A stretch of DNA of 64,000 nucleotides from Clostridia bacterium (GCA_024405515.1 JAKSOR010000003.1:5655-69654); one strand, 5' to 3'; counted from the stretch's first letter, positions 1 to 64,000 are shown. Numbers and translations are program-made. The notes: generated by a model from the letters alone, not told the origin.

Positions 1-1
1 A

Positions 2-1168
2 GCGTTATCTGAAGCTAGTAACACTGGCGTTGATGAATCTGGAAGTTTCAGCTTTTCATATACTGCAGAAAAAATCACTCTGAGCACAGGTTCAAAACTC
101 GGAGAACCAAAAAATAAATGTGTTGAGGGCGGATATACTGTAGAACAGGCAAATGTATTAGTAAGATACGACAAGAGTGCAACTCTTGACAGAGCATCTT
201 TACCGGTAGATTCATTTGCCGAAACAATGAAAGTATCCAATAGTAACCAGCTTTTCCGTGCAGTTTCCTGGGGATATAAACCTGTAATAGATCCTTCAGA
301 TACTGAACTCAAAGCGTTATATCAGAAAGCAAGAAATGTCCTTCTTACATACTGCGAAGATGAGATGAGTGACCTTGAAAAAGTTAAGGTTATTTATGAC
401 TGGATTGTAACAAATGTTGATTATGATACCGGTACACTGAATTCCGTTCTTCCGGACAGAACAGATTATAATGCATTCTATCTTGAAGGAGTTTTTAACG
501 ATAACCTTGCCGTATGCGATGGAAAGTCCAAAGCGTTTGCCCTTCTTTGCGGAATGGAAGGAATCAAATCGGAAAGAATAATGGGATATGCCGATAAACA
601 GCTCGGAGTCAAAAAAGCATTATGGTTAGCCGGAACATTTACGGAAGAAGAAAAAAGTGCTTTATCAACTCTGAAGAGCGGAACACCTGCAACCGCTTTT
701 GAAATGGGCAAATTAATGGCGGCTTACGGATGGGGACATGCCTGGAATAAGGTGCTGCTCGATGCGGACGGCGACGGAATAAGAGAGTGGTATGTTATAG
801 ACGTAACATGGGGAGATGTTTCAACGGGAGATTCTTTTGAGAAGACAGAATATCTCTCATACGACTATTTCCTTGTAACAGATGAGGACGTGGAAGGCAA
901 TCATTTCAGTAATCAGATGCAGTGTGCAGCAGAAACTGAGTATAATCCGTATATAAACGAAAGTATCAGTCATTCGGGCAGCACAATCCTTCTTGATGTT
1001 GCAACTCAGGCTCAGTATATAGAGATCGCAAATTACTGTAAATCAAATCCGGGATTATATGTTCCTGTCAAACTCGGTGCATCAGTAAATCCAGCAACCG
1101 GAATAAGTGGTGTAAGTTATCTTACTTTTAATGCCGGTTCAAGAATATATTACATATTAGCGGCATAA
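2..1168 (+). CDS. transglutaminase-like (Cys-His-Asp core) domain protein, 5' end outside window
   Basis: The frame of the 227..1168 ORF stays open with no stop back to nt 2, so the CDS enters from upstream. Motifs CDGKSKAFALLCGMEG (Cys), GHAWNKVL (His) and VIDVTWGD (Asp) occur in the order of the transglutaminase-core triad. Confidence 0.7.
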   Translation, partial: ALSEASNTGVDESGSFSFSYTAEKITLSTGSKLGEPKNKCVEGGYTVEQANVLVRYDKSATLDRASLPVDSFAETMKVSNSNQLFRAVSWGYKPVIDPSDTELKALYQKARNVLLTYCEDEMSDLEKVKVIYDWIVTNVDYDTGTLNSVLPDRTDYNAFYLEGVFNDNLAVCDGKSKAFALLCGMEGIKSERIMGYADKQLGVKKALWLAGTFTEEEKSALSTLKSGTPATAFEMGKLMAAYGWGHAWNKVLLDADGDGIREWYVIDVTWGDVSTGDSFEKTEYLSYDYFLVTDEDVEGNHFSNQMQCAAETEYNPYINESISHSGSTILLDVATQAQYIEIANYCKSNPGLYVPVKLGASVNPATGISGVSYLTFNAGSRIYYILAA

Positions 1169-1186
1169 TAAAACCAGTGTAATAGA

Positions 1187-1214
1187 AAAGGCGCATTCAT
1201 CAGAGTGCGCCTTT
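1187..1214. terminator. bidirectional hairpin terminator between convergent genes
   Basis: aaaggcgca (1187-1195) and tgcgccttt (1206-1214) form a perfect 9-bp stem with a 10-nt loop. A/T tracts at the stem ends would serve both strands. Confidence 0.7.
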
Positions 1215-1234
1215 AGTATATTAATTATTAACAA

Positions 1235-2014
1235 TTATTTCTTTTTCTTCATTGACTTGAGGAAGAATATTGAGAAAATAAACTGTAATGCTGCAATTCC
1301 GACTGCAATGAATACTCCGTATGCCTGTGCTTCAAGGACATTTGCTAAATATGCCTGAAGTGAAATGCTGAGAAGGTCAGGATAGAGTGCAATTCCTACG
1401 ATTCCGTATGTAATACCGATTGCGAAGATAAGGTTGAAGATTCTTCCGTACTTCTTTCCGAAGAGTGCAATTAATGCAACGAGGAAATCAATAGCAATAA
1501 ATACTAATGCGATTGCAGGGAGAATTGATGTGATTCCATTAAGGAAACTTGTTGCGAATAAGCCTTTGAATGCTTCGAAATCATTGATTGCATCAGCAAT
1601 AACTCCGATTCCGTTGAAACGCTCGAAACCTCCGCAGAACGGGATGCTTACTCCGAGATATGCTATAACGTTGATTGCAATTAATAATGCAGAGAAGATA
1701 AGCATAAAGATATTTCTGATTGCACCGGATTTCTTTTCTGCTGCAACTTTCTCTTTCTTTTTCTTCTTTGATTTTTCCTCTTCTTTTGGTTCAACAGCTG
1801 TTCCCACTGGAATTGGTGTTTCAGGTGTGACTGCAAATTCATTCTGTGGTGTGAAGGATGTTACAGTGCTTTCCTGTTTAGGTATTTTAACGCCGATAGT
1901 TACACCGCAGCTTGGGCATTTGATCTTATGTTTATATCCATCAGGAAGATTTGCCATGTTCGCTGGTGGTTCAAAACTGATTTCAGATCTGCAACTTGGA
2001 CATTTTGTGTACAT
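1235..2014 (-). CDS. membrane protein with N-terminal zinc ribbon, Lys/Glu-rich linker and C-terminal 4-TM domain
   Basis: N-terminus has CPSC..(25 aa)..CPSCG, then EEEKSKKKKKEK, then four hydrophobic helices. The TM domain shares LFGKKYGRIF with LIFGKYPRAFF of the 32335..33183 protein. Confidence 0.6.
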   Translation of the reverse strand: MYTKCPSCRSEISFEPPANMANLPDGYKHKIKCPSCGVTIGVKIPKQESTVTSFTPQNEFAVTPETPIPVGTAVEPKEEEKSKKKKKEKVAAEKKSGAIRNIFMLIFSALLIAINVIAYLGVSIPFCGGFERFNGIGVIADAINDFEAFKGLFATSFLNGITSILPAIALVFIAIDFLVALIALFGKKYGRIFNLIFAIGITYGIVGIALYPDLLSISLQAYLANVLEAQAYGVFIAVGIAALQFIFSIFFLKSMKKKK

Positions 2015-2202
2015 AGTGAGCTCCTTTTATCTAAATTAATATTAGTACAAACATTATATTCTTTGATTACCCCAAAGTCAATTGTACTTTTGTTTTTGCA
2101 TCTCCATTCTACATCTATGAGTATGACAAGTTAGGGACACAATATGTATGGTATTTTGAGATTTTTCTTGCTATTTTTGACATGTTCGTATAATATTTTT
2201 GT

Positions 2203-2350
2203 GTAGGGTGCAGAAATAAATTTCTGATAATCGGGAAGACGGTGCAAATCCGTCACAGCCCCCGCTACTGTGAGTTTTAAATGCGATACGTCACCGAGAG
2301 GGAAGACACGCAGCTGGGAAATCAGTAACAAGCCAGGATACCGGCCCACA
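2203..2350 (+). promoter_or_regulatory. cobalamin (B12) riboswitch aptamer
   Basis: gggaagacggtgcaaatccgtcacagcccccgctactgtgag (2233-2274) matches the conserved GGGAA..GGTG.AA.TCC...CCCGC.ACTGT core. agccaggataccggcc (2331-2346) matches the B12 box. It sits directly 5' of a lipoprotein / ECF S-component pair. Confidence 0.85.
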
Positions 2351-2370
2351 AAAATATTTGTCTGTCATTC

Positions 2371-2433
2371 GGGAGGAGCGACTGTGTGTTTTATGTGCAT
2401 GAATCTCCCTTTGACAAAACGGGAGGTTTTTTT
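2371..2433 (+). promoter_or_regulatory. riboswitch expression platform (SD-sequestering hairpin or weak terminator)
   Basis: ctccc (2405-2409) can pair with the SD gggag (2421-2425, followed by 7 T) or with an upstream gggag (2371-2375). These are alternative pairings typical of a switch. Confidence 0.45.
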
Positions 2434-2892
2434 ATGACAAAGAAAAAATTATTAGTAGTGGCATTTGTTTTGGTGCTAATTGTTTCCGTGGTTATCTTAA
2501 CTGCATGTAATTTGAAAGACCTTGGGAAACCTGATCCTCAGTCAGGAGAAAAGTCCATAAAAATTGTTATTGGTGCCGACATTTATTCTGTCCAGACAGA
2601 CCTGGAATATGTTCATCAGGTTTTGGTCGATCTTGCATCAGAAAAGGACTTTTCCTACACATATTCTGAGGGAGGATATGGTGTGTCTGTGATGGGATTA
2701 AAAGATCTGAAAACATCATCTGACTGGACATCATGGATATCACTTTATCACGATATTAACGATATTACTTTAATAGATACTTACGGTACTCATATGTATG
2801 AAGGAGAGAGTTATTTTATGTCTCTGGTAAGCGTTGACAAACTTCCTGTAATTGATGGCAGTACGTATTTGTTTGTTCAGGAACAACTGTAA
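2434..2892 (+). CDS. lipoprotein, DUF4430-like (transcobalamin-like B12-binding fold suspected)
   Basis: ATG at 2434 follows the gggagg SD; the ORF-track start at 2386 lies inside the riboswitch platform. Signal peptide with lipobox LTAC. Call is based on B12 riboswitch control and the GGYGVSVMGL...WISLYHDIN region. Confidence 0.5.
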   Translation: MTKKKLLVVAFVLVLIVSVVILTACNLKDLGKPDPQSGEKSIKIVIGADIYSVQTDLEYVHQVLVDLASEKDFSYTYSEGGYGVSVMGLKDLKTSSDWTSWISLYHDINDITLIDTYGTHMYEGESYFMSLVSVDKLPVIDGSTYLFVQEQL

Positions 2893-2937
2893 TAAAAGCA
2901 GGTTTATACATTATAATTCGGTTGGTAAACTGCCTGT

Positions 2938-3540
2938 ATGGTAAATAAGCGTGTGAAACTTACATCGGCATATATAGCCAGGGTTGCACTTATGGCGGCG
3001 CTCTTGACAACTCTGAAACTGGCGTTTTCTTTTATCCCCAATGTGGAGGTGGTAACGCTTCTTATTCTTGTTTTTTCATCCTCATTCGGGTTGATTTATT
3101 CCTTGCCCGCAACGTTGATTTTCTGTCTTACGGAAATGCTTTTTTACGGGTTTAATTCCTGGGTGATTCTGTATTTTGTTTACTGGCCTCTCCTTGCTGT
3201 AATTTCTGCAGTTCTGCTTAAAAGAAAGAACGTTGCGGTGGCAGTTATTATTTCTGCGTTTCTTTCTTTTGTTTTTGGCGTGCTTTCAGCCTGTGCTGAT
3301 ACACTTTTCTGTGTTATGAAACTTTCCGGCCCGGATCTTGCCAAATATTTCGCGGCCTATTATTTAAGAGGTCTTTATTTCGATGTGATACATATTGTCT
3401 CCTCCTCGGTTATAGTTCTTGTGCTTTTCAGACCACTGACTGCCGTTTGCAGAAAAGTAATGCCAAAACCATATAATTCGGTTGTTACATCCGAAAGAAG
3501 ACTGATTAATTCGGATTATGAGTATATACGTGAAAAGTAG
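2938..3540 (+). CDS. ECF transporter S-component (CbrT-like, B12-riboswitch controlled)
   Basis: 200 aa with about six TM helices, the size and topology of ECF S-components. It sits downstream of the cobalamin riboswitch, and an ecfA1A2T module is at 24916-27447. Confidence 0.55.
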   Translation: MVNKRVKLTSAYIARVALMAALLTTLKLAFSFIPNVEVVTLLILVFSSSFGLIYSLPATLIFCLTEMLFYGFNSWVILYFVYWPLLAVISAVLLKRKNVAVAVIISAFLSFVFGVLSACADTLFCVMKLSGPDLAKYFAAYYLRGLYFDVIHIVSSSVIVLVLFRPLTAVCRKVMPKPYNSVVTSERRLINSDYEYIREK

Positions 3541-3543
3541 TGT

Positions 3544-3572
3544 TTGACACTGACTGCCGTTTTCTTTAGAAT
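3544..3572 (+). promoter_or_regulatory. sigma-70-type promoter candidate
   Basis: TTGACA (3544-3549), 17-nt spacer, TAGAAT (3567-3572), in the gap upstream of the 3652 CDS. Confidence 0.5.
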
Positions 3573-3651
3573 AATTATATTAATATAATTACGGAAGGAT
3601 GCATTTACGGACAATTTAACCGGCAAAGATACCCCATTATATAAATTACCT

Positions 3652-4872
3652 ATGGATTTCGCTTCGAGATTCTATCCTATCTATGCTACAAGAAAAGCAC
3701 AGAGCCTTTTCTGTATCGGGGCTGAAATGAGTGACGAGGTAGACCCGGTAATTTTATGTGATGCCGTAAACGAAACGGTTAAACAGTTCCCGTCGTTTAA
3801 AGTTTCCCTTAAAAAAGGATTTGCCTGGTATTATTTCCTTGAAAACAGAAACAGGGCGGAAGTGTATGAGCATGATAACACATACCTTCATCCGATTAGG
3901 AAAAAAGACTGCAACGGATTCATGTTCAAGTTTTCATATGAAGGCAAATATATAGAAATGATGATTTTTCACGGACTTACTGACGGAACCGGTGCATATG
4001 TATTTTTCCAGGCAGTTCTGAAAAAGTACCGTGAGCTTCAGGGAATTAATTTTGCGGGCAAAAAGTTTCCTTTCGACGGAGTGATAGATTTTTCTAATAC
4101 AGAAGACGGCATACTGAAATATGCCAAACCGGTACGCATTAAAGATATTCATCTAAAAAGTGTAGCCGGTGCCAAACCTAATCTTCTAAAAGGCACTCCT
4201 ATTAAAGGTGACCATGAAACCATTATCTGCAGAGCGAATGCAAACGAGATCATGGCACTTGCAAAAGCAGAAAAGGTATCATTTACTGCTTATATTGCAG
4301 GGGTTCTTTGTTATACATGTGAAAAGGTGTCAAAGAGTAAAAATCCTGTTGCCATGATGATCCCTATTAATCTCAGGAATTTCTTCCCGACAAACACTTC
4401 CCGTAACTTTGTTACGTTCATAAGAATAGTAATAAAACCTGGAATGTTTTCCACTCTTGAAGAATATGTCAGGGAAGCCCAGAGGCAAATAAAAGAAAAA
4501 GCAACTAAAGAGCAGCTCGAACCAATGCTTTCAACAACGTTTAAGGGACAGAATAATTTTCTCGTAAAGATAGTTCCTGTAACACTGAAAAAAATTCTGT
4601 TTAAGATAGGCAGGGTTTTTATGAAGTCCCGTCAGACAATGATTTACAGTAATCTGGGGATACTTGACCTTCCTGATGGTATGAATGTTGATAAATTCAG
4701 ATTTCTGATGAATGCATCAAAAAATAATACCCACAATATGGGGTCCATCACAAAAGACGGGTTTGCAGAATTTTCTTTTGTAAAATCAGTCAAGGAAATG
4801 ACACTTATAAATACATTTATCGAAACATTAAGAGCACATAAAATTGATGTGCGAATTGATGAAACGTGGTAA
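3652..4872 (+). CDS. HxxxD-motif acyltransferase (condensation / CAT-like superfamily), function unknown
   Basis: MMIFHGLTDGTGAYVF contains the H-x-x-x-D-G catalytic motif of the condensation-domain / alcohol acyltransferase / PapA5-type superfamily. About 400 aa is typical for stand-alone members. No obvious SD. Confidence 0.45.
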   Translation: MDFASRFYPIYATRKAQSLFCIGAEMSDEVDPVILCDAVNETVKQFPSFKVSLKKGFAWYYFLENRNRAEVYEHDNTYLHPIRKKDCNGFMFKFSYEGKYIEMMIFHGLTDGTGAYVFFQAVLKKYRELQGINFAGKKFPFDGVIDFSNTEDGILKYAKPVRIKDIHLKSVAGAKPNLLKGTPIKGDHETIICRANANEIMALAKAEKVSFTAYIAGVLCYTCEKVSKSKNPVAMMIPINLRNFFPTNTSRNFVTFIRIVIKPGMFSTLEEYVREAQRQIKEKATKEQLEPMLSTTFKGQNNFLVKIVPVTLKKILFKIGRVFMKSRQTMIYSNLGILDLPDGMNVDKFRFLMNASKNNTHNMGSITKDGFAEFSFVKSVKEMTLINTFIETLRAHKIDVRIDETW

Positions 4873-4903
4873 TATATCTAAACAGAAAAACTAGAGGTAC
4901 AAA

Positions 4904-6694
4904 ATGAAAAAACTTACTTCTGAAGAATTGAGAAAAATCTATCTGGATTTTTACAAATCCAAAAACCATGCTGTAATAGGTGCAGCATCTTTAATTCCGG
5001 AAAACGATCCGACTGTATTATTCACAACAGCCGGAATGCATCCGCTTGTTCCGTATCTTCTCGGAGAAAAGCATCCGGCAGGCAACCGTCTTACCGATGT
5101 TCAGATTTGTGTAAGAACAGGTGATATTGATGAAGTCGGAGATGCTTCTCACTGCACATTCTTTGAAATGCTCGGAAGATGGTCTCTCGGAGATTATTTC
5201 AAAAAGGACACAATAGCATGGTCTTATGATTTTCTGTTAAACTATCTTGAATTTGACAAAGATAAATTTGCTGTCACGGTTTTTGCCGGAGATGATGACT
5301 GTCCGAGGGATGATGAAAGTGCATCATACTGGAAGGAACAGGGAATTTCTGAAGACAAAATCTTTTTCTGTAACAAAAAGCATAACTGGTGGGGACCGGC
5401 CGGAATTACAGGCCCGTGTGGACCTGATACGGAAATGTTTATCGATACAGGCAAACCTAAATGCTCTGATGACTGTTCACCGGCATGTGACTGCGGAAAA
5501 TATCTTGAAATCGGAAACGATGTATTCATGCAGTATTTTAAAGAGACAGATGGCACTCTCAGTCCTCTGAAACAGAAAAACGTTGATGAAGGTATGGGAC
5601 TTGAAAGAATGCTTTGCATTCTTAATGGATATAAATCAGTATACGAGACCGACCTGTTCAGCTTTGCAATAGAAAAACTTGAGGAGCTCAGCGGAAAGAA
5701 ATACGGGGAAGATGAGGATATGACAGTGGCAATGAGAATAATTGCCGACCATACAAGAACAGCCACATTCCTTCTCGGTGATATCAAAGCTGTTTCTCCG
5801 TCAAATGTTGATCAGGGTTATGTCCTCAGAAGACTTATCAGAAGAGCGATGAGATACTGCAGAACTCTCGGCATTGATGATACAGCTCTTGTTGAACTTG
5901 CAAAACTTTATGTCAAAAAATATGAAAATGCATATCCGCATATCAAAGACAATGAGGAAAGAATTGTAAGTGAACTTGAACAGGAAAGAGATAAATTTGC
6001 AAAGACAATTGAACAGGGCCTCAAAGAATTTGACAAAATTCTTGCACATCTCCCTGAAGGAATGACAGTATTCCCGGGAAAGACAGCCTTCAGACTTTAT
6101 GATACTTTCGGATTCCCGATTGAAATGACAGAGGAAATTGTAAAGGAAAAGGGATATTCACTAGACCGTGAAGGATATGACAAAGCTTTCCAGGCTCATC
6201 AGGAATTATCAAAAGCAGGAGCAGAACAGAAATTCAAGGGCGGACTTGCAGACGGCGGAGAACTTACCGCAAGACTACACAGTGCAACACATCTTATGAA
6301 TGCTGCATTAAAAATTGTTCTTAATGATAACGGCATTCAGCAGAGAGGAAGCAATATCACCGCAGAGAGACTGCGTTTTGACTTCAATTTCCCGCGTCCT
6401 CTTACCGAAGAAGAGATTAAGAAAGTTGAGGATATTGTAAACGAGGAAATCAAAAAAGGCAGCGAAGTCAAACTTGAGGAGATGTCTGTTGCACAGGCAA
6501 AAGAGCAGGGTGCAGTAGGTGTGTTTGATAACAAGTACGGTGATGTCGTTAAGGTTTACACAATCGGTATCTCCAAAGAAATATGCGGCGGACCGCACTG
6601 CAAAAACACATCTGAACTCGGTACGTTCAAAATTATAAAAGAGCAGTCTTCCTCGGCAGGCGTAAGAAGAATCAAAGCTGTGTTAGAGTACTAA
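4904..6694 (+). CDS. alaS: alanine--tRNA ligase, short form (596 aa, no C-Ala domain)
   Basis: N-terminus has FTTAGMHPLVPYLLG, FFEMLGRWSLGDYFK and GMGLERM, all AlaRS catalytic-domain signatures. Editing Zn motifs are HSATH (aa 459-463) and CGGPH (aa 561-565). Confidence 0.85.
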   Translation: MKKLTSEELRKIYLDFYKSKNHAVIGAASLIPENDPTVLFTTAGMHPLVPYLLGEKHPAGNRLTDVQICVRTGDIDEVGDASHCTFFEMLGRWSLGDYFKKDTIAWSYDFLLNYLEFDKDKFAVTVFAGDDDCPRDDESASYWKEQGISEDKIFFCNKKHNWWGPAGITGPCGPDTEMFIDTGKPKCSDDCSPACDCGKYLEIGNDVFMQYFKETDGTLSPLKQKNVDEGMGLERMLCILNGYKSVYETDLFSFAIEKLEELSGKKYGEDEDMTVAMRIIADHTRTATFLLGDIKAVSPSNVDQGYVLRRLIRRAMRYCRTLGIDDTALVELAKLYVKKYENAYPHIKDNEERIVSELEQERDKFAKTIEQGLKEFDKILAHLPEGMTVFPGKTAFRLYDTFGFPIEMTEEIVKEKGYSLDREGYDKAFQAHQELSKAGAEQKFKGGLADGGELTARLHSATHLMNAALKIVLNDNGIQQRGSNITAERLRFDFNFPRPLTEEEIKKVEDIVNEEIKKGSEVKLEEMSVAQAKEQGAVGVFDNKYGDVVKVYTIGISKEICGGPHCKNTSELGTFKIIKEQSSSAGVRRIKAVLEY

Positions 6695-6695
6695 A

Positions 6696-7517
6696 ATGAG
6701 ATACTGCGATTCACATGTGCATTCATTAAACTCACACGACGGACATATTTCGCTCGGCGAGATTGTTGCTATAGCCAAAGAGAAAGGTCTTGAGTATTTA
6801 TCGATTACTGATCACTGTGATTATGATTTTGAATTCGGCGGATGTTCGGCACCGGTTAAGTGGGGATCTCTGAATATTGACAAGTATTACGAAAACTACA
6901 AAAACGAAAAAAAGAAGCTTGATGCAGACAAAACCAACACTTTAAACCTTTGTTTCGGAATTGAGGCAGCATTCTGCGATGAACAGGAATGCTATAAAAA
7001 TTATCAGGAAACGATAGCAAAATATCCGTTTGATGTGATTATCAATTCCGTTCACTGCGTTAATAAAAAGGATGTTTATTTCAAATCGGCATTCCTTTTC
7101 AAGAAGAAAGAACAGGTTTACGGGGATTATCTTGACACCATTTTAAAGAGTTTAGATGCTCCGTACCAGTATGAGATAGTTGCCCATATCGGTTACATTG
7201 CTCACGGTGCTCCGTATAAGGACAGATTTATAAGATATGCTGATTTTCCGGACAAAATAGATGCCATACTTAAAGGCATAATTGAAAGAGGAAAAGTCCT
7301 TGAGGTAAATTTCCATCATGAAATGAATCCTCCGAGAGATATCATTGAGAGATACTATCAGCTTGGTGGAAGAAAAGTCAGTTACGGAAGTGACGCACAC
7401 AGGGGAGATATCTGTAAAGAATATGAGAATGTCAGCAATATGCTAAGGGAAATAGGATTTACACACTACTCTGTTTTTGTGCAGCATAAAGAGATTCTTA
7501 TTCCTATCGGTGAATAA
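6696..7517 (+). CDS. PHP-family phosphoesterase (histidinol-phosphatase HisJ-like)
   Basis: N-terminal CDSHVHS..HDG, ITDHCD and a C-terminal SDAH are PHP metal-binding motifs. About 270 aa. Starts 2 nt after the alaS stop. Confidence 0.6.
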   Translation: MRYCDSHVHSLNSHDGHISLGEIVAIAKEKGLEYLSITDHCDYDFEFGGCSAPVKWGSLNIDKYYENYKNEKKKLDADKTNTLNLCFGIEAAFCDEQECYKNYQETIAKYPFDVIINSVHCVNKKDVYFKSAFLFKKKEQVYGDYLDTILKSLDAPYQYEIVAHIGYIAHGAPYKDRFIRYADFPDKIDAILKGIIERGKVLEVNFHHEMNPPRDIIERYYQLGGRKVSYGSDAHRGDICKEYENVSNMLREIGFTHYSVFVQHKEILIPIGE

Positions 7518-7523
7518 TTTATC

Positions 7524-7552
7524 TTGACTTAATATATTAAATTAACTATTAT
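7524..7552 (+). promoter_or_regulatory. promoter candidate
   Basis: TTGACT (7524-7529), 17-nt spacer, TATTAT (7547-7552). Confidence 0.4.
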
Positions 7553-7601
7553 AATTAGACATAACATTTGTGCGCACTGGAATGTGCGCGAAGGTGGGAT
7601 T

Positions 7602-8390
7602 ATGAAAAAGAATTTGGAGAAAATTTTTGCATCAGCAAGTGTTGTTGTAGCAGTTATCCTCATTATGGTTCTTCTTGTTACCGCATTCGGCGGAATCACA
7701 ACGGAAGAATTCCAGACCAAACTTGTTCAGGGATTACTCGTAACACTTTCAATTATCTATATTGTGCTTTCTATTATCACACTAGTTCTTGCTTTTATTG
7801 CATCAGATGCATTAAAAGAAATCACAATCAGATCAGAACAGGCCGGTTCTGTACGTATTACTGTTAGCGTTATTAACAAATTCGTTAAGAAGGCATGTGC
7901 CGAAATAGAAGGAGTTAAGTGCCAGAAAGTTGCAATCGTTGCAGATGATTACGGCGTAAGATTAAAAGTCAACGTAAGAATCGTTGATAAAGATGTTATC
8001 GAAGTGGAAACATATTTAAGAACTCTCCTTGAAGACCTCTTCAAGGGCGAATTCGGATTCAAGTTCCACTCAATTGAAATCAAAGTCACACAGCTTGCTC
8101 CTAAGTACAAAGCAGATGCTGCAGAAATTGAAGCAAAAGTTGCAAAGAAACTTGATGAAATGAAGGATACAGAAGTACAGGAAGCATCCGCAGATACAGG
8201 TGCTGATGAGGCTCCTGCAGCAGAGACGGTTGAAGAAATCCCTGCAGAAGAACCGACAGCAGATGTAGTCGCAGAAGAGGAAACTCCTGAGGCAGAGGCA
8301 GTTGCTGAAACTGAAGAAATTGCAGAGGCTGAAGAAGCAGTGGAAGCTGCTGAAGAGACTCCAGCAGAAGAAATCAAAGACGAAGAATAA
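7602..8390 (+). CDS. Asp23/Gls24-family domain protein with N-terminal TM anchor (AmaP-like) and acidic low-complexity tail
   Basis: ATG at 7602 is preceded by aaggtggg. Two N-terminal TM helices, then GSVRITVSVINKFVKKACAEIEGV...VNVRIV...IEIKVTQL, the Asp23-like pattern. The last ~80 aa are rich in E, A and T. Confidence 0.5.
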   Translation: MKKNLEKIFASASVVVAVILIMVLLVTAFGGITTEEFQTKLVQGLLVTLSIIYIVLSIITLVLAFIASDALKEITIRSEQAGSVRITVSVINKFVKKACAEIEGVKCQKVAIVADDYGVRLKVNVRIVDKDVIEVETYLRTLLEDLFKGEFGFKFHSIEIKVTQLAPKYKADAAEIEAKVAKKLDEMKDTEVQEASADTGADEAPAAETVEEIPAEEPTADVVAEEETPEAEAVAETEEIAEAEEAVEAAEETPAEEIKDEE

Positions 8391-8404
8391 TTCCGGAGGA
8401 ATAT

Positions 8405-8869
8405 ATGCAGAAAACATATCAGATGACCCTTGAGGGAAAATTAGACTTAGAGAAAGAATTAGAGCGTTTAACAACTGTTGTACGTAATGAAATAAACGAA
8501 GCTCTTAAGTTTGCACGTTCAAACGGAGACTTAAGTGAAAACGCTGATTATTCAGCAGCTATCGAAGCACGTAACCATAACGAAGACAGAATTGCAGAGA
8601 TTGAAGAACAGTTAAATCACTGCGAAATCGTTAAAGCAAATGCTAATGAAATCAGTATCGGCAGCACAGTTGAACTTAAATATATCAATGACGATGAAGA
8701 TATGACAATCTACATTGTAGGTGCAACCGAAGCAGATTATTTCAGTGGCAAAATTTCCAATGAATCACCTCTTGGCAAAGCACTTATCGGTCATAAGAAA
8801 GGCGATAAGATTTCCTTCGAAGTGAACGGAAACGTTGAAGAGTACAAAATAATCAGTATTAAGGCATAA
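8405..8869 (+). CDS. greA: transcription elongation factor GreA
   Basis: 154 aa with a coiled-coil N-terminus, GDLSENADYSAA and a C-terminal SPLGKALIGHKKGD. Confidence 0.9.
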   Translation: MQKTYQMTLEGKLDLEKELERLTTVVRNEINEALKFARSNGDLSENADYSAAIEARNHNEDRIAEIEEQLNHCEIVKANANEISIGSTVELKYINDDEDMTIYIVGATEADYFSGKISNESPLGKALIGHKKGDKISFEVNGNVEEYKIISIKA

Positions 8870-8895
8870 TACATTTAAAACAAGACCTATCACTT

Positions 8896-8920
8896 AACTA
8901 GTGTCCAAGGCACTAGTTTT
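8896..8920 (+). terminator. hairpin (partial terminator/attenuator) between greA and lysS
   Basis: aactagtg (8896-8903) pairs with cactagtt (8911-8918) with a 7-nt loop, followed by tt. The T-tract is short, so read-through is likely. Confidence 0.4.
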
Positions 8921-8943
8921 GCATTATCTTAAGGAGAAATATA

Positions 8944-10452
8944 ATGGCTGACAATAATCAGAACAACATGAACAACCAGCAGGAACAGGAAGTTGATATT
9001 AACGCTGTCAGAAAAGTTAGAATTGACAAACTTAATGAACTTGTCGCAAACGGACAGAATCCGTTTGAAATAGTGTCTTTCCCAAGAACAGCAACTGCAG
9101 GAGCAGTACAGGCAGATTTTGAGAAATACGAAGGCAAAGAAGTAGCTGTAGCCGGAAGACTCGTCTCAAAACGAATAATGGGCAAAGCAAGTTTTGGTCA
9201 CATAATGGATTCTGACGGAAAACTTCAGGGATATTTTTCCAGAGATGATATGGGTGTCGATGAATATCAGGCATTTAAGAAATATGATGTCGGCGATATT
9301 ATCGGTATGGAAGGAATTGTTTTCAAGACACAGACAGGAGAAATTTCGGTTCATGTCAAAAAGGTTACACTTTTAACAAAATCACTTCTTCCGCTTCCTG
9401 AAAAATTCCACGGACTTAAGGATCCTGAACTCAGATTCAGAATGAGATACGTTGATCTTATCGCAAATCCTGAGGTCAAAGATGTTTTTGTAAAGAGAAG
9501 CAGAATAATTTCATCTATCCGTGAACTCCTTGATAATAAGGGATTTATAGAAGTTGAGACACCTATTCTTAATACTCTTGCAGGCGGAGCAAATGCACGT
9601 CCGTTCATTACACATCACAATACACTTGATATTGATATGTATATGAGAATAGCAACCGAACTCCACTTAAAGAGATGTATAGTAGGCGGTTTCGAAAAGG
9701 TATATGAAATCGGTCGTCAGTTCAGAAATGAGGGAATGGATCCAAAGCATAATCCTGAATTCACAACAATCGAACTTTATCAGGCATATGTCGATTACCA
9801 TGAGATGATGAACATTGCTGAGGAAATCTGTGCAAACGCATGTGAGAAAGTTTGCGGAACTCTTGATATTGAGTACCAGGGACAGCAGCTTTCATTAAAG
9901 ACTCCTTGGGAGCGTTTAACAATGGTTGATGCAGTAAAGAAATACACAGGACTTGATTTTAATAACGACGACCTTGCATATCTTATTAAGAAAGGCAATG
10001 AAATGGGCCTTGATATGAAGGAAGATACAAGCTGGGGCAATGCACTTTATAATATCTTCGATGCATTCGTAGAAGAAAAACTCGTAGGACCAGTATTTAT
10101 TACAGATTATCCTGTTGAGGTATCTCCTCTTGCAAAGAAGAAACCATCTGATCCAAGACTTACAGAAAGATTTGAGTTCTTTATCTGTGCAACAGAATAC
10201 GGCAATGCATTCAGCGAACTCAATGACCCTATTGATCAGCGTTCAAGATTTGAGCAGCAGATGCTTGCTAAAGTTAACGGAGATGAAGAGGCTCAGCCTT
10301 ATGATGAAGACTTCTGTACGGCCCTTGAATACGGTATGCCACCAACAGGCGGACTCGGAATAGGAATCGACAGACTTGTTATGCTTCTTACTAACTCATA
10401 TTCAATAAGGGATGTCCTTCTTTTCCCGACAATGAGGCCATTAAACAAATAA
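8944..10452 (+). CDS. lysS: lysine--tRNA ligase (class II)
   Basis: 502 aa with an OB-fold N-domain and class II motifs (FRNEG, GGLGIGIDRLVM). The greA-lysS adjacency is typical of Firmicutes. Confidence 0.92.
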   Translation: MADNNQNNMNNQQEQEVDINAVRKVRIDKLNELVANGQNPFEIVSFPRTATAGAVQADFEKYEGKEVAVAGRLVSKRIMGKASFGHIMDSDGKLQGYFSRDDMGVDEYQAFKKYDVGDIIGMEGIVFKTQTGEISVHVKKVTLLTKSLLPLPEKFHGLKDPELRFRMRYVDLIANPEVKDVFVKRSRIISSIRELLDNKGFIEVETPILNTLAGGANARPFITHHNTLDIDMYMRIATELHLKRCIVGGFEKVYEIGRQFRNEGMDPKHNPEFTTIELYQAYVDYHEMMNIAEEICANACEKVCGTLDIEYQGQQLSLKTPWERLTMVDAVKKYTGLDFNNDDLAYLIKKGNEMGLDMKEDTSWGNALYNIFDAFVEEKLVGPVFITDYPVEVSPLAKKKPSDPRLTERFEFFICATEYGNAFSELNDPIDQRSRFEQQMLAKVNGDEEAQPYDEDFCTALEYGMPPTGGLGIGIDRLVMLLTNSYSIRDVLLFPTMRPLNK

Positions 10453-10479
10453 AAAGACATAAATAATAATAACAACAAG

Positions 10480-10504
10480 ATGCCCTGCGAGTCAGGGCAT
10501 TTTA
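10480..10504 (+). terminator. intrinsic terminator after lysS
   Basis: atgccctg (10480-10487) pairs with cagggcat (10493-10500) with a 5-nt loop, followed by tttat. Confidence 0.7.
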
Positions 10505-10551
10505 TATGCACAAAAAACACGAATTATGGAAATATGCAAACGCCCGAAAAA

Positions 10552-10738
10552 TTGTCCACATTTCATACAAACTGAATGATATTTAAAAAGCTATTTGAAA
10601 TATGATAAAAAAGCGGTGTTTTAAGCGTTTAAACATATATTTTCAGCGGAAATTACAAAAATACAACAAGTAAAATGCACGCTTTTCCACCGACTTATCC
10701 ACAAAATGCATACGAAATGTGGATAACTATGGGGATAA
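10552..10738. promoter_or_regulatory. DnaA-box cluster in AT-rich intergenic region
   Basis: Perfect TTATCCACA at 10695-10703 and its perfect reverse complement TGTGGATAA at 10718-10726. One-mismatch boxes are tggggataa (10730-10738) and ttgtccaca (10552-10560). Confidence 0.6.
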
Positions 10739-10788
10739 GTGCCGATTTTTATTCATTTTTCTTCAAATATGTACTAATGGGCTGAATT

Positions 10789-10797
10789 TGGTATAAT
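10789..10797 (+). promoter_or_regulatory. extended -10 promoter element upstream of glycerate kinase
   Basis: TGgTATAAT at 10789-10797, 24 nt before the ATG at 10822. No good -35 element. Confidence 0.45.
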
Positions 10798-10821
10798 ATA
10801 CAGTATAAGAAGGTCAGAAAT

Positions 10822-11904
10822 ATGAAAATAGTCATAGCTACAGACAGTTTTAAAGGGACTCTTTCCTCTGAGGAAGTAGAGAGAATTTTAAAGGAAGAAA
10901 TCTCCAAAAGGACTAACTATGAGTTAGTCTGTGTTCCTATTGCCGATGGAGGAGAGGGACTTGTTGAGTGCTTCGGCAAAATAAAAGGCGGGAAAATAAT
11001 CAATCTTTATGTAACTGGACCGAATTTTAATAAGACTGAAGCAAAATATCTTTTGTCCGGTGAAGATGCATATATAGAGATGGCTGAGGCATGCGGACTG
11101 CCAAAAGCCAATCCGAAAGATACAAAAGAAGTCACAACATATGGTGTAGGCGAACTGATAAAAGATGCTTTACAAAAGGGAGCAAAGAATATTTATTTAG
11201 GACTTGGTGGCAGTGCATCTACTGACGGCGGGTGCGGAATGGCTGCGGCATTAGGCACTGAATTTTATGATAAAGAATGCAGAAAATTTGTTCCTGTAGG
11301 CAAAAATCTTTGTGATATCAAAAGGATAGTATTTAACAGAAACATCACTTTAACTGCTCTTTGTGATGTGAAAAACCATATGTATGGTGAAAATGGAGCG
11401 GCGTATGTGTTTGCTCCTCAGAAGGGAGCAAACCCGGATGATGTGAAGATGCTTGATGCCGGTCTGAGACATCTTGCTGATATATTCGGAGAGTATGGCA
11501 TACAGAATTTTGACGTGGAAGGCAGCGGTGCAGCCGGTGCAATGGGAGCAGGTGTCATTGCATTCTTCAACGGAAAATTAAAGAGAGGGATAGATGCTGT
11601 TCTTGATGCTCTTTCATACGACGAAATTGTTTCTGATGCGGATGTCGTTATTACCGGGGAAGGGTCGCTCGATTCCCAGAGTTTTTCAGGCAAAGTCATA
11701 GACGGTATTATTTCAAGAAGCAAAAATGCAAAAATTATCGGAGTAGTAGGCATTAGTCTGATTGATAATCCTGAAAAATACGGGATTTCCAAAGTGTTTG
11801 AAACCAATTTTGAGCACAGACCATTTGAAGAGATTAAAAAAACAGCACAGTCCGACCTTAGGAACTGTGCCGTGAAAGTGGCTGAATATCTTTTAACCCT
11901 TTAA
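10822..11904 (+). CDS. glxK: glycerate kinase
   Basis: MKIVIATDSFKGTLSS...PIADGGEG at the N-terminus and ITGEGSLDSQS are glycerate kinase family signatures. Confidence 0.85.
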   Translation: MKIVIATDSFKGTLSSEEVERILKEEISKRTNYELVCVPIADGGEGLVECFGKIKGGKIINLYVTGPNFNKTEAKYLLSGEDAYIEMAEACGLPKANPKDTKEVTTYGVGELIKDALQKGAKNIYLGLGGSASTDGGCGMAAALGTEFYDKECRKFVPVGKNLCDIKRIVFNRNITLTALCDVKNHMYGENGAAYVFAPQKGANPDDVKMLDAGLRHLADIFGEYGIQNFDVEGSGAAGAMGAGVIAFFNGKLKRGIDAVLDALSYDEIVSDADVVITGEGSLDSQSFSGKVIDGIISRSKNAKIIGVVGISLIDNPEKYGISKVFETNFEHRPFEEIKKTAQSDLRNCAVKVAEYLLTL

Positions 11905-12774
11905 GAAAGGAATTACGTCCTTCATTGTTCTTTCTCCCTCATCATAGAGGAAAATATGACCGGATCCTTCGTAGGTGATGAGCTGCATCTCAGGAAGGAT
12001 TTTTTTCATTGTTTCCGCCTGATAATAAGGCATGGTTTTATCTGCAGTTCCCCAGATTACCAAAACTGGTATTTTGGCTTTTGCTACACCTTTGTATCCC
12101 TCGGTATCTTCTTCAAAATTGAGAATGGTATGTCTTAAACTTGAAAGAGTACATGCCGGCATGCCTTTATACTGTGTGCAGAAGGCAAACTTTTCCATAT
12201 AATCTTCTTTTACCTTGTCTCCGCTGTATATGATTTCTTTTGCACAGTTTTTGGTGAGTGTCTTTGCTCCGAAACAGTTAAAAATGAATTCTCCGAGCCC
12301 AGGGAGTTTTGCAAGTTTCATATAGAACGGTGCTTTGAAAACCATTCCGGCCGGAGCAAGAAGAACAAGTTTTTCCACTTTGTCAGGATGGGCTGCAGCA
12401 TAAGTCGTGGTAATGGTTCCTCCCATCGATGTTCCGAAAAGGACAAAACTCTTATCTCCTATGACAGCTTTTGTTATTTCATCAAGCTGGGAGGCAAAAA
12501 GCTGCGGGGTATACGGGCCTTTTACTCTTTCGGAAAGTCCTCTGCCGAGAAGGTCATATCTCAGAATTTTGTAACCTTCTTTTATCAGTCCGTTCGCAAC
12601 TTTGTCATAAATGAAGTACGGGGTCGCATATCCGTGGACAAGAACCGCCCATTTTTCACCTTCACCTTCAACAGAATAATGTGTATTTCCTGACGGAAGA
12701 TCAATAAAAGATCCGAACAGATTTTTCCTTGCTTCATCATCTAAAACCAGTGAATTTGCTTTGTATTTTTCCAT
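11893..12774 (-). CDS. alpha/beta-fold hydrolase
   Basis: Start placed at the internal ATG (MEKYKAN), preceded by gagaggtg. Nucleophile elbow GTSMGG, HGYATP and a C-terminal GSGHIF. Confidence 0.7.
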   Translation of the reverse strand: MEKYKANSLVLDDEARKNLFGSFIDLPSGNTHYSVEGEGEKWAVLVHGYATPYFIYDKVANGLIKEGYKILRYDLLGRGLSERVKGPYTPQLFASQLDEITKAVIGDKSFVLFGTSMGGTITTTYAAAHPDKVEKLVLLAPAGMVFKAPFYMKLAKLPGLGEFIFNCFGAKTLTKNCAKEIIYSGDKVKEDYMEKFAFCTQYKGMPACTLSSLRHTILNFEEDTEGYKGVAKAKIPVLVIWGTADKTMPYYQAETMKKILPEMQLITYEGSGHIFLYDEGERTMKDVIPFLKG

Positions 12775-12915
12775 AAACACCTCTCGATAATTAGTGTAGA
12801 ATTGTGTGGCATAATTGTCAATAACCTGCATTTTTACGTGCATGCACGGGCGAAATATGCTTATTCGGTCAATAAACTTGATTCACGCGCACATTTGAAT
12901 TATAATTCTTCTATT

Positions 12916-13332
12916 ATGACAAATACATTCGCATACGCAAGCGCAAAAGTCCTTAACAGGCACAAAGACGAACAAGAAATAGCACTTATCCTTAAAGATA
13001 TTGACAATGCAAAACAGGGCGTCATGACTTTTTCCAAAGAAGTAAAAAAGTATATGCTTCAGTTTATCCATAAGCGTTATGACAATAACGAGGAAGTGAA
13101 CGGAATCATCGAAGTTCTCAAAAACTGGAGTAAATATGAGTCCTTTGCACAGTTTGAAATATTCCAGCTTCAGGATGAATGTTACTTCTGGTATGATTTT
13201 CTCCATGCTTACGGAGTATGGAAAGTTATAGGCATGGTTTATGGCTTTGAAGATGAAGAGGATGCACTTAAAGTTTTAATAAGATTATTCAAAATGGATG
13301 ACAGTATTTTTAAAGAATACCCGGAAATATAG
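12916..13332 (+). CDS. hypothetical protein (138 aa)
   Basis: Long open frame in AT-rich DNA. First ATG is at 12916; the ORF-track start at 12802 overlaps the divergent hydrolase. No SD and no recognisable motif. Confidence 0.4.
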   Translation: MTNTFAYASAKVLNRHKDEQEIALILKDIDNAKQGVMTFSKEVKKYMLQFIHKRYDNNEEVNGIIEVLKNWSKYESFAQFEIFQLQDECYFWYDFLHAYGVWKVIGMVYGFEDEEDALKVLIRLFKMDDSIFKEYPEI

Positions 13333-13340
13333 GTGATAAC

Positions 13341-14777
13341 ATGATGACAGTAAGAACAAGATTTGCACCATCCCCGACGGGATTTATGCACATAGGTAAC
13401 TTAAGAACAGGCTTATATGCTTACCTGTTTGCTAAGAAAAACAACGGCACTTTCATTCTCAGAATTGAGGATACGGATCAGGAAAGAAAAGTAGAGGGCG
13501 CAGTGGATATGATTTACAGAACCCTTGAAACTGCCGGTATCACATACGATGAAGGTCCTGATAAGGATGCAGGATACGGTCCGTATGTTCAGACAGAAAG
13601 AATGGGTATTTACAAGGAATACGCAGAAAAACTGGTTGAACTCGGCGGAGCATATTACTGTTTCTGCACCAAGGAAAGACTTGAAACTCTTGTTGATGAG
13701 AACGGAAACCATACATATGACAAGCACTGCAGAAATCTTTCTGAGGAAGAAATCAAAAAGCATCTTGATAACGGAGACCCATATGTAATAAGACAAAAAG
13801 TCCCTGAAAATGTCGTATCCAGTTATGAGGATATGGTTTTCGGAGAAGTAAGTGTTGAGTCAAAAGATATTGAAGACGGAGTCCTTTTAAAATCCGATGG
13901 TCTTCCGACATATAATTTTGCCAACGTGGTAGATGATCATCTTATGGGCATATCCCATGTAATCAGGGGAACAGAATATTTAAGTTCCACACCTAAATAC
14001 AATCTTATCTATGATGCATTCGGCTGGGAGAGACCAAACTATATGCACCTCATGCCGATTATGAAAGATGCACAGAGAAAGCTTTCAAAACGTTATGGTG
14101 ATGCAAACTTTGAGGACTTTATTTCAAAAGGATATCTTCCTGAAGCTATTATCAACTATATAGCACTTCTCGGATGGTGTCCGAAAGATAACAGGGAAAA
14201 ACTCAGTATGGAAGAACTTATAGAGTCTTTCGATATCGATGGTTTATCCCACTCTCCGTCTATTTTTGATGAAACAAAGATGCGCTGGTTAAACGGCGAA
14301 TATCTTAAGGCAATGTCACCTGATGAGTTCTATGCAAAGGCAGAACCATGGATTGAAAAGGGAATAGATGGAAAAGATTACGATAAGAAAGAAATAGCAC
14401 TTCTTTTACAGACAAGAATAGACATTCTTTCCGATATCCCTGAAAAGATAGCATTCCTTAACAACTTTAAGGAATATGATACAAACATGTTCATTCATCA
14501 GAAAATGAAAGTTGATTTTGAAGTTGCAAAGAAAGCAATTGATATTGCCACAGATGCACTTAAGGATTTTGATGACTGGACAGAAGACGGAATCAAAGAA
14601 CAGATCAAAGCCTGTGCCGAAAGCGCAGGAATGAAGAGCGGACAGGTTATGTTTACCATGAGAGTGGCTTTAACGGGTGAACCTGTAACCCCGGGCGGTG
14701 CAATTGAAATGGCAGTTGTCCTCGGAAAAGAAGAAACATTAAGAAGACTTGCATTCTCTAAGGAACTTATCAAGTAA
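13341..14777 (+). CDS. gltX: glutamate--tRNA ligase
   Basis: RFAPSPTGFMHIGNLRT (HIGH-type motif) and KLSKRYG (KMSKS). 478 aa. Confidence 0.92.
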   Translation: MMTVRTRFAPSPTGFMHIGNLRTGLYAYLFAKKNNGTFILRIEDTDQERKVEGAVDMIYRTLETAGITYDEGPDKDAGYGPYVQTERMGIYKEYAEKLVELGGAYYCFCTKERLETLVDENGNHTYDKHCRNLSEEEIKKHLDNGDPYVIRQKVPENVVSSYEDMVFGEVSVESKDIEDGVLLKSDGLPTYNFANVVDDHLMGISHVIRGTEYLSSTPKYNLIYDAFGWERPNYMHLMPIMKDAQRKLSKRYGDANFEDFISKGYLPEAIINYIALLGWCPKDNREKLSMEELIESFDIDGLSHSPSIFDETKMRWLNGEYLKAMSPDEFYAKAEPWIEKGIDGKDYDKKEIALLLQTRIDILSDIPEKIAFLNNFKEYDTNMFIHQKMKVDFEVAKKAIDIATDALKDFDDWTEDGIKEQIKACAESAGMKSGQVMFTMRVALTGEPVTPGGAIEMAVVLGKEETLRRLAFSKELIK

Positions 14778-14780
14778 TTT

Positions 14781-16661
14781 ATGGTAAAGAGCAGCAAACT
14801 GATAATAAGCATTGTGCTTATGACAGCACTTATCTGTGTAGCGGTTATCTCGGCTACGCCTGCTGTATCATACGCTGAAGCGGAAGTTGCCGGTACATAC
14901 GGCGGAACAGATGCTTCTTCGCTGTGGTACTATGGCGCGGATTATCTTAATCTTAGCGCAGCAAAGGAAATTATTTCCTCCTGGGATAATACGGTTTTAA
15001 GAACAATAAGTCCTGTATATATAGCAGTTATTGATACTGGAATCACAACGCAGCACGAGATTTTCAGTGATACCCTGGCAACTAATTCCTCAGGTACGGT
15101 TCTCGGATATAATGCATACGCATCAAGAACAGGCGGGGATACGACTAATATATCGGACACCGTAAACTATCACGGGACCGGAGTAGCCGGAGTCATTGCC
15201 ATGCTTATTAAAGAGTTCGGGCTCCAGGACTATATAAAGATTTATCCTATCAAAGCCAATACGGCATCAAACGATTCTTTTTCTGTTGAATCAGTTGTGG
15301 CAGCACTTAACTGGGCAGTAAAAGACGGAATAAACGTGGATGTCATTAATATGTCATTCGGAACACTGAAAGCAGATAATCCGGACTGGTCAACAAATCC
15401 GTCACTTAAAGAAGCAATAATAAATGCGGCGGCAAGTGCGGTTGTTGTTTCGGCGGCAGGCAATAACTCAAAAGACAGTGCTTCGGACAGCAAAAATGTA
15501 TTTTATCCGGCAGGTCTTGACGGAGTTGTATCCGTAATGGGATACGGTAAAAACGGAAAAGTATATTCCACTTCGAACTATGGCAGTGCATATGACATTA
15601 TTGCTCCTGGCGAAGAGATTTATACTGCATCCAATTATGTGAAAGAAACAAAAATTTCAAGATACGAAAATATAAAAGGCACATCAGTTGCTGCTCCGAT
15701 GGTTTCATTCGGCGCCGCACTTCTGAAGCTCCGCCTTCTTTACGAGGGGCAGTTAAGAAATACTCTTAACGGAAACAAAATTGCAAGAATGATAACAAAT
15801 CTTAACGGAAATAAGGTTTCAAAAGATACATACTCATTCACGGCAATTGATTACAATACACTTCTGACACAGGATTTCAGTTCTTCATCTTATGACTATC
15901 TGAATCCTACAGATATTTACCTTACGTATCCTACAGAAAACTTTGACACAGAACATATGGCATTTTATATGGTGGCTGACAGTATCAAGGAAATTAAGTT
16001 CACTGCAGTAATCCAGCCATACGGAAAGACAAATCCTGATCTTGATGATGTTGTTGAATGGTATGTCATGGATAACCGTTCAGGAGAGAAACTCATAGGC
16101 AGAGGTCTTAATCTGACTTATGCCCCTGAAAAAGGCGGTCAGTATAAAATTGTCGCAAAGTTAAAATATGATCAGGTAACGTATTCTGATGAAATTGCAT
16201 GGAATATTGATTTTCTCCCGTTCTTTGCATCTGAGGCCAGAGTTACACTCCTTGATTATCAGGACAGCGATGTGACAGTTGCACCTAATGCTGGAATCAC
16301 ATATACGGGAGATGAAACAGTGCTTTCCCTGACAGGAATCAGATACTGTGATACAAGCACAGGAATCAAGTGGTTTGTTAACGGAGAGTACGCAGGAGAC
16401 GGCGAGACATTCAAGTTCAGCACAAAGAAAACCGGCGTATACAATATTTCCTGCGAGTTTGAGGGAACAAAAATTGAAAACGGATATTCATTTGCCCTTA
16501 CGGTAAAGTCAGCTGCAGAAAAACCTCTTAATATTGCCCTCATTTCAGTAGGATGTGTTGCAGCTCTTCTTATTGTGGCACTTCTTGCTGTGTATTTTGT
16601 AAAAGAATCAAAAAAGAAAAATATTCTCAGAAAAAATCTGATGAATGAAGAATATAAATAA
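14781..16661 (+). CDS. subtilisin-like (S8) serine protease with signal peptide and C-terminal TM anchor
   Basis: Catalytic triad contexts are AVIDTGI (Asp), YHGTGVAG (His) and GTSVAAP (Ser). N-terminal signal peptide. C-terminal ALISVGCVAALLIVALLAVYFV followed by KESKKKN. Confidence 0.85.
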   Translation: MVKSSKLIISIVLMTALICVAVISATPAVSYAEAEVAGTYGGTDASSLWYYGADYLNLSAAKEIISSWDNTVLRTISPVYIAVIDTGITTQHEIFSDTLATNSSGTVLGYNAYASRTGGDTTNISDTVNYHGTGVAGVIAMLIKEFGLQDYIKIYPIKANTASNDSFSVESVVAALNWAVKDGINVDVINMSFGTLKADNPDWSTNPSLKEAIINAAASAVVVSAAGNNSKDSASDSKNVFYPAGLDGVVSVMGYGKNGKVYSTSNYGSAYDIIAPGEEIYTASNYVKETKISRYENIKGTSVAAPMVSFGAALLKLRLLYEGQLRNTLNGNKIARMITNLNGNKVSKDTYSFTAIDYNTLLTQDFSSSSYDYLNPTDIYLTYPTENFDTEHMAFYMVADSIKEIKFTAVIQPYGKTNPDLDDVVEWYVMDNRSGEKLIGRGLNLTYAPEKGGQYKIVAKLKYDQVTYSDEIAWNIDFLPFFASEARVTLLDYQDSDVTVAPNAGITYTGDETVLSLTGIRYCDTSTGIKWFVNGEYAGDGETFKFSTKKTGVYNISCEFEGTKIENGYSFALTVKSAAEKPLNIALISVGCVAALLIVALLAVYFVKESKKKNILRKNLMNEEYK

Positions 16662-16678
16662 ATCCGGAGGAGTGGGCA

Positions 16679-17224
16679 GTGGGATTATCTAAAGAAGAAT
16701 TAGACAGTTTAATGCTCAGACTCCAGAGAGGCGATGAGAAAGCCTTTGAGGATATTTATAACGATACAAAGAGAGGACTTTTTGCATTCATATTCACAAT
16801 CTGCAAAAATCATGAAACCGCAGAGGATATGATGCAGATAACATACATAAAACTCAGAAAGACCATTGCTTCATATAAAGCGGGAGCAAACGCATACGCC
16901 TGGCTTTACACCATAGCAAAGAACACGACTCTTAACGAGATAACGAAAAGAAAAAGAGAAGTGGCCACCGATATGGAAGACGGCAATGCAAAATATGGTT
17001 ACTACACGATGGAAGATACCGATACCCCGATTATGACAATGATGAACAAAGTTCTGGGAGATGAGGAGAGACAGATAGTAACGCTGCATGTTCTTTCCGG
17101 GTTCAAGCACAGGGAAATAGCCGAGATGCTTGACAAACCGCTCGGAACTGTACTGTGGGCATATAACAACGCACTTTCAAAACTGAAGAAAGCAATAGAG
17201 AAGGAGAACAGAGATGAAAATTAA
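16679..17224 (+). CDS. ECF-type RNA polymerase sigma factor
   Basis: GTG start 8 nt after ggagg. Region 2-like FEDIYNDTKRGLFAFIF...AEDMMQITYIKL and region 4 HTH ERQIVTLHVLSGFKHREIAEMLDKPLGTV. 181 aa. Confidence 0.85.
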   Translation: MGLSKEELDSLMLRLQRGDEKAFEDIYNDTKRGLFAFIFTICKNHETAEDMMQITYIKLRKTIASYKAGANAYAWLYTIAKNTTLNEITKRKREVATDMEDGNAKYGYYTMEDTDTPIMTMMNKVLGDEERQIVTLHVLSGFKHREIAEMLDKPLGTVLWAYNNALSKLKKAIEKENRDEN

Positions 17225-17882
17225 GGACATAGAGAAATGTCTAAAAAAAGAAAATGACAAAGTCATTGTTCCGGATGTCCTTGATACAGTCAAGGCTACT
17301 CCGATAAACAGACTGCTAACGGGTGAAACTCCGGTTCAGGCTTTCAAAAAGCAGCTTGCAATGCAGCTTCTTATCATCACGGTCGGGATTGTTATTGTGG
17401 CCTTCGTTGCTTTTGCCGCACTTGCATTTGTTAATCCGAAGGACACCATAGGTCCTGATGCATACTGCTCATTTAATATAAGCGGTTCCGAATCATTAAG
17501 GTACGGGATGGTTATAGGTGCTGACGGCACGGTGAAACTTCTTGTGAAAGAAACAACAGGAGAAGCACTTGAACAGTATACAGGATATGAACTCAAGTCA
17601 TGCATAGAAAGCATTTATACGCCTTCATCTATGGATAAGGTTTCATTCTATGTGATGTGTTCAAAATCTGATCTCGGTTCATACTGGTGCCGTGAAGCGG
17701 TTAATGATGTTCTTTCAATGTGTATAAACGGAAAGGAAATAAGTCAGGTAACATCTTTCCAAGGGAAAGAAAATGAACTGATAACATATATTAATTCAAA
17801 AGTCGATGAAAGCGGTAAGGTAAGTGCTGCCACTGATGCAGACAGCATCATAGCACTTTATCTGAAACTTGTCAGGGGATAA
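17214..17882 (+). CDS. putative single-pass anti-sigma factor (no zinc-binding ZAS motif)
   Basis: Overlaps the sigma gene by 11 nt. ~50-aa cytoplasmic N-terminus, one TM (LLIITVGIVIVAFVAFAALAFV) and a ~150-aa extracytoplasmic domain. The call rests on position and topology only. Confidence 0.45.
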   Translation: MKIKDIEKCLKKENDKVIVPDVLDTVKATPINRLLTGETPVQAFKKQLAMQLLIITVGIVIVAFVAFAALAFVNPKDTIGPDAYCSFNISGSESLRYGMVIGADGTVKLLVKETTGEALEQYTGYELKSCIESIYTPSSMDKVSFYVMCSKSDLGSYWCREAVNDVLSMCINGKEISQVTSFQGKENELITYINSKVDESGKVSAATDADSIIALYLKLVRG

Positions 17883-17887
17883 ACATT

Positions 17888-20308
17888 ATGAGAAAACGTT
17901 TACTTATATCGGTAATGATTCTGCTTATTGCAGCACTTATTTTCGGATTATGTGCATGTAATAAGAATACTGAAGAGAAACCGGGCGAAAAAGAATTCAA
18001 CGGCGGCGAGTACGAGACAGCAACATACACTGTTACATATAATGCCGGCGGCGGAACGACAAACAATGACTGGAAAGAAAGAGTTTACAATTATGGTGAA
18101 AAAGTTCTTAAGCCTACGTATACTCCTGTAAAGACAGGCTATGTTTTCCTTTACTGGTCAGTTGCCAGCAACGGGACAGAATTCAATTTTGCAACATCAT
18201 CTGTTGAATCTGATATGACGCTCTATGCTGTTTATCAGGCAGCAGTCGTAAATCACACATATGATCTTACCGCAGTTCTTAAAAAGGACGGGGAAATATA
18301 TTCGGCTGAAACCGGACAGTATACATATGGTCATATGCCTCAGGGTAACACAAAAATCCAGACACAGTACGGGAATTCATCATCAGTACTTGTAGTTCCT
18401 TATACTGATAACCCTGGACTTGTAAACGGAATTCAGGACAGATTCTGTTTCTGGTATTACTTAAAAGCAGGGAAACCGGAAAGATTTTCCACTATGGCAA
18501 CAGCAACATCCACAAGCGTAACTGTTCTAAAAGCATATAACGAAACAAACGGCATCGAACTTTATCCGATGTGGCTCTCAACACTTCCGAAAGTATCAGT
18601 AACATTTATGGACAGCCTTTCAGATGATACATACGGGACAATTGATGTCGTATATGGCGGTTCAATTGATAAATCAGACGGCCCGCTCCCTGAAAAGGCA
18701 GGTTACAAGTTTGTTTCATGGACATACACAAATACCGATGAGAAAGAAGAGGAGTTCTTCTTTGCCGATACTGATACAAATGCAACAGTTGCAAGTGAAA
18801 TGGTAGGGTTTGATTACTTTGACAAAAATGAAGTCACAGTATATGCAAACTGGAGAAAAGAGATTGTAATAAGCTCTCTTTCTTCATACAAAGCCATTTA
18901 TGACAAACTGAGAAATGAAAATCCTACAGAAGATGAACAGAAAGAGATAGATGAAATTCTTTCTGCCGAAATAGAAATCACATCCATAGATTTTGAGGGT
19001 GAGTCACTTGAGGCTTTATTTGATAAGGATCATGTATTCAAAGGCACAATTACCGGAAATAATGCGGGAAGCAAAGCAGTGCTTTCAAACGGTGCATTCT
19101 CCGGAAAAGAGAGCATATCGGTATTCGGATATGTTCAGGGAACAGTAAAGAACATCACAGTAGATGCATCCAACACATTCTCTATTTCTACTGGATATAC
19201 AGACAGAATCTATATCGGTGCAGTAGCAACACAGTTAAGTTCTTCCTCATCATCCAACAAAGGACTTATCTATACATGTGAGGCAACACTTAATATTAAT
19301 ATTGATGGTGACTACGGTGAACTCGTGATAGGCGGTATCGTAGCAGACAACAAGGGCGCGGTAAAAGAATCCATAGCAACAGTCAATATAGTAAAACTTG
19401 CCGCATCAAAGATATCGTTAGGCGGTATTGCCGGAACCTCAAACGCATCAATCGAGGGCAATACGGTAAATATTACAGTTACAGACCTTACTGCTTCAGG
19501 AGTATTAAAACTCGGCGGTATAGCAGCATCCAACTCAGGATCCATTATCAAGGGGACAGCAACTGTGAACGCTGCAAAGATCATAGCACAAAGTTCTGTT
19601 CTTTTCGGCGGTATAGCAGGTGAAAACACATCAGTAATACAGCAGAGCAGTGCAGTGGCAACTCTCGGAACAACAGATAATAAGGTGACATTCGGAGGAA
19701 CCCAGGCAGCTCCGGCATATGCAGGCGGCCTTATCGGAAGGAACAGCGGTCAGCTTGATAACTGCTTTGTAACAGTTGATTTCCACATTTTCGCAGGAAA
19801 TGACAAAGATGTGCTTATGACCGGCGGAATGGTAGGTGAAAACAAATCCACATCCGCTTCGTCTTCAGCCGGTGAAATCAATTTCGGTTATGCGGTGGGA
19901 ACAATAGATATCAAGGCTGATTCTTCGAAGAACATAACAACATATGCGGCCGGCATCATCGGAAATAACACTCAGAACAATGTTTCATGTCTCTTCTGCG
20001 TGGTTGATATAATTGCCGATAATGAAGCAGGTACCAATAACGTAGGTTATCTTGAAGCACAGGATAAATCAACTTCATCCGCAACGAGAATCTACAGGGC
20101 ATCAGAATCAGTGATTACAAAGAACGGAAACGTTGTTTCAGCGGCACCTGACATTACAGTGATCACAAATGAAAAAGATCTTGCAGAGGGCAACTTCAAA
20201 ACAAACAGCACAGGATTTATTTTCGGAACGACATCAAATGCAATGAAGTTCGATGATAAAATCTGGGAAATAGTAACAGACGGGGAAACATACCCGACAC
20301 TTAAATAG
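17888..20308 (+). CDS. surface lipoprotein with Listeria-Bacteroides (Flg_new) repeats and a GLUG-motif repeat region
   Basis: Lipobox GLCAC. YTVTYNAGGG...GYVFLYWS and GYKFVSWTY are Flg_new-type repeats. Seven or more GG(I/L/M)(A/I/V)G-type repeats (GGIAGTSN, GGIAASNSG, GGIAGENTS, GGLIGRNSG, GGMVGENKS) are typical of GLUG beta-helix regions. Confidence 0.65.
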   Translation: MRKRLLISVMILLIAALIFGLCACNKNTEEKPGEKEFNGGEYETATYTVTYNAGGGTTNNDWKERVYNYGEKVLKPTYTPVKTGYVFLYWSVASNGTEFNFATSSVESDMTLYAVYQAAVVNHTYDLTAVLKKDGEIYSAETGQYTYGHMPQGNTKIQTQYGNSSSVLVVPYTDNPGLVNGIQDRFCFWYYLKAGKPERFSTMATATSTSVTVLKAYNETNGIELYPMWLSTLPKVSVTFMDSLSDDTYGTIDVVYGGSIDKSDGPLPEKAGYKFVSWTYTNTDEKEEEFFFADTDTNATVASEMVGFDYFDKNEVTVYANWRKEIVISSLSSYKAIYDKLRNENPTEDEQKEIDEILSAEIEITSIDFEGESLEALFDKDHVFKGTITGNNAGSKAVLSNGAFSGKESISVFGYVQGTVKNITVDASNTFSISTGYTDRIYIGAVATQLSSSSSSNKGLIYTCEATLNINIDGDYGELVIGGIVADNKGAVKESIATVNIVKLAASKISLGGIAGTSNASIEGNTVNITVTDLTASGVLKLGGIAASNSGSIIKGTATVNAAKIIAQSSVLFGGIAGENTSVIQQSSAVATLGTTDNKVTFGGTQAAPAYAGGLIGRNSGQLDNCFVTVDFHIFAGNDKDVLMTGGMVGENKSTSASSSAGEINFGYAVGTIDIKADSSKNITTYAAGIIGNNTQNNVSCLFCVVDIIADNEAGTNNVGYLEAQDKSTSSATRIYRASESVITKNGNVVSAAPDITVITNEKDLAEGNFKTNSTGFIFGTTSNAMKFDDKIWEIVTDGETYPTLK

Positions 20309-20316
20309 GTGAATAT

Positions 20317-21138
20317 ATGAAATTTGATATTGAACTGGTCGGCAAAATAGGCTCCATGGCCCTTATTGACAAAGAGAACAATGATATGAATTACAATATC
20401 ATAGCAAGACTTTCAAGGGAACTGAGACCAGGTTATGTATGGGTAACATCGGGCGCTGTTGAAATCGGCAAACTTGATTACCTTAAAAGAACAGGCAAAC
20501 TGCTTGACGGCAGTGACGAGGAAAATAAGACAGACTATGCTGCCCAGGGACAGAGTGTTTTAATGCAGACATACCGTCAGTATATGGACAGCAAATACAG
20601 TTTAAGACAGATACTTGTAGAACATCAGCATTTCAATGATGAAATGAAACGCAAACACCTGATGGAACTTATTTTAAGATGCCCGGAGCAGAATGCAATT
20701 CCTATCATCAACTATAATGATGCAGTGAGCTACGAGGAAAACAGAAAACTTGAAATAAACGAAATCAAGGCAAAAGCAGGGAAGGCAATAGAGTGCGTTG
20801 ATAATGATGAGACTGCAAGTCAGATCGCATGCCTTGTCAAATGCAAGACTCTTCTGATTCTTTCTAACCAGGAAGGAATATTCTTAAACCCTGATGATCC
20901 GACATCTATTGTCAAAAATGTCGGCGGAAAAGATGTGTATGAACTTTTAGATAATATAGATGCGCTTCAGACGCATTGTAAGGGCGCTTCAAGGCCTGGT
21001 GCGCACGGAGCCTGGGCAAAACTTGAATATATTAAAGAGCCTGTAAAAAACGGCACAAGCGTAATCATTGCTTCAAGCAAGTATTCCATCAAAGATATTT
21101 TTAACGGTACTGTGCCGGCCACCAGAATAGGTCTTTAA
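20317..21138 (+). CDS. amino-acid kinase family protein, glutamate 5-kinase (ProB)-like without PUA domain
   Basis: VTSGAVEIGK, AAQGQSVLMQTY, IPIINYNDAVS and DNDETASQIACLVKCKTLLILSNQEGIF align by eye with E. coli ProB VTSGAIAAGR, AAVGQSRLIQ, VPVINENDAVA and [28 protein letters not shown]. Confidence 0.55.
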   Translation: MKFDIELVGKIGSMALIDKENNDMNYNIIARLSRELRPGYVWVTSGAVEIGKLDYLKRTGKLLDGSDEENKTDYAAQGQSVLMQTYRQYMDSKYSLRQILVEHQHFNDEMKRKHLMELILRCPEQNAIPIINYNDAVSYEENRKLEINEIKAKAGKAIECVDNDETASQIACLVKCKTLLILSNQEGIFLNPDDPTSIVKNVGGKDVYELLDNIDALQTHCKGASRPGAHGAWAKLEYIKEPVKNGTSVIIASSKYSIKDIFNGTVPATRIGL

Positions 21139-21163
21139 TAAATATTCCATTATTTATTATATT

Positions 21164-21195
21164 AAAACAGGCTGCCCGCAAGCAGCCTGTTCTTT
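21164..21195. terminator. bidirectional terminator between convergent proB-like gene and PFOR
   Basis: acaggctgc (21167-21175) pairs with gcagcctgt (21182-21190) with a 6-nt loop, flanked by aaaa and tctttatt. Confidence 0.75.
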
Positions 21196-21209
21196 ATTAA
21201 TCTTTGAGA

Positions 21210-24797
<3,588 letters not shown>

Positions 24798-24880
24798 TTA
24801 AAATACACATTAGATTTCATTATATTCTTATAAAAATATTAAGTCAATTATAATAGGCACACTAGCGCGCGTATGTATTG

Positions 24881-24909
24881 TTGCTAACAAAAATGCTGTG
24901 TGCTATAAT
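24881..24909 (+). promoter_or_regulatory. strong promoter candidate placing the TSS at the ecfA1 start codon
   Basis: TTGCTA (24881-24886), 17-nt spacer, TGcTATAAT (24901-24909). The ATG at 24916 is 7 nt after the -10 and there is no SD. Confidence 0.5.
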
Positions 24910-24915
24910 CACGGT

Positions 24916-25752
24916 ATGTCACAAATTGTCCTCAAAGGAGTAAGTTATAGTTACTCACTAGGGGAGGGCCGCAGTTTAAAAGCCCTCAAAAACCTGTCTT
25001 TTTCCATTGAGAAAGGCGAATTTGTCACACTTTTAGGAATGAACGGAAGTGGCAAAAGTACGCTGGCAAAACTTCTCAATGGTCTTTTTATACCTTCCGA
25101 GGGAGAAATCCTTATTGACGGTCTTTCCACAGCAAGTGAAAAAAATACATTTGAAATAAGAAAAAAAGTCGGGATGGTTTTCCAGAATCCGGATAATCAG
25201 ATGGTTGCTACCATAATTGAGGACGATATTGCATTCGGACCGGAGAATCTCGGACTTAAGAGAGAAGAAATAGTAAAACGAGTCGATGAGGCTCTTAAAT
25301 CTGTCGGGATGGAAGAGTTCAGGGAAAGAACCACCCAGAAACTTTCCGGCGGTCAGAAGCAGAGAATAGCCATAGCCGGTGTTCTTGCCATGAGACCGGA
25401 TGTCATAATTTTTGATGAGTCAACATCAATGCTTGATCCGAAGGGCAGGGATGAAATTATGGATATAGCAAGGAAGCTTAACAGTGAGGGAATAACCATA
25501 ATCAACATAACCCACAGCATGGAAGAGGCGGCTCTTTCGGACAGAGTGATTGTATTAAGAAAAGGAAGGATTGCAATTGACGGCAATCCGAAAGAGGTAT
25601 TCTCATCGGAGCTTGTGGATGCATGCGGACTGGTTCTTCCTCTCGTTACTGCATCATCCAAAAACCTTATTAAGTCTGGATATGATTTCGGCTGTGCGGT
25701 TACATCCGAAGATGAATTTGTGGAGGGAATATGCAAAACATTATCGAAGTAA
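24916..25752 (+). CDS. ecfA1: ECF transporter ATPase EcfA1
   Basis: Walker A GMNGSGKST, signature LSGGQKQR and Walker B IIIFDE. First gene of an ecfA1-ecfA2-ecfT-truA array. Start chosen at MSQIVLKGVSY. Confidence 0.85.
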   Translation: MSQIVLKGVSYSYSLGEGRSLKALKNLSFSIEKGEFVTLLGMNGSGKSTLAKLLNGLFIPSEGEILIDGLSTASEKNTFEIRKKVGMVFQNPDNQMVATIIEDDIAFGPENLGLKREEIVKRVDEALKSVGMEEFRERTTQKLSGGQKQRIAIAGVLAMRPDVIIFDESTSMLDPKGRDEIMDIARKLNSEGITIINITHSMEEAALSDRVIVLRKGRIAIDGNPKEVFSSELVDACGLVLPLVTASSKNLIKSGYDFGCAVTSEDEFVEGICKTLSK

Positions 25753-26603
25753 AGAATCTTACATGCATATATTCCCGAAAAACCCCTTATGAGAAGAAGG
25801 CTCTTGATGGAATAAACCTTGGAATTGAGGAAGGAAGTTTTGTCGCCCTTGTCGGCGCAACAGGTTCAGGTAAAAGCACATTTATCCAGCATCTAAACGG
25901 GTTAATTAAGGTTCAGGACAAAAAAACAATGTCTGTTTCCGTTGGTGGGAAATCCCTTTCCGATAAGAAAAATCTCAGGAATATCAGATTTGAAGTCGGC
26001 ATGGTTTTCCAGTATCCGGAATATCAGCTTTTTGAAGACACGGTTGCCAAAGATATTGCTTTCGGACCGAAGAATATGAAACTGCCGGCTGAGGAGATAG
26101 ACAAACGCGTAAGAAAGGCAATGGAAGTAGTCGGTCTTGATTATGATACATTTGCCGAAAGAAGTCCGTTTGATCTTAGCGGCGGAGAAAAAAGAAGGGC
26201 GGCAATAGCAGGCGTGATAGCAATGCAGCCGAAAGTCCTTATCCTTGATGAACCAGTGGCAGGTCTTGACCCGGCAGGAAGGGAAGAAATCCTTCTTTTA
26301 ATCAAAAAACTGCAGGAAGAAGTGTCCCCGACAGTTATTCTTGTCTCACATAATATGGATGATGTCGCCAGACTGGCCGACAGGGTGATTGCGCTTAAAG
26401 ACGGAAAGGTTGTGGCAGATGGCAGCCCTAAAGAAATTTTTGCTGACAGGGAACTTATAAAGGAGTCCGGTCTTGAGGTGCCTACCGCAACAAGAATAGC
26501 AGACAGACTGAGAGAAAGAGGGATTGATCTTTCTGAGAATATCATACTGATGAGCGAACTGGAAAAAGCTCTCGCGGAAAAACTGGAGGACAGAAATGTT
26601 TAG
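25731..26603 (+). CDS. ecfA2: ECF transporter ATPase EcfA2
   Basis: Walker A GATGSGKST, LSGGEKRR and LILDEP. Overlaps ecfA1 by 22 nt. SD ggaggga. Confidence 0.85.
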   Translation: MQNIIEVKNLTCIYSRKTPYEKKALDGINLGIEEGSFVALVGATGSGKSTFIQHLNGLIKVQDKKTMSVSVGGKSLSDKKNLRNIRFEVGMVFQYPEYQLFEDTVAKDIAFGPKNMKLPAEEIDKRVRKAMEVVGLDYDTFAERSPFDLSGGEKRRAAIAGVIAMQPKVLILDEPVAGLDPAGREEILLLIKKLQEEVSPTVILVSHNMDDVARLADRVIALKDGKVVADGSPKEIFADRELIKESGLEVPTATRIADRLRERGIDLSENIILMSELEKALAEKLEDRNV

Positions 26604-27447
26604 AGATGTTTCTTTCGGACAGTATTATCCTACAAATTCAGTTGTTCACAGACTGGATGCAAGAGTGAAACTGTTGCTTTCCCTTCTGTTTATTATAGGC
26701 ATTTTCTTTATACAGTCTTATTTCGGATTTATTCTTACCGCTGCAGTTCTTATTTTTATTGTCATCATGGCAAGACTTCCGATGGCGTCTGTAATGAAGT
26801 CAGTAAGAGGCATTCTGTTTATAGTTTTGTTTACGGCAATTCTTAATCTTTTCCTCATTAAAGAGGGCAGGGTTTTGGTCCATTGGAAAATATTCACAAT
26901 CACAGAAAACGGTGTTCATACTACCATTAAGATGACTTTAAGGCTTGTTTTGTTGATTTCTGGAGCATCATTGCTTTCACTTACAACAACTCCTGTCGCA
27001 CTTGCTGATGGGGTGGAAAGTCTTATGAAACCGCTTACTCTTATCAAGGTTCCGGTAAGGGACATTGCCATGATTATGAGTATTGCCTTAAAGTTTATCC
27101 CGACACTCTTCAGTGAGACGAGCAAGATAATTTCAGCTCAGAAAGCAAGGGGTGCATCATTTGATACCGGCAACATATTTGCTAGGGCCAAAGCACTTCT
27201 TCCGGTTCTTATCCCGTTATTTGTCAATTCATTCCGAAGAGCAGACGAACTGGCGTTTGCAATGGATGCAAGATGCTATAATGCAAGCGAAAAGAGAACA
27301 AAGATGAAAAAAGCAAAGATAGGTATCGGGGATATAATCGCCATGCTTTTCATGTGTTCATTCTTTGTTGTGATTATTCTTGAAAGATATTATTTCCCGA
27401 CAATCGGCATAAATATGGATCAGCTTATATTCGGAGGTCTTGTATGA
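26596..27447 (+). CDS. ecfT: ECF transporter transmembrane component EcfT
   Basis: 283-aa polytopic membrane protein with the ARG..F and R..ELA.AMD.R coupling-helix motifs (AQKARGASFD, RRADELAFAMDARCY). Confidence 0.85.
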   Translation: MFRDVSFGQYYPTNSVVHRLDARVKLLLSLLFIIGIFFIQSYFGFILTAAVLIFIVIMARLPMASVMKSVRGILFIVLFTAILNLFLIKEGRVLVHWKIFTITENGVHTTIKMTLRLVLLISGASLLSLTTTPVALADGVESLMKPLTLIKVPVRDIAMIMSIALKFIPTLFSETSKIISAQKARGASFDTGNIFARAKALLPVLIPLFVNSFRRADELAFAMDARCYNASEKRTKMKKAKIGIGDIIAMLFMCSFFVVIILERYYFPTIGINMDQLIFGGLV

Positions 27448-28244
27448 GATATAGGGCAGTCATTTCATATTATGGTGAGAATTATGTAGGCTGGCAGAAG
27501 CAGCTTAACGGTCTCAGTGTTCAGGAAGTGATGGAAAAGGCACTGACTTCTGTTTTCGGTAAAGAAACTGAGTGTACTGCAAGCGGAAGAACGGATGCCG
27601 GTGTCCATGCTGAAGGTCAGGTAATACATTTTGATGCCGAGACTTCCATTCCTACGGACAAGATTCCTTTTGCTGTAAACACGTGTCTTCCTGATGATGT
27701 GGCTATGCTGTACTGCGAAGAGACGGATGCCGACTTCAATGCAAGATTTGCTGCTAAAAGGAAAACATACTGCTATAAAATCTATATTTCACAGCATCGT
27801 CGTCCGATGATGGAAAAAACACACGAGCATATAGTTGTCCCGCTTGATCTTAATGCAATAAAAGAGGCAGCATCATATATAGAAGGCGAACACGATTTCA
27901 AATGCTTTGAAGCATCCGGAAGTTCAATTAAAAACACAGTAAGAACAGTGTACGGAATCGATATTAAAACCACTCCGCTCCCGGGAGTACTTTCACTTAA
28001 GGGTGAAACAGCCTCCGGCAATCCGGACGGGAATATGGTATTTGACTCAGAACTCACAATAAGTGTTACCGGAAACGGGTTCCTCTATAACATGGTCAGA
28101 ATCATTGCAGGGACTCTTGTATATGTAGGTCTCCATAAACTTACACCGGAGGATGTTAAAAACATCCTTGACAGCGGAGACAGGACAAAAGCGGGTAAAA
28201 CTCTTGCCGCAAAAGGTCTTCATCTTATTTCAGTAATTTATTAA
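27444..28244 (+). CDS. truA: tRNA pseudouridine(38-40) synthase TruA
   Basis: YYGENYVGWQKQ and the catalytic ASGRTDAGVHA. ATGA overlap with ecfT, the conserved Firmicute arrangement. Confidence 0.9.
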   Translation: MRYRAVISYYGENYVGWQKQLNGLSVQEVMEKALTSVFGKETECTASGRTDAGVHAEGQVIHFDAETSIPTDKIPFAVNTCLPDDVAMLYCEETDADFNARFAAKRKTYCYKIYISQHRRPMMEKTHEHIVVPLDLNAIKEAASYIEGEHDFKCFEASGSSIKNTVRTVYGIDIKTTPLPGVLSLKGETASGNPDGNMVFDSELTISVTGNGFLYNMVRIIAGTLVYVGLHKLTPEDVKNILDSGDRTKAGKTLAAKGLHLISVIY

Positions 28245-28248
28245 AATC

Positions 28249-28272
28249 TGCCACTTATAAGTGGCAATTTTT
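28249..28272 (+). terminator. intrinsic terminator after truA
   Basis: tgccac (28249-28254) pairs with gtggca (28261-28266) with loop ttataa, followed by atttttc. Confidence 0.6.
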
Positions 28273-28318
28273 CTGTCAGGTTGACATAATATAAAATTAG
28301 TTTTATATTATTTATACT

Positions 28319-28699
28319 ATGCTGACCGTACGTTTTGAGAACAATTTGGACTGTAAAGAAATTTATAAGATTCTCGGTGTTTCAGATGAGGTGTCCGGAA
28401 CCAATTTTTTCATGTACGATGAAAACAATCCGGTGGCTCTTTTCAGAATGCATTTCGTAACAGAGGGTGAAATTGTCGGGATAATAGACAAAATCCATTT
28501 TCTTGACAGTGTTGAGGAAGGAGACAGAGTATTTTTCAAGCATGCCATATTTTTCAAACTTATAGAAGGTGCTCCGGTAAAATTAAGGATTATCGGAATA
28601 GACAGAGAGTTCGAAAAATACGGATTCAAGGAAGTAAACGGCAACATGGAAATTAATACGAAAGATATAAATTTGCACTATATGTGCGGTAAAAAATAA
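28319..28699 (+). CDS. hypothetical protein (126 aa), possibly a degenerate GNAT-like fold
   Basis: Uninterrupted ORF in AT-rich DNA that ends 2 nt before the glnS ORF. C-terminal [12 protein letters not shown] resembles a GNAT C-terminus, but the acetyl-CoA motif (Q/RxxGxG/A) is absent. No SD. Confidence 0.4.
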
Positions 28700-28701
28700 G
28701 G

Positions 28702-30330
28702 ATGACTATGGAAGACAATTCAAAAAATTTTATTGAAGAGATCATTGACGAAGAATTATCAGAAGGCAAAGTAAGTACTATCGTTACCCGTTTCCCTCCT
28801 GAACCAAACGGTTATCTCCATATCGGACATGCAAAAGCGTTATGCATAAACTTCGGTATGAAAGAAAAGTACAAAGGCAGATGCAACTTAAGATTTGATG
28901 ATACAAATCCGGCAAAAGAAGATGTCGAATATATGGAAAGCATCAAAGCAGATATTAAGTGGCTCGGTTTTGACTGGGATGAACTGCATAATGCATCGGA
29001 TTATTTCCCGAAAATGTATGAGTGTGCAGTCAAACTCATAAAAGACGGTAAGGCATATGTATGTGACCTCTCCGCTGAAGAAATCAGCCAGACAAGAGGT
29101 TCTTTCGGAGTCCCGGGCAAGGAAAGTCCATACAGAAACAGAAGTATTGAGGAAAACCTTGACCTCTTTGAGAGAATGAAAAAAGGTGAATTTGAGGATG
29201 GAGAGAAAGTTCTTCGTGCAAAAATTGATATGGCATCACCTAATATCAATATGAGAGACCCTGTTATCTACAGAATCTGCCATGCAACACATCCTCATAC
29301 AGGTGACCAGTGGGTTATTTATCCTATGTACGATTTTGCTCATCCTATTGAGGATGCAATCGAAGGTATCACACACTCACTCTGCTCCCTTGAGTTTGAG
29401 AATCACAGACCATTATATGACTGGGTAACAGTCAACTGCGGCTTTGATCCGAGACCGAGACAGATTGAGTTCGCAAGACTTAATCTCACGCATACAGTAA
29501 TGAGCAAACGTTTTATCAAGCGTCTTGTTGATGAAGGTATTGTATGGGGATGGGATGACCCTAGACTTTCAACACTTTCAGGTATCAGGGAAAGAGGATA
29601 TACACCTGAGGCAATCAAAGATTTCTGTTCAAGAATTGGTATAGCAAAGGCAGACAGTGAAGTCGATATCGCAGTTCTTGAGCACTGCGTAAGAGAAGAC
29701 CTCAACAACAATGCAACAAGAGCAATGGTTGTAACAAAACCTCTTAAACTTGTTGTGGACAATTATCCGGAAGGGAAAACTGAAGAAGTTGAGATAGATA
29801 ATAATCCTCAGAAAGAAGGAAGCGGCACACATAAGACAACTTTCTCAAAAGAACTTTATATTGAGCAGGAAGATTTTTCATTAGATCCGCCTCCGAAATA
29901 TTTCCGTCTCAAACCGGATGGAATAGTAAGACTCAAAGGGGCATACATCGTTAAATATGTTTCCTGTGAACTTGATAAGGACGGAAATCCTGAAACGGTT
30001 CATGTTGAATATATTCCTGGGACAAAATCCGGTGAGGAAGGTGCAAACATGAAAGTCAAAGGCACAATTCACTGGGTAAACGCAAACGACTGTGATGATG
30101 TCAGAATCAATATGTTTGATTATCTTATCAGTGACGGAGACGGAGACTATATGGACAGAGTAAACAGAAACTCCCTTACTGTTTTAAACGGAAAAGCAGA
30201 AAAATTTGTTACTGCAGCTCCTGTACATACAAGATTCCAGTTCCTCAGAGAGGGATATTTCATTAAACGTAATGAAGAAAACGAATTCAACAGCATTGTA
30301 GGACTGAAAGACAGTTACAAACCACAATAA
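28702..30330 (+). CDS. glnS: glutamine--tRNA ligase
   Basis: [17 protein letters not shown] (HIGH) and VMSKR (KMSKS). 542 aa. The second ATG at 28708 has better spacing to the taagga SD and may be the true start. Confidence 0.92.
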
Positions 30331-30348
30331 ATAGAAAAGGAAAGAGAT

Positions 30349-31548
30349 ATGTTTATCTGTAAAATTTGCGGAAACGAACTTAAACAGGGTCAGGCTTTCT
30401 GTAACACATGCGGTGCTGATGCGGTAGACAATTATGAAACCGTGTGTCCTTCCTGTGGCTCAAAGAACGGGTCAGGAAGCAGATACTGTGCAAAATGCGG
30501 CGGTATACTGCAGGTTATGAGAAAACCTGTCTGTGTTGTCTGCGGCACAAAAAATCTGCCGGGGGCACTTTTCTGTGTTTCTTGCGGAGCTCCTCTTATT
30601 GTGGAGAAGGAAACCCATGACGAGGATGAGGTTCTTGATGCAAGACATGTAAAGCAGCGCCTTGATGCAATGGAAAAAGACAGAATGGCAGCTGTTGACA
30701 AAGAAATCGAAGAGATTAAAGCGAAGGCAAAGGAAGACATACTCTTTTCAAAACAGGAAATAGAACGCTATAAGCAGAAAGTTGAGGAAGACCTCAACAA
30801 AAGAGCAGAGATGCTCGACGCATACAGGAAGAAACTGAACGAACTCGGTTCGGATGATGTTGCACTTCTGAAGAAAATGTCAGAGGCGCTCAAGTCATAT
30901 TCCGAGTATTATGCAGATCCGTTCTCTCAGATAGACGAAGATGATATCAGCGGGAACACATATGTATGTCCTATATGCGGAACAATAAATCCGGTGGATG
31001 CAACTAACTGTACCCATTGCGGCAGAAATAAGGCAAGAGCACTGCTTCTCCTGGCAAAGGGCAGAATTAAACAGAGCCCTCCGGTAAAGAGAAGAGAGGA
31101 AATAATTCCTGCTCCTGAAAAGGAGTTCGGAATCCAGAAGGCTCCTAGCATAGATGAATTCGCAACATCGTATATGAGTGCGAACAAAGCAGGAGAGAAT
31201 AAAGAGGAAACAGAGGAACCTAAGAAACAGAAAGGACCGGAAAACTTTTCACAGGGTAATCCGAATCCTTACTATCAGTATCCTCCGTATTATCAGTATC
31301 CTCCGCAGGGGGCACCTCAGCAGATGCCGCCTCAGGGACAGATTCCTCCTCAGCAGATGCCACAGGGCGCGTACTATATGGGACCTGGCGGTTATCAGAT
31401 GACACCTATTGTTCAGCCGGTTGCTTTTGTTCCGTATGTAACACAGGAACAGCCGCTTATGCAGTATTCACCTACAATAGAGCAGCCAAAACCACAGCCT
31501 GTACAAAAACCGCAGCAGCCCGAACAAATTAAGAAAAAACGTAAATAA
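30349..31548 (+). CDS. soluble multi-zinc-ribbon protein with coiled coil and Pro/Gln-rich tail, function unknown
   Basis: Five CxxC..CxxC ribbons: four in the N-terminal ~80 aa (CKIC..CNTC, CPSC..CAKC, CVVC..CVSC) and a fifth at CPIC..CTHC. Central E/K-rich helical region. C-terminal YYQYPPYYQYPPQGAPQQMPPQGQ. No TM helix. Confidence 0.6.
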   Translation: MFICKICGNELKQGQAFCNTCGADAVDNYETVCPSCGSKNGSGSRYCAKCGGILQVMRKPVCVVCGTKNLPGALFCVSCGAPLIVEKETHDEDEVLDARHVKQRLDAMEKDRMAAVDKEIEEIKAKAKEDILFSKQEIERYKQKVEEDLNKRAEMLDAYRKKLNELGSDDVALLKKMSEALKSYSEYYADPFSQIDEDDISGNTYVCPICGTINPVDATNCTHCGRNKARALLLLAKGRIKQSPPVKRREEIIPAPEKEFGIQKAPSIDEFATSYMSANKAGENKEETEEPKKQKGPENFSQGNPNPYYQYPPYYQYPPQGAPQQMPPQGQIPPQQMPQGAYYMGPGGYQMTPIVQPVAFVPYVTQEQPLMQYSPTIEQPKPQPVQKPQQPEQIKKKRK

Positions 31549-32324
31549 TGGATGAGAAGAAAGGGAAGAAAAAACCTGTTGATGAAGCAGGTATAAGGCT
31601 TGCTCCTACACCATTAAGAAGCAGCGAAATGAATGTACTGCCACCTGTAAGGCAGGATTTTATCATCACGCCGCACATTGAAATTAATGAAAATACAGAA
31701 CAGGATAAAGATTCCGCTTCGACCCTTGATGATTATCAGCCAAAGAAAGAGGAAATAAGCAAGAGGTGGAAACGAGGCCAGAGAGGAAAGAATATTCTTA
31801 CTGGCTCACTTGTGTTCATAATTACCATATTCGCGGTGCTGCCTTATATACTTGGTGCCTGCGGAGTGGATCCGGAATCACTTCCTTTCAGATATATCCC
31901 GGTCAGATTCAGCTCTGTCGGTAATATAATAAAAGCCTTTACAGTTACAGCTTCTGAAGGCTGGGCCGGAGATACTGTTAATCAGGTATGGATTAATGCA
32001 ATACCTGATTTGGTGATTGTTGTAGGAATAATTGCCCTTGTTATAAATGCTGTTAAGTCTTTATATGCAATGTTTGCAGCAGTCAAACAGCAGAAATACG
32101 CAGCATGGGCGTCTGTATACCTTATCTGCATCCTGGCAGTTTTTATAGCAGCACTTGTCGGAATTCCGCAGATGGGCATAGAAAAAATGGATTTTATAAA
32201 TGATTTTATATACAACTGCAGTACATGTGAACTCTTCACAATGGTGGTTATTGCTCTTGGTTATCTTGTAGTGACAATAGTGATAAGTTCCGTAGGAAGG
32301 GATAAACAGGGATATTTAGCATAG
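31548..32324 (+). CDS. 4-TM membrane protein, paralog family with 32335..33183 and 1235..2014
   Basis: ATG overlaps the upstream stop (TAATG). ~85-aa polar N-terminus then four TM helices. Loop motif NIIKAF...GWAGDTV matches NIIKAI...WVGGGTV of the next gene. Confidence 0.55.
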   Translation: MDEKKGKKKPVDEAGIRLAPTPLRSSEMNVLPPVRQDFIITPHIEINENTEQDKDSASTLDDYQPKKEEISKRWKRGQRGKNILTGSLVFIITIFAVLPYILGACGVDPESLPFRYIPVRFSSVGNIIKAFTVTASEGWAGDTVNQVWINAIPDLVIVVGIIALVINAVKSLYAMFAAVKQQKYAAWASVYLICILAVFIAALVGIPQMGIEKMDFINDFIYNCSTCELFTMVVIALGYLVVTIVISSVGRDKQGYLA

Positions 32325-32334
32325 GAGGGACAGA

Positions 32335-33183
32335 ATGGCAAAGAAAGAACGAAAAGATGAAATAGTTTTTTCACCTGCGGATGATTCCGAAGTCAGGGTC
32401 ACCGAAGAAGAAAAGCCAATGTATGAAACTGAAGCATACGGTTCACCAAAACCGGATGCCGGTTCAGAAGTTACCGTTATGAAACAGGTCGGTATCGGCG
32501 GACCGGTACCTATTGTTGCGCCTAAACATAATACCATTCAGCTTCAGCCTATTGTTGTTCCGCTTGCAGTTGTTCCTTATATGACACAGGACAGCAATGT
32601 TCTGAGAACTGACGGAAAGCAGCAGACTTATGAAGAGGAAGAATATAATGAAGCTGCAAAATTTGATGTAGCAAAAGAAAAGAAGAAAAAAATCAAAAAC
32701 AAAGAGAGCAGATTCTCAAGACTCTTTGCATTTATCACAATGCTTATTTCCCTCATTGTTGAAATACCGTTCATTATTTCATACTTCGGGAAGACAATCG
32801 GCGGCGAAAATCTTGATTATCTCAATATTATTAAAGCCATTGAAACGTGGGTTGGCGGCGGAACTGTAGATGATATAGTTGCAGCAGCGCTGTTCATCGG
32901 AACATTTGCCTTTGCCGGCATCACTGCTTTGGTTGCACTGCTTTCTCTTATATTCGGCAAATACCCGAGGGCATTCTTCGGAATATTCACATTTGTGTCA
33001 TTCGGTTCTTCTATAGCCGTTATGATTATTCAGATGTTCAATGGTGTGTTTGACTTAGCACTTTCAAAGATTCTCATCGCACTTATTTCAGTGACAGGAT
33101 TCAGCTTTGTTCTTTCAATTGTGTTCTCCATGATCCTTAACAGCATAGAGGACAAAAAAGAAAAGACAATCAGCGAGATTTAA
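32335..33183 (+). CDS. 4-TM membrane protein, paralog family, N-terminal PIVxPxAxVPYxTQ motif
   Basis: SD ggaggga. N-terminal polar region contains PIVVPLAVVPYMTQ. Four TM helices. LIFGKYPRAFF matches the 1235..2014 protein. Confidence 0.55.
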   Translation: MAKKERKDEIVFSPADDSEVRVTEEEKPMYETEAYGSPKPDAGSEVTVMKQVGIGGPVPIVAPKHNTIQLQPIVVPLAVVPYMTQDSNVLRTDGKQQTYEEEEYNEAAKFDVAKEKKKKIKNKESRFSRLFAFITMLISLIVEIPFIISYFGKTIGGENLDYLNIIKAIETWVGGGTVDDIVAAALFIGTFAFAGITALVALLSLIFGKYPRAFFGIFTFVSFGSSIAVMIIQMFNGVFDLALSKILIALISVTGFSFVLSIVFSMILNSIEDKKEKTISEI

Positions 33184-33194
33184 GGCAGGTAAAG

Positions 33195-33977
33195 ATGTCT
33201 TTAAAACTGGTATCTCTGGCAAGCGGGAGCAAAGGAAACGCAACACTGGTATTTTCTGACAGAACAGCACTGCTTATAGATGCCGGGATATCATATACAC
33301 AGATAAATACAAGGCTCAGAGAGTTTGGTCTCTGTGTTTCCGGACTTGATGGAATACTGATAACGCATGAACATGCCGATCATATAGCAGGTCTTGCACG
33401 TTCATCAAAAGACTGCAGAATATATGCCCACCATCTTACGAAGAGCGCAATCTTAAAAAAGATAGGGGCGCAGATGGAAATATCTTCGTTCGAAGATATC
33501 CCTGATTTTATGGATGGTTTCCTTATCGGCGATATTTTTGTTAAACCGTTTGAAACATCCCACGATGCAGCATTCCCGGTGGCATATACTTTTGAGTGTG
33601 GTGGATCCAGAGTCAGCATACTCACAGACACTGGTACGGTTTCAAGAAGTATGTTTGAAAACATATGCAGAAGTCAGGCTGTCCTTATTGAGGCAAATCA
33701 TGACAGAGACATGCTTATTAACGGTCCGTATGTTTATCCTTTAAAAAGGCGTATTCTTTCGGATCTGGGGCATATGTCCAATGCTATGTGTGCAAAAGTT
33801 GTCAGCAGACTTGTTGAGAATGGTATCACAAAGCAGATACTAATCGGTCATCTGAGCGAAATCAACAACAGGCCGGAAATAGCATATAAGGAAGTCAATT
33901 CCGTGGTAATGAACAGTGAAGCGGAAGTGTTTCTGACATATCAGAATAAGAGAAGCGAGGTTTGTGTGGCAGAATGA
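33195..33977 (+). CDS. MBL-fold metallo-hydrolase (YycJ/WalJ-like)
   Basis: SGSKGNA, ITHEHADH and GHLS motifs. 260 aa. Confidence 0.8.
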   Translation: MSLKLVSLASGSKGNATLVFSDRTALLIDAGISYTQINTRLREFGLCVSGLDGILITHEHADHIAGLARSSKDCRIYAHHLTKSAILKKIGAQMEISSFEDIPDFMDGFLIGDIFVKPFETSHDAAFPVAYTFECGGSRVSILTDTGTVSRSMFENICRSQAVLIEANHDRDMLINGPYVYPLKRRILSDLGHMSNAMCAKVVSRLVENGITKQILIGHLSEINNRPEIAYKEVNSVVMNSEAEVFLTYQNKRSEVCVAE

Positions 33978-35053
33978 GAAAAATGATTGGTGCAAGCGAG
34001 AGTTCTTCCATTTATCTCTGGGGTATATGCTCCAGCAGTATTCTTGCTACACTTTTTTCACTCTTTTTAGTCAGTACGGGTACTTTTTCCGGCATGAGTG
34101 TCACGAGTTGGGTGTGTTATGTAATCATGCAGATTGCATTTATCCTCACGGTAGTTGTTTACTCAACAGTCAGAAAACTTGATATAGGATATATATGCCG
34201 GCTGAAAAAAGCTCCGAAACCTCTTCAGATTGTGCTCCTTCCGTTTATTGCAGTGGCAACAATCATGATATTCCTTCCTTTTGCAAATCTGTGGACATCT
34301 TTCCTTTCACTTATCGGTTACAGCGGCTCGGTAGCAACTCCGCAGTTTGATAATGTCGGTGTGTATTTTCTTGCACTTGTTATAATGGCACTGATTCCTG
34401 CTTTCGGAGAGGAATTCTTTATGAGGGGAACAGTATTCCCGGGACTTTCAACAAGAGGCACATGGTTTGGCATACTGATGAGCGGACTGTTTTTCTCATT
34501 AATGCATGCTAATCCTTATCAGACCGTGCATCAGTTTGGTCTCGGAGTGGTCCTTGCAATTGTGCTCCTTATAACCGGTTCGCTGTGGTGCGGGGTAATC
34601 ATTCACTTTTTAAATAATTTCATATCACTCACAATTACGGCATATATTCCGGAAATAGATATGTGGTACATAAAGCTCGGATACTGGAACTGGCTTACTG
34701 GTGCTGCCAGTGTAATAGTCGGAGTTGTCCTTCTCGTAATTCTTCTTTTCTTCCTTTATAAGGTAAGTAATAAAGATTCCGGCAGTTATTCAAATTCTGT
34801 CTCAGGAGACGGATATACTCTTTATGTAAGTTCTGAACAGATGGGAGTGAAGAAGCCTAATATATTTGTTCAACTCGGAAGATTCATCAAATCATTATTT
34901 ACAAAGAGCGGCTGGAGAAAAATCACAAATTCGCTTGAAAGCGGAAATAATATGCAGTACCTTGGCAAGAGTCAGCCTATGACGGCAGTATGGATTGCTT
35001 TGGGACTTGTCATAGTTTATTGGTTTATAAACTTTATTATCGGCCTTATATGA
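33974..35053 (+). CDS. CPBP-family intramembrane glutamic endopeptidase (CAAX/Abi)
   Basis: EEFFMRG, FSLMHAN and HFLNN are the three CPBP motifs. ATGA overlap with the MBL gene. Confidence 0.8.
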   Translation: MRKMIGASESSSIYLWGICSSSILATLFSLFLVSTGTFSGMSVTSWVCYVIMQIAFILTVVVYSTVRKLDIGYICRLKKAPKPLQIVLLPFIAVATIMIFLPFANLWTSFLSLIGYSGSVATPQFDNVGVYFLALVIMALIPAFGEEFFMRGTVFPGLSTRGTWFGILMSGLFFSLMHANPYQTVHQFGLGVVLAIVLLITGSLWCGVIIHFLNNFISLTITAYIPEIDMWYIKLGYWNWLTGAASVIVGVVLLVILLFFLYKVSNKDSGSYSNSVSGDGYTLYVSSEQMGVKKPNIFVQLGRFIKSLFTKSGWRKITNSLESGNNMQYLGKSQPMTAVWIALGLVIVYWFINFIIGLI

Positions 35054-36012
35054 TGAGCAGAAGATTAAAAGCCGGCATATTATATTTCATTATTGTTATA
35101 GCCACTCTCATCTTGAGAGTGTGTTCTTATTTTAGGGTCTATGAAAGCCTTGGAATTGACGGAGATGAATATTTTACTCCTGTGATACAGATCCTTATTT
35201 TCGGCGGGATTTCACTTGTCGGGTATCTGCTGTTTTCTCTTAAAGATAAAGATATCAGAGCATCTTTTAAAGAGGACTTCGGTTTCAGAAAGATATCAGG
35301 GAAAACCTTTTTATTAACTATTCCGATAACCATATGCATGATTATAGTATCTACCGGGATTTCATATGTATGGCAGGTGATTCTTTCCGTGACCGGGTTT
35401 ACGAGAGTCTCAGCATCAACAGATTATTCAACCGTGGCAGTCTTATTTGAAGAGCTTATTTTGACTGCATTGCTGCCAGGGGTATTTGAGGAAATCGCAA
35501 ACAGGGGACTTATTTACTCCGGATACAGGGAATGTGGATGGAAATATGTTCTGGTGTCAGGACTTTTATTTGCGCTCGCTCATCAGAATATTGTTCAGAC
35601 CGGATATACATTCTTTGACGGATGCCTTATTGCTCTTGTAATGTTCTATACAGGTTCAGTATGGCCGGGAATGCTGATGCATATTATCAACAACGGATAT
35701 TCTGTTGTAAGTGGCTACATTGCCCAGAACGGAGGACCTTTGTCATTCATTAATACAATTTCCGACTGGTTAAATTCAACGACAGGCGGTTATATTGTAT
35801 CCGTTCTCTGTATACTGTTTGCCGGAATACTCCTGATTGTGCTTTTTGCAGCGATGAGAAAGGATGCTGTTAAAAAAGGAATAGTAAACGAGAACAGACT
35901 TTTTGAAAAAACAGATGCATTGCCGCTTTATAAGGACATACCATTTATCATTACTGTCCTTGTAGGCATAGCAGCAACGTCATTCAGTTTTGTCTGGGGG
36001 ATTATGAGATGA
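35050..36012 (+). CDS. CPBP-family intramembrane glutamic endopeptidase (second copy)
   Basis: FEEIANRG, FALAHQN and HIINN. Start set at MMSRRLK (35050), giving an ATGA overlap with the previous stop. Confidence 0.8.
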   Translation: MMSRRLKAGILYFIIVIATLILRVCSYFRVYESLGIDGDEYFTPVIQILIFGGISLVGYLLFSLKDKDIRASFKEDFGFRKISGKTFLLTIPITICMIIVSTGISYVWQVILSVTGFTRVSASTDYSTVAVLFEELILTALLPGVFEEIANRGLIYSGYRECGWKYVLVSGLLFALAHQNIVQTGYTFFDGCLIALVMFYTGSVWPGMLMHIINNGYSVVSGYIAQNGGPLSFINTISDWLNSTTGGYIVSVLCILFAGILLIVLFAAMRKDAVKKGIVNENRLFEKTDALPLYKDIPFIITVLVGIAATSFSFVWGIMR

Positions 36013-36467
36013 AAATAAATATTGTTGCAGTAGGGAAAATCAAGGAAAGTTATTATACTGATGCTGTGAATGAATATTCAAAAAGAATATCAAGGTTTGC
36101 CGATTTCAGGGTCATTGAAGTTGCTGAGGCACCGCAGAATAAAAGCATAGATGAACAGAAAGTTATTGAAAGCCATAACCTTGCGGAAAAGGCACAGGGG
36201 TATATAATAGCCCTTGATCCCCAGGGTAAGAAAATATCTTCTGAAGGAATGGCGGATCTGATTAAATCAAAATGTGTTGAAGGGAAGAGTGAATTTTCTT
36301 TTCTCATTGGCGGCAGCCACGGCTTAAGTGATGAAATCAAAAAGACAGCAGATCTGAAAATATCATTCAGTGATCTCACATTCCCTCACCAGCTTTTCAG
36401 GGTAATGCTGTCGGAACAGCTTTACAGAGCGCTTACCATAATAAATAACGTACCATACCACAAATGA
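36009..36467 (+). CDS. rlmH: 23S rRNA (pseudouridine1915-N3)-methyltransferase RlmH
   Basis: 152-aa SPOUT protein with MKINIVAVGKIKE at the N-terminus and IGGSHGL...LFRVMLSEQLYRA at the C-terminus. Confidence 0.88.
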   Translation: MKINIVAVGKIKESYYTDAVNEYSKRISRFADFRVIEVAEAPQNKSIDEQKVIESHNLAEKAQGYIIALDPQGKKISSEGMADLIKSKCVEGKSEFSFLIGGSHGLSDEIKKTADLKISFSDLTFPHQLFRVMLSEQLYRALTIINNVPYHK

Positions 36468-36513
36468 TGGTTTATGTGTTTAAAATGAGGATATAAAGGA
36501 ACGATTGTGAAAT

Positions 36514-36978
36514 ATGTCTTACGATGAGAAGTTTATGAAAAGAGCCATTGAACTTGCAAAAGAAGCCTTCGGAAATGATGAGGTTCCTATTGGTGCCGTA
36601 ATTGTTAAGGATGGGGAAATAGTAGGCGAAGGCATGAATTACAAGGAAAGAAAAAACAATGCGACGAGACATGCTGAAATAGTTGCAATAGATGCGGCAA
36701 CTTCCGCGATTGGAAACTGGTGGCTTGAGGACTGTGAGATGTATGTAACACTGGAACCGTGTCCGATGTGCGCAGGTGCAATGATTAACTCCAGAATAAA
36801 AGAACTTTATTTTGGTGCATATGATGAGAAATGCGGAGCTTATGTGTCAAAAGTAAATCTCTTTGAAGAGGGTCTGTTTAATCATGACATTAATGTAAGC
36901 GGCGGATATCTGAAAGAAGAATGCGCATCACTGCTTTCTGAATTTTTCTCTAGAAAGAGAAAAGAGAAAAGGGCATGA
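36514..36978 (+). CDS. tadA: tRNA adenosine(34) deaminase TadA
   Basis: HAEIVAI and PCPMCAGA are the zinc-binding deaminase motifs. 154 aa. Confidence 0.9.
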   Translation: MSYDEKFMKRAIELAKEAFGNDEVPIGAVIVKDGEIVGEGMNYKERKNNATRHAEIVAIDAATSAIGNWWLEDCEMYVTLEPCPMCAGAMINSRIKELYFGAYDEKCGAYVSKVNLFEEGLFNHDINVSGGYLKEECASLLSEFFSRKRKEKRA

Positions 36979-37032
36979 GTTGATTTTTGATAGTCATAAT
37001 TATATAATTCATAACTGACAAAGGAAGAAAAT

Positions 37033-37611
37033 ATGATAGTAATTGTTGGACTTGGTAATCCTGGAGCTAAATATAAAAACACATATCATAATGTAGGATT
37101 TATGATAGCAGATTCGCTTGCAAAAAAACTGAAAGTCAAGTTCACAAAAACAGAGTGCGACGCAAAGACTCTGAAAGCAAATTACAAAGGAACGGATTTT
37201 GTGATTGCAAAGCCTGAAACCTTTATGAATCTTTCGGGCAATGCAGTAAAGCAGCTCGTAAAAAAATATGACTGTGATGTTTCAAACGAACTTATGATCT
37301 GCTATGACGATGTAGATCTTCCTGTCGGAAACACAAGACTCAGAGCCGAAGGCAGCGCGGGTTCCCATAACGGAATGAGGAATATCGTTGCAGAACTTAA
37401 TACTACCGAGTTCAAAAGACTCAGAGTCGGTATAAAAAACGAAAAAATTAAGAACAAAGAGATAGAGCTTATTGATCTGGTTCTCTCAAAAGTTGATTAT
37501 GAAGATAAGGAAAACCTTGAAAAGGGAATTGACAAGGCATCCGATGCTCTCATCCGCTTTATTGAGGGAGTTGATATACAGCGGATATCAGAAACAGTAA
37601 ATAAGAATTAA
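37033..37611 (+). CDS. pth: peptidyl-tRNA hydrolase
   Basis: MIVIVGLGNPGAKYKNTYHNVGF and GSHNGMRN. Confidence 0.92.
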   Translation: MIVIVGLGNPGAKYKNTYHNVGFMIADSLAKKLKVKFTKTECDAKTLKANYKGTDFVIAKPETFMNLSGNAVKQLVKKYDCDVSNELMICYDDVDLPVGNTRLRAEGSAGSHNGMRNIVAELNTTEFKRLRVGIKNEKIKNKEIELIDLVLSKVDYEDKENLEKGIDKASDALIRFIEGVDIQRISETVNKN

Positions 37612-37633
37612 TTCAAAGGCCTGGAGATTTTAA

Positions 37634-40600
37634 TTGATAACGCCTCAAAGCCTGAGACTGCACGAGATTAAAGAGCTCGGCAGACTTGAAAACTTATACG
37701 AAAACAGACGAGCCGATAAGAAATTGTCGGCTGTTTCCGTTGTCAGAATGACGGAAGGATGTAAAATTCACATCATTTCTCAGCTTAATTTAAGGAGAAT
37801 AATAGTAGTATCAGACAGTCTCGCAGCAAAAGCTCTTACAAGAAAACTCAGAAGCTGGGGACTTAAAGTTTCCTATATGCCGTATCGTGATGATGTTCTT
37901 ATCCCTAGAGTCGGTTTTTCTGTTCAGTATGTCAGGGAAAGAATGAAAACCCTATCGGATATAATAACAGGTAATACGGATGCCGTTGTTACTTGTATTG
38001 ATACTCTTCTTCAGCTTTTCCCGAAGCGCGAGCTTATTGAAAAATATTCTCTCAGAATAACTTTTGATTCAAGAATTACTCCTCAGGAAGCAGCTGTAAA
38101 ACTTGCACTTGCCGGATATACTTGCCAGGATATCGTTCAGGAGGAAGGAGATTTTGCTGTCAGAGGCGATATACTTGATATTTATTCTGCGGATGGAAAT
38201 GCATACAGAATAAATTTCTTTGATGATTCGATAGAATCCATCAAGCAGATTAATCCGGGTAATATGCTGCCGGTTGCCGATATGGATTCTGTTTTTGTGC
38301 CGCCTCTCAGTGATATTATTCTGGATGAGAAAGGTGCGGAAGAAGCAAAAGCAGGTCTTGGTGAACATTTGGGTAACAAGCATGCAATGGATGCCTATGA
38401 ACAGATTCATGAAGGAGCCATAGACCCATCTTTGGTCTGGACAATTCCTTTCTCAAGAAGCTGCTGCACTTCATTTCTTGAATTCCTTAATGACGGGATC
38501 CCATCCGAACTCATATTTGATGAGCACAAAGTTGTTTATGAGAAACTCTGTATACTTCTGAAAGAAACGGAAAGTAGAACCAAGACACTTCTTGAAGCAG
38601 GAGAAATTCTGGAAGAACACAGGAAATCCTATTTGACAAAAGATGATTTCATGCTGGATATAATTCCGTGGAATAAAATGAGTTTTTCTTCTGCTTTATG
38701 TCAGAATAATATTTTTATTCCTCTTACCTTAATTGAGCCTAAATCGGTACCGGTAACGAAGTATTATCTTGACTTCAGAAATCTTATAACGGATATCAGG
38801 AATTTTCAGGTAAACAAGATAAAAATCATCTTTGCATGTGGCAGTAAAGAGCATGCAAAGAATATGATAAATCACCTGTATGAGAGCGGAATAGAAGCGG
38901 CATTCTCGGAGAATGGTGATGATCCTCATTCGGTTATCTGTACGCCATTAAACATAGAGACCGGTGTCATCTATCCTCACAGCGGGGTGTGTCTCATAGG
39001 CACATCAGAGTGCATAGGGAAGAATACGCAGGAAGTTGTAAAATATCAGAAAGCACACTTTATAGCACCAAAAGCGGGAGATTATGTAGTACATAAGGTG
39101 CATGGAGTCGGAATCTGCGAAGGCACTACAATTATTAAAACCGGTGAGTTTGAAAAGGAATATATTGTTCTGAAATACAGAGATGGTGATACTCTTTATG
39201 TGCCTTCGGATCAGACAGATAACCTTCAGAAATTTGTCGGAGATGAAAATCCTCGGATTAACAAACTCGGCGGAGCAGAGTTTGAAAGAGAGAAAAACAA
39301 GGTTAAAGCATCCGTAAAGAAATTGGCCTTTGATCTTGTTCAGTTATATGCCAAACGAGAAAGTGAAAAGGGATTTGTATACAGCGAGGATACAATCTGG
39401 CAGAAGGAATTTGAGGATTCGTTTGAATATGATGAAACCCCCGATCAGCTCAGTGCGATAAGAGATATCAAGGACGACATGGAACATGGCAAACTCATGG
39501 ACAGACTTGTTGTCGGAGATGTGGGATTCGGCAAAACAGAGGTTGCTTTCAGGGCTATTTTCAAAACTGTATTTGATGGAAAACAGGCAGTTCTTCTTGC
39601 CCCTACCACAATTCTTGCAAGGCAGCATTATGAAAATCTTATTCCTAGGCTGGAACCATTCGGGATAAAGTGCTGTCTTCTTACCAGACTCCAGACAGCT
39701 GCTGAAAAAGATGAGATACTTCGCGGCCTTAAGGACGGGTCGGTTCATATCGTTATAGCAACTCATATGGTTCTGTCAAAAAATGTGGATTTTAACGACC
39801 TCGGAATTCTTGTTCTTGATGAAGAACAGCGCTTCGGGGTTGGTCATAAAGAGTCGCTAAAAAATAAATATCCTCTGATTAATGTCCTAACATTAAGCGC
39901 TACGCCGATACCTAGAACTCTTAATATGTCACTCACAGGTTTAAGGGATATTTCCATGCTGGAGACTCCTCCTCAGGGAAGGCTGCCGGTCCAGACATAT
40001 GTTTCAGAATATTCTGACGCGCTCTGCGTTGATGCCATAACCAGGGAAATGGCCAGAAACGGACAGGTGCTTATTCTCTGTAATGATATAGCCGAACTGG
40101 ATCCGTTCGCCGAAAAACTCAGAGATCTTTGCCCTGGTACTCCGAGAATTGTTACGGCACACGGTCAGATGGCACCACAGAATCTGGAAAGCAGAATAGC
40201 AGCATTTTATGATAAAAAATATGATGTGCTGATTGCTACAACCATTATTGAGAACGGCATTGACCTTCCGGATGCAAATACCCTCATAGTCATAGACAGT
40301 AACAGGTTCGGACTCTCCCAGCTGTATCAGCTGAGAGGACGTGTAGGAAGAAGGGGAGTGCTTGCACATGCATACTTCACTCTTGATTCAAAGACAAGAC
40401 TTACGGCTGATGCGGAAAAAAGACTGACAACACTTCTTGACAATACAGAAATCGGCAGTGGTTTCAAAATTGCACTTTCGGATCTTTCCATACGAGGAGC
40501 CGGTAATATACTCGGAGCAGAGCAGAGCGGGCACATTTCAAAGGTCGGATATGAGATGTATCTTGAAATTCTGAATGAGACAATTCAGGAAATCAAAACG

Positions 40601-41065
40601 GGTGTTTCAGCGAAAAAGAAGATTAATATTGATATGAAAATTGATGCTCCGGCATATATAAAATCCGGGTATGTCAGTGCTAAGGATAAAATCAGGATTT
40701 ATAAGCGGATAGCTGTTATTTCATCTTCAAGCGAAAGGGATGAACTTATAAAGGAAATGACAGAAATTTACGGTCCTGTGGATGGTGCACTGATAAATCT
40801 TATTAATATTTCCCTTTTAAAAAACCTGGCCTCCCATTTCAGTGTTGCCAAGATAGTGATAAACGGCAATGGTGCAGGTGTCACTTTTGAGGATGCTGAC
40901 ATTTTCAAAGATGAAACACTGATGACTGCTGTCAGCGATAACAGCGACAGTGTGGTGCTTACAACAACCATGCCGCCGGCTTTAATTTTTAATGTTAAAA
41001 ATTACAAAGCGGATGAAAAAATTGTAAAAGTTCTTGAATTTTTCCGTAAGATTATTGAAAAATAA
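37634..41065 (+). CDS. mfd: transcription-repair coupling factor Mfd
   Basis: 1143 aa. TTG start after ggag. CarD-like GDYVVHKVHGVG, helicase motifs DVGFGKTEVA and DEEQRFGV, and the TRG motif region. The pth-mfd adjacency is conserved. Confidence 0.93.
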   Translation: MITPQSLRLHEIKELGRLENLYENRRADKKLSAVSVVRMTEGCKIHIISQLNLRRIIVVSDSLAAKALTRKLRSWGLKVSYMPYRDDVLIPRVGFSVQYVRERMKTLSDIITGNTDAVVTCIDTLLQLFPKRELIEKYSLRITFDSRITPQEAAVKLALAGYTCQDIVQEEGDFAVRGDILDIYSADGNAYRINFFDDSIESIKQINPGNMLPVADMDSVFVPPLSDIILDEKGAEEAKAGLGEHLGNKHAMDAYEQIHEGAIDPSLVWTIPFSRSCCTSFLEFLNDGIPSELIFDEHKVVYEKLCILLKETESRTKTLLEAGEILEEHRKSYLTKDDFMLDIIPWNKMSFSSALCQNNIFIPLTLIEPKSVPVTKYYLDFRNLITDIRNFQVNKIKIIFACGSKEHAKNMINHLYESGIEAAFSENGDDPHSVICTPLNIETGVIYPHSGVCLIGTSECIGKNTQEVVKYQKAHFIAPKAGDYVVHKVHGVGICEGTTIIKTGEFEKEYIVLKYRDGDTLYVPSDQTDNLQKFVGDENPRINKLGGAEFEREKNKVKASVKKLAFDLVQLYAKRESEKGFVYSEDTIWQKEFEDSFEYDETPDQLSAIRDIKDDMEHGKLMDRLVVGDVGFGKTEVAFRAIFKTVFDGKQAVLLAPTTILARQHYENLIPRLEPFGIKCCLLTRLQTAAEKDEILRGLKDGSVHIVIATHMVLSKNVDFNDLGILVLDEEQRFGVGHKESLKNKYPLINVLTLSATPIPRTLNMSLTGLRDISMLETPPQGRLPVQTYVSEYSDALCVDAITREMARNGQVLILCNDIAELDPFAEKLRDLCPGTPRIVTAHGQMAPQNLESRIAAFYDKKYDVLIATTIIENGIDLPDANTLIVIDSNRFGLSQLYQLRGRVGRRGVLAHAYFTLDSKTRLTADAEKRLTTLLDNTEIGSGFKIALSDLSIRGAGNILGAEQSGHISKVGYEMYLEILNETIQEIKTGVSAKKKINIDMKIDAPAYIKSGYVSAKDKIRIYKRIAVISSSSERDELIKEMTEIYGPVDGALINLINISLLKNLASHFSVAKIVINGNGAGVTFEDADIFKDETLMTAVSDNSDSVVLTTTMPPALIFNVKNYKADEKIVKVLEFFRKIIEK

Positions 41066-41166
41066 TCTCCCCGACTTTTTCTTTCCCGATTTCAAAACGC
41101 TTGCACATGCACGTTTATGCGTGTATAATAGACATACTATTGTTATTTATTCATATGGAGATAGAT

Positions 41167-43530
41167 ATGAAAAGAAAAATTATTGTCATCTTATCAGTGA
41201 TTTTGCTGATTTCAATCACGGTAACAATGCTTGCCGGATGTGATCAGATATTCACAAAGAACGATAAGAGAGATGCCGAGCAGGTTGTGGCAACAGTCAG
41301 TTACGGCGGTCAGACAGCAGATGTCTATAAGTTTGAGCTGGAGGCAAGTTTCAACAACTATGCTTACTACTACACTTATTACTACGGAATGACTTATGAA
41401 GAAGCTGCAGACTATATTGTAAAATCTCTCGCACAGCAGAAACTCCTCACACTTTATGCAATTGAGCAGGTTTCGAACAAGAAAGGAATTGCAATCCCAT
41501 CAGATATTTCCGTTCTTCTCTCATCAGCAGAAAAAGACCATGCAATCAAAGATGTAAACAAGAGCCTCCTTTCTTCATTAAAGACAATTGTCGAGGCTGC
41601 AATTAATGAGGATAACTACAATAAAGCAGACAAGTCAGAAGAGACCGAAGAAGAAAAGATTGCAGATGATGCTGCAACAATTTATGTAAAGTTCAACTCA
41701 AACGGCGGCAGTGAAGTAACAAAGCAGAAACTCAAAGCAGGACAGAAAGCAACTGAGCCTGATGTTCCTACATATGACGGATATATGTTCTATGGCTGGT
41801 ATGATAACGCAGAGTTTGACGGAGAAAAAATTGATTTCAAAGAAGTTAAATTCACACAGACAACAACACTCTTTGCAAAATGGGAAAAATACCTTGCACC
41901 AAGAACAGTAAAACCTGAAGAAGAGGATGATGAGGATGCTGATTATGATCCGGAAGGAACTGTTGATAATATCTCAGCAACATTCTTCGAAGAAGAATAT
42001 CAGAATACTCTCTACGATGAATTCAAAGGCGAGGAATTTGTAAAAGACATGATGGTTGCTGAAGGTTCCAATGCTGAAAAGGTATTAAAGGACTATATCA
42101 GTGACGGTGTTGCAACATTAAAGAAAAATATGGTTGCAAATCTTCATAAAGACACATATGAGGAATGCTATGCATACTATCTCAATGCACAGTATGAAAC
42201 ATTGATTGTTGAAAGATATAAACGTCAGCTTGGTGATGCTTGCACAGTATCAAACGAAGAAGTAAATGCAGAATTTAACAGACTCGTTCAGAATAACATT
42301 GAGAAATTCGGAAAATCAGAAACCGCATACTCCACAGCACTCACAAGTTCACTCAGCACAACTTATTATCATCCGTTTACAGTAGATGCAAACAATTCCG
42401 GTTACGGATTTGTTAACAATATTCTTCTCAAACTTAATCAGGAAGATGTAAACAAACTTCTTGAGATGGTTAAGAATAATCCATCAAACAAAAAGGCAAT
42501 TGAGATTGAGCGTAACAGATTAATCTCAAAGATGGAAATAAATATTTCCAATCCGTCATACTACAATGGTGATGACAAGACCGATATCGAGAATGAACTT
42601 AAGGATGCCGATATTGAAATCATCGATCCTATGACAGATCCTAACAACAAGTATAACAATGTCAACCCTGATGGTTCAAAAGCCGATGCGGCAAAGGACA
42701 CAAAGTATGAAAAAGACGGCGGAAACAATTACGAACAGATTATCGAGTTCAAGAATGTTGATGGTAAGTGGCAGATTGTTTATAACGCAACAGAAGCCCC
42801 TACAATGCCTTATCTTTTAAATGCTTGGCCGGCATTTGATCTTGATGGTAAAACAGGTATCATCCATCAGATTCAGAACACATTTGACCAGGTAAGAACA
42901 GCGGGCCTTTCTGTAGAGGAAACTGTGTACTGGCTCAGAGAAGTTGCAACAGAATGGTTATATCTTGTAGGAGATGATGCAGGTTCTCTCTCAACAGATT
43001 CCAATAACAACGGACTCGGATATCTTGTAACACCGGATGGAAAAGATTCTTCCTTCATCACAGGATTCACGGAATATGCAAGAGAACTTATTAAAGACGG
43101 AACAGGTTCTTCTACAGTAAGTGCTCCGGTTTACAGCGAGGCTGATGAAAAGGGAGTTATTGCCGGAGATAAAACAGGATATGTAGTAGCAGACAGCTTT
43201 ATTGAAAGTGGTTCAACAGCTTCTTCAGGATATGCAGGCGTGTTCGTTCTTCTCTGCAGCTATAAGGCATGGGACGCATCACTTTACAATAATTATTCAG
43301 GCAATACTTTAGGAGATGGCAATACACTTCCTTCAGATTACATTATCACATTTGCTGAGAGCAAAGAGGATGCAAAGACTATCAGAGCCGAAATAAAAGA
43401 TTCACTCCTTGAGAGCAAAAAGGCAGATGCATATTCAGTTGCAGTAAATACAATGACTGCAGAAAACGAAGGAAATATTCAGTATTTCAACAAGGTATAC
43501 AAATCAATCTGGAAAGACCTTGAAAAATAA
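41167..43530 (+). CDS. large lipoprotein with SurA/PrsA-N-terminal-like region and an inserted Listeria-Bacteroides (Flg_new) repeat
   Basis: ATG at 41167 after ggaga. Lipobox LAGC. VATVSYGGQTADVYKFELE resembles PrsA/SurA N-termini. IYVKFNSNGGSEV...YDGYMFYGWYDN is a Flg_new repeat. I did not recognise a clear parvulin rotamase motif. Confidence 0.45.
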   Translation: MKRKIIVILSVILLISITVTMLAGCDQIFTKNDKRDAEQVVATVSYGGQTADVYKFELEASFNNYAYYYTYYYGMTYEEAADYIVKSLAQQKLLTLYAIEQVSNKKGIAIPSDISVLLSSAEKDHAIKDVNKSLLSSLKTIVEAAINEDNYNKADKSEETEEEKIADDAATIYVKFNSNGGSEVTKQKLKAGQKATEPDVPTYDGYMFYGWYDNAEFDGEKIDFKEVKFTQTTTLFAKWEKYLAPRTVKPEEEDDEDADYDPEGTVDNISATFFEEEYQNTLYDEFKGEEFVKDMMVAEGSNAEKVLKDYISDGVATLKKNMVANLHKDTYEECYAYYLNAQYETLIVERYKRQLGDACTVSNEEVNAEFNRLVQNNIEKFGKSETAYSTALTSSLSTTYYHPFTVDANNSGYGFVNNILLKLNQEDVNKLLEMVKNNPSNKKAIEIERNRLISKMEINISNPSYYNGDDKTDIENELKDADIEIIDPMTDPNNKYNNVNPDGSKADAAKDTKYEKDGGNNYEQIIEFKNVDGKWQIVYNATEAPTMPYLLNAWPAFDLDGKTGIIHQIQNTFDQVRTAGLSVEETVYWLREVATEWLYLVGDDAGSLSTDSNNNGLGYLVTPDGKDSSFITGFTEYARELIKDGTGSSTVSAPVYSEADEKGVIAGDKTGYVVADSFIESGSTASSGYAGVFVLLCSYKAWDASLYNNYSGNTLGDGNTLPSDYIITFAESKEDAKTIRAEIKDSLLESKKADAYSVAVNTMTAENEGNIQYFNKVYKSIWKDLEK

Positions 43531-43546
43531 AATACAATGATTTTTT

Positions 43547-43568
43547 AAGACCCGGTTTTCCGGGTCTT
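43547..43568 (+). terminator. terminator hairpin
   Basis: aagacccgg (43547-43555) pairs with ccgggtctt (43560-43568) with loop tttt. The downstream T-tract is weak. Confidence 0.55.
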
Positions 43569-43592
43569 ATATTATCTATAAGAGAGACAATA

Positions 43593-44360
43593 ATGGCGGG
43601 ATATGTAATATTTACAGATGGTTCGGCAGAATTATATGAAGGATTTTTTAAGAAATATCCGGTTTCCGTGATACCTATTCTGGTCGATGAAAAAGGTTAT
43701 CACCCTGTGTCTCCTAAAATTGCGAATGACAGCATGGAGGCAGCTCTTTTAGAAGGTTCCGATGTGCTTTATATCGGAATGAGTTCCAAGATATCAAGCA
43801 GCTTTGAGGTCGTTGAATATCTTGCCAAGGGACTCAGAATCAAATATCCGGAGAGACAGATAGAATTTGTAGACAGCCTTACCAGTTCCTGTTCGCTCGG
43901 GCTTTTAGTATATTTAGCCGCAAAGATGAGAAAAGAAGGGAAATCGCTTTCGGAAACTGCTGGATGGATAGAAGCTAACAAGAAAAGAATCAAGAATATG
44001 TTTGTCCTTGATTCACCTTCTGACTGCGAGTATCTGACTCCTGGCGGGGCGAAGAGTTCCCAGCTTGATATAAGGCAGATATTCGGAATAGAAAACGGAA
44101 CGCTTACTGTTGTTGGCAAAACAATAGGCAGGAAGAAGGCTCTTTCAGAGATGGCAAGAATCATGAAAGATGAAGCTGATCCTTCAGCGGATTTTGTGGT
44201 AGTGGAGTATATTGCTCAGAAAATGGAAGCAGAGAATTTCGCTGATAAGATAAAAGAAACAATACCGGGCATCAGTGTAAAGATTATTGAGGCAAATAAA
44301 TTCGTAAGCCATCAGCTCTCATCGGACGGACTCGGAATAGCTTATATTTCAAAAGAATAA
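43593..44360 (+). CDS. DegV-family fatty-acid-binding protein (probable)
   Basis: N-terminal VIFTDGSAEL, the GMSSKISSSF region (compare DegV SSxLSGTY) and ~255 aa. Confidence 0.5.
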   Translation: MAGYVIFTDGSAELYEGFFKKYPVSVIPILVDEKGYHPVSPKIANDSMEAALLEGSDVLYIGMSSKISSSFEVVEYLAKGLRIKYPERQIEFVDSLTSSCSLGLLVYLAAKMRKEGKSLSETAGWIEANKKRIKNMFVLDSPSDCEYLTPGGAKSSQLDIRQIFGIENGTLTVVGKTIGRKKALSEMARIMKDEADPSADFVVVEYIAQKMEAENFADKIKETIPGISVKIIEANKFVSHQLSSDGLGIAYISKE

Positions 44361-44372
44361 AACTGGAAATTA

Positions 44373-45035
44373 TTATCGCACTGCGAACCTGTATTCAGGT
44401 TCGTTTTTCTTTTTGAATGATTCGCAGAATAAAATCAGCAGGAGCTGAGCTTCAGGATAGAAGTACCATACGATGCCATGGAGACCCGAGTAGATATTAA
44501 GCATATCAAGGAATATCCAGATATCTGTAAGATAGAATAAGAGAATTGCGAACGGAAGGAAAATAATACGGGCACCTTTATCGCTGAAACTATAAGAGAA
44601 GTTGCTTACAATATTCCATCCGATAATTGCTATGTAGATTAGAATCAGCACAAGCATTCCGTACTGAGGATCATCAGAAAGACACGCAAATACAAACAGA
44701 ATGACTGCTGATATTACAGTCAGAACTAGTCCTAAATAGAAACCTGCATTTTTGTATTTATAACCATATTGCTTAGTTAATGATGTGAAACAGGTAGCAT
44801 AAACTATGTGTGCTGCAATAAAGAAGGCTGCTCCCGGTATGCCTGAAACAGTGGAACCGAGGCCGAAAGCATCTGTCATAAAGATATCACCGAGAGAAGA
44901 AAGCAGCATCGCAATCATGACTTTTTTTCTTGCATAGGTTCTGAATACCAAAAAGAGTATAATGGAGATTATACTTAAAATTGCTGTCATGATCCATTTT
45001 GAATACTGCGGTAATACCGGGAATGCTTCTATCAT
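44373..45035 (-). CDS. YhhN-family (lysoplasmalogenase-like) membrane protein (probable)
   Basis: 220 aa with about 7-8 TM helices. LLSSLGDIFMTD and LFYLTDIWIFLD resemble the two YhhN xSxxGDxxL / xSDxxxA motifs. Confidence 0.45.
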   Translation of the reverse strand: MIEAFPVLPQYSKWIMTAILSIISIILFLVFRTYARKKVMIAMLLSSLGDIFMTDAFGLGSTVSGIPGAAFFIAAHIVYATCFTSLTKQYGYKYKNAGFYLGLVLTVISAVILFVFACLSDDPQYGMLVLILIYIAIIGWNIVSNFSYSFSDKGARIIFLPFAILLFYLTDIWIFLDMLNIYSGLHGIVWYFYPEAQLLLILFCESFKKKNEPEYRFAVR

Positions 45036-45161
45036 AGTGAATAGATTCTAACAAATTAATTTAATAAAATCAATATCGAGCAAAGCTGTCCGCTATTTAC
45101 TTAATATAATTATTAAAGTATAATAAACACATTATTCAACAAACGCATATGCGAGGGAATT

Positions 45162-47099
45162 ATGGGAAAAACAAAAGAACCGGCATCAGAAATGCTGGAT
45201 GAGAAAGGAAGAAAACCATTAAAACTTAATTATGGTATTACTTTCAAAGTAGGTTTTGCTTTTGCAATAGTTCAGATTTTCTGGACAGCATACGACTTTG
45301 TCGTACCGCTTCTTCTTGAAGGAGCATACGGACTTCCGTCCTGGGCACGTGGTCTTATTATGGGACTTGATAACCTTCTTGCCTTATTTATGCTTCCTCT
45401 TTTCGGAAAAATTTCAGATAATGCAAAAGGTAAACTGGCAAAGAAATTCGGAAGGAGAACTCCGTTTATTTTAATAGGTACAATATGTGCGGCGGTTCTT
45501 ATGGTGTTTGTCCCGGTGGCAACCCTTAATCAGCAGAAGGCTGCAACGGAATATGTCAATACCCAGATTGAGGCAAGACTGGATGACGATGCATTTATGA
45601 CGGATACTCTCACATATCTTTATGAGAGTGGAAACGCAAACTACTGTGACAGGGATTATCTTGAGATGAATGGCGTCACAAAGGAAGACTTTGTGTCAAT
45701 CCGTAATTACAGCAAGATGTCATCTAAGAAGGCAGTATTAAATCTTATCGGAGCTGTTACATATTCATATGACGGACAGGCGATAGATGATGTCAATGCG
45801 GTATGCCCTGAAACAGGAAAAACATATCAGCAGATGATAGATTCCAATGACTTATACAAAAAATATGCTCAGAACGGTATAGAAAACTATGAATCAGACC
45901 AGGTATTTGAGAGATATACAAAATCAGATGCCGGAATAAAGAGCCTCGTTGTTTATATGGTTATTCTTCTCCTCGTTCTGATTGCAATGGCAACATTCAG
46001 AAGTCCTGCAGTTGCTCTTATGCCGGATGTCACTCCAAAACCGTTAAGATCCCAGGCAAATGCTGTTATTAACCTTTGCGGAGGTGTGGGCGGTGCAATT
46101 GCGTTCTTAATTTACACGGTTGTGTTATTCGGTGAAAGACTCTCTAACTATATCATTATATTCTCATCAGTAGCAGCAGGAATGCTTCTGCTTCTTGCAG
46201 GATTCCTTGCTCTTGTAAAAGAGAAGAAACTTGTAGAAAGATGTCAGCAAATCTGTAAGGAATACGAAATTGATGACTTTGCAGAAGGTGAAAATGAGGA
46301 AGCAAAAGAATTTGCCGAGTCTCTTATTAATGAAGGAGAGAAAGTTTCCGAAGAGACTTACAATGCAGCTAAGGAAGTTGTTGAGAATTCAAAGAAAAAG
46401 AAGAATCCTAAAGAATGGTGGAGTCTCAAGACAAAGGATGAAAAATCAAAACTTGTGTCATTCTGGCTCATACTTGCATCCATCTTCATGTGGTTTATGG
46501 GATATAACGCTGTATCTTCAAACCTCTCCGTATATTCTACAAAAGGCCTTAACCTTTCTGCAGGAATAGCCTCGATTATTTCCGGCGTATCAATGGGTAT
46601 CTCGGCTATAGCATTCATTCCTGTTGGATATATGGCAGCAAAGATAGGAAGAAGAAAATCAATTATGATTGGTTATGCGCTTGCTGTTGTTTCATTTATC
46701 CTTATCTGCTTTGCAATCATGCAGGGTCAGGAAGCATCACTTAAGACAGTTCTTTTCACACTGTTCTATCTTATTGCAGGATTCGGTCTTATCATCGCAA
46801 ACGTCAATACATTCCCGATGGTAACAGAACTTTCCACAGCAGAAACGGTCGGAGCGTATACCGGATACTATTATGTTGCAACGATGTCTGCCCAGGCAAT
46901 TACACCGTTTATTGCCGGTCTTGTCATGGATTATGTTCAGGATAAATATCTCTTCTTGTACAGTGCAGTATGTATTGTAATTGCAATCATTCTTATGTGC
47001 TTTGTAAAACACGGAGACAGCATTCAGCTTGCAAAAGGAAGAAAGCTTTCCAAGGAAGAAAAGAAACAGATAAGACTTGATTCAATGGATGCGGATTAA
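45162..47099 (+). CDS. MFS transporter (GPH/SLC45-like) with two large hydrophilic insertions
   Basis: FGRRTPFILIG after TM2 is a GPH-type motif, and there are 12 hydrophobic segments. ~140-aa and ~75-aa charged loops interrupt the fold. Confidence 0.6.
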   Translation: MGKTKEPASEMLDEKGRKPLKLNYGITFKVGFAFAIVQIFWTAYDFVVPLLLEGAYGLPSWARGLIMGLDNLLALFMLPLFGKISDNAKGKLAKKFGRRTPFILIGTICAAVLMVFVPVATLNQQKAATEYVNTQIEARLDDDAFMTDTLTYLYESGNANYCDRDYLEMNGVTKEDFVSIRNYSKMSSKKAVLNLIGAVTYSYDGQAIDDVNAVCPETGKTYQQMIDSNDLYKKYAQNGIENYESDQVFERYTKSDAGIKSLVVYMVILLLVLIAMATFRSPAVALMPDVTPKPLRSQANAVINLCGGVGGAIAFLIYTVVLFGERLSNYIIIFSSVAAGMLLLLAGFLALVKEKKLVERCQQICKEYEIDDFAEGENEEAKEFAESLINEGEKVSEETYNAAKEVVENSKKKKNPKEWWSLKTKDEKSKLVSFWLILASIFMWFMGYNAVSSNLSVYSTKGLNLSAGIASIISGVSMGISAIAFIPVGYMAAKIGRRKSIMIGYALAVVSFILICFAIMQGQEASLKTVLFTLFYLIAGFGLIIANVNTFPMVTELSTAETVGAYTGYYYVATMSAQAITPFIAGLVMDYVQDKYLFLYSAVCIVIAIILMCFVKHGDSIQLAKGRKLSKEEKKQIRLDSMDAD

Positions 47100-47121
47100 T
47101 AAATAAACATAATATTTCATG

Positions 47122-47153
47122 AGGCTGTTCTGCAACGGACAGCCTTATTTTAT
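47122..47153 (+). terminator. intrinsic terminator after the MFS gene
   Basis: aggctgt (47122-47128) pairs with acagcct (47139-47145), followed by tattttatt. Confidence 0.6.
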
Positions 47154-47362
47154 TGTCGTCTAGGAAAATTCTTTTTCTAAATTTAACCAAATTCAATCAT
47201 ATTCATCTTGTTTTTTAAACTTTTCTGAGAAAATCAATGTTCCAAAACAGACATTCAGGCCTTATTGAAGCTTTATTCACATATTGCAGAAACATAATCA
47301 TTCCATTGCCAATATATATGATAATGTTCGTTTAGAAAGTTATATGAAATAATAACGGCGAG

Positions 47363-47944
47363 TTAAACGGGAATAAATCCGTAACAGAGGAGACCTAAAA
47401 CAGCAGATATAAGAATCAGAATTATAGGGGAGATTTTTCTCCCTTTAATTTTAATAAATGATAATCCGAAAAGGATGGCAAACAGTCCTAAACCTATATA
47501 ATCGGCAGATGCTTTTGAAGTATCATAAACACTTGAAATTCCGAAAAGAACGAGCATAAAGAGGGAAATAAGGACAGCCGTGAGCAATCCGGTAACAGAT
47601 GAACGTATATAACCAAATACTTCTCCTACAGCCTGTTTTTTCATCAGTGAAGCAAACAGCAGGGCAATAAGCGTAATTATGATAATGGAAGGAAGAACAA
47701 CGCCTATGGTTGAACAGAGCGCTCCCAGAACCCCTGCAGTCTGTACGCCGGTATAAGTTGATATATTTACGGCAAATGTTCCAGGAGTCGATTCTGATAT
47801 CGCTATAAAGTCTATAAGATCGGTTTCTGAAATCCAGCCTCTGGCTGTTACTTCTCTCATAATCATAGGGATCATTGCCTGACCGCCACCAAAAGTAAAG
47901 AGCCCGATTTTAAAGAATGTCCAGAAAAGGTTAAGATAAATCAT
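47363..47944 (-). CDS. chrA: chromate transporter family protein (short-chain CHR, second half)
   Basis: FFKIGLFTFGGGQAMIPMI is the CHR signature. 193 aa. ATGA-type 4-nt overlap with the upstream partner. Confidence 0.8.
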   Translation of the reverse strand: MIYLNLFWTFFKIGLFTFGGGQAMIPMIMREVTARGWISETDLIDFIAISESTPGTFAVNISTYTGVQTAGVLGALCSTIGVVLPSIIIITLIALLFASLMKKQAVGEVFGYIRSSVTGLLTAVLISLFMLVLFGISSVYDTSKASADYIGLGLFAILFGLSFIKIKGRKISPIILILISAVLGLLCYGFIPV

Positions 47945-48654
47945 TTTTCACCCTCCCTGGAAATTTTAATATTATTCTCTGTGCATGCTTTTTCACAGAT
48001 GTATTCATCTTTTCCGAGTTTCTTGCCTGTTACTTCGGAATAGTATTCCTGAGTTCCGAGCATATGGAACTTATGGTTGTTTCTGTAAGTGATGAGACAT
48101 ACAGCTATGATGGATATGAAAATGGTTCCGAGTATAACGTAAATAATACTTGTATTCGTCAGGAAAACTATAAGGAAACTTGCTGCAGTGAGAATAAAAG
48201 AAAACAGATTCTTTTTTATGGATTTGAAGAATGAAAGAACAGCTTTTAGGATAAGAACTACGACGCAGACTCTTACGCCCATAAATATTACCTGTATCCA
48301 GTGATTATCCCTGACAAGGTCAATAATAAATGAAACGAGGAGAATTACAAGGAATGACGGTATGACAACTCCGAGGGTAGCAGTAATTCCTCCCAGGATT
48401 CCAAATCTTTTGACTCCGATAAAAGTAGCGGTGTTAATTCCGATAGGTCCAGGAGTGGATTCGGCAATTGCAAAGATATTCATAAGATCTTCTTTTGAAA
48501 CCCAGTGCCTTTTGTCGACTACCTCATCTTCTATCAGGGTAAGCATTGCATAACCACCACCGAAAGTGAAAAGACCTATCTTGAAAAATACCCAAAACAG
48601 TAAAAGGAATTCTTTGATGATATGCTTTTCTGCAGTCTGTTTGCCGTTACTCAT
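47941..48654 (-). CDS. chrA: chromate transporter family protein (short-chain CHR, first half) with ~45-aa C-terminal tail
   Basis: FFKIGLFTFGGGYAMLTLI. 237 aa. The tail after the last TM is HKFHMLGTQEYYSEVTGKKLGKDEYICEKACTENNIKISREGEK. Confidence 0.8.
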   Translation of the reverse strand: MSNGKQTAEKHIIKEFLLLFWVFFKIGLFTFGGGYAMLTLIEDEVVDKRHWVSKEDLMNIFAIAESTPGPIGINTATFIGVKRFGILGGITATLGVVIPSFLVILLVSFIIDLVRDNHWIQVIFMGVRVCVVVLILKAVLSFFKSIKKNLFSFILTAASFLIVFLTNTSIIYVILGTIFISIIAVCLITYRNNHKFHMLGTQEYYSEVTGKKLGKDEYICEKACTENNIKISREGEK

Positions 48655-48744
48655 AATTTAATGATACCATCTGACAGGCGGAGTGTAAAACAAGATTGTT
48701 TTAAGGTTTAATTTTTTCGATATTTGTGGTAAGATAGATATACT

Positions 48745-49440
48745 ATGATTATATGCGGAATTGAAAAGTTTTCTATGGTTGATTATGATACAAAAATTGC
48801 CTGCACGGTTTTTACCGGCGGGTGCAATTTCAGGTGTCCGTTCTGCCATAACGGGGAACTTGTTGTCGGAAATTTCGCAGCGAATCAGATAAGCGAAGAC
48901 TACGTGCTTGATTATCTTGAGAAAAGGAAAGGCCTTGTTGATGCCGTTTGTGTAACCGGCGGGGAGGCTACTCTTCAGAAGGATCTTCCTGAGTTCTATG
49001 AGAAAGTCAGGAAGCTGGGTTATATGACAAAACTCGACACTAATGGGCTCAAACCGGATACATTAAAGTCTCTTATTGACAATAACCTGCTCGATTATGT
49101 TGCGATGGATATTAAGAACAGCAAGGCAAAATATCCGCTAACAACAGGCGTGGAAAATGTTGACATGAGCAAAATTGAGGCGAGCGTGGATATCCTGAAA
49201 TCAGGCGCGGTTGATTATGAGTTCAGGACTACTTTGATAAAAGAATTCCATACCGCCGAGGATATCAAAGAAATCTCCGAGTGGATAAGCGGGGCAAAAA
49301 GATACTTTATGCAGCATTACAAAGATAATGAGGGATGTATCTCACACGGATATACGCCGGTGGAAAAAGCAGAAGCAGAGGAGTTCAAAAAACTCTTTGA
49401 CAATAAAGTACAAATAATAGGAATGAGAGGTTTTAACTAA
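48745..49440 (+). CDS. radical SAM glycyl-radical-enzyme activase, NrdG-like
   Basis: GIEKFSMVDYDTKIACTVFTGGCNFRCPFCHN is the CxxxCxxC cluster in the context typical of the anaerobic RNR activase (NrdG) subfamily. 231 aa. Confidence 0.7.
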   Translation: MIICGIEKFSMVDYDTKIACTVFTGGCNFRCPFCHNGELVVGNFAANQISEDYVLDYLEKRKGLVDAVCVTGGEATLQKDLPEFYEKVRKLGYMTKLDTNGLKPDTLKSLIDNNLLDYVAMDIKNSKAKYPLTTGVENVDMSKIEASVDILKSGAVDYEFRTTLIKEFHTAEDIKEISEWISGAKRYFMQHYKDNEGCISHGYTPVEKAEAEEFKKLFDNKVQIIGMRGFN

Positions 49441-50253
49441 ATGGGCGAATGCACACATGACTGTAACAACTGCACCGAAAAGTGTGAGGGTGCTATTGAA
49501 TTTGAAAAACCGCATGAACTTTCAAAAATCAAAAAGGTTATCGGAATCGTAAGCGGTAAGGGCGGCGTCGGCAAATCACTCGTTACAACACTGTTATCAC
49601 TCGGTGTTGTCAAAAACGGCAAGAAGGCAGCTATTCTTGATGCTGATGTAACCGGTCCGTCTATCCCGAAAGCTTTCGGAATCAAGGGATTTATGGACAG
49701 CGATGGTACAGCATTATATCCGAGAGAATCAAAACTCGGAATCAAGGTAGTATCAACCAACCTTTTACTTGATAACGAAACAGACCCGGTAATCATGAGA
49801 GGGCCATTAATTGCAGGACTTGTAAAACAATTCTGGACAGACGTAATCTGGGGCGATGTGGACTATATGTTCGTTGATATGCCTCCAGGGACAGGAGATG
49901 TTCCACTTACAGTATTCCAGTCCATAAAACTTGACGGAATTATTATTGTAACTTCCCCTCAGGAACTTGTTTCAATGATTGTCGGCAAAGCAGTGAATAT
50001 GGCTAACAAGATGAATATCAAGATTTACGGTATTGTTGAAAACATGAGTTATATCAAGTGCCCGGATTGCGGCAAGGAAATTGATGTTTTCGGAACGAGT
50101 AAAGTTGATGAAGTCGCAACAGATTATGATCTTAAGGTGCTCGGACGTCTTCCGATAGAGAGAAAGATTGCCCAGGCAGTAGACCATGGCGATGTGGAAA
50201 GCCTTATCGATGAGGATTACCTTAAAGATGCTGTTAAAGCACTTGAAAAATAA
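49441..50253 (+). CDS. Mrp/NBP35 (ApbC) family Fe-S cluster carrier ATPase
   Basis: Deviant Walker A GKGGVGKS and the CPDCG motif. N-terminal Cys-rich CTHDCNNCTEKC. Starts 1 nt after the upstream stop. Confidence 0.8.
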   Translation: MGECTHDCNNCTEKCEGAIEFEKPHELSKIKKVIGIVSGKGGVGKSLVTTLLSLGVVKNGKKAAILDADVTGPSIPKAFGIKGFMDSDGTALYPRESKLGIKVVSTNLLLDNETDPVIMRGPLIAGLVKQFWTDVIWGDVDYMFVDMPPGTGDVPLTVFQSIKLDGIIIVTSPQELVSMIVGKAVNMANKMNIKIYGIVENMSYIKCPDCGKEIDVFGTSKVDEVATDYDLKVLGRLPIERKIAQAVDHGDVESLIDEDYLKDAVKALEK

Positions 50254-50699
50254 TGGACAGAAAAGAATTAGCATCTAATTATTTTAAAGAAGGGTACAGC
50301 TGCTCACAGGCAGTTGTACTTGCATTTAAGGATTTAATAGATCTGGATGAGGAGACACTAATTAAGGTCGCATCTTCTTTCGGCGGCGGTATGGCCAGAA
50401 TGAGGGAAGTGTGCGGATGTGTGTCAGGAATGTTTATTGTGGAAGGACTTCTCCACGGGTATACGGACCCGAAAGCCGGAGATGAAAAAACAAAGCATTA
50501 CACTAATCTTCAGAGTATTGCTGCAAAATTCAGAGAGGAAAACGGAAGTATTATATGCCGTGAACTTTTGGGAGGAGTGCAGTCTACAAATCCGGCACCA
50601 GATGCAAGAACACCTGAATATTATAAAAAGAGGCCGTGTGCAGAACTTGCCGGTCTGGCTGCGGAAATTCTGGATAATTATCTAAAAGATAAGAAATAA
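50253..50699 (+). CDS. C_GCAxxG_C_C family (putative redox-active) protein
   Basis: GYSCSQAV, CGCVSG, ICRELL and PCAEL give the ordered Cys pattern of the family. 148 aa. TAATG overlap with the upstream gene. Confidence 0.7.
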   Translation: MDRKELASNYFKEGYSCSQAVVLAFKDLIDLDEETLIKVASSFGGGMARMREVCGCVSGMFIVEGLLHGYTDPKAGDEKTKHYTNLQSIAAKFREENGSIICRELLGGVQSTNPAPDARTPEYYKKRPCAELAGLAAEILDNYLKDKK

Positions 50700-50700
50700 A

Positions 50701-50728
50701 AGAAGCGGGTTCAAAAGAATCCGCTTCT
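50701..50728. terminator. hairpin between convergent genes
   Basis: agaagcgg (50701-50708) pairs with ccgcttct (50721-50728) with a 12-nt loop. An A-tract upstream serves the minus strand. Confidence 0.55.
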
Positions 50729-50744
50729 CATATATGGCCGTAAT

Positions 50745-52487
50745 TTATTCGGTTAAACCGGACATATACTCAAGATATGCAGCAGCAGTTTTATCTGCTT
50801 CCTCTTTGGATGATTTGGATGTTGCTACGTAGAATTTAAGTTTCGGTTCTGTCCCGCTCGGTCTTACGCAGATCCAGTCTCCGTTATCAAGATGAATCTT
50901 CACAGCATTTGTTTTAGGAAGAGTAAGCATAACTTTTGTTCCGTCCGGGAAAATCTTTACTCTGTCATTGAGGTCGCTTACTGCAATTACTTCTGTTCCT
51001 GCAATTTCGGTAAACTTGGTATGACGGAGTTTTACCATAATCTCTCTCATTTTTTCCATTCCGTCTATTCCGCCGAATGCTATTGATTTTGCTTTTTCTG
51101 TGAAATAACCGAATTTTTTAAAGAGTCCCTGAAGAACATCATATATTTTTTTGTTTTTGGATGTGTAGTAACATACCATCTCAGCAAACATCATTGATGC
51201 AACCACTGCATCTTTGTCTCTTGCATGTGTTCCGATAAGGGAACCATAGCTTTCTTCAAAACCGAACAGATATTCAAACTCTCCTGATTTTTCCCATTCA
51301 GCTATTTTTTCTCCGATGAACTTAAATCCGGTAAGGACATCAAATGTCGTGACTCCGAAAGAATCAGCGACTTTCTTTGCCATTTCCGTAGTTACAATGG
51401 TTTTTACTATCGCACCGTTTTTAGGAAGAGTTTTTGTTTCCTTTTTTCTGGTGAGAATATAGTTGCAGAGGAGAACACCTATCTGATTGCCGTTTAAAAG
51501 AACGAATTCTCCCTTATCGTTTCTTATGGCAATGCCCATTCTGTCGGAATCAGGATCTGTTCCTATTACGATATCACTTCCGATTTTGTCAGCAAGGTCA
51601 ATGCCCATTTTTAAAGTATCTGCCTCTTCAGGATTAGGAACCCTGACTGTGGAGAATTCAGTATCTGGTTCAGCTTGCTCTTTTACAACATTCACTGTAA
51701 TACCCATTCTCTTGAGAATGGTAGTAACAGGCATATATCCGCTTCCGTGTACAGGAGTGTAAACAATCTTTATGTCTTTACCGAATTCTTTGACTGCTTC
51801 AGGGGAGAGAGCAAGCTTTTCAATGGCATCAAAATATCTGTTATCAACATTTTTGCCGATGATTTTAATGTATTCATCTGCCATGACATCGTTTTTGCCT
51901 TTTATGGATTCGGCATTTAATTCAACAGATGCTTCCTCAATCCCGAAATACGGCGTTTTCTCAATGAATTTTACAACCTTCTCTGTATTTTCAGGTGACA
52001 TCTGGGCGCCGTCATCACCATAAACTTTGTATCCGTTGTAGATCTTCGGATTATGTGATGCTGTAATCATAATCGCCGCAACTGCATTTAAATCTCTTAT
52101 TGCGAAAGAGCATACAGGGACTGGTCTTACCGATTCAAAAAGGAATACGTTTATTTTGTTTGCACTTAATACTTTTGCAGCACAGATAGCAAACTCGGAA
52201 GAGAATTTTCTTGTATCGTATGAAATGACAACACCGCGTTTTTTTGCATCCTCACCGAGAGAGCAAATGAAATCAGCAAGTCCTTTTGTTGCTCTTTTTA
52301 CAGTGAAAACATTCATTCTGTTTGTACCGAGATCAAGAACTCCTCTCATGCCGGCTGTTCCGAACTCAAGCGGACCCCAGAACATTTCCTTACGCTCATC
52401 TTTTGTAAGTTCTCTGAGCCTGTATTTCTCATCTTTTGAAAGTTCTTCACTTTCAAGCCATTCATTATAACTTTCTGTAAAATCCAT
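50745..52487 (-). CDS. pgm: phosphoglucomutase / phosphomannomutase (alpha-D-phosphohexomutase)
   Basis: Active-site TASHNP, the Mg loop DPDSDR and a C-terminal RPSGTEPK. 580 aa. Confidence 0.9.
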   Translation of the reverse strand: MDFTESYNEWLESEELSKDEKYRLRELTKDERKEMFWGPLEFGTAGMRGVLDLGTNRMNVFTVKRATKGLADFICSLGEDAKKRGVVISYDTRKFSSEFAICAAKVLSANKINVFLFESVRPVPVCSFAIRDLNAVAAIMITASHNPKIYNGYKVYGDDGAQMSPENTEKVVKFIEKTPYFGIEEASVELNAESIKGKNDVMADEYIKIIGKNVDNRYFDAIEKLALSPEAVKEFGKDIKIVYTPVHGSGYMPVTTILKRMGITVNVVKEQAEPDTEFSTVRVPNPEEADTLKMGIDLADKIGSDIVIGTDPDSDRMGIAIRNDKGEFVLLNGNQIGVLLCNYILTRKKETKTLPKNGAIVKTIVTTEMAKKVADSFGVTTFDVLTGFKFIGEKIAEWEKSGEFEYLFGFEESYGSLIGTHARDKDAVVASMMFAEMVCYYTSKNKKIYDVLQGLFKKFGYFTEKAKSIAFGGIDGMEKMREIMVKLRHTKFTEIAGTEVIAVSDLNDRVKIFPDGTKVMLTLPKTNAVKIHLDNGDWICVRPSGTEPKLKFYVATSKSSKEEADKTAAAYLEYMSGLTE

Positions 52488-52585
52488 ATAAGCACCTCTA
52501 AAACTACTTTAAATATTATATATTTAATCGCAAATAGGTGTCAATATTGATTGCTTTTATATCCTTCAGATGATATCTTATTGTT

Positions 52586-53314
52586 ATGCCAAAACTTTAT
52601 GCTTTAAAAGTAAATCACCTGTTTTATGATGTGGAGTATTTTACTTCCATCTCTTCGACAAGCACATACCTGAAAAACAAAAAAGAATTAAGGGAAGGTA
52701 TGACGGTTGTTGCTGCAAAACAGACAAAGGGAAGAGGCAGGGACGGAAAGAAATTCTATTCTCCTTCCGGTGGTCTTTATTTCAGTTTTGTTTTAAAACC
52801 TGATGAAAAAATCATGAGTTATATTACTCCGCTTGTCGGAGTGGCGTGCAGGGAAGCAATCTCCCAGCTTGGCGGTGATGATGTCAGAATAAAATGGGTC
52901 AACGATATATATCTTGATGATAAAAAAGTCTGCGGCATTTTAGCTGAAACAAAGATTATCGGCGAAGATAAATTTGTTATAATAGGTGTCGGAATCAATA
53001 CGTCGAAGCCACGATTCGGATTTAATAAGAAAATCAGAGATATTGCAGGAATCGTATGTTCAGATGTACCAAACGAGAACTTAAACACCCAGATACTGAA
53101 TATCGTTGAAAAGTATTATAAGAAATTTAACAAGGCTCAGCTCTTGGATAAGTACAGACAATTTTCTAATGTAGAGGGCCGCAGTGTAATAATAAAATCA
53201 ACCGGGGAAAAGGGGAAAGTAAAGGGCATCGATGATGAGTTCAGACTTGTTGCCACACTCCAGGGCGGAACGGAAAAAACTTTGCTGTCGGGTGAGATAG
53301 AATTTACTGATTAA
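52586..53314 (+). CDS. birA: biotin--[acetyl-CoA-carboxylase] ligase, class I (no HTH)
   Basis: GRGRDGKKFYSPSGGLYFS and KWVNDIYLDDKKVCGILAE. 242 aa with no N-terminal DNA-binding domain. Confidence 0.85.
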   Translation: MPKLYALKVNHLFYDVEYFTSISSTSTYLKNKKELREGMTVVAAKQTKGRGRDGKKFYSPSGGLYFSFVLKPDEKIMSYITPLVGVACREAISQLGGDDVRIKWVNDIYLDDKKVCGILAETKIIGEDKFVIIGVGINTSKPRFGFNKKIRDIAGIVCSDVPNENLNTQILNIVEKYYKKFNKAQLLDKYRQFSNVEGRSVIIKSTGEKGKVKGIDDEFRLVATLQGGTEKTLLSGEIEFTD

Positions 53315-53341
53315 GGACTTAAAAAGTCCTTTTTTCTTTTT
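53313..53341 (+). terminator. intrinsic terminator after birA
   Basis: aaggactt (53313-53320) pairs with aagtcctt (53324-53331), followed by ttttcttttt. Confidence 0.75.
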
Positions 53342-53403
53342 GCTATTGTTTTAACCGATTTTGTGTGGTAAAGTATTTCTATTAATAGAAATAGGAGTAA
53401 CTT

Positions 53404-54441
53404 ATGCAGAACGAAATTACAGAACCAACCAAATTACTGGATGAAAACGGCAATATTTTAAAACCTGGCTATGCCAAAAAGTTTTTATATGAGTACAACC
53501 GTGAGAATGTAAAAGCAAAAAAGACACGTCTCAAAGAATGGGATTATTACTATATTTCCAATAAAGAATTCGGTCTCTGTCTTACAACTTCAGACCTCGG
53601 ATATGTAGGTGCACTTTCTGTTACCGTAATGGATTTTGTAACACCTGCACAGTTTACAAACACATCAATTTTCTTCTTCCCGATGGGAAAACTTAATCTT
53701 CCAAGATCCACAAAGGAAGGCAGCAGTGCATGGAAGAACGGAAAAGTTGATATGCATTTTGATTTTGACGGGAAAGTAAGACATCTTTACGGTGTATATC
53801 CTAATGCGGACAAGAAAGGAACGGACCTTAAGTGGGATATCACAATCACTGACGAGCCTGAAGAATCAATGGTAATTGCAACACCATTCAAAGAAGATAA
53901 ACATTTTTATTTCAACCAGAAGATCAACTGTATGACAGCAGAAGGTTCATTCTTCCTCGGGGACAAAGAATGCGTTTTTGATAAAAAAGATTCTCTTGCA
54001 ACTCTTGACTGGGGCAGAGGCGTATGGACTTATGATAACACATGGTACTGGGGTTCTCTCCACACAAGACTTGAGGATGGCTCAACATTCGGATGGAACA
54101 TCGGCTATGGTTTCGGAGATACAACAGCTGCAGGGGAAGATATGTTCTTCTATAACGGAAAAGCTCACAAGATTGAAAGAACAAAATTCGTTATTCCTGG
54201 AGATGATGAGGGTGCACCGAGATTTATGGAAGACTGGAAATTTGTATCAGAAGACGGAAGACTCGACTGTACATTCAAACCTCTTATCGACAGATATGAA
54301 CCATTTGATCTTAAAGTCATGTGCATGATACCTCACCAGGTATTCGGTTATATCAGCGGGAAGTGTGTTCTTGATGACGGGAAAGAGATAATTCTTGATA
54401 ATGTCCTCGGATTTGCTGAGAAAGTTCATAACAAGTGGTAA
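53404..54441 (+). CDS. DUF2804-like protein
   Basis: 345 aa and beta-rich. KEWDYYYI near the N-terminus, DWGRGVWTYDNTWYWG in the centre and a C-terminal GFAEKVHNKW fit my recollection of the DUF2804 family pattern. Not verified. Confidence 0.5.
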   Translation: MQNEITEPTKLLDENGNILKPGYAKKFLYEYNRENVKAKKTRLKEWDYYYISNKEFGLCLTTSDLGYVGALSVTVMDFVTPAQFTNTSIFFFPMGKLNLPRSTKEGSSAWKNGKVDMHFDFDGKVRHLYGVYPNADKKGTDLKWDITITDEPEESMVIATPFKEDKHFYFNQKINCMTAEGSFFLGDKECVFDKKDSLATLDWGRGVWTYDNTWYWGSLHTRLEDGSTFGWNIGYGFGDTTAAGEDMFFYNGKAHKIERTKFVIPGDDEGAPRFMEDWKFVSEDGRLDCTFKPLIDRYEPFDLKVMCMIPHQVFGYISGKCVLDDGKEIILDNVLGFAEKVHNKW

Positions 54442-54443
54442 GA

Positions 54444-55166
54444 ATGGAATATACAGGCGAAGGAATAAATGCACTTGTTTGTGCAATGGATGATCTTGAG
54501 AATGCAAGTCTCATCTTTGTGGATCAGCGACTCAGAACTGTGCTCAGATGCATAGCTTATTATCCTGAATTCAGGGATGTTCTTGCATACTGTAATCAGA
54601 ACTTTGATTATGAGAACGAAAAAAGGAAAGCACTTGGCAAAATAGGTGAGACATATGTACTCCGTCTCCCTAAGAGCCCTAAAAATATGGTGGCTTTCGT
54701 ATCTCAGCTTCTTGTTGAGTTTGATGCCGGTCTCATTGATATTGTCACATTTGCAGGGAAGTATTATCCGCAGGAAAATAAACAGGACAGTTATAAGGAA
54801 CTTTATTTTAAAGTTCTTGAACCATTTAAGTTTGCTATTGTGAAATTTGTGACCGACGGAATAAATGATGCAGGTCCTGTGATTGAGAAAAAAGTGGATT
54901 TTGCTCCTGAAGGACTCCACCAACAGACAGAATATCTCCTTGTTAATATGGTGAAGGCTGTACAGGAAGCAGAAATAGAAACAAAAGACAGAGAAGAGTT
55001 CTCTGTTATGCTAGAAGGGTTCGCCAGCGCACTTGATTCAAGGGATTCGCTTTTAATCAAAGCGGTATGGCTTGGCCTTAGCAGAGCACTTGAATCGAAA
55101 CATCTTTGCAGTACTGAGATAGATAAGGTCAATGAGGTTTTTAAATTGTTCCTCATTGTAAAATAG
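54444..55166 (+). CDS. hypothetical, predicted all-helical protein (240 aa)
   Basis: ORF immediately follows the DUF2804-like gene; the GTG at 54435 would overlap it and the first ATG is at 54444. No motif recognised. Confidence 0.45.
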   Translation: MEYTGEGINALVCAMDDLENASLIFVDQRLRTVLRCIAYYPEFRDVLAYCNQNFDYENEKRKALGKIGETYVLRLPKSPKNMVAFVSQLLVEFDAGLIDIVTFAGKYYPQENKQDSYKELYFKVLEPFKFAIVKFVTDGINDAGPVIEKKVDFAPEGLHQQTEYLLVNMVKAVQEAEIETKDREEFSVMLEGFASALDSRDSLLIKAVWLGLSRALESKHLCSTEIDKVNEVFKLFLIVK

Positions 55167-55174
55167 GTGAAAAG

Positions 55175-56695
55175 ATGAAGAAAAAATTGGTCGCCATTTT
55201 GCTTGTTGTGGCACTTTGTGCAGGAATGTTTGCAGCATTTACGGGATGCAACAAAGACAATGGACCTCAGAAAAAAGATAAGGCAATAATTTATGTAACG
55301 GCACTTTTCAGCGGCGGACTTTATGATTCAAAGACAAATACTGCCGTATGGGAACCTGTTTCAGAAGAATTCAGGATATATGATTATGTTGACCGCACTA
55401 CCGGAGCACTTGATTTTTTAGGAATTCTTGATGCAATCAAGGACGGGGATTTCGGTACAAATGCTGACGGGGAACCATATGACTTAATGTCATATGTCCT
55501 TGACCAGATTGAATATGAACCGGGAAGGCTTTTATATGACCTGACACTTGATCAGGACGGTAATTCAAATAATCCCAATATTATTGCCGCAAATGATTCA
55601 CCGAAAGACAAAAACGGAAAAGTCATGGATATCAGTAATGGCGTTTTCGGAATATATAAGGATTTTATTGATGGTATCAAGGCAAAATACGGCGATGAAT
55701 ATGAAGTTGAAACATTCAACTATGACTGGAGATATTCTCCGGCTGAAGCAGGAAAGAAACTTGAGGAATACATTAATAAATGGGGATATAAGGAAGTAAT
55801 CCTTATGTCACACAGTATGGGTGGTCCGACAGTAGGAAGCTACCTTGCAAGAAGTCAGGAAAACAGAGATAAAGTAAAACTTTATATGGGATTTGCTCCT
55901 GCAACAATGGGCTCATTCGATGCGCTTTCTGTTCTCGCTTCACCTTCGGCATATATTAATAACTTCCTTAAAGGAATGGAACTTGATTCAAGCACGGAAG
56001 TTATTATCAAGGGCGTTGTAAACAGTATTTTGTCTCCGGGCGGACTCGGTGATTTCATCTACAACAACATCGGTCTTATGACACTCGTTCCATCATGGCA
56101 GCTTATTAATTCAGAGCAGTACGGCAATGGCGAATATGGTATTTATATCGATGGTACGCCGATTTCCTCAAAGGAAGACCTTTATGCTTTCTATGAATCA
56201 CAGCCATGGGCACTTTATTATGATTTCGAAAAAGATGAAGACGGAAATATAATTTCATATGATAAAGTGGTTGCTAAAGAAGGCGAGTATAAGAATGCAG
56301 ACGGGTACAAGATTAAAGAAGCAGTGGCAACACTTGAGGACTATTACGATTCATTCTATATTGACGGAAAGTATGTGATGGAACTTGTAAACTCATATTA
56401 CTTTGTAGGTACAGGTCTTGATACAACTATTACAAAACTCAATGTTACAACCAACGGCTCTGATGATCCTGCTGATTATACATACGAGGTAGTAACCGGT
56501 ACAGGTAATGAACTTTACGGAGACGGAACGGTTCCTCACTTTGCATCTATCGGTGGACTCTCCGAAGGAGAGATAAGAGATTATGATTCAAGAGTTCTTA
56601 AGTATGCCGGTAAGAATCACCTCGACGTCGGTGGAGATTTTGAACTTTTAAGCCCGAAGATTTTTGAACTTCTTAAAGGTGTTATCGGATATTAA
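55175..56695 (+). CDS. lipoprotein, LCAT/PGAP1-like alpha/beta-hydrolase (lipase/acyltransferase)
   Basis: Signal peptide with FTGC lipobox. FNYDWRYSP (the LCAT-family YDWR motif) and the nucleophile elbow SHSMGG. Confidence 0.6.
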   Translation: MKKKLVAILLVVALCAGMFAAFTGCNKDNGPQKKDKAIIYVTALFSGGLYDSKTNTAVWEPVSEEFRIYDYVDRTTGALDFLGILDAIKDGDFGTNADGEPYDLMSYVLDQIEYEPGRLLYDLTLDQDGNSNNPNIIAANDSPKDKNGKVMDISNGVFGIYKDFIDGIKAKYGDEYEVETFNYDWRYSPAEAGKKLEEYINKWGYKEVILMSHSMGGPTVGSYLARSQENRDKVKLYMGFAPATMGSFDALSVLASPSAYINNFLKGMELDSSTEVIIKGVVNSILSPGGLGDFIYNNIGLMTLVPSWQLINSEQYGNGEYGIYIDGTPISSKEDLYAFYESQPWALYYDFEKDEDGNIISYDKVVAKEGEYKNADGYKIKEAVATLEDYYDSFYIDGKYVMELVNSYYFVGTGLDTTITKLNVTTNGSDDPADYTYEVVTGTGNELYGDGTVPHFASIGGLSEGEIRDYDSRVLKYAGKNHLDVGGDFELLSPKIFELLKGVIGY

Positions 56696-56725
56696 TTTTT
56701 AAAATTAGCATTAATAAAAATAAAG

Positions 56726-56753
56726 ACCGTCAGGATTTTTCCTGGCGGTTTTA
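56726..56753. terminator. hairpin terminator between convergent genes
   Basis: accgtcagg (56726-56734) pairs with cctggcggt (56741-56749) with one G-U pair, followed by tttta. Confidence 0.65.
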
Positions 56754-56769
56754 TATATTGATTGAATTT

Positions 56770-57843
56770 TTACATTCTTGTTGATTTGTCTTCTCCGATG
56801 CCGGTCATACCATCAACGAAATATTTCTTTCCGTTAGGATCTGATACGTACCCGGAAATTGTTCCGTATGGGAGTGCATAATAACAAAGAAGCGGTATAG
56901 GCATATAGAATACTTTGCTTATTTTATAGGTTACATCCACGATACCTTCTTCTTTTTCATCAACAATATGCCATTCGTCGGCTTTTTTCTTGCCGTCTTT
57001 GTGGATGAATTTTACCGGTGGCATAGGGAATGATTCTTTTTCAAACCAGATTACGTTTTCATTATAATTGTACTGGTCTACGGACTGGTTTCTTGTAAGG
57101 TTGAAAGCAAAGAATTTCTTTTCTCCGTTGTCATCGATTGTGCCCATGGTTGTAAGCCAGTCATAATGAGCAAAGAACGGATAGAATCCTTTGTGATCAT
57201 CAATAATGCCTACGGAGTTCCCGTTTGTGTTATAGGCTTTTCCGTTTACAGTGATGTTTCCTGTTGCTTTAAAGAAATCCTTTTCGCTGTAGAGGGCATT
57301 TCTGAATGAGCCGTCTTTATTTTTTGCAAGTGGCATAACTCCGTTTGCAAGAGGGGAGATTCTTTCAAATTTGATATCAATTGAGAAGTCTCCGTTCTTT
57401 CCTTTGGACCAGCCCTTTGCTGCAGCCTTTCCGTTCATAAAATCGTTAGTAATCGTATATTCGCTGTTCTTTGTCTTAACATGACTGAAATCATCAATAA
57501 GCTGGGATGCAACTTTGGATTTTTTAACAGGAACGAGATTCCTCCAGCTGTAGATTTTATCTTCTTTTTTATCGTACCAGACAAAAATAGAAAATCCCAT
57601 AGGACCTGTTTTGTACACAGCACTAACAAGTGCTCCTTCATCCATATTCACTTCAAATGCTTCCCATTCTGTAAGACGGGACGGTTTCATGAAGTCAGGC
57701 ATTTTGCTGCCGCATGGCTTATCACACTCAAGAAGATTCAGTTTCTTGAATGGCTGATCAAATGTTCCGAAATGTACTTTCCCGTTTTCTACTACTGATT
57801 CCGGTACAGGTGCAGGGTATCTTTTTTCTGAAATGTTACTCAT
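56770..57843 (-). CDS. DUF2804-like protein (divergent second copy)
   Basis: 357 aa and beta-rich. LTEWEAFEV, IIDDHKGFYPFFAHYDWLT and GIGEDKSTRM sit at the same relative positions as the motifs of the 53404 protein. Confidence 0.4.
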   Translation of the reverse strand: MSNISEKRYPAPVPESVVENGKVHFGTFDQPFKKLNLLECDKPCGSKMPDFMKPSRLTEWEAFEVNMDEGALVSAVYKTGPMGFSIFVWYDKKEDKIYSWRNLVPVKKSKVASQLIDDFSHVKTKNSEYTITNDFMNGKAAAKGWSKGKNGDFSIDIKFERISPLANGVMPLAKNKDGSFRNALYSEKDFFKATGNITVNGKAYNTNGNSVGIIDDHKGFYPFFAHYDWLTTMGTIDDNGEKKFFAFNLTRNQSVDQYNYNENVIWFEKESFPMPPVKFIHKDGKKKADEWHIVDEKEEGIVDVTYKISKVFYMPIPLLCYYALPYGTISGYVSDPNGKKYFVDGMTGIGEDKSTRM

Positions 57844-57920
57844 AACTTTTCTCCTGATTTGATACTGAAAATCTTAACACAAAGATTATTAGTTTTCAAT
57901 ATTTATAGCAAACAAATGTA

Positions 57921-58289
57921 TTATATTTCTATATGTGTTTTGTAGTGAGATTCTCTGAAAGAAACGGCATTGAAAATTTCTTCTTCAGAAAAAGTCATAC
58001 CTACAGGACATGCTACCAGTTTGTCTTCTACATCATTTTCCCTGTGAATTGTGGCAATTATTTTCCCGTGAAATGTTTGGAGTGGTTCGTTAATGCCTAT
58101 TATGTAAACATCAAGTTCTTCTCCATCACCGCCAAAAACGCCACTTATAAAACCATAATTAACAGGATAAACTATTGTTTCTGTGTTTTTATGGTGTATG
58201 TATCCAATCGGCCTGTCAATGGTGACATCGACTTCTTTATGCATAAAACTGTCTATTAGGTTCTGTCGTTCTTCTTTTGTCATTTGCAT
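57921..58289 (-). CDS. short inorganic-pyrophosphatase-like protein (122 aa)
   Basis: YPVNYGFISG and GDGEELDVYIIG resemble family I PPase YPxNYGFIP and DGDPLDV. About 50 aa shorter than canonical enzymes. Confidence 0.5.
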   Translation of the reverse strand: MQMTKEERQNLIDSFMHKEVDVTIDRPIGYIHHKNTETIVYPVNYGFISGVFGGDGEELDVYIIGINEPLQTFHGKIIATIHRENDVEDKLVACPVGMTFSEEEIFNAVSFRESHYKTHIEI

Positions 58290-58452
58290 TCCTCATATGT
58301 ATGATAACCCTTCTTTATGCATGTGTACAATTGTTTGAATCAGGTTTTTCAGTTCGCTAATTAAAAAATTATTGAAATTAGTTTTCTTATTTGATAAAAT
58401 ATTTTGGTTAAGGAATATATATGCGCAAATACGTATGCGGGAGTGTAAACAT

Positions 58453-60801
58453 ATGCGAATTCAAAGTTGGCCTATAGATTTATATTTTTTATATGCTGTA
58501 TCAGGACTGATAACTGTAATTGTCAGTGCAATTCTTTTTAACAGGGTATGGCATACAAAGAGAAAGAGCCAAATAGATAAAGACTATTGTTACCTTCTTG
58601 TGTTTTTTGCTGTTTTTGGTCTTGTTGATGCAGTTTGGGGATTTCTTGGTTCTCCTGTTGCTTCTCCTGTTCCTAATCCTGATGCTTATAATGTGTTTAC
58701 ATATTTCTTCCATACGATGGCTGGACTTTCGGCTTTTGTTTGGACAGTTTATATAATCAGATATCTGAAACTTAAGGGAAGAATAAGGGTAATTGCTTTG
58801 GTCGTATGTGTCCTTTTCCTTATGACGCAGGCAGCTCTTATCATTCAGAACATGTTTACCGGAAATGCATTCGGTGTTGCGGCTGATGGTTCATATCATA
58901 TAAATAAATTAAGGCCGGTTATGTTTTTTATGCAGTTTGCATATTATGTTTTTGTTGTGGTTCTGTCTCTTATTGTCGGAATACCTGCATATATCAGAAA
59001 AGATAAGAAAAAAATCAAACTGGCATCCTCTTCTATATTAATGTCCGCAGTTATGCTTGTAGCAGGTTTTGCACAGATGTTTTATCCGGACGGACCTTTT
59101 TATTCAATCGGATTCATGGTAGCGGCTGTGACAATTTATTCATTCAATGTTACAAGGCAGCGTGAAAAATTTATTTATGATCTTTACGAAAGCGAAAATT
59201 CAAAACTTTCATCTATTGTCAATAATATAGGTCAGGATTTCAGGGCAATATATTATGTTGATCTTGAAACTATGGCCTATGAAAATTTCGGTGGGGGCGG
59301 AGATTCTTCGCTGAACAAGGAAATTAAGGACAACCAGACCAGCAATTTCTTTGATGACGCACAGAATGTTATAAGCAAATATGTTCAGGAAAGCGATAAA
59401 GCCGCTATGTCAGAGGCCTTTAAGAAAGAGAACCTTCTGAAGGAACTTGAAGAAAAGGGCATATTTACCATTGAGTACAAAATGGGGCGTCATGTTCAGC
59501 GTTATTACATGATTAAATGCAAGAAGACCGAAGCAGATGGAAAAGAAAAACTTCTTGTCGGCGTATACGATATTGACGATCAGGTAAAAGAAAGAATGAA
59601 AGTTCAGGAAGAATTAAAGAAAGCGATGGATGAAGCTCTTTATGCAAACAAAGCGAAAACGTCGTTCCTCTTTAATATGTCTCACGATATCCGTACACCT
59701 ATGAATGCTATTATCGGTTTTACCGATATGGCAAAAAAATATATTGATGATAAAGAAAGAGTTGAGGCAAGTCTTTCAAAAGTTTCAATGGCAAGCGAGC
59801 ATCTGCTTTCTCTTATTAACGACGTCCTTGATATGGCAAGAATTGAATCCGGCAAAGTAACAATTGAGGAAAAACCGGTTTCCATTACGGCATCAGCGGA
59901 TAATCTCTATTCTCTTATGGCTTCTACTGCGGAAAAGAAGAATATTAATTTCACAATCAAGACCAGTGTCGAACATGATATGGTCTTTGCTGATGCACTG
60001 CGTGTGGGACGAGTTTATATGAATATTCTGTCAAACGCAATCAAGTATACGGGCGAAGGCGGAATGGTCGCTATGAGGGTTACAGAACTTCCTTCGAGCA
60101 GTCCTGACAAAGTAAGAATTCAGTTCAGCGTTGCCGATAACGGAATAGGAATGAGCGAAGAATTCCAGGAGCATCTGTTTGATGCGTTTTCACGTGAACA
60201 GAGCTCAACAGTTTCCGGAATCCAGGGAACAGGTCTCGGAATGGCAATCACCAAAGAACTTGTCGGACTTATGAAGGGCACAATAGATGTCAGCAGCAAA
60301 CTCGGTGAGGGTACTGTAATGACAGTAACATTCCCATTCAGAAATGCAGAAGGAGAGTCACTTGTTGAGAATAACGAGTTTGCTGTAGACCCTGGCTTTA
60401 TGAAAGGGAAGAAGCTTCTTCTTGTTGAGGATAATGAACTTAACAGGGAAATAGCGGTAGATATTCTTTCGGAACTTAATCTTGATATAGATACTGCCGA
60501 AGATGGCACTGTAGCTATCAAGAAAGTAGCGGCAAGTATAGAAAACGGAACAGAGTATGATGTCATATTAATGGATATACAGATGCCGATTATGGACGGA
60601 TACACTGCAACCGGCGAAATAAGAGAACTCCAGAAGGGAGGTAAACGTACCCCTATTATTGCAATGACAGCCAACGCTTTTGATGAAGACAAGCAGCGTG
60701 CACTTGCTTCCGGTATGGACGGACATGTTGCAAAACCGATTAATGTTAAACTACTTGTTGAGACTCTTGCAAAATTTATCCCGGGCGAAGGAAACAAATA
60801 A
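58453..60801 (+). CDS. hybrid sensor histidine kinase / response regulator (multi-TM sensor)
   Basis: ATG at 58453 is 9 nt after gggag. About 7 TM helices. H-box FLFNMSHDIRTPMNAIIGF, HATPase N/G boxes (NAIKYT, DNGIGM, GTGLGM) and REC (LLLVEDN, ILMDIQMPIMDGY, MTANAF...K). Confidence 0.85.
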   Translation: MRIQSWPIDLYFLYAVSGLITVIVSAILFNRVWHTKRKSQIDKDYCYLLVFFAVFGLVDAVWGFLGSPVASPVPNPDAYNVFTYFFHTMAGLSAFVWTVYIIRYLKLKGRIRVIALVVCVLFLMTQAALIIQNMFTGNAFGVAADGSYHINKLRPVMFFMQFAYYVFVVVLSLIVGIPAYIRKDKKKIKLASSSILMSAVMLVAGFAQMFYPDGPFYSIGFMVAAVTIYSFNVTRQREKFIYDLYESENSKLSSIVNNIGQDFRAIYYVDLETMAYENFGGGGDSSLNKEIKDNQTSNFFDDAQNVISKYVQESDKAAMSEAFKKENLLKELEEKGIFTIEYKMGRHVQRYYMIKCKKTEADGKEKLLVGVYDIDDQVKERMKVQEELKKAMDEALYANKAKTSFLFNMSHDIRTPMNAIIGFTDMAKKYIDDKERVEASLSKVSMASEHLLSLINDVLDMARIESGKVTIEEKPVSITASADNLYSLMASTAEKKNINFTIKTSVEHDMVFADALRVGRVYMNILSNAIKYTGEGGMVAMRVTELPSSSPDKVRIQFSVADNGIGMSEEFQEHLFDAFSREQSSTVSGIQGTGLGMAITKELVGLMKGTIDVSSKLGEGTVMTVTFPFRNAEGESLVENNEFAVDPGFMKGKKLLLVEDNELNREIAVDILSELNLDIDTAEDGTVAIKKVAASIENGTEYDVILMDIQMPIMDGYTATGEIRELQKGGKRTPIIAMTANAFDEDKQRALASGMDGHVAKPINVKLLVETLAKFIPGEGNK

Positions 60802-63044
60802 TGAAACAAAATTTAAAACATACCATTTTAGAGATTAATAAAAAATGGCGAGCTCTTCTGCCTGAAGAAGAAAAACTTAAAAGTGCGCAGTTCACTATAG
60901 TTTTCTTCCTCCTTTCGATAGTATCGTTCGTTATGTCTATAATGAACTATTTTACCCATTGGCAGCTGCTTATGTGGTCTACTATTGCATTCGGTATCGG
61001 GAATGTCATCAATGCCGTTCTTTCGCTTAGCAAGGGCCCTCTTAAGATGCTCCCGCGAGTGCTTTTTGCAATTGAGTTCCTGGCTCTGTTCACATTCTTT
61101 GTAATAGTCGGGGAACCGGAAGGTTTCAGTGCTATATGGTGCGCTTTGTTACCTCTTGCAGGACTTCTTCTTTTCCGTATCAAATCAGGCACAATACTTT
61201 CACTTGTTGAATTTTTCATGCTGATTTTCTTCTTCTGGACTCCAGTAGGGAAACAGCTTATATACTCAGGTTATACAGATGCATTCTGTATGCGTTTTCC
61301 GGTTCTCTATCTTGCATTCTTTGCAATCGGTCTTTTCTTTGAGTTCACCCGCTGGAGTACTCACAGGGAACTTATTCATGCAAGAGACAAATATAAGATG
61401 CTCTACAATGATGAGACAATAAAAGCCGAAGAAGAGAAAGCACGTCACTTTGAAATAATCAATGTTCTTGCATCAGATTATGATTCTGTAACATTCGTAA
61501 ATCTTAATACAAATTCAATTGAACCGTACTCCATCAGTTCCTCTGATATTCCTGAGAGAATGGGAGTAACGATTGACAGCAATATAAGTTTCGTAAATGT
61601 TATGCGTGCATACATAGATAATGTTGTGTACGCTGATGACAGAGAGAACTTTTCAGATACAGTTAAAATAGCTAATCTTAAAGAGGAACTGTCCAACAAG
61701 AAATCATTTACATATGTATACCGTGTTGAAAACGAAGGCGATATAAGATACTGGGAAATGAAGATTGTTAAGATGGGAACAGAAGATGAAGAAGCCGAAA
61801 AGATTGTTTTAGGACTTGCAGACCGTGATGCGGAAGTAAGAAAGGAACAGGAATATCAGAACACACTTAAAGAGGCAAGGGCAAAGGCGGAGGCTTCAAG
61901 TGCTGCAAAATCTACATTCCTTTTCAATATGTCCCACGATATCCGTACACCGCTCAATGCCATAATCGGTTTTGCTGATATGGCAAACAGATATAAGGAT
62001 AATCCTGAAAAGGTATCAGACTGTATGGAAAAGTCGCTTGTTGCGAGCAACCATCTTCTTTCCTTAATCAATGACGTTCTTGATATGAGCCGAATTGAAT
62101 CAGGTAAGGTTGTAATTGAGGAAACACTTACTGAAATAGATGTCTTTGCCGAACATATAAACACAATTGTTGCTGAGTCAGCAAAGGAAAAGAATATAAC
62201 CTTCACAAAGCATATAAGCGAAATTAAGGATACTCATCTTTACATTGACACACTTCATATGGATCAGGTCCTTCTTAATGTTATCAGTAATGCGGTGAAA
62301 TATACGAAATCCGGCGGCAATGTCGATTTCTATGTGGAACAGCTGGGCGATGTAAAAGAACAGTGCGCAACAATCAGATATACAATTGCCGATAACGGGA
62401 TGGGTATGAGCGAGGAATTCCTTAAGAGAATTTTCGAAGCATTCGAGAGAGAACAATCATCCACAAAGAGCGGCATTCAGGGAACAGGTCTCGGTATGGC
62501 TATCACAAAGAGACTTGTTGACATGATGAATGGTGATATAGAAATCAGGTCAAAAGTTAACGAAGGAACAACAGTAGAAATTACAATGTATTATCACCGT
62601 CCTTCCGAGGAAGAACTTGAGGCTCTTAAACCATCAGTGTCTGCAACCGATGAAATATCACTTGAAGGCAAGATTATTCTTCTTGTCGATGATAATGATC
62701 TTAACAGGGAAATAGCAAAAGATATTCTTGAACTTGACGGACTCATCGTCGAAGAAGCAAACGACGGCACAATGGCAGTTGAGATGGTCAAGGCACATGA
62801 CCCTGATTATTACTGTTGCGTTCTGATGGATATACAGATGCCGATCATGGACGGATATCAGGCTACAATTGCAATAAGAGCCCTTGAAAATGCTGATTAC
62901 AAGAAACTGCCGATATTTGCAATGACGGCAAACGCATTTGCAGAAGACAGAAAGAAAGCATTTGAAAGCGGAATGAATGAACATATAGCAAAACCAATAG
63001 ACCCTGCAAGGGTACTGTCTACGATTAAGAACTTTATGAGATAA
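60801..63044 (+). CDS. hybrid sensor histidine kinase / response regulator (paralog)
   Basis: TAATG overlap with the previous gene. About 6 TM helices. FLFNMSHDIRTPLNAIIGF, NAVKYT, DNGMGM, GTGLGM and REC VLMDIQMPIMDGY. Confidence 0.85.
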   Translation: MKQNLKHTILEINKKWRALLPEEEKLKSAQFTIVFFLLSIVSFVMSIMNYFTHWQLLMWSTIAFGIGNVINAVLSLSKGPLKMLPRVLFAIEFLALFTFFVIVGEPEGFSAIWCALLPLAGLLLFRIKSGTILSLVEFFMLIFFFWTPVGKQLIYSGYTDAFCMRFPVLYLAFFAIGLFFEFTRWSTHRELIHARDKYKMLYNDETIKAEEEKARHFEIINVLASDYDSVTFVNLNTNSIEPYSISSSDIPERMGVTIDSNISFVNVMRAYIDNVVYADDRENFSDTVKIANLKEELSNKKSFTYVYRVENEGDIRYWEMKIVKMGTEDEEAEKIVLGLADRDAEVRKEQEYQNTLKEARAKAEASSAAKSTFLFNMSHDIRTPLNAIIGFADMANRYKDNPEKVSDCMEKSLVASNHLLSLINDVLDMSRIESGKVVIEETLTEIDVFAEHINTIVAESAKEKNITFTKHISEIKDTHLYIDTLHMDQVLLNVISNAVKYTKSGGNVDFYVEQLGDVKEQCATIRYTIADNGMGMSEEFLKRIFEAFEREQSSTKSGIQGTGLGMAITKRLVDMMNGDIEIRSKVNEGTTVEITMYYHRPSEEELEALKPSVSATDEISLEGKIILLVDDNDLNREIAKDILELDGLIVEEANDGTMAVEMVKAHDPDYYCCVLMDIQMPIMDGYQATIAIRALENADYKKLPIFAMTANAFAEDRKKAFESGMNEHIAKPIDPARVLSTIKNFMR

Positions 63045-63050
63045 TCAAAC

Positions 63051-63077
63051 AGCGCCACAGGAAAACTGTGGCGCTTT
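63051..63077 (+). terminator. hairpin after the kinase pair
   Basis: agcgccacag (63051-63060) pairs with ctgtggcgct (63066-63075), a perfect 10-bp stem with a 5-nt loop. The T-tract (tt) is short. Confidence 0.6.
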
Positions 63078-63083
63078 AACTGA

Positions 63084-63650
63084 ATGATGAAGAAAACATT
63101 TTATTCGCCGGTAAGAGAAGAATGGAGAAAATGGCTCTCATTAAACTATAAGACTGAGAAAGAAATATGGTTTGTTTTTCCGTATGCCGAATCAGGTGAG
63201 CCGTCACTATCATATAATGATGCCGTTGAGGAAGCGTTGTGTTTTGGGTGGATAGATTCAACTGCAGGCACACTTGATGATACTCACGGTATAAGGAGGT
63301 TCACACCGAGAAATCCCGGAAGTGCATATTCCCGTCCTAATATAGAGCGTCTTATATGGCTGAACGGGAACGGCATGCTTCTTCCTGAGATATATGAAAG
63401 TGTAAAAGAACTGATAGAAACCCCGTACATATATCCTGATGACATACTTGAGGAAATAAGAAAAGACGGGGTAACATGGAAAAACTTCTGCGGGTTTACG
63501 GAGCCGTATAAGCGCATCAGGATAGCGTATATAGATGCTGCAAGGAAACGTCCTGATGAGTTTAAAAAGAGGCTTAAAAGCTTTATAAATAAGACTAGAA
63601 ACAATAAACTTATTATCGGATATGGCGGAATAGACAAATACTATAAATAA
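63084..63650 (+). CDS. YdeI/OmpD-associated family protein
   Basis: EEALCFGWIDS and a C-terminal basic helical region. 188 aa. Confidence 0.6.
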   Translation: MMKKTFYSPVREEWRKWLSLNYKTEKEIWFVFPYAESGEPSLSYNDAVEEALCFGWIDSTAGTLDDTHGIRRFTPRNPGSAYSRPNIERLIWLNGNGMLLPEIYESVKELIETPYIYPDDILEEIRKDGVTWKNFCGFTEPYKRIRIAYIDAARKRPDEFKKRLKSFINKTRNNKLIIGYGGIDKYYK

Positions 63651-63697
63651 AGGGACTGCTTTTCGGCAATCCCTTTGATTTTATTAATGTTTCTTCG

Positions 63698-64000
63698 TTA
63701 TGCGATCTTTTCGGTTAATACTAATGTGATTACTGAATCTTCATCGATATCTCCCTCATATAAATTAAAATAGCCATCTGAATCATAATAAGTGTGAGCG
63801 TCCTCATCATTGATTCTGTATTTCCAGAGTTCATAGGAGTCTTTTATGCTAGGGAAAATTTCAAGCCAGCTGCCGTACTGCATTTTGATTTCACTCGTTG
63901 CAGTTACAGCTTTGCCTTTATCTGTTGAAGATGTGAGCACTATAGGTTCGCCGTCGACAGTAGCAATGTTTCCTCTTACATTAATCCCGTCACATACATT
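63698..64000 (-). CDS. hypothetical protein, 5' end outside window
   Basis: The minus-strand frame of the 63698..63940 ORF (which begins at an in-frame GTG) stays open to nt 64000 (NVCDGINVRGNIATVDGEPI...). No motif recognised. Confidence 0.4.
   Translation of the reverse strand, partial: NVCDGINVRGNIATVDGEPIVLTSSTDKGKAVTATSEIKMQYGSWLEIFPSIKDSYELWKYRINDEDAHTYYDSDGYFNLYEGDIDEDSVITLVLTEKIA

What the first reader, a model, noticed from the sequence alone, without database searches (positions are those of the whole stretch)
4904..6694. Short AlaRS: no C-Ala domain and an AlaX-S-like minimal editing domain
The alaS ORF is only 596 aa. The HxxxH editing motif (HSATH) sits at aa 459-463, only ~20 residues after the end of the aminoacylation/tRNA-recognition region. 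CxxxH (CGGPH) is at aa 561-565, with just 31 residues left before the stop. In E. coli AlaRS (~875 aa) these motifs lie around residues 564-568 and 666-670. There they are preceded by a ~100-aa beta-barrel editing subdomain and followed by ~200 aa that include the C-Ala oligomerisation/tRNA-binding domain. The next gene starts 2 nt after the stop, so the missing parts are not simply split off downstream. The architecture therefore looks like a catalytic core plus an AlaX-S-type editing module. This raises questions about Ser/Gly mis-charging control, oligomeric state and whether a trans-acting AlaX or second alaS exists.
Basis: partly seen in the sequence, partly recalled or inferred. Interest (0 to 1): 0.6.

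Follow-up and report, generated by a model that had tools for sequence, protein, structure and literature searches.

The report
Small AlaRS of gut Christensenellales
This gut bacterium, like its whole order, loads alanine onto tRNA with a naturally shortened synthetase that keeps only the catalytic part and a minimal proofreading module; this short form already has a database model and a name in one preprint, but I found no biochemical test of it.

Summary
Window 4904-6694(+) encodes an intact 596-aa AlaRS with HSATH at 459-463 and CGGPH at 561-565. It lacks the ~110-aa beta-barrel subdomain and the ~180-aa linker plus C-Ala of E. coli AlaRS.

It is not a truncation or an accessory copy:
- It is the only AlaRS hit in this 87%-complete Christensenellales MAG.
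- 40 of 41 genomes sampled from the order carry the same short form and no long one (32 of 32 high-quality genomes).
- About 1 in 10 sampled Clostridia genomes also has the short form as its sole AlaRS.

The genome has no AlaX and no free C-Ala. It does have DTD and a tRNA-Ala with G3:U70. Zinc, editing-site and acceptor-stem residues are conserved. The editing core has AlaX-S size and fold, but its sequence is that of an AlaRS cis-editing core (44-51% versus 23-25% identity), so it arose by trimming, not by AlaX capture.

The architecture is already known. It matches NCBIfam NF002436 end to end and is the "small-AlaRS" of bioRxiv 10.1101/2023.05.29.542759. This scan had met the family before in Patescibacteria. 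I found no biochemical study. A conserved F-K-G-G-L motif in the flexible linker may be a vestigial glycine-rich loop; this is untested.

The parts
4893..4898 (+). Ribosome-binding site AGAGGT, 6 nt before the ATG
   Evidence: Read directly from the sequence
4904..6694 (+). alaS, small-AlaRS, 596 aa plus TAA stop
   Evidence: ORF list and translation. NF002436 scores 911.6 bits against a 529 cut-off, covering protein 5-595 and model 2-593 of 595
4904..6235 (+). Catalytic and tRNA-recognition (ATL) domains, aa 1-444
   Evidence: PF01411 matches 8-444, profile 1-436 of 552. Foldseek TMt is 0.87-0.93 to AlaRS catalytic fragments 9jdn, 3hxu and 1riq. E. coli N303 and D400 align to N301 and D400; R71, D228 and G230 are invariant among 48 small-AlaRS
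6218..6259 (+). Flexible linker, aa 439-452, carrying the conserved F-K-G-G-L motif (aa 444-448, nt 6233-6247)
   Evidence: pLDDT is below 50 for residues 439-449. Among 48 small-AlaRS, F444 occurs in 43, G446 in 42, G447 in 44 and L448 in 40. The H432-to-H463 spacing is 32 residues in most short forms
6260..6691 (+). Editing core, aa 453-596, of AlaX-S extent; ends at the last strand of the core
   Evidence: AlaXM model NF040865 matches only positions 95-233 of 234. PDB sequence hits are 3wqy 597-732, 1v4p 5-136 and 2e1b 95-215. Foldseek to AlaX-S 1v7o, 1wnu and 1v4p gives TMt 0.82-0.84
6278..6292 (+). HSATH zinc and editing motif (aa 459-463; E. coli 564-568)
   Evidence: H459 and H463 are invariant in 48 sequences
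6584..6598 (+). CGGPH zinc and editing motif (aa 561-565; E. coli 666-670)
   Evidence: C561, P564 and H565 are invariant
6696..7517 (+). Downstream PHP/HisJ-family phosphatase gene (context only, not a piece of AlaRS)
   Evidence: PF02811 at E 1e-22 and TIGR01856. The linkage to alaS is kept only in close relatives, 35 of 80 loci

Best explanation
The gene encodes the cell's only alanyl-tRNA synthetase, a 'small-AlaRS'. Shown: it has a complete class II catalytic domain and tRNA-recognition domain. A roughly 10-15 residue flexible linker follows, then an editing core that stops where the canonical enzyme's helical linker and C-Ala would begin. The beta-barrel subdomain is absent. Inferred mechanism: the enzyme charges tRNA-Ala by reading G3:U70 in the acceptor stem through the conserved Asn301 and Asp400 (E. 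coli N303 and D400), without the tRNA-elbow contact that C-Ala provides. It is probably a monomer, because the dimerising helical part of C-Ala is missing. Ser-tRNA-Ala is probably hydrolysed by the tethered zinc editing core, which would work much like an AlaX-S held on a leash. In that picture the core re-captures the acceptor end, rather than having it handed over along a rigid barrel and C-Ala scaffold. The conserved F-K-G-G-L in the linker may supply the glycine-rich loop that the beta-barrel contributes in canonical AlaRS and AlaX-M. Gly-tRNA-Ala can additionally be cleared by the genome's D-aminoacyl-tRNA deacylase. In evolutionary terms the protein is a trimmed AlaRS. It belongs to a large, old family of small-AlaRS shared with other Clostridia lineages and, according to the preprint, with CPR bacteria and some archaea.
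For: Identity and completeness: NF002436 matches full length at 911.6 bits, and the Pfam architecture agrees. The model has pLDDT 92.3, with only residues 439-449 disordered. Fold matches to AlaRS catalytic fragments and to AlaX-S are strong.
Sole copy: there is one PF01411 hit in G000. In the order, 40 of 41 genomes (32 of 32 high-quality ones) have one short AlaRS and no long one. All 15 short-form genomes in the class sample have a single PF01411 match.
No helper proteins: tRNA_SAD hits are AlaRS and ThrRS only. The one DHHA1 hit is RecJ.
Active sites: H459, H463, C561, H565, Q480, G482 and R589 are invariant in 48 diverse small-AlaRS. T462, S483 and R588 align to E. coli T567, S587 and R693; R588 is Arg in 43 of 48 and T462 is Thr in 39 of 48. 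N301 and D400 align to E. coli N303 and D400.
Substrate: tRNA-Ala(CGC) on contig C1 has G3:U70.
Trimming rather than capture: the editing core has median 44% identity to long AlaRS (34-52%), against 23-25% to AlaX-S.
Monomer inference: E. coli AlaRS 1-700 is monomeric and active (PMC4649089 abstract), and the helical subdomain of C-Ala mediates dimerisation (PMC8887476).
Precedent for function without C-Ala: the Tupanvirus mini-AlaRS and the Aquifex N453 fragment (PMC10036535).
Against: No activity of any small-AlaRS has been measured in the literature I could search. Aminoacylation efficiency, editing, oligomeric state and the role of F-K-G-G-L are therefore all inferences. Deleting C-Ala from E. 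coli or A. fulgidus AlaRS sharply lowers aminoacylation (PMC8887476), so some compensation must exist and I have not identified it. The linker has low model confidence, and I could not inspect coordinates to see whether the GG loop lies near the zinc site. The MAG is 87% complete and only 22 tRNA genes were found, so absence of AlaX rests partly on relatives. Two of 40 relatives in the order do carry an AlaX-L/M-like gene.
Confidence: 0.82

Rival explanations
1. The short gene is an accessory paralogue, and a canonical full-length alaS lies in the unassembled 13% of the genome.
For: G000 is only 87% complete and lies in 80 contigs. Only 22 tRNA genes were recovered.
Against: Among 40 relatives, 32 of them at least 90% complete and some single-contig, every genome with a hit has exactly one AlaRS match and it is the short form. 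The other hits are ThrRS. The same holds for the short-form genomes elsewhere in the class.
Confidence: 0.03
2. The gene is truncated by a sequencing or assembly error or a recent frameshift, so it is a pseudogene or a split gene.
For: None was found. The idea rests only on the unusual length.
Against: The match to a 595-position curated model runs end to end. Eighty independent assemblies end at the same residue. The stop is followed one base later by an unrelated, conserved gene. The model ends on a complete beta-strand of the editing core.
Confidence: 0.01
3. The C-terminal module is a captured AlaX-S: a free-standing trans-editing gene became fused to a bare aminoacylation core.
For: The module has exactly AlaX-S extent and fold, with TMt 0.82-0.84. 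It is joined by a flexible linker.
Against: Its sequence is much closer to AlaRS cis-editing cores (34-52% identity, 51% to a canonical Clostridial enzyme) than to AlaX-S (23-25%). Forms exist that lack only the barrel (P0066) or only C-Ala (P0075, P0080). This points to stepwise deletion from a full-length enzyme.
Confidence: 0.07
4. The editing module is retained but inactive or repurposed, and fidelity relies on DTD and on discrimination at the synthetic site.
For: In P. horikoshii the barrel-less AlaX-S is reported to have narrower activity than AlaX-M (my recollection of Sokabe 2005 and Fukunaga 2007, not re-read here). DTD is present.
Against: The zinc ligands and editing-pocket residues are invariant or nearly so across 48 small-AlaRS that share only about 40-55% identity. 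That pattern indicates purifying selection on catalysis.
Confidence: 0.07

Closest known systems
[quoted passage not shown]
   Same: The three-domain architecture is identical: catalytic, ATL and editing domains, with no cradle-loop barrel and no C-Ala. The protein matches the model full length at 911.6 bits against a 529 cut-off.
   Different: The preprint names CPR, Thermoplasmatota, DPANN and Asgard hosts. Here the host is a gut Christensenellales (Clostridia) with 1.2-3.2 Mb relatives, and the enzyme is the sole AlaRS across the sampled order. The preprint reports no biochemistry.
Canonical bacterial AlaRS (E. coli AlaS, 876 codons; TIGR00344)
   Same: The catalytic and recognition core is 40% identical and the editing core 44% identical. 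The HxxxH and CxxxH motifs, Q584, S587, R693, N303 and D400 are all conserved.
   Different: The window protein lacks E. coli residues ~450-559 (beta-barrel with the FYAESGGQ glycine-rich loop) and ~700-876 (helical dimerisation linker and globular C-Ala).
AlaX-S trans-editing protein (P. horikoshii PH0574; PDB 1v4p, 1wxo, 1wnu, 1v7o)
   Same: The fold and extent equal those of the C-terminal module, with TMt 0.82-0.84. Both have the zinc site and neither has an N-terminal barrel.
   Different: AlaX-S is free-standing and only 23-25% identical. The window module is covalently tethered and is AlaRS-like in sequence.
Tupanvirus mini-AlaRS (PMC10036535)
   Same: Both are naturally shortened AlaRS that must work without C-Ala by gripping the acceptor stem.
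   Different: The viral enzyme also lacks the editing domain and the conserved Asn and Asp residues. The window protein keeps both.
C. elegans mitochondrial AlaRS with a residual C-Ala (PMC8887476)
   Same: Both show natural loss of most of C-Ala.
   Different: The nematode enzyme keeps a ~54-residue remnant of C-Ala and serves T-arm-less tRNAs. Here the tRNA-Ala is a normal cloverleaf.

Membership tests
small-AlaRS / NCBIfam NF002436 (PRK01584) | Full-length match above the curated cut-off | tested here: met
   911.6 bits against 529; protein 5-595 aligns to model 2-593 of 595
small-AlaRS / NCBIfam NF002436 (PRK01584) | Class II AlaRS catalytic and ATL (tRNA-recognition) domains present | tested here: met
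   PF01411 profile 1-436 at E 3e-135; Foldseek TMt about 0.9 to catalytic fragments
small-AlaRS / NCBIfam NF002436 (PRK01584) | No cradle-loop (beta) barrel between ATL and editing core | tested here: met
   PF01411 positions 437-552 and AlaXM positions 1-94 are unmatched. There are 23 residues between S436 and H459, against 126-142 in long forms
small-AlaRS / NCBIfam NF002436 (PRK01584) | No C-Ala domain | tested here: met
   No DHHA1 match. There are 31 residues after CxxxH, against about 190-250 in long forms
small-AlaRS / NCBIfam NF002436 (PRK01584) | Editing core with HxxxH and CxxxH retained | tested here: met
small-AlaRS / NCBIfam NF002436 (PRK01584) | Alanylation of tRNA-Ala and deacylation of Ser-tRNA-Ala | not testable with these tools
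   Requires enzyme assays
Canonical four-domain AlaRS (TIGR00344) | Catalytic, recognition, full editing (barrel plus core) and C-Ala domains in one chain | tested here: not met
   TIGR00344 scores above its cut-off (602.6 against 457) but in two stretches, the best covering 1-432 of 847. The barrel and C-Ala are absent
AlaX-S | Free-standing ~150-aa editing core | tested here: not met
   The module is fused to the synthetase. The fold matches, but the sequence is closer to AlaRS cis-editing cores
Mini-AlaRS (Tupanvirus type) | Aminoacylation domain only, no editing domain | tested here: not met
   An editing core is present

The most novel reading that the evidence does not exclude
The beta-barrel has been reduced to its one functionally needed element. 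On this reading, the near-invariant F-K-G-G-L in the otherwise flexible linker is a vestigial glycine-rich loop that closes over the zinc site. This monomeric enzyme would then still clear both Ser- and Gly-tRNA-Ala by re-capturing the acceptor end in a 'tethered trans-editing' mode. An entire order of human-gut Clostridia, including cultivable Christensenella-type relatives, would depend on this mode. That would give a tractable counter-example to the textbook view that the AlaRS four-domain prototype is universal.
Probability: 0.3. Interest if true: 0.5.

Novelty: already known. Interest (0 to 1): 0.3.

Why it matters
Specialist papers still state that AlaRS keeps one four-domain prototype throughout biology. 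The exceptions they list are L. major, N. equitans, nematode mitochondria and a giant virus (PMC8887476 and PMC10036535). A barrel-less, C-Ala-less AlaRS as the sole enzyme of a whole order of common gut bacteria shows that the prototype is dispensable in ordinary free-living cells. It also offers a natural system to ask how tRNA-Ala is bound and how Ser and Gly mischarging is controlled without the elbow-binding domain. The architecture itself is already modelled (NF002436) and named (small-AlaRS). The value here is therefore context and a few testable details, not a discovery.

Tried and rejected
- The listing of cluster members on ten short representatives returned no names or accessions, so it gave no taxonomy.
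- I recalled that Borrelia AlaRS is ~594 aa. A paper search on AlaRS and Borrelia gave nothing relevant from the titles and abstracts, so I do not use this.
- A third weak tRNA_SAD hit in some genus relatives looked like a possible AlaX. It is a second ThrRS without the TGS domain.
- The single DHHA1 hit in the genome is RecJ, not a free C-Ala.
- The downstream PHP phosphatase and the upstream acyltransferase-like gene are linked to alaS only in close relatives (35 and 40 of 80 loci). I infer no functional coupling.
- A Cys4 cluster at residues 187-197 looked special. It occurs in 47 of 80 long AlaRS as well, so it is not a small-AlaRS feature.
- No T-box or other leader lies before alaS. Rfam finds only a cobalamin riboswitch in the window.
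- Strict monophyly of short forms is not supported. The catalytic-core tree needs at least 4 changes on well-supported branches, and part of this is explained by chimeric long forms. I did not run an AU test.
- I could not read model coordinates, so the position of the GG loop relative to the zinc site is untested.

Full report
**Observation**

Window 4904-6694(+) is an uninterrupted 596-codon ORF with a good ribosome-binding site. HSATH lies at residues 459-463 and CGGPH at 561-565, 31 residues before the stop. I fetched E. coli K-12 alaS (L114). The alignment shows two clean deletions relative to E. coli: about residues 450-559 and about 700-876.

Pfam tRNA-synt_2c matches only positions 1-436 of its 552-position profile. 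tRNA_SAD matches residues 549-590, and DHHA1 is absent. The next gene starts one base after the stop and is a PHP/HisJ-family phosphatase.

**Is it real and is it the only one?**

NCBIfam NF002436 (PRK01584) is a 595-position equivalog model named alanine--tRNA ligase. It matches end to end at 911.6 bits against a cut-off of 529. Eighty related loci from independent assemblies align over residues 1-595 and stop at the same place. Truncation by error is therefore excluded.

The assembly is 1.24 Mb, 80 contigs and 87% complete. In it:
- PF01411 hits only this gene.
- tRNA_SAD hits only this gene and ThrRS.
- The one DHHA1 hit is RecJ.

Because the MAG is incomplete, I checked relatives. Forty of 41 genomes sampled from the order, and 32 of 32 high-quality ones, have one full-length NF002436 match in a frame of about 600 aa and no long AlaRS. 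The remaining weak hits are ThrRS, and one of them proved to be a TGS-less second ThrRS. Two relatives (G032, G027) carry a free-standing AlaX-L/M-like gene with a barrel segment and tRNA_SAD. None of the 24 genus genomes sampled does.

In an even sample of 150 Clostridia genomes, most have AlaRS of about 880 aa. Fifteen, including this one, have a short form as their single PF01411 match. These fall in the Christensenellales families f1 and f18 and in five other families.

**Anatomy**

An AlphaFold2 model built on 48 diverse small-AlaRS has mean pLDDT 92.3. Only residues 439-449 fall below 50. The main features are:
- Residues 1-440 superpose on AlaRS catalytic fragments with TMt 0.87-0.93.
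- The C-terminal ~150 residues cover all of AlaX-S (1v7o, 1wnu, 1v4p; TMt 0.82-0.84) but only half of AlaX-M (0.51).
- Sequence matches to PDB agree: A. fulgidus AlaRS 597-732, AlaX-S 5-136 and AlaX-M 95-215.
- The chain ends on the last strand of the editing core.

By sequence, however, the module is an AlaRS cis-editing core. Its identity is 44% to E. coli, 51% to a canonical Clostridial enzyme, and a median 44% to 81 long forms, against 23-25% to AlaX-S. The representative library also contains AlaRS that lack only the barrel (P0066, with DHHA1) or only C-Ala (P0075, P0080). Both facts favour stepwise trimming of a full-length AlaRS over capture of an AlaX-S.

**Functional residues**

- H459, H463, C561, H565, Q480, G482 and R589 are invariant across the 48 sequences.
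- T462, S483 and R588 align to E. coli T567, S587 and R693. R588 is Arg in 43 of 48 sequences and T462 is Thr in 39 of 48.
- In the aminoacylation half, R71, D228 and G230 are invariant.
- N301 and D400 align with E. coli N303 and D400, the G3:U70-reading pair.
- The one tRNA-Ala gene recovered (CGC anticodon, contig C1) has G3:U70.
- DTD is present. [quoted passage not shown]

**Mechanism (inferred)**

The enzyme most likely charges tRNA-Ala through the acceptor stem alone. It is probably monomeric: E. coli 1-700 is monomeric and active (PMC4649089), and the helical part of C-Ala mediates dimerisation (PMC8887476). It most likely edits Ser-tRNA-Ala with a flexibly tethered core.

One detail I could not explain away concerns the linker. 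The model predicts it to be disordered, yet it has a fixed length and a near-invariant F-K-G-G-L: F in 43, G in 42, G in 44 and L in 40 of 48 sequences. Canonical AlaRS have a conserved FY(A/G)E(S/A)GGQ loop inside the barrel. From memory, this is the 'glycine-rich loop' that lies near the zinc site in AlaX-M (Fukunaga and Yokoyama 2007; not re-read here). The small-AlaRS motif may be its remnant. This is a hypothesis only.

**Evolution**

A maximum-likelihood tree of the catalytic and ATL region (82 rows, LG+G4) gives three results:
- All Clostridial short forms fall in one large, mostly short clade.
- The ordinary long Clostridial enzymes sit elsewhere, with E. coli.
- Well-supported branches force at least four short/long changes.

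One nested long group (G137, G110, P0014) is sister, with 100% support, to a short form from a ~1-Mb Christensenellales genome. Its N-terminal half is nearest to small-AlaRS, while its barrel, editing and C-Ala parts are nearest to a canonical long enzyme (P0084). It therefore looks recombinant. The representative library holds roughly 70 distinct short-form clusters at 50% identity among the best 150 hits, so the family is large and old.

**Comparison with what is known**

The architecture was described and named 'small-AlaRS' in bioRxiv 10.1101/2023.05.29.542759. That preprint defines it as catalytic, ATL and editing domains, without the cradle-loop barrel and C-Ala, and reports it from CPR, Thermoplasmatota, DPANN and Asgard genomes. 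It is the only paper in the searchable library that uses the term.

AlaRS specialist papers still describe a universal prototype. The exceptions they list do not include this form. I found no biochemical study. Earlier notes of this scan had already met NF002436-type short AlaRS in Patescibacteria.

**Verdict**

What this window adds:
- The host range: a whole order of gut Clostridia uses it as the sole AlaRS.
- Evidence that the editing module is a trimmed AlaRS core.
- The conserved linker motif.

Noticed in passing
L115:561-2891 (protein P0002); also P0159-P0162: These are small-AlaRS 56-61% identical to the window protein, with a ~185-aa histidine-phosphatase domain inserted. The insert is PF00300 at E 3e-38, with the RHG motif present. 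It sits in the catalytic-domain beta-hairpin, between window residues ~216 and 221. Five 90%-identity clusters carry it, on contigs up to 1.14 Mb, and L115 (P0002) has the same downstream PHP gene as here. An earlier scan note (e1-1322847) reported a similar insert in CPR-like bacteria.
   Followed up: partly
P0008 (representative library): This small-AlaRS has a Ham1/ITPase domain (PF01725, E 1e-44) inserted at residues ~379-552. It matches earlier scan notes on Moranbacteria.
   Followed up: no
L107 (G137), L106 (G110), P0014: These ~890-aa AlaRS of two other Clostridia families look chimeric. The catalytic half is nearest to Christensenellales small-AlaRS (50-57% identity; 100% branch support beside short G123). 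The barrel, editing core and C-Ala are nearest to a canonical long enzyme, P0084 (58-64%).
   Followed up: partly
P0066; P0075, P0080 (representative library): These are intermediate AlaRS architectures. P0066 has no barrel but has C-Ala (DHHA1 present). P0075 and P0080 have the barrel but no C-Ala. The two losses are therefore separable.
   Followed up: partly
L116:631-1848(-) in G032; L117:688-2007(+) in G027: These are free-standing AlaX-L/M-like proteins of 405 and 439 aa, with a barrel segment and tRNA_SAD. They occur in 2 of 40 relatives in the order and in none of the genus genomes sampled.
   Followed up: partly
L092:129-1895(-) in G003, and six other genus relatives: This is a second ThrRS of 588 aa that lacks the N-terminal TGS domain. 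It occurs in 7 of 24 genus genomes and was not found in this MAG.
   Followed up: partly
window 2189-2362 (+): A cobalamin riboswitch (RF00174, 95.9 bits) is the only Rfam family above threshold in the window. No T-box leader precedes alaS, lysS or any other gene in the window.
   Followed up: no
G000 contig C1:93988-94063 (outside the window): tRNA-Ala(CGC) has a second wobble pair, G5:U68, in addition to G3:U70. Only 22 tRNA genes were found in the whole MAG.
   Followed up: no

Follow-up and report, generated by a model that had tools for sequence, protein, structure and literature searches.

Several described systems resemble parts of the locus analysed here. Tethers of the ZipA type consist of an anchor, a flexible Pro/Gln-rich linker and a binding module. 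At the membrane, AuxB of Staphylococcus aureus (Pfam DUF4064, in the tetraspanin-like clan) has four helices and binds the scaffold GpsB through a cytoplasmic motif (PMC12505970). AuxB is small, has both ends in the cytoplasm and lacks catalytic residues; its motif is short, GpsB is a coiled-coil protein, and AuxB itself dimerises (PMC12505970). Among soluble modules, the zinc-ribbon families DZR (PF12773), Zn_Ribbon_1 (PF13240) and Zn_ribbon_3 (PF13248) are generic small domains without a defined function, and the Brz and MJ0042 families (PF23454, TIGR02098) comprise soluble regulators or prefix domains.

Here, we analysed a stretch of 64,000 nucleotides from a Clostridia bacterium (GCA_024405515.1, JAKSOR010000003.1:5655-69654; the window), in which three consecutive genes, G1, G2 and G3, follow glnS, and a fourth gene, G4, lies on the minus strand. 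We show that G1–G4 are members of a single lineage-restricted family, which is found in uncultured Christensenellales of the gut and rumen and is assembled from three modules, namely one or more zinc ribbons, a membrane domain of four helices and a motif rich in proline. AuxB appears to be the best functional analogy, as a four-helix scaffold carrying a docking motif. Like AuxB, G2, G3 and G4 have four membrane helices, and the positive-inside rule places their termini in the cytoplasm. Unlike the SRxxK-type hexapeptide of AuxB, the motif of this family is N-terminal in its membrane protein, extends up to about 50 residues and is rich in proline.

Genes and features of the glnS-linked cluster

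The features of the window that concern the family are as follows:

1235-2014, minus strand: G4, 259 aa; stand-alone paralogue with an N-terminal zinc ribbon, a disordered linker and a four-helix membrane domain, without the motif
28249-28266: bidirectional terminator, just 5' of the promoter-like site
28281-28309, plus strand: promoter-like site TTGACA-17-TATATT, an 11/12 consensus match only
28319-28699, plus strand: unk126, 126 aa; no family match
28702-30330, plus strand: glnS (glutaminyl-tRNA synthetase), with Pfam tRNA-synt_1c and both C-terminal domains
30349-31548, plus strand: G1, 399 aa; soluble zinc-ribbon / coiled-coil protein with the family motif at its C-terminus
30358-30585, plus strand: zinc ribbons 1-3 of G1, with CxxC at residues 4/18, 33/47 and 62/76
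30616-30918, plus strand: charged helical region of G1, residues about 90-190, by composition
30967-31098, plus strand: zinc ribbon 4 of G1 (CxxC at 207/221) and conserved basic segment CGRxKARA.LLLAKGKIKQSPPVKRK
31201-31395, plus strand: variable Pro/Gln/Tyr-rich linker of G1
31396-31467, plus strand: family motif in G1, residues 350-373, QMTPIVQPVAFVPYVTQEQPLMQY
31548-32324, plus strand: G2, 258 aa; four-helix membrane paralogue
31590-31676, plus strand: decayed motif copy in G2, by hhalign against a reversed control, AGIRLAPTPLRSSEMNVLPPVRQDFIITP
31797-32297, plus strand: four-helix membrane domain of G2, hydrophobic segments at residues 89-107, 151-169, 188-206 and 229-247
32335-33183, plus strand: G3, 282 aa; motif and four-helix membrane protein, the canonical family architecture
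32461-32613, plus strand: family motif in G3, residues 43-93, GSEVTVMKQVGIGGPVPIVAPKHNTIQLQPIVVPLAVVPYMTQDSNVLRTD
32710-33138, plus strand: four-helix membrane domain of G3

The genes are closely packed. The start of G2 overlaps the stop of G1 in a TAATG at 31546-31550, as an earlier note on this DNA had pointed out, and the gaps between glnS and G1, G2 and G3, and G3 and the following MBL gene are 18, 10 and 11 nt. In most related loci, the gap between G1 and G2 is likewise no longer than 15 nt. No intergenic terminator was found between 28319 and 36467, in agreement with the previously described uninterrupted run from glnS through MBL-CPBP-CPBP-rlmH. The site at 28281-28309 is the likely start of a transcript carrying unk126, glnS and G1-G3, and we infer co-transcription of G1-G3 with glnS from the gene spacing. 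In four public runs of unknown library type, reads assembled into contigs of 150-450 bases, two of which bridge the junctions of G1 with G2 and of G2 with G3; at a depth of 2-5, this coverage is too sparse to demonstrate co-transcription.

G1 lacks hydrophobic segments and carries a Pro/Gln/Tyr-rich tail, matching its earlier description as a soluble protein with a Pro/Gln-rich tail. Its zinc ribbons had been counted as five; eight CxxC elements, at residues 4, 18, 33, 47, 62, 76, 207 and 221, make four. These four CxxC...CxxC units match DZR (63.7 bits, cut-off 25), Zn_Ribbon_1 (60.0 bits, cut-off 27.3) and Zn_ribbon_3 above threshold, in four separate stretches, and their cysteine columns are conserved across the orthologue alignment. 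Such matches are uninformative about the remainder of G1 and its membrane partners. Residues 90-190, which precede the tail, are rich in E/K/D/A/L, and weak matches of G1 to coiled-coil families suggest that this region is probably a coiled coil. The linker varies in length and sequence among orthologues. Similar to ZipA-type tethers, G1 thus places a long, variable linker between its folded part and a short, conserved, putative binding element; it shares no sequence relationship with them and lacks both a membrane helix and an FtsZ-binding domain.

Membrane-domain homology and the shared proline-rich motif

G2, G3 and G4 each contain exactly four hydrophobic segments, as had been proposed for G2 and G3, and AF2 models of G3 and G4 show four long helices with a pLDDT of around 90. 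Pairwise BLASTP among the window proteins detected no significant similarity. Profile comparison of the membrane domains alone, on the other hand, related G3 to G4 (score 63.6, E 6e-10) and G3 to G2 (40.5, E 7e-6), while the direct comparison of G2 with G4 was not significant (23.5). Controls with reversed profiles and with the unrelated membrane profiles CPBP and EcfT scored 24 or less, except for one short self-reverse match of 37 columns, which scored 34. In the alignments, NIIKAI..W falls opposite NIIKAF..GW, and GKYPRAF opposite GKKYGRIF, in line with the proposal of the earlier note.

The G3 profile also matches proteins of the G4 family with an E value of 3.5e-8 at a database size of 1.84e9, and these matches were recovered in a real search of the whole library. 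Three G2-like relatives with an intact motif (P0352, P0354 and P0360) score with both the G2 and the G3 profiles. From these profile data we conclude that the membrane domains of G2, G3 and G4 are homologous, strongly so for G3 and G4, with G2 tied in through G3 and the bridging sequences. The proposal of three copies of one membrane module in the window is thereby borne out. In the G3 domain, helix 1 carries a conserved LPF(I/V)L and the outer loop a conserved Trp172; the inner GKYPR loop and a C-terminal LN..ED helix are conserved as well. Trp172 of G3 and Trp139 of G2, both in the first outer loop, are nearly invariant, and the invariant residues of G3 in the orthologue alignment are located at the cytoplasmic face.

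The motif has the consensus GPVPI..P....QL.PIVQP.A.VPY.TQ.QPL.QY and occurs at the C-terminus of soluble G1 and the N-terminus of G3. Its conserved block comprises about 24-50 residues, with a near-invariant core of ~24 residues in G1 and a block of ~50 residues in G3. It is the most strongly conserved segment of both proteins: near-invariant across the G1 orthologue alignment, it holds about 35 invariant columns among 32 G3 orthologues that share 44-88% identity. This near-invariance leaves no covariation signal. Through the motif, the G1 and G3 families align with an hhalign score of 51 (E 2.6e-6). In a six-frame search of the window, an HMM built from 63 family sequences matched G3 (63.5 bits) and G1 (55.8 bits) and nothing else. 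Across the related loci, 74 G1 and 72 G3 ORFs carry the core pattern, whereas all ORFs other than G1 and G3, there and in the window, lack it. The copy in G2 has decayed (hhalign 19.3, compared with 11.5 for the reversed control), and a remnant in the G4 linker is undetectable (9.2 compared with 8.3). The polar N-termini of G2 and G3 and the tail of G1 had each been noted previously and are present; their unity as one shared motif had been missed. The motif matches no library model searched, a literature search for its strings found no paper, and no known docking motif resembles it. In the AF2 model of G3, the pLDDT of the motif region is below 50, which indicates that the motif is disordered when alone. 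A motif pair as in amyloid signalling, common to neighbouring genes, was considered and dropped in view of the six or seven prolines of the motif.

It is hardly conceivable that there is no family at all and that these hydrophobic proteins resemble each other by chance. The BLASTP result would be compatible with this; the controlled profile comparisons, the whole-library matches, the bridging sequences and the motif contradict it, and for the pairs G3-G4 and G1-G3 it is already refuted.

Known identities were also evaluated. At E values up to 1, no window protein matched DUF4064 (PF13273, cut-off 32.1 bits). One of 44 distant relatives reached an E value of 0.054, and four of 33 G4 relatives appeared at E up to 10; the best score of the latter, 21.4 bits against the cut-off of 32.1, is offset and covers helices 2-4 only. 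A faint precomputed match lies on a neighbour gene in locus L081. As these matches are below threshold and not colinear, membership of DUF4064 was rejected. Trp172 of G3 and Trp139 of G2 are at most candidate counterparts of Trp86, a conserved tryptophan with which AuxB dimerises. Foldseek searches of the AF2 models against the PDB returned generic four-helix bundles only (best E 0.35 for G3 and 0.76 for G4), including a synaptogyrin match (TM 0.54 on the target), and a profile search of PDB sequences gave chance-level matches only. Anti-sigma factors were rejected because HxxxCxxC is missing and a sigma gene lies nearby in one lineage only.

Distribution, architectures and fusions

A profile search of 1.84 billion representative proteins recovered only 104 relatives, all unnamed or hypothetical, and none of them matched Pfam or NCBIfam at threshold. 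The membrane domains and the motif have no match in Pfam, NCBIfam, PADLOC or PHROGs. The four-helix domain is thus previously unannotated, as is the family as a whole, and the earlier statement that no described system has this composition holds; among solved structures, none resembles the two models.

Among 78 genome loci, sampled as species-level genomes, the order glnS-G1-G2-G3 is kept in every locus that extends far enough. G1 orthologues are present in 74; the other four loci end short upstream. Around the cluster, the housekeeping block ecfT-truA-glnS ... rlmH-tadA-pth-mfd is fixed in every genome locus of sufficient extent, and unk126 precedes glnS in most of the related loci that reach far enough upstream. 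Taken alone, strict vertical synteny within the clade is poor evidence that the genes are functionally coupled. Scanning metagenomes with a DNA pattern, in an unbiased manner, yielded family arrays in 80 of 80 loci. The gene for zinc ribbon and motif follows glnS directly in 47 of the 49 metagenomic loci that allow the test, and in all genome loci of sufficient upstream extent. The linkage to MBL-CPBP-CPBP-rlmH that had been implied is not general: CPBP genes follow the cluster in the lineage of the window and its sisters, whereas deeper lineages have acpP-rpmG-secE-nusG in this place, with glnS as the constant neighbour.

Other lineages combine the modules as motif plus four helices, zinc ribbon plus motif, fusions of all three, or the motif alone. 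Every combination of the modules recurs, in tandem arrays placed immediately behind glnS. Motif-only proteins of 72-91 aa occur in tandem, and tandem arrays reach seven or eight genes, with variable copy number.

A Rosetta-stone argument had been built on G4, as a fusion of zinc ribbon, linker and four-helix domain. This architecture is correct: G4 has a CPxC-24-CPxCG ribbon, and its four hydrophobic segments form a domain homologous to those of G2 and G3. The ribbon is of a different type from those of G1, to which it shows a generic match only (hhalign 41%). With M-Y-T-x-CPxC, 24 residues and CPxCG-V, it is Brz/MJ0042-like; the G4 N-terminus remains below the cut-offs (PF23454, 18.2 bits against 27.9; TIGR02098, 14.4 against 20.9), and 32 of 33 family members show matches below threshold, the best with an E value of 3.7e-7. 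Unlike the Brz and MJ0042 proteins, G4 is a membrane protein. It is a single gene within its own conserved context. Standing alone and lacking the motif, G4 speaks against a complex, and its membrane domain may function without the motif.

The conclusion that ribbon and membrane parts belong together stands; G4, with its different ribbon and no motif, is a weak basis for it. Sequence comparison offers better support in three proteins, P0370 (583 aa), a 398-aa protein of locus L081 and a 368-aa protein of locus L131, which join a G1-type ribbon, the motif and four hydrophobic helices in one chain. P0370 also bears a long coiled coil, and it alone among the three matched the family membrane profiles, weakly. 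The ribbon of the fused proteins matches G1 profile positions of about 199-293, i.e. ribbon 4 and the basic helix, which is the portion of G1 that recurs in fusions of other lineages. The L081 and L131 genes lie directly after glnS, in the position of G1. What actually ties G1 to the membrane proteins is the shared motif.

Possible roles of the motif

We give a little under an even chance to a complex that is specific to this lineage and sits at the inner membrane face, with members that would be joined or targeted through the shared motif. The motif probably faces the cytoplasm, because there are basic residues ahead of helix 1, helices 2 and 3 are connected by the GKYPR loop, no member carries a signal peptide, and the motif also occurs on soluble ribbon proteins. 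As it is disordered alone and yet better conserved than the rest of each protein, we interpret it as a probable docking element, by which soluble G1 and membrane-bound G3, with G2 in a diverged form, would bind each other or a common partner and build a hetero-oligomeric assembly on the inner membrane face, in which the G1 linker would serve as a flexible tether. The helices of the membrane domain contain no conserved polar residue and the conserved residues are at the cytoplasmic face, so that it looks like a scaffold rather than a transporter or an enzyme.

The motif could instead be a recognition signal for a single third party, such as a protease (e.g. the two CPBP proteins), a chaperone or insertase, or GlnRS, with the family members as parallel clients. 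Its presence on very different carriers, including tandem 72-aa proteins, is a pattern typical of tags for targeting or recognition. The constant neighbour is glnS, CPBP genes come next after the cluster in the lineage of the window and in sister lineages, and CPBP relatives include sorting-signal proteases (NCBIfam MrtS match). However, those deeper lineages whose arrays are largest lack CPBP and MBL genes near the cluster, and GlnRS here shows only its standard three Pfam domains. We regard this reading as rather unlikely. It seems quite improbable that the paralogues act independently, perhaps redundantly, as small stand-alone membrane proteins whose common motif and operon reflect tandem duplication. 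Arrays of variable copy number, the separate context of G4 and the decay of the motif in G2 would fit such a history, but each of G1, G2 and G3 has been kept as an orthologous line of its own across the 78 species wherever coverage is full, the motif is the best conserved segment of G1 and of G3 and is kept by G1 despite the lack of a membrane domain, and fusions join G1-type to G3-type parts.

CPBP/Abi proteins are bacteriocin-immunity factors. Together with the adjacent MBL protein, which has weak matches to Avs1a and Apyc1 models, they could mark the cluster as a defence, bacteriocin-immunity or mobile-element module. This is very unlikely, as G2, G3 and G4 have no PADLOC or PHROG match, the coiled-coil region and the ribbons of G1 give only weak matches below threshold (to LmuB and to a phage DNA-binding protein), no relative occurs among 2.9 million viral contigs, the housekeeping position is fixed in every genome locus, and no bacteriocin precursor or transporter is encoded nearby.

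Returning to a complex joined by the motif, its cellular role may, speculatively, be a housekeeping organisation of the envelope or division machinery, on the grounds that the genes appear to be transcribed constitutively together with glnS and, in the lineage of the window, also with a WalJ-like MBL hydrolase and two CPBP proteases. In deeper lineages, the neighbours on which this reading draws are not conserved. Tentatively, and with less probability than we give to the complex itself, the glnS-linked arrays may encode a Christensenellales-specific assembly at the cytoplasmic face, in which tetraspanin-like four-helix paralogues, the ribbon/coiled-coil protein and, in some lineages, subunits of 70-90 residues dock or polymerise via the proline-rich module. 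If true, the arrays would encode a novel type of scaffold or cytoskeleton-like system of the bacterial membrane, perhaps tied to growth by way of GlnRS.

Christensenellales are widespread, health-associated gut bacteria, most of which have never been cultured. A whole unannotated family is kept in 78 of the 78 species-level genomes sampled, inside a housekeeping operon. The motif and the membrane domain could serve as profile models for annotating these proteins, and the shuffled combinations of modules give testable predictions of binding partners. If the motif is a docking or assembly element, it would represent a new interaction module and possibly a lineage-specific organisation of the inner membrane face.

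A gene block downstream of glnS

The window derives from an uncultured gut bacterium, whose relatives are metagenome-assembled Christensenellales genomes. It contains a tightly packed, same-strand gene run (28319–36467) in the order unk126, glnS, G1, G2, G3, an MBL-fold hydrolase gene, two CPBP/Rce1-like protease genes and rlmH. Neighbouring genes overlap or lie at most 18 nt apart.

Open reading frames of the block without an assigned function, and the distant paralogue G4
28319–28699, + strand: unk126, 126 aa, no family match
30349–31548, + strand: G1, soluble zinc-ribbon protein, after glnS
31548–32324, + strand: G2, membrane protein
32335–33183, + strand: G3, membrane protein
1235–2014, − strand: G4, membrane paralogue far from the G1–G3 block

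G1 lacks hydrophobic segments, and its eight CxxC motifs make four zinc ribbons, not the five counted in an earlier note on this sequence. The four transmembrane helices that it assigned to G2, G3 and G4 agree with four hydrophobic segments in each, and the TAATG common to the G1 stop and the G2 start is real. It also saw no terminator from glnS to rlmH; the sole convincing terminator and promoter pair of the block indeed lies upstream, at 28249–28309. Ribosome-binding sites are good for G1 and G3 and weak for G2. The two CPBP/Rce1-like genes (33962–36012, +) are paralogous (hhalign 99.9%); because their listed starts fall 16 and 64 nt inside the preceding genes, the true starts probably lie further downstream.

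A shared proline-rich motif and module fusions

The most conserved feature of the family is a new motif, overlooked in the earlier note. Residues 43–93 of G3 (GS(D/E)VTVMK.VGIGGPVPIVAPKHNTIQLQPIVVPLAVVPYMTQDSNVLRTD) show the highest conservation in its alignment, above the membrane domain, with about 35 invariant columns among orthologues only 44–88% identical overall. The Pro/Gln/Tyr-rich tail of G1 orthologues is variable save for one near-invariant island, QMPPIVQPVAFVPYVTQEQPLMQY, which aligns with the G3 island (hhalign score 51, E 2.6e-6). A motif model built from 63 family sequences gave just two matches in six frames of the window, G3 at 63.5 bits and G1 at 55.8 bits, and in related loci the core pattern occurred in 74 G1 and 72 G3 ORFs and in no other ORF. 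The motif was not found in G4, and its strings were absent from the papers covered by a literature search.

The conserved N-terminus of G2 (APTPL....NVLPPVRQDFIITP) aligned weakly to the motif position (19.3 versus 11.5 for the reversed control), and G2-like proteins of sister lineages carry a clear motif (LPVS.P.PI..P....IQL.P.VQP.A.VPY), so the G2 copy is a decayed one. AF2 modelling of G3 gave residues 1–107 a pLDDT below 50 and the membrane domain about 90, the signature of a region that folds only on a partner. At its other end, G3 terminates in SEI (33172–33180), the final Glu-Ile being invariant in 32/32 aligned orthologues. In three divergent genomes (L070, L072, L073) G1 too ends in (S/N)EI, and the terminal EI may be a second signal common to both proteins.

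Three proteins carry all modules in one chain.

Single-chain fusions
P0370: 583 aa; ribbon, long coiled coil, motif, four helices
L081 protein: 398 aa; two ribbons, motif, charged helical stretch, four hydrophobic segments
L131 protein: 368 aa; two ribbons, motif, four hydrophobic segments

Their ribbon part matches G1 profile positions ~199–293 (ribbon 4 and the basic helix); with the family transmembrane profiles only the membrane part of P0370 matched, weakly. The L081 and L131 genes lie directly downstream of glnS. For the Rosetta-stone argument of the earlier note, the three fusions make a stronger case than G4, which it had used. Distant members (17–28% identical to G3) mostly consist of motif, acidic linker, basic stretch and four helices. 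Family arrays reach seven or eight genes in some lineages (L081, L091, L141) and include motif-only proteins of 72–91 residues, up to three in tandem. In these proteins (L141, L081, L131, L105, L170) the motif lies between a basic N-terminus and an acidic, Tyr-rich end, and their genes are interspersed among motif-plus-four-helix genes after glnS.

Membrane-domain homology and extent of the family

Pairwise BLASTP did not detect a relationship among the G2, G3 and G4 membrane domains. Full-length profile–profile comparison linked G3 to G2 (97%, E 6e-11) and to G4 (98%, E 1e-14), and G2 to G4 (80%). Since hydrophobic proteins inflate profile scores, the alignments were trimmed to the membrane domain and controls were added. 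The resulting scores were 63.6 for G3–G4, 40.5 for G3–G2 and 23.5 for G2–G4; reversed profiles and unrelated membrane families of the same genomes (CPBP, EcfT) gave at most 24, except for one short self-reverse match at 34, and two CPBP paralogues, the positive control, gave 231. Plain HMMER at a database size of 1.84e9 kept the G3–G4 link (E 3.5e-8 and 3.8e-7) and placed G2 at ~1e-3 to both. In the whole library, the G3 profile recovered the G4-family proteins P0340, P0344, P0351, P0358 and P0235 (E 6e-8 to 5e-4); in the window, G4 was the only other match of the G3 membrane profile, and likewise in reverse. The sister-lineage G2-like proteins P0352, P0354 and P0360 score 57–80 bits with the G2 profile and 40–43 bits with the G3 profile, and so bridge the two families. 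The residue matches spotted by hand (G2/G3 and G3/G4) are aligned columns in these significant profile alignments, and the proposed kinship of the four-helix domains is borne out.

Only 104 proteins matched the G3 profile at E ≤1e-3 among 1.84 billion representatives; those with a source name are hypothetical proteins from Christensenellales or Clostridia assemblies, and none of these relatives matched Pfam. The membrane proteins had no match in PADLOC or PHROG, no relatives in viral contigs and none among solved structures by sequence or by fold, the top fold matches being generic four-helix bundles such as synaptogyrin. A faint DUF4064 match, below threshold and offset against the helices, was rejected. 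The family is real and lineage-restricted, and lies outside every library searched; the earlier note, too, could name no described system of this composition.

Conserved neighbourhood and proposed function

The order (ecfT–truA)–unk126–glnS–G1–G2–G3–MBL–CPBP–CPBP–rlmH is kept in 78 species-level genomes, as far as contigs reach; simple vertical descent might account for this pattern taken alone. Deeper lineages have acpP–rpmG–secE–nusG as the downstream flank, with glnS still directly upstream. When 241 million metagenome records were scanned, blind to context, for DNA that could encode PIVQP.A.VPY, 112 stretches were returned, and family arrays were present in 80/80 loci listed. glnS lay immediately upstream, on the same strand, of 47 of the 49 ribbon-plus-motif genes for which 1 kb or more of preceding sequence was available. 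The changed flank and this linkage define the conserved core as glnS, the ribbon-plus-motif gene and the membrane paralogues; MBL and CPBP are lineage-specific neighbours. Of the linkage drawn from glnS to rlmH in the earlier note, the glnS side is thus constant and the MBL–CPBP–CPBP–rlmH side replaceable. The G1–G2 gap is ≤15 nt in most loci. unk126 precedes glnS in most related loci, deep lineages included; its L081 homologue has a GNAT-like RGRGLG segment, which the window protein lacks.

G4 is solitary, in a conserved context of its own; in L072, L073 and L074, the genome loci that diverge most, its homologue sits next to the G1–G3 block, directly after rlmH on the minus strand. In the window, a transglutaminase-core protein (227–1168, +; PF01841, E 2.9e-9) adjoins G4 on the opposite strand. 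Divergent from G4, with synteny kept in L093, is a unit led by a cobalamin riboswitch (2189–2362, +; Rfam RF00174, 95.9 bits), which precedes a lipoprotein-like gene (2386–2892) and a multi-helix membrane gene (2938–3540). Neither gene matched Pfam or NCBIfam, and they may form an unannotated B12 uptake pair.

Together, these data show one family of three shuffled modules with an extremely constrained motif, in a conserved operon with glnS. The positive-inside rule, the lack of signal peptides and the occurrence of the motif on ribbon-bearing soluble proteins indicate that it probably faces the cytoplasm. There it could act as a docking element that connects G1 with G3 and G2 at the inner membrane face, the variable linker of G1 resembling a flexible tether, or that joins all three to one partner. 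The invariant residues of the membrane domain (GKYPR loop, LN..ED helix, C-terminal EI) are likewise predicted to face the cytoplasm and the orthologue alignment has no conserved polar residue inside the helices, which speaks for a scaffold rather than a transporter or enzyme. The nearest studied analogy, in logic and not in membership, is S. aureus AuxB; this DUF4064 protein has four helices and recruits GpsB, a coiled-coil scaffold, through a cytoplasmic motif (PMC12505970). We regard such a docking complex as tentative, at slightly less than an even chance; its main rival, in which a third party (protease, chaperone or GlnRS) recognises the motif as a tag, seems rather unlikely.

The operon context and the WalJ-like MBL and CPBP neighbours suggest, speculatively, a housekeeping function in organising the envelope or division; the CPBP-type protein SpdC acts on WalK in S. 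aureus. What the earlier note observed holds apart from the ribbon count, and its interpretation, supported in part, now admits a sharper statement. The family represents a clean, testable and unannotated system in an important uncultured gut clade.
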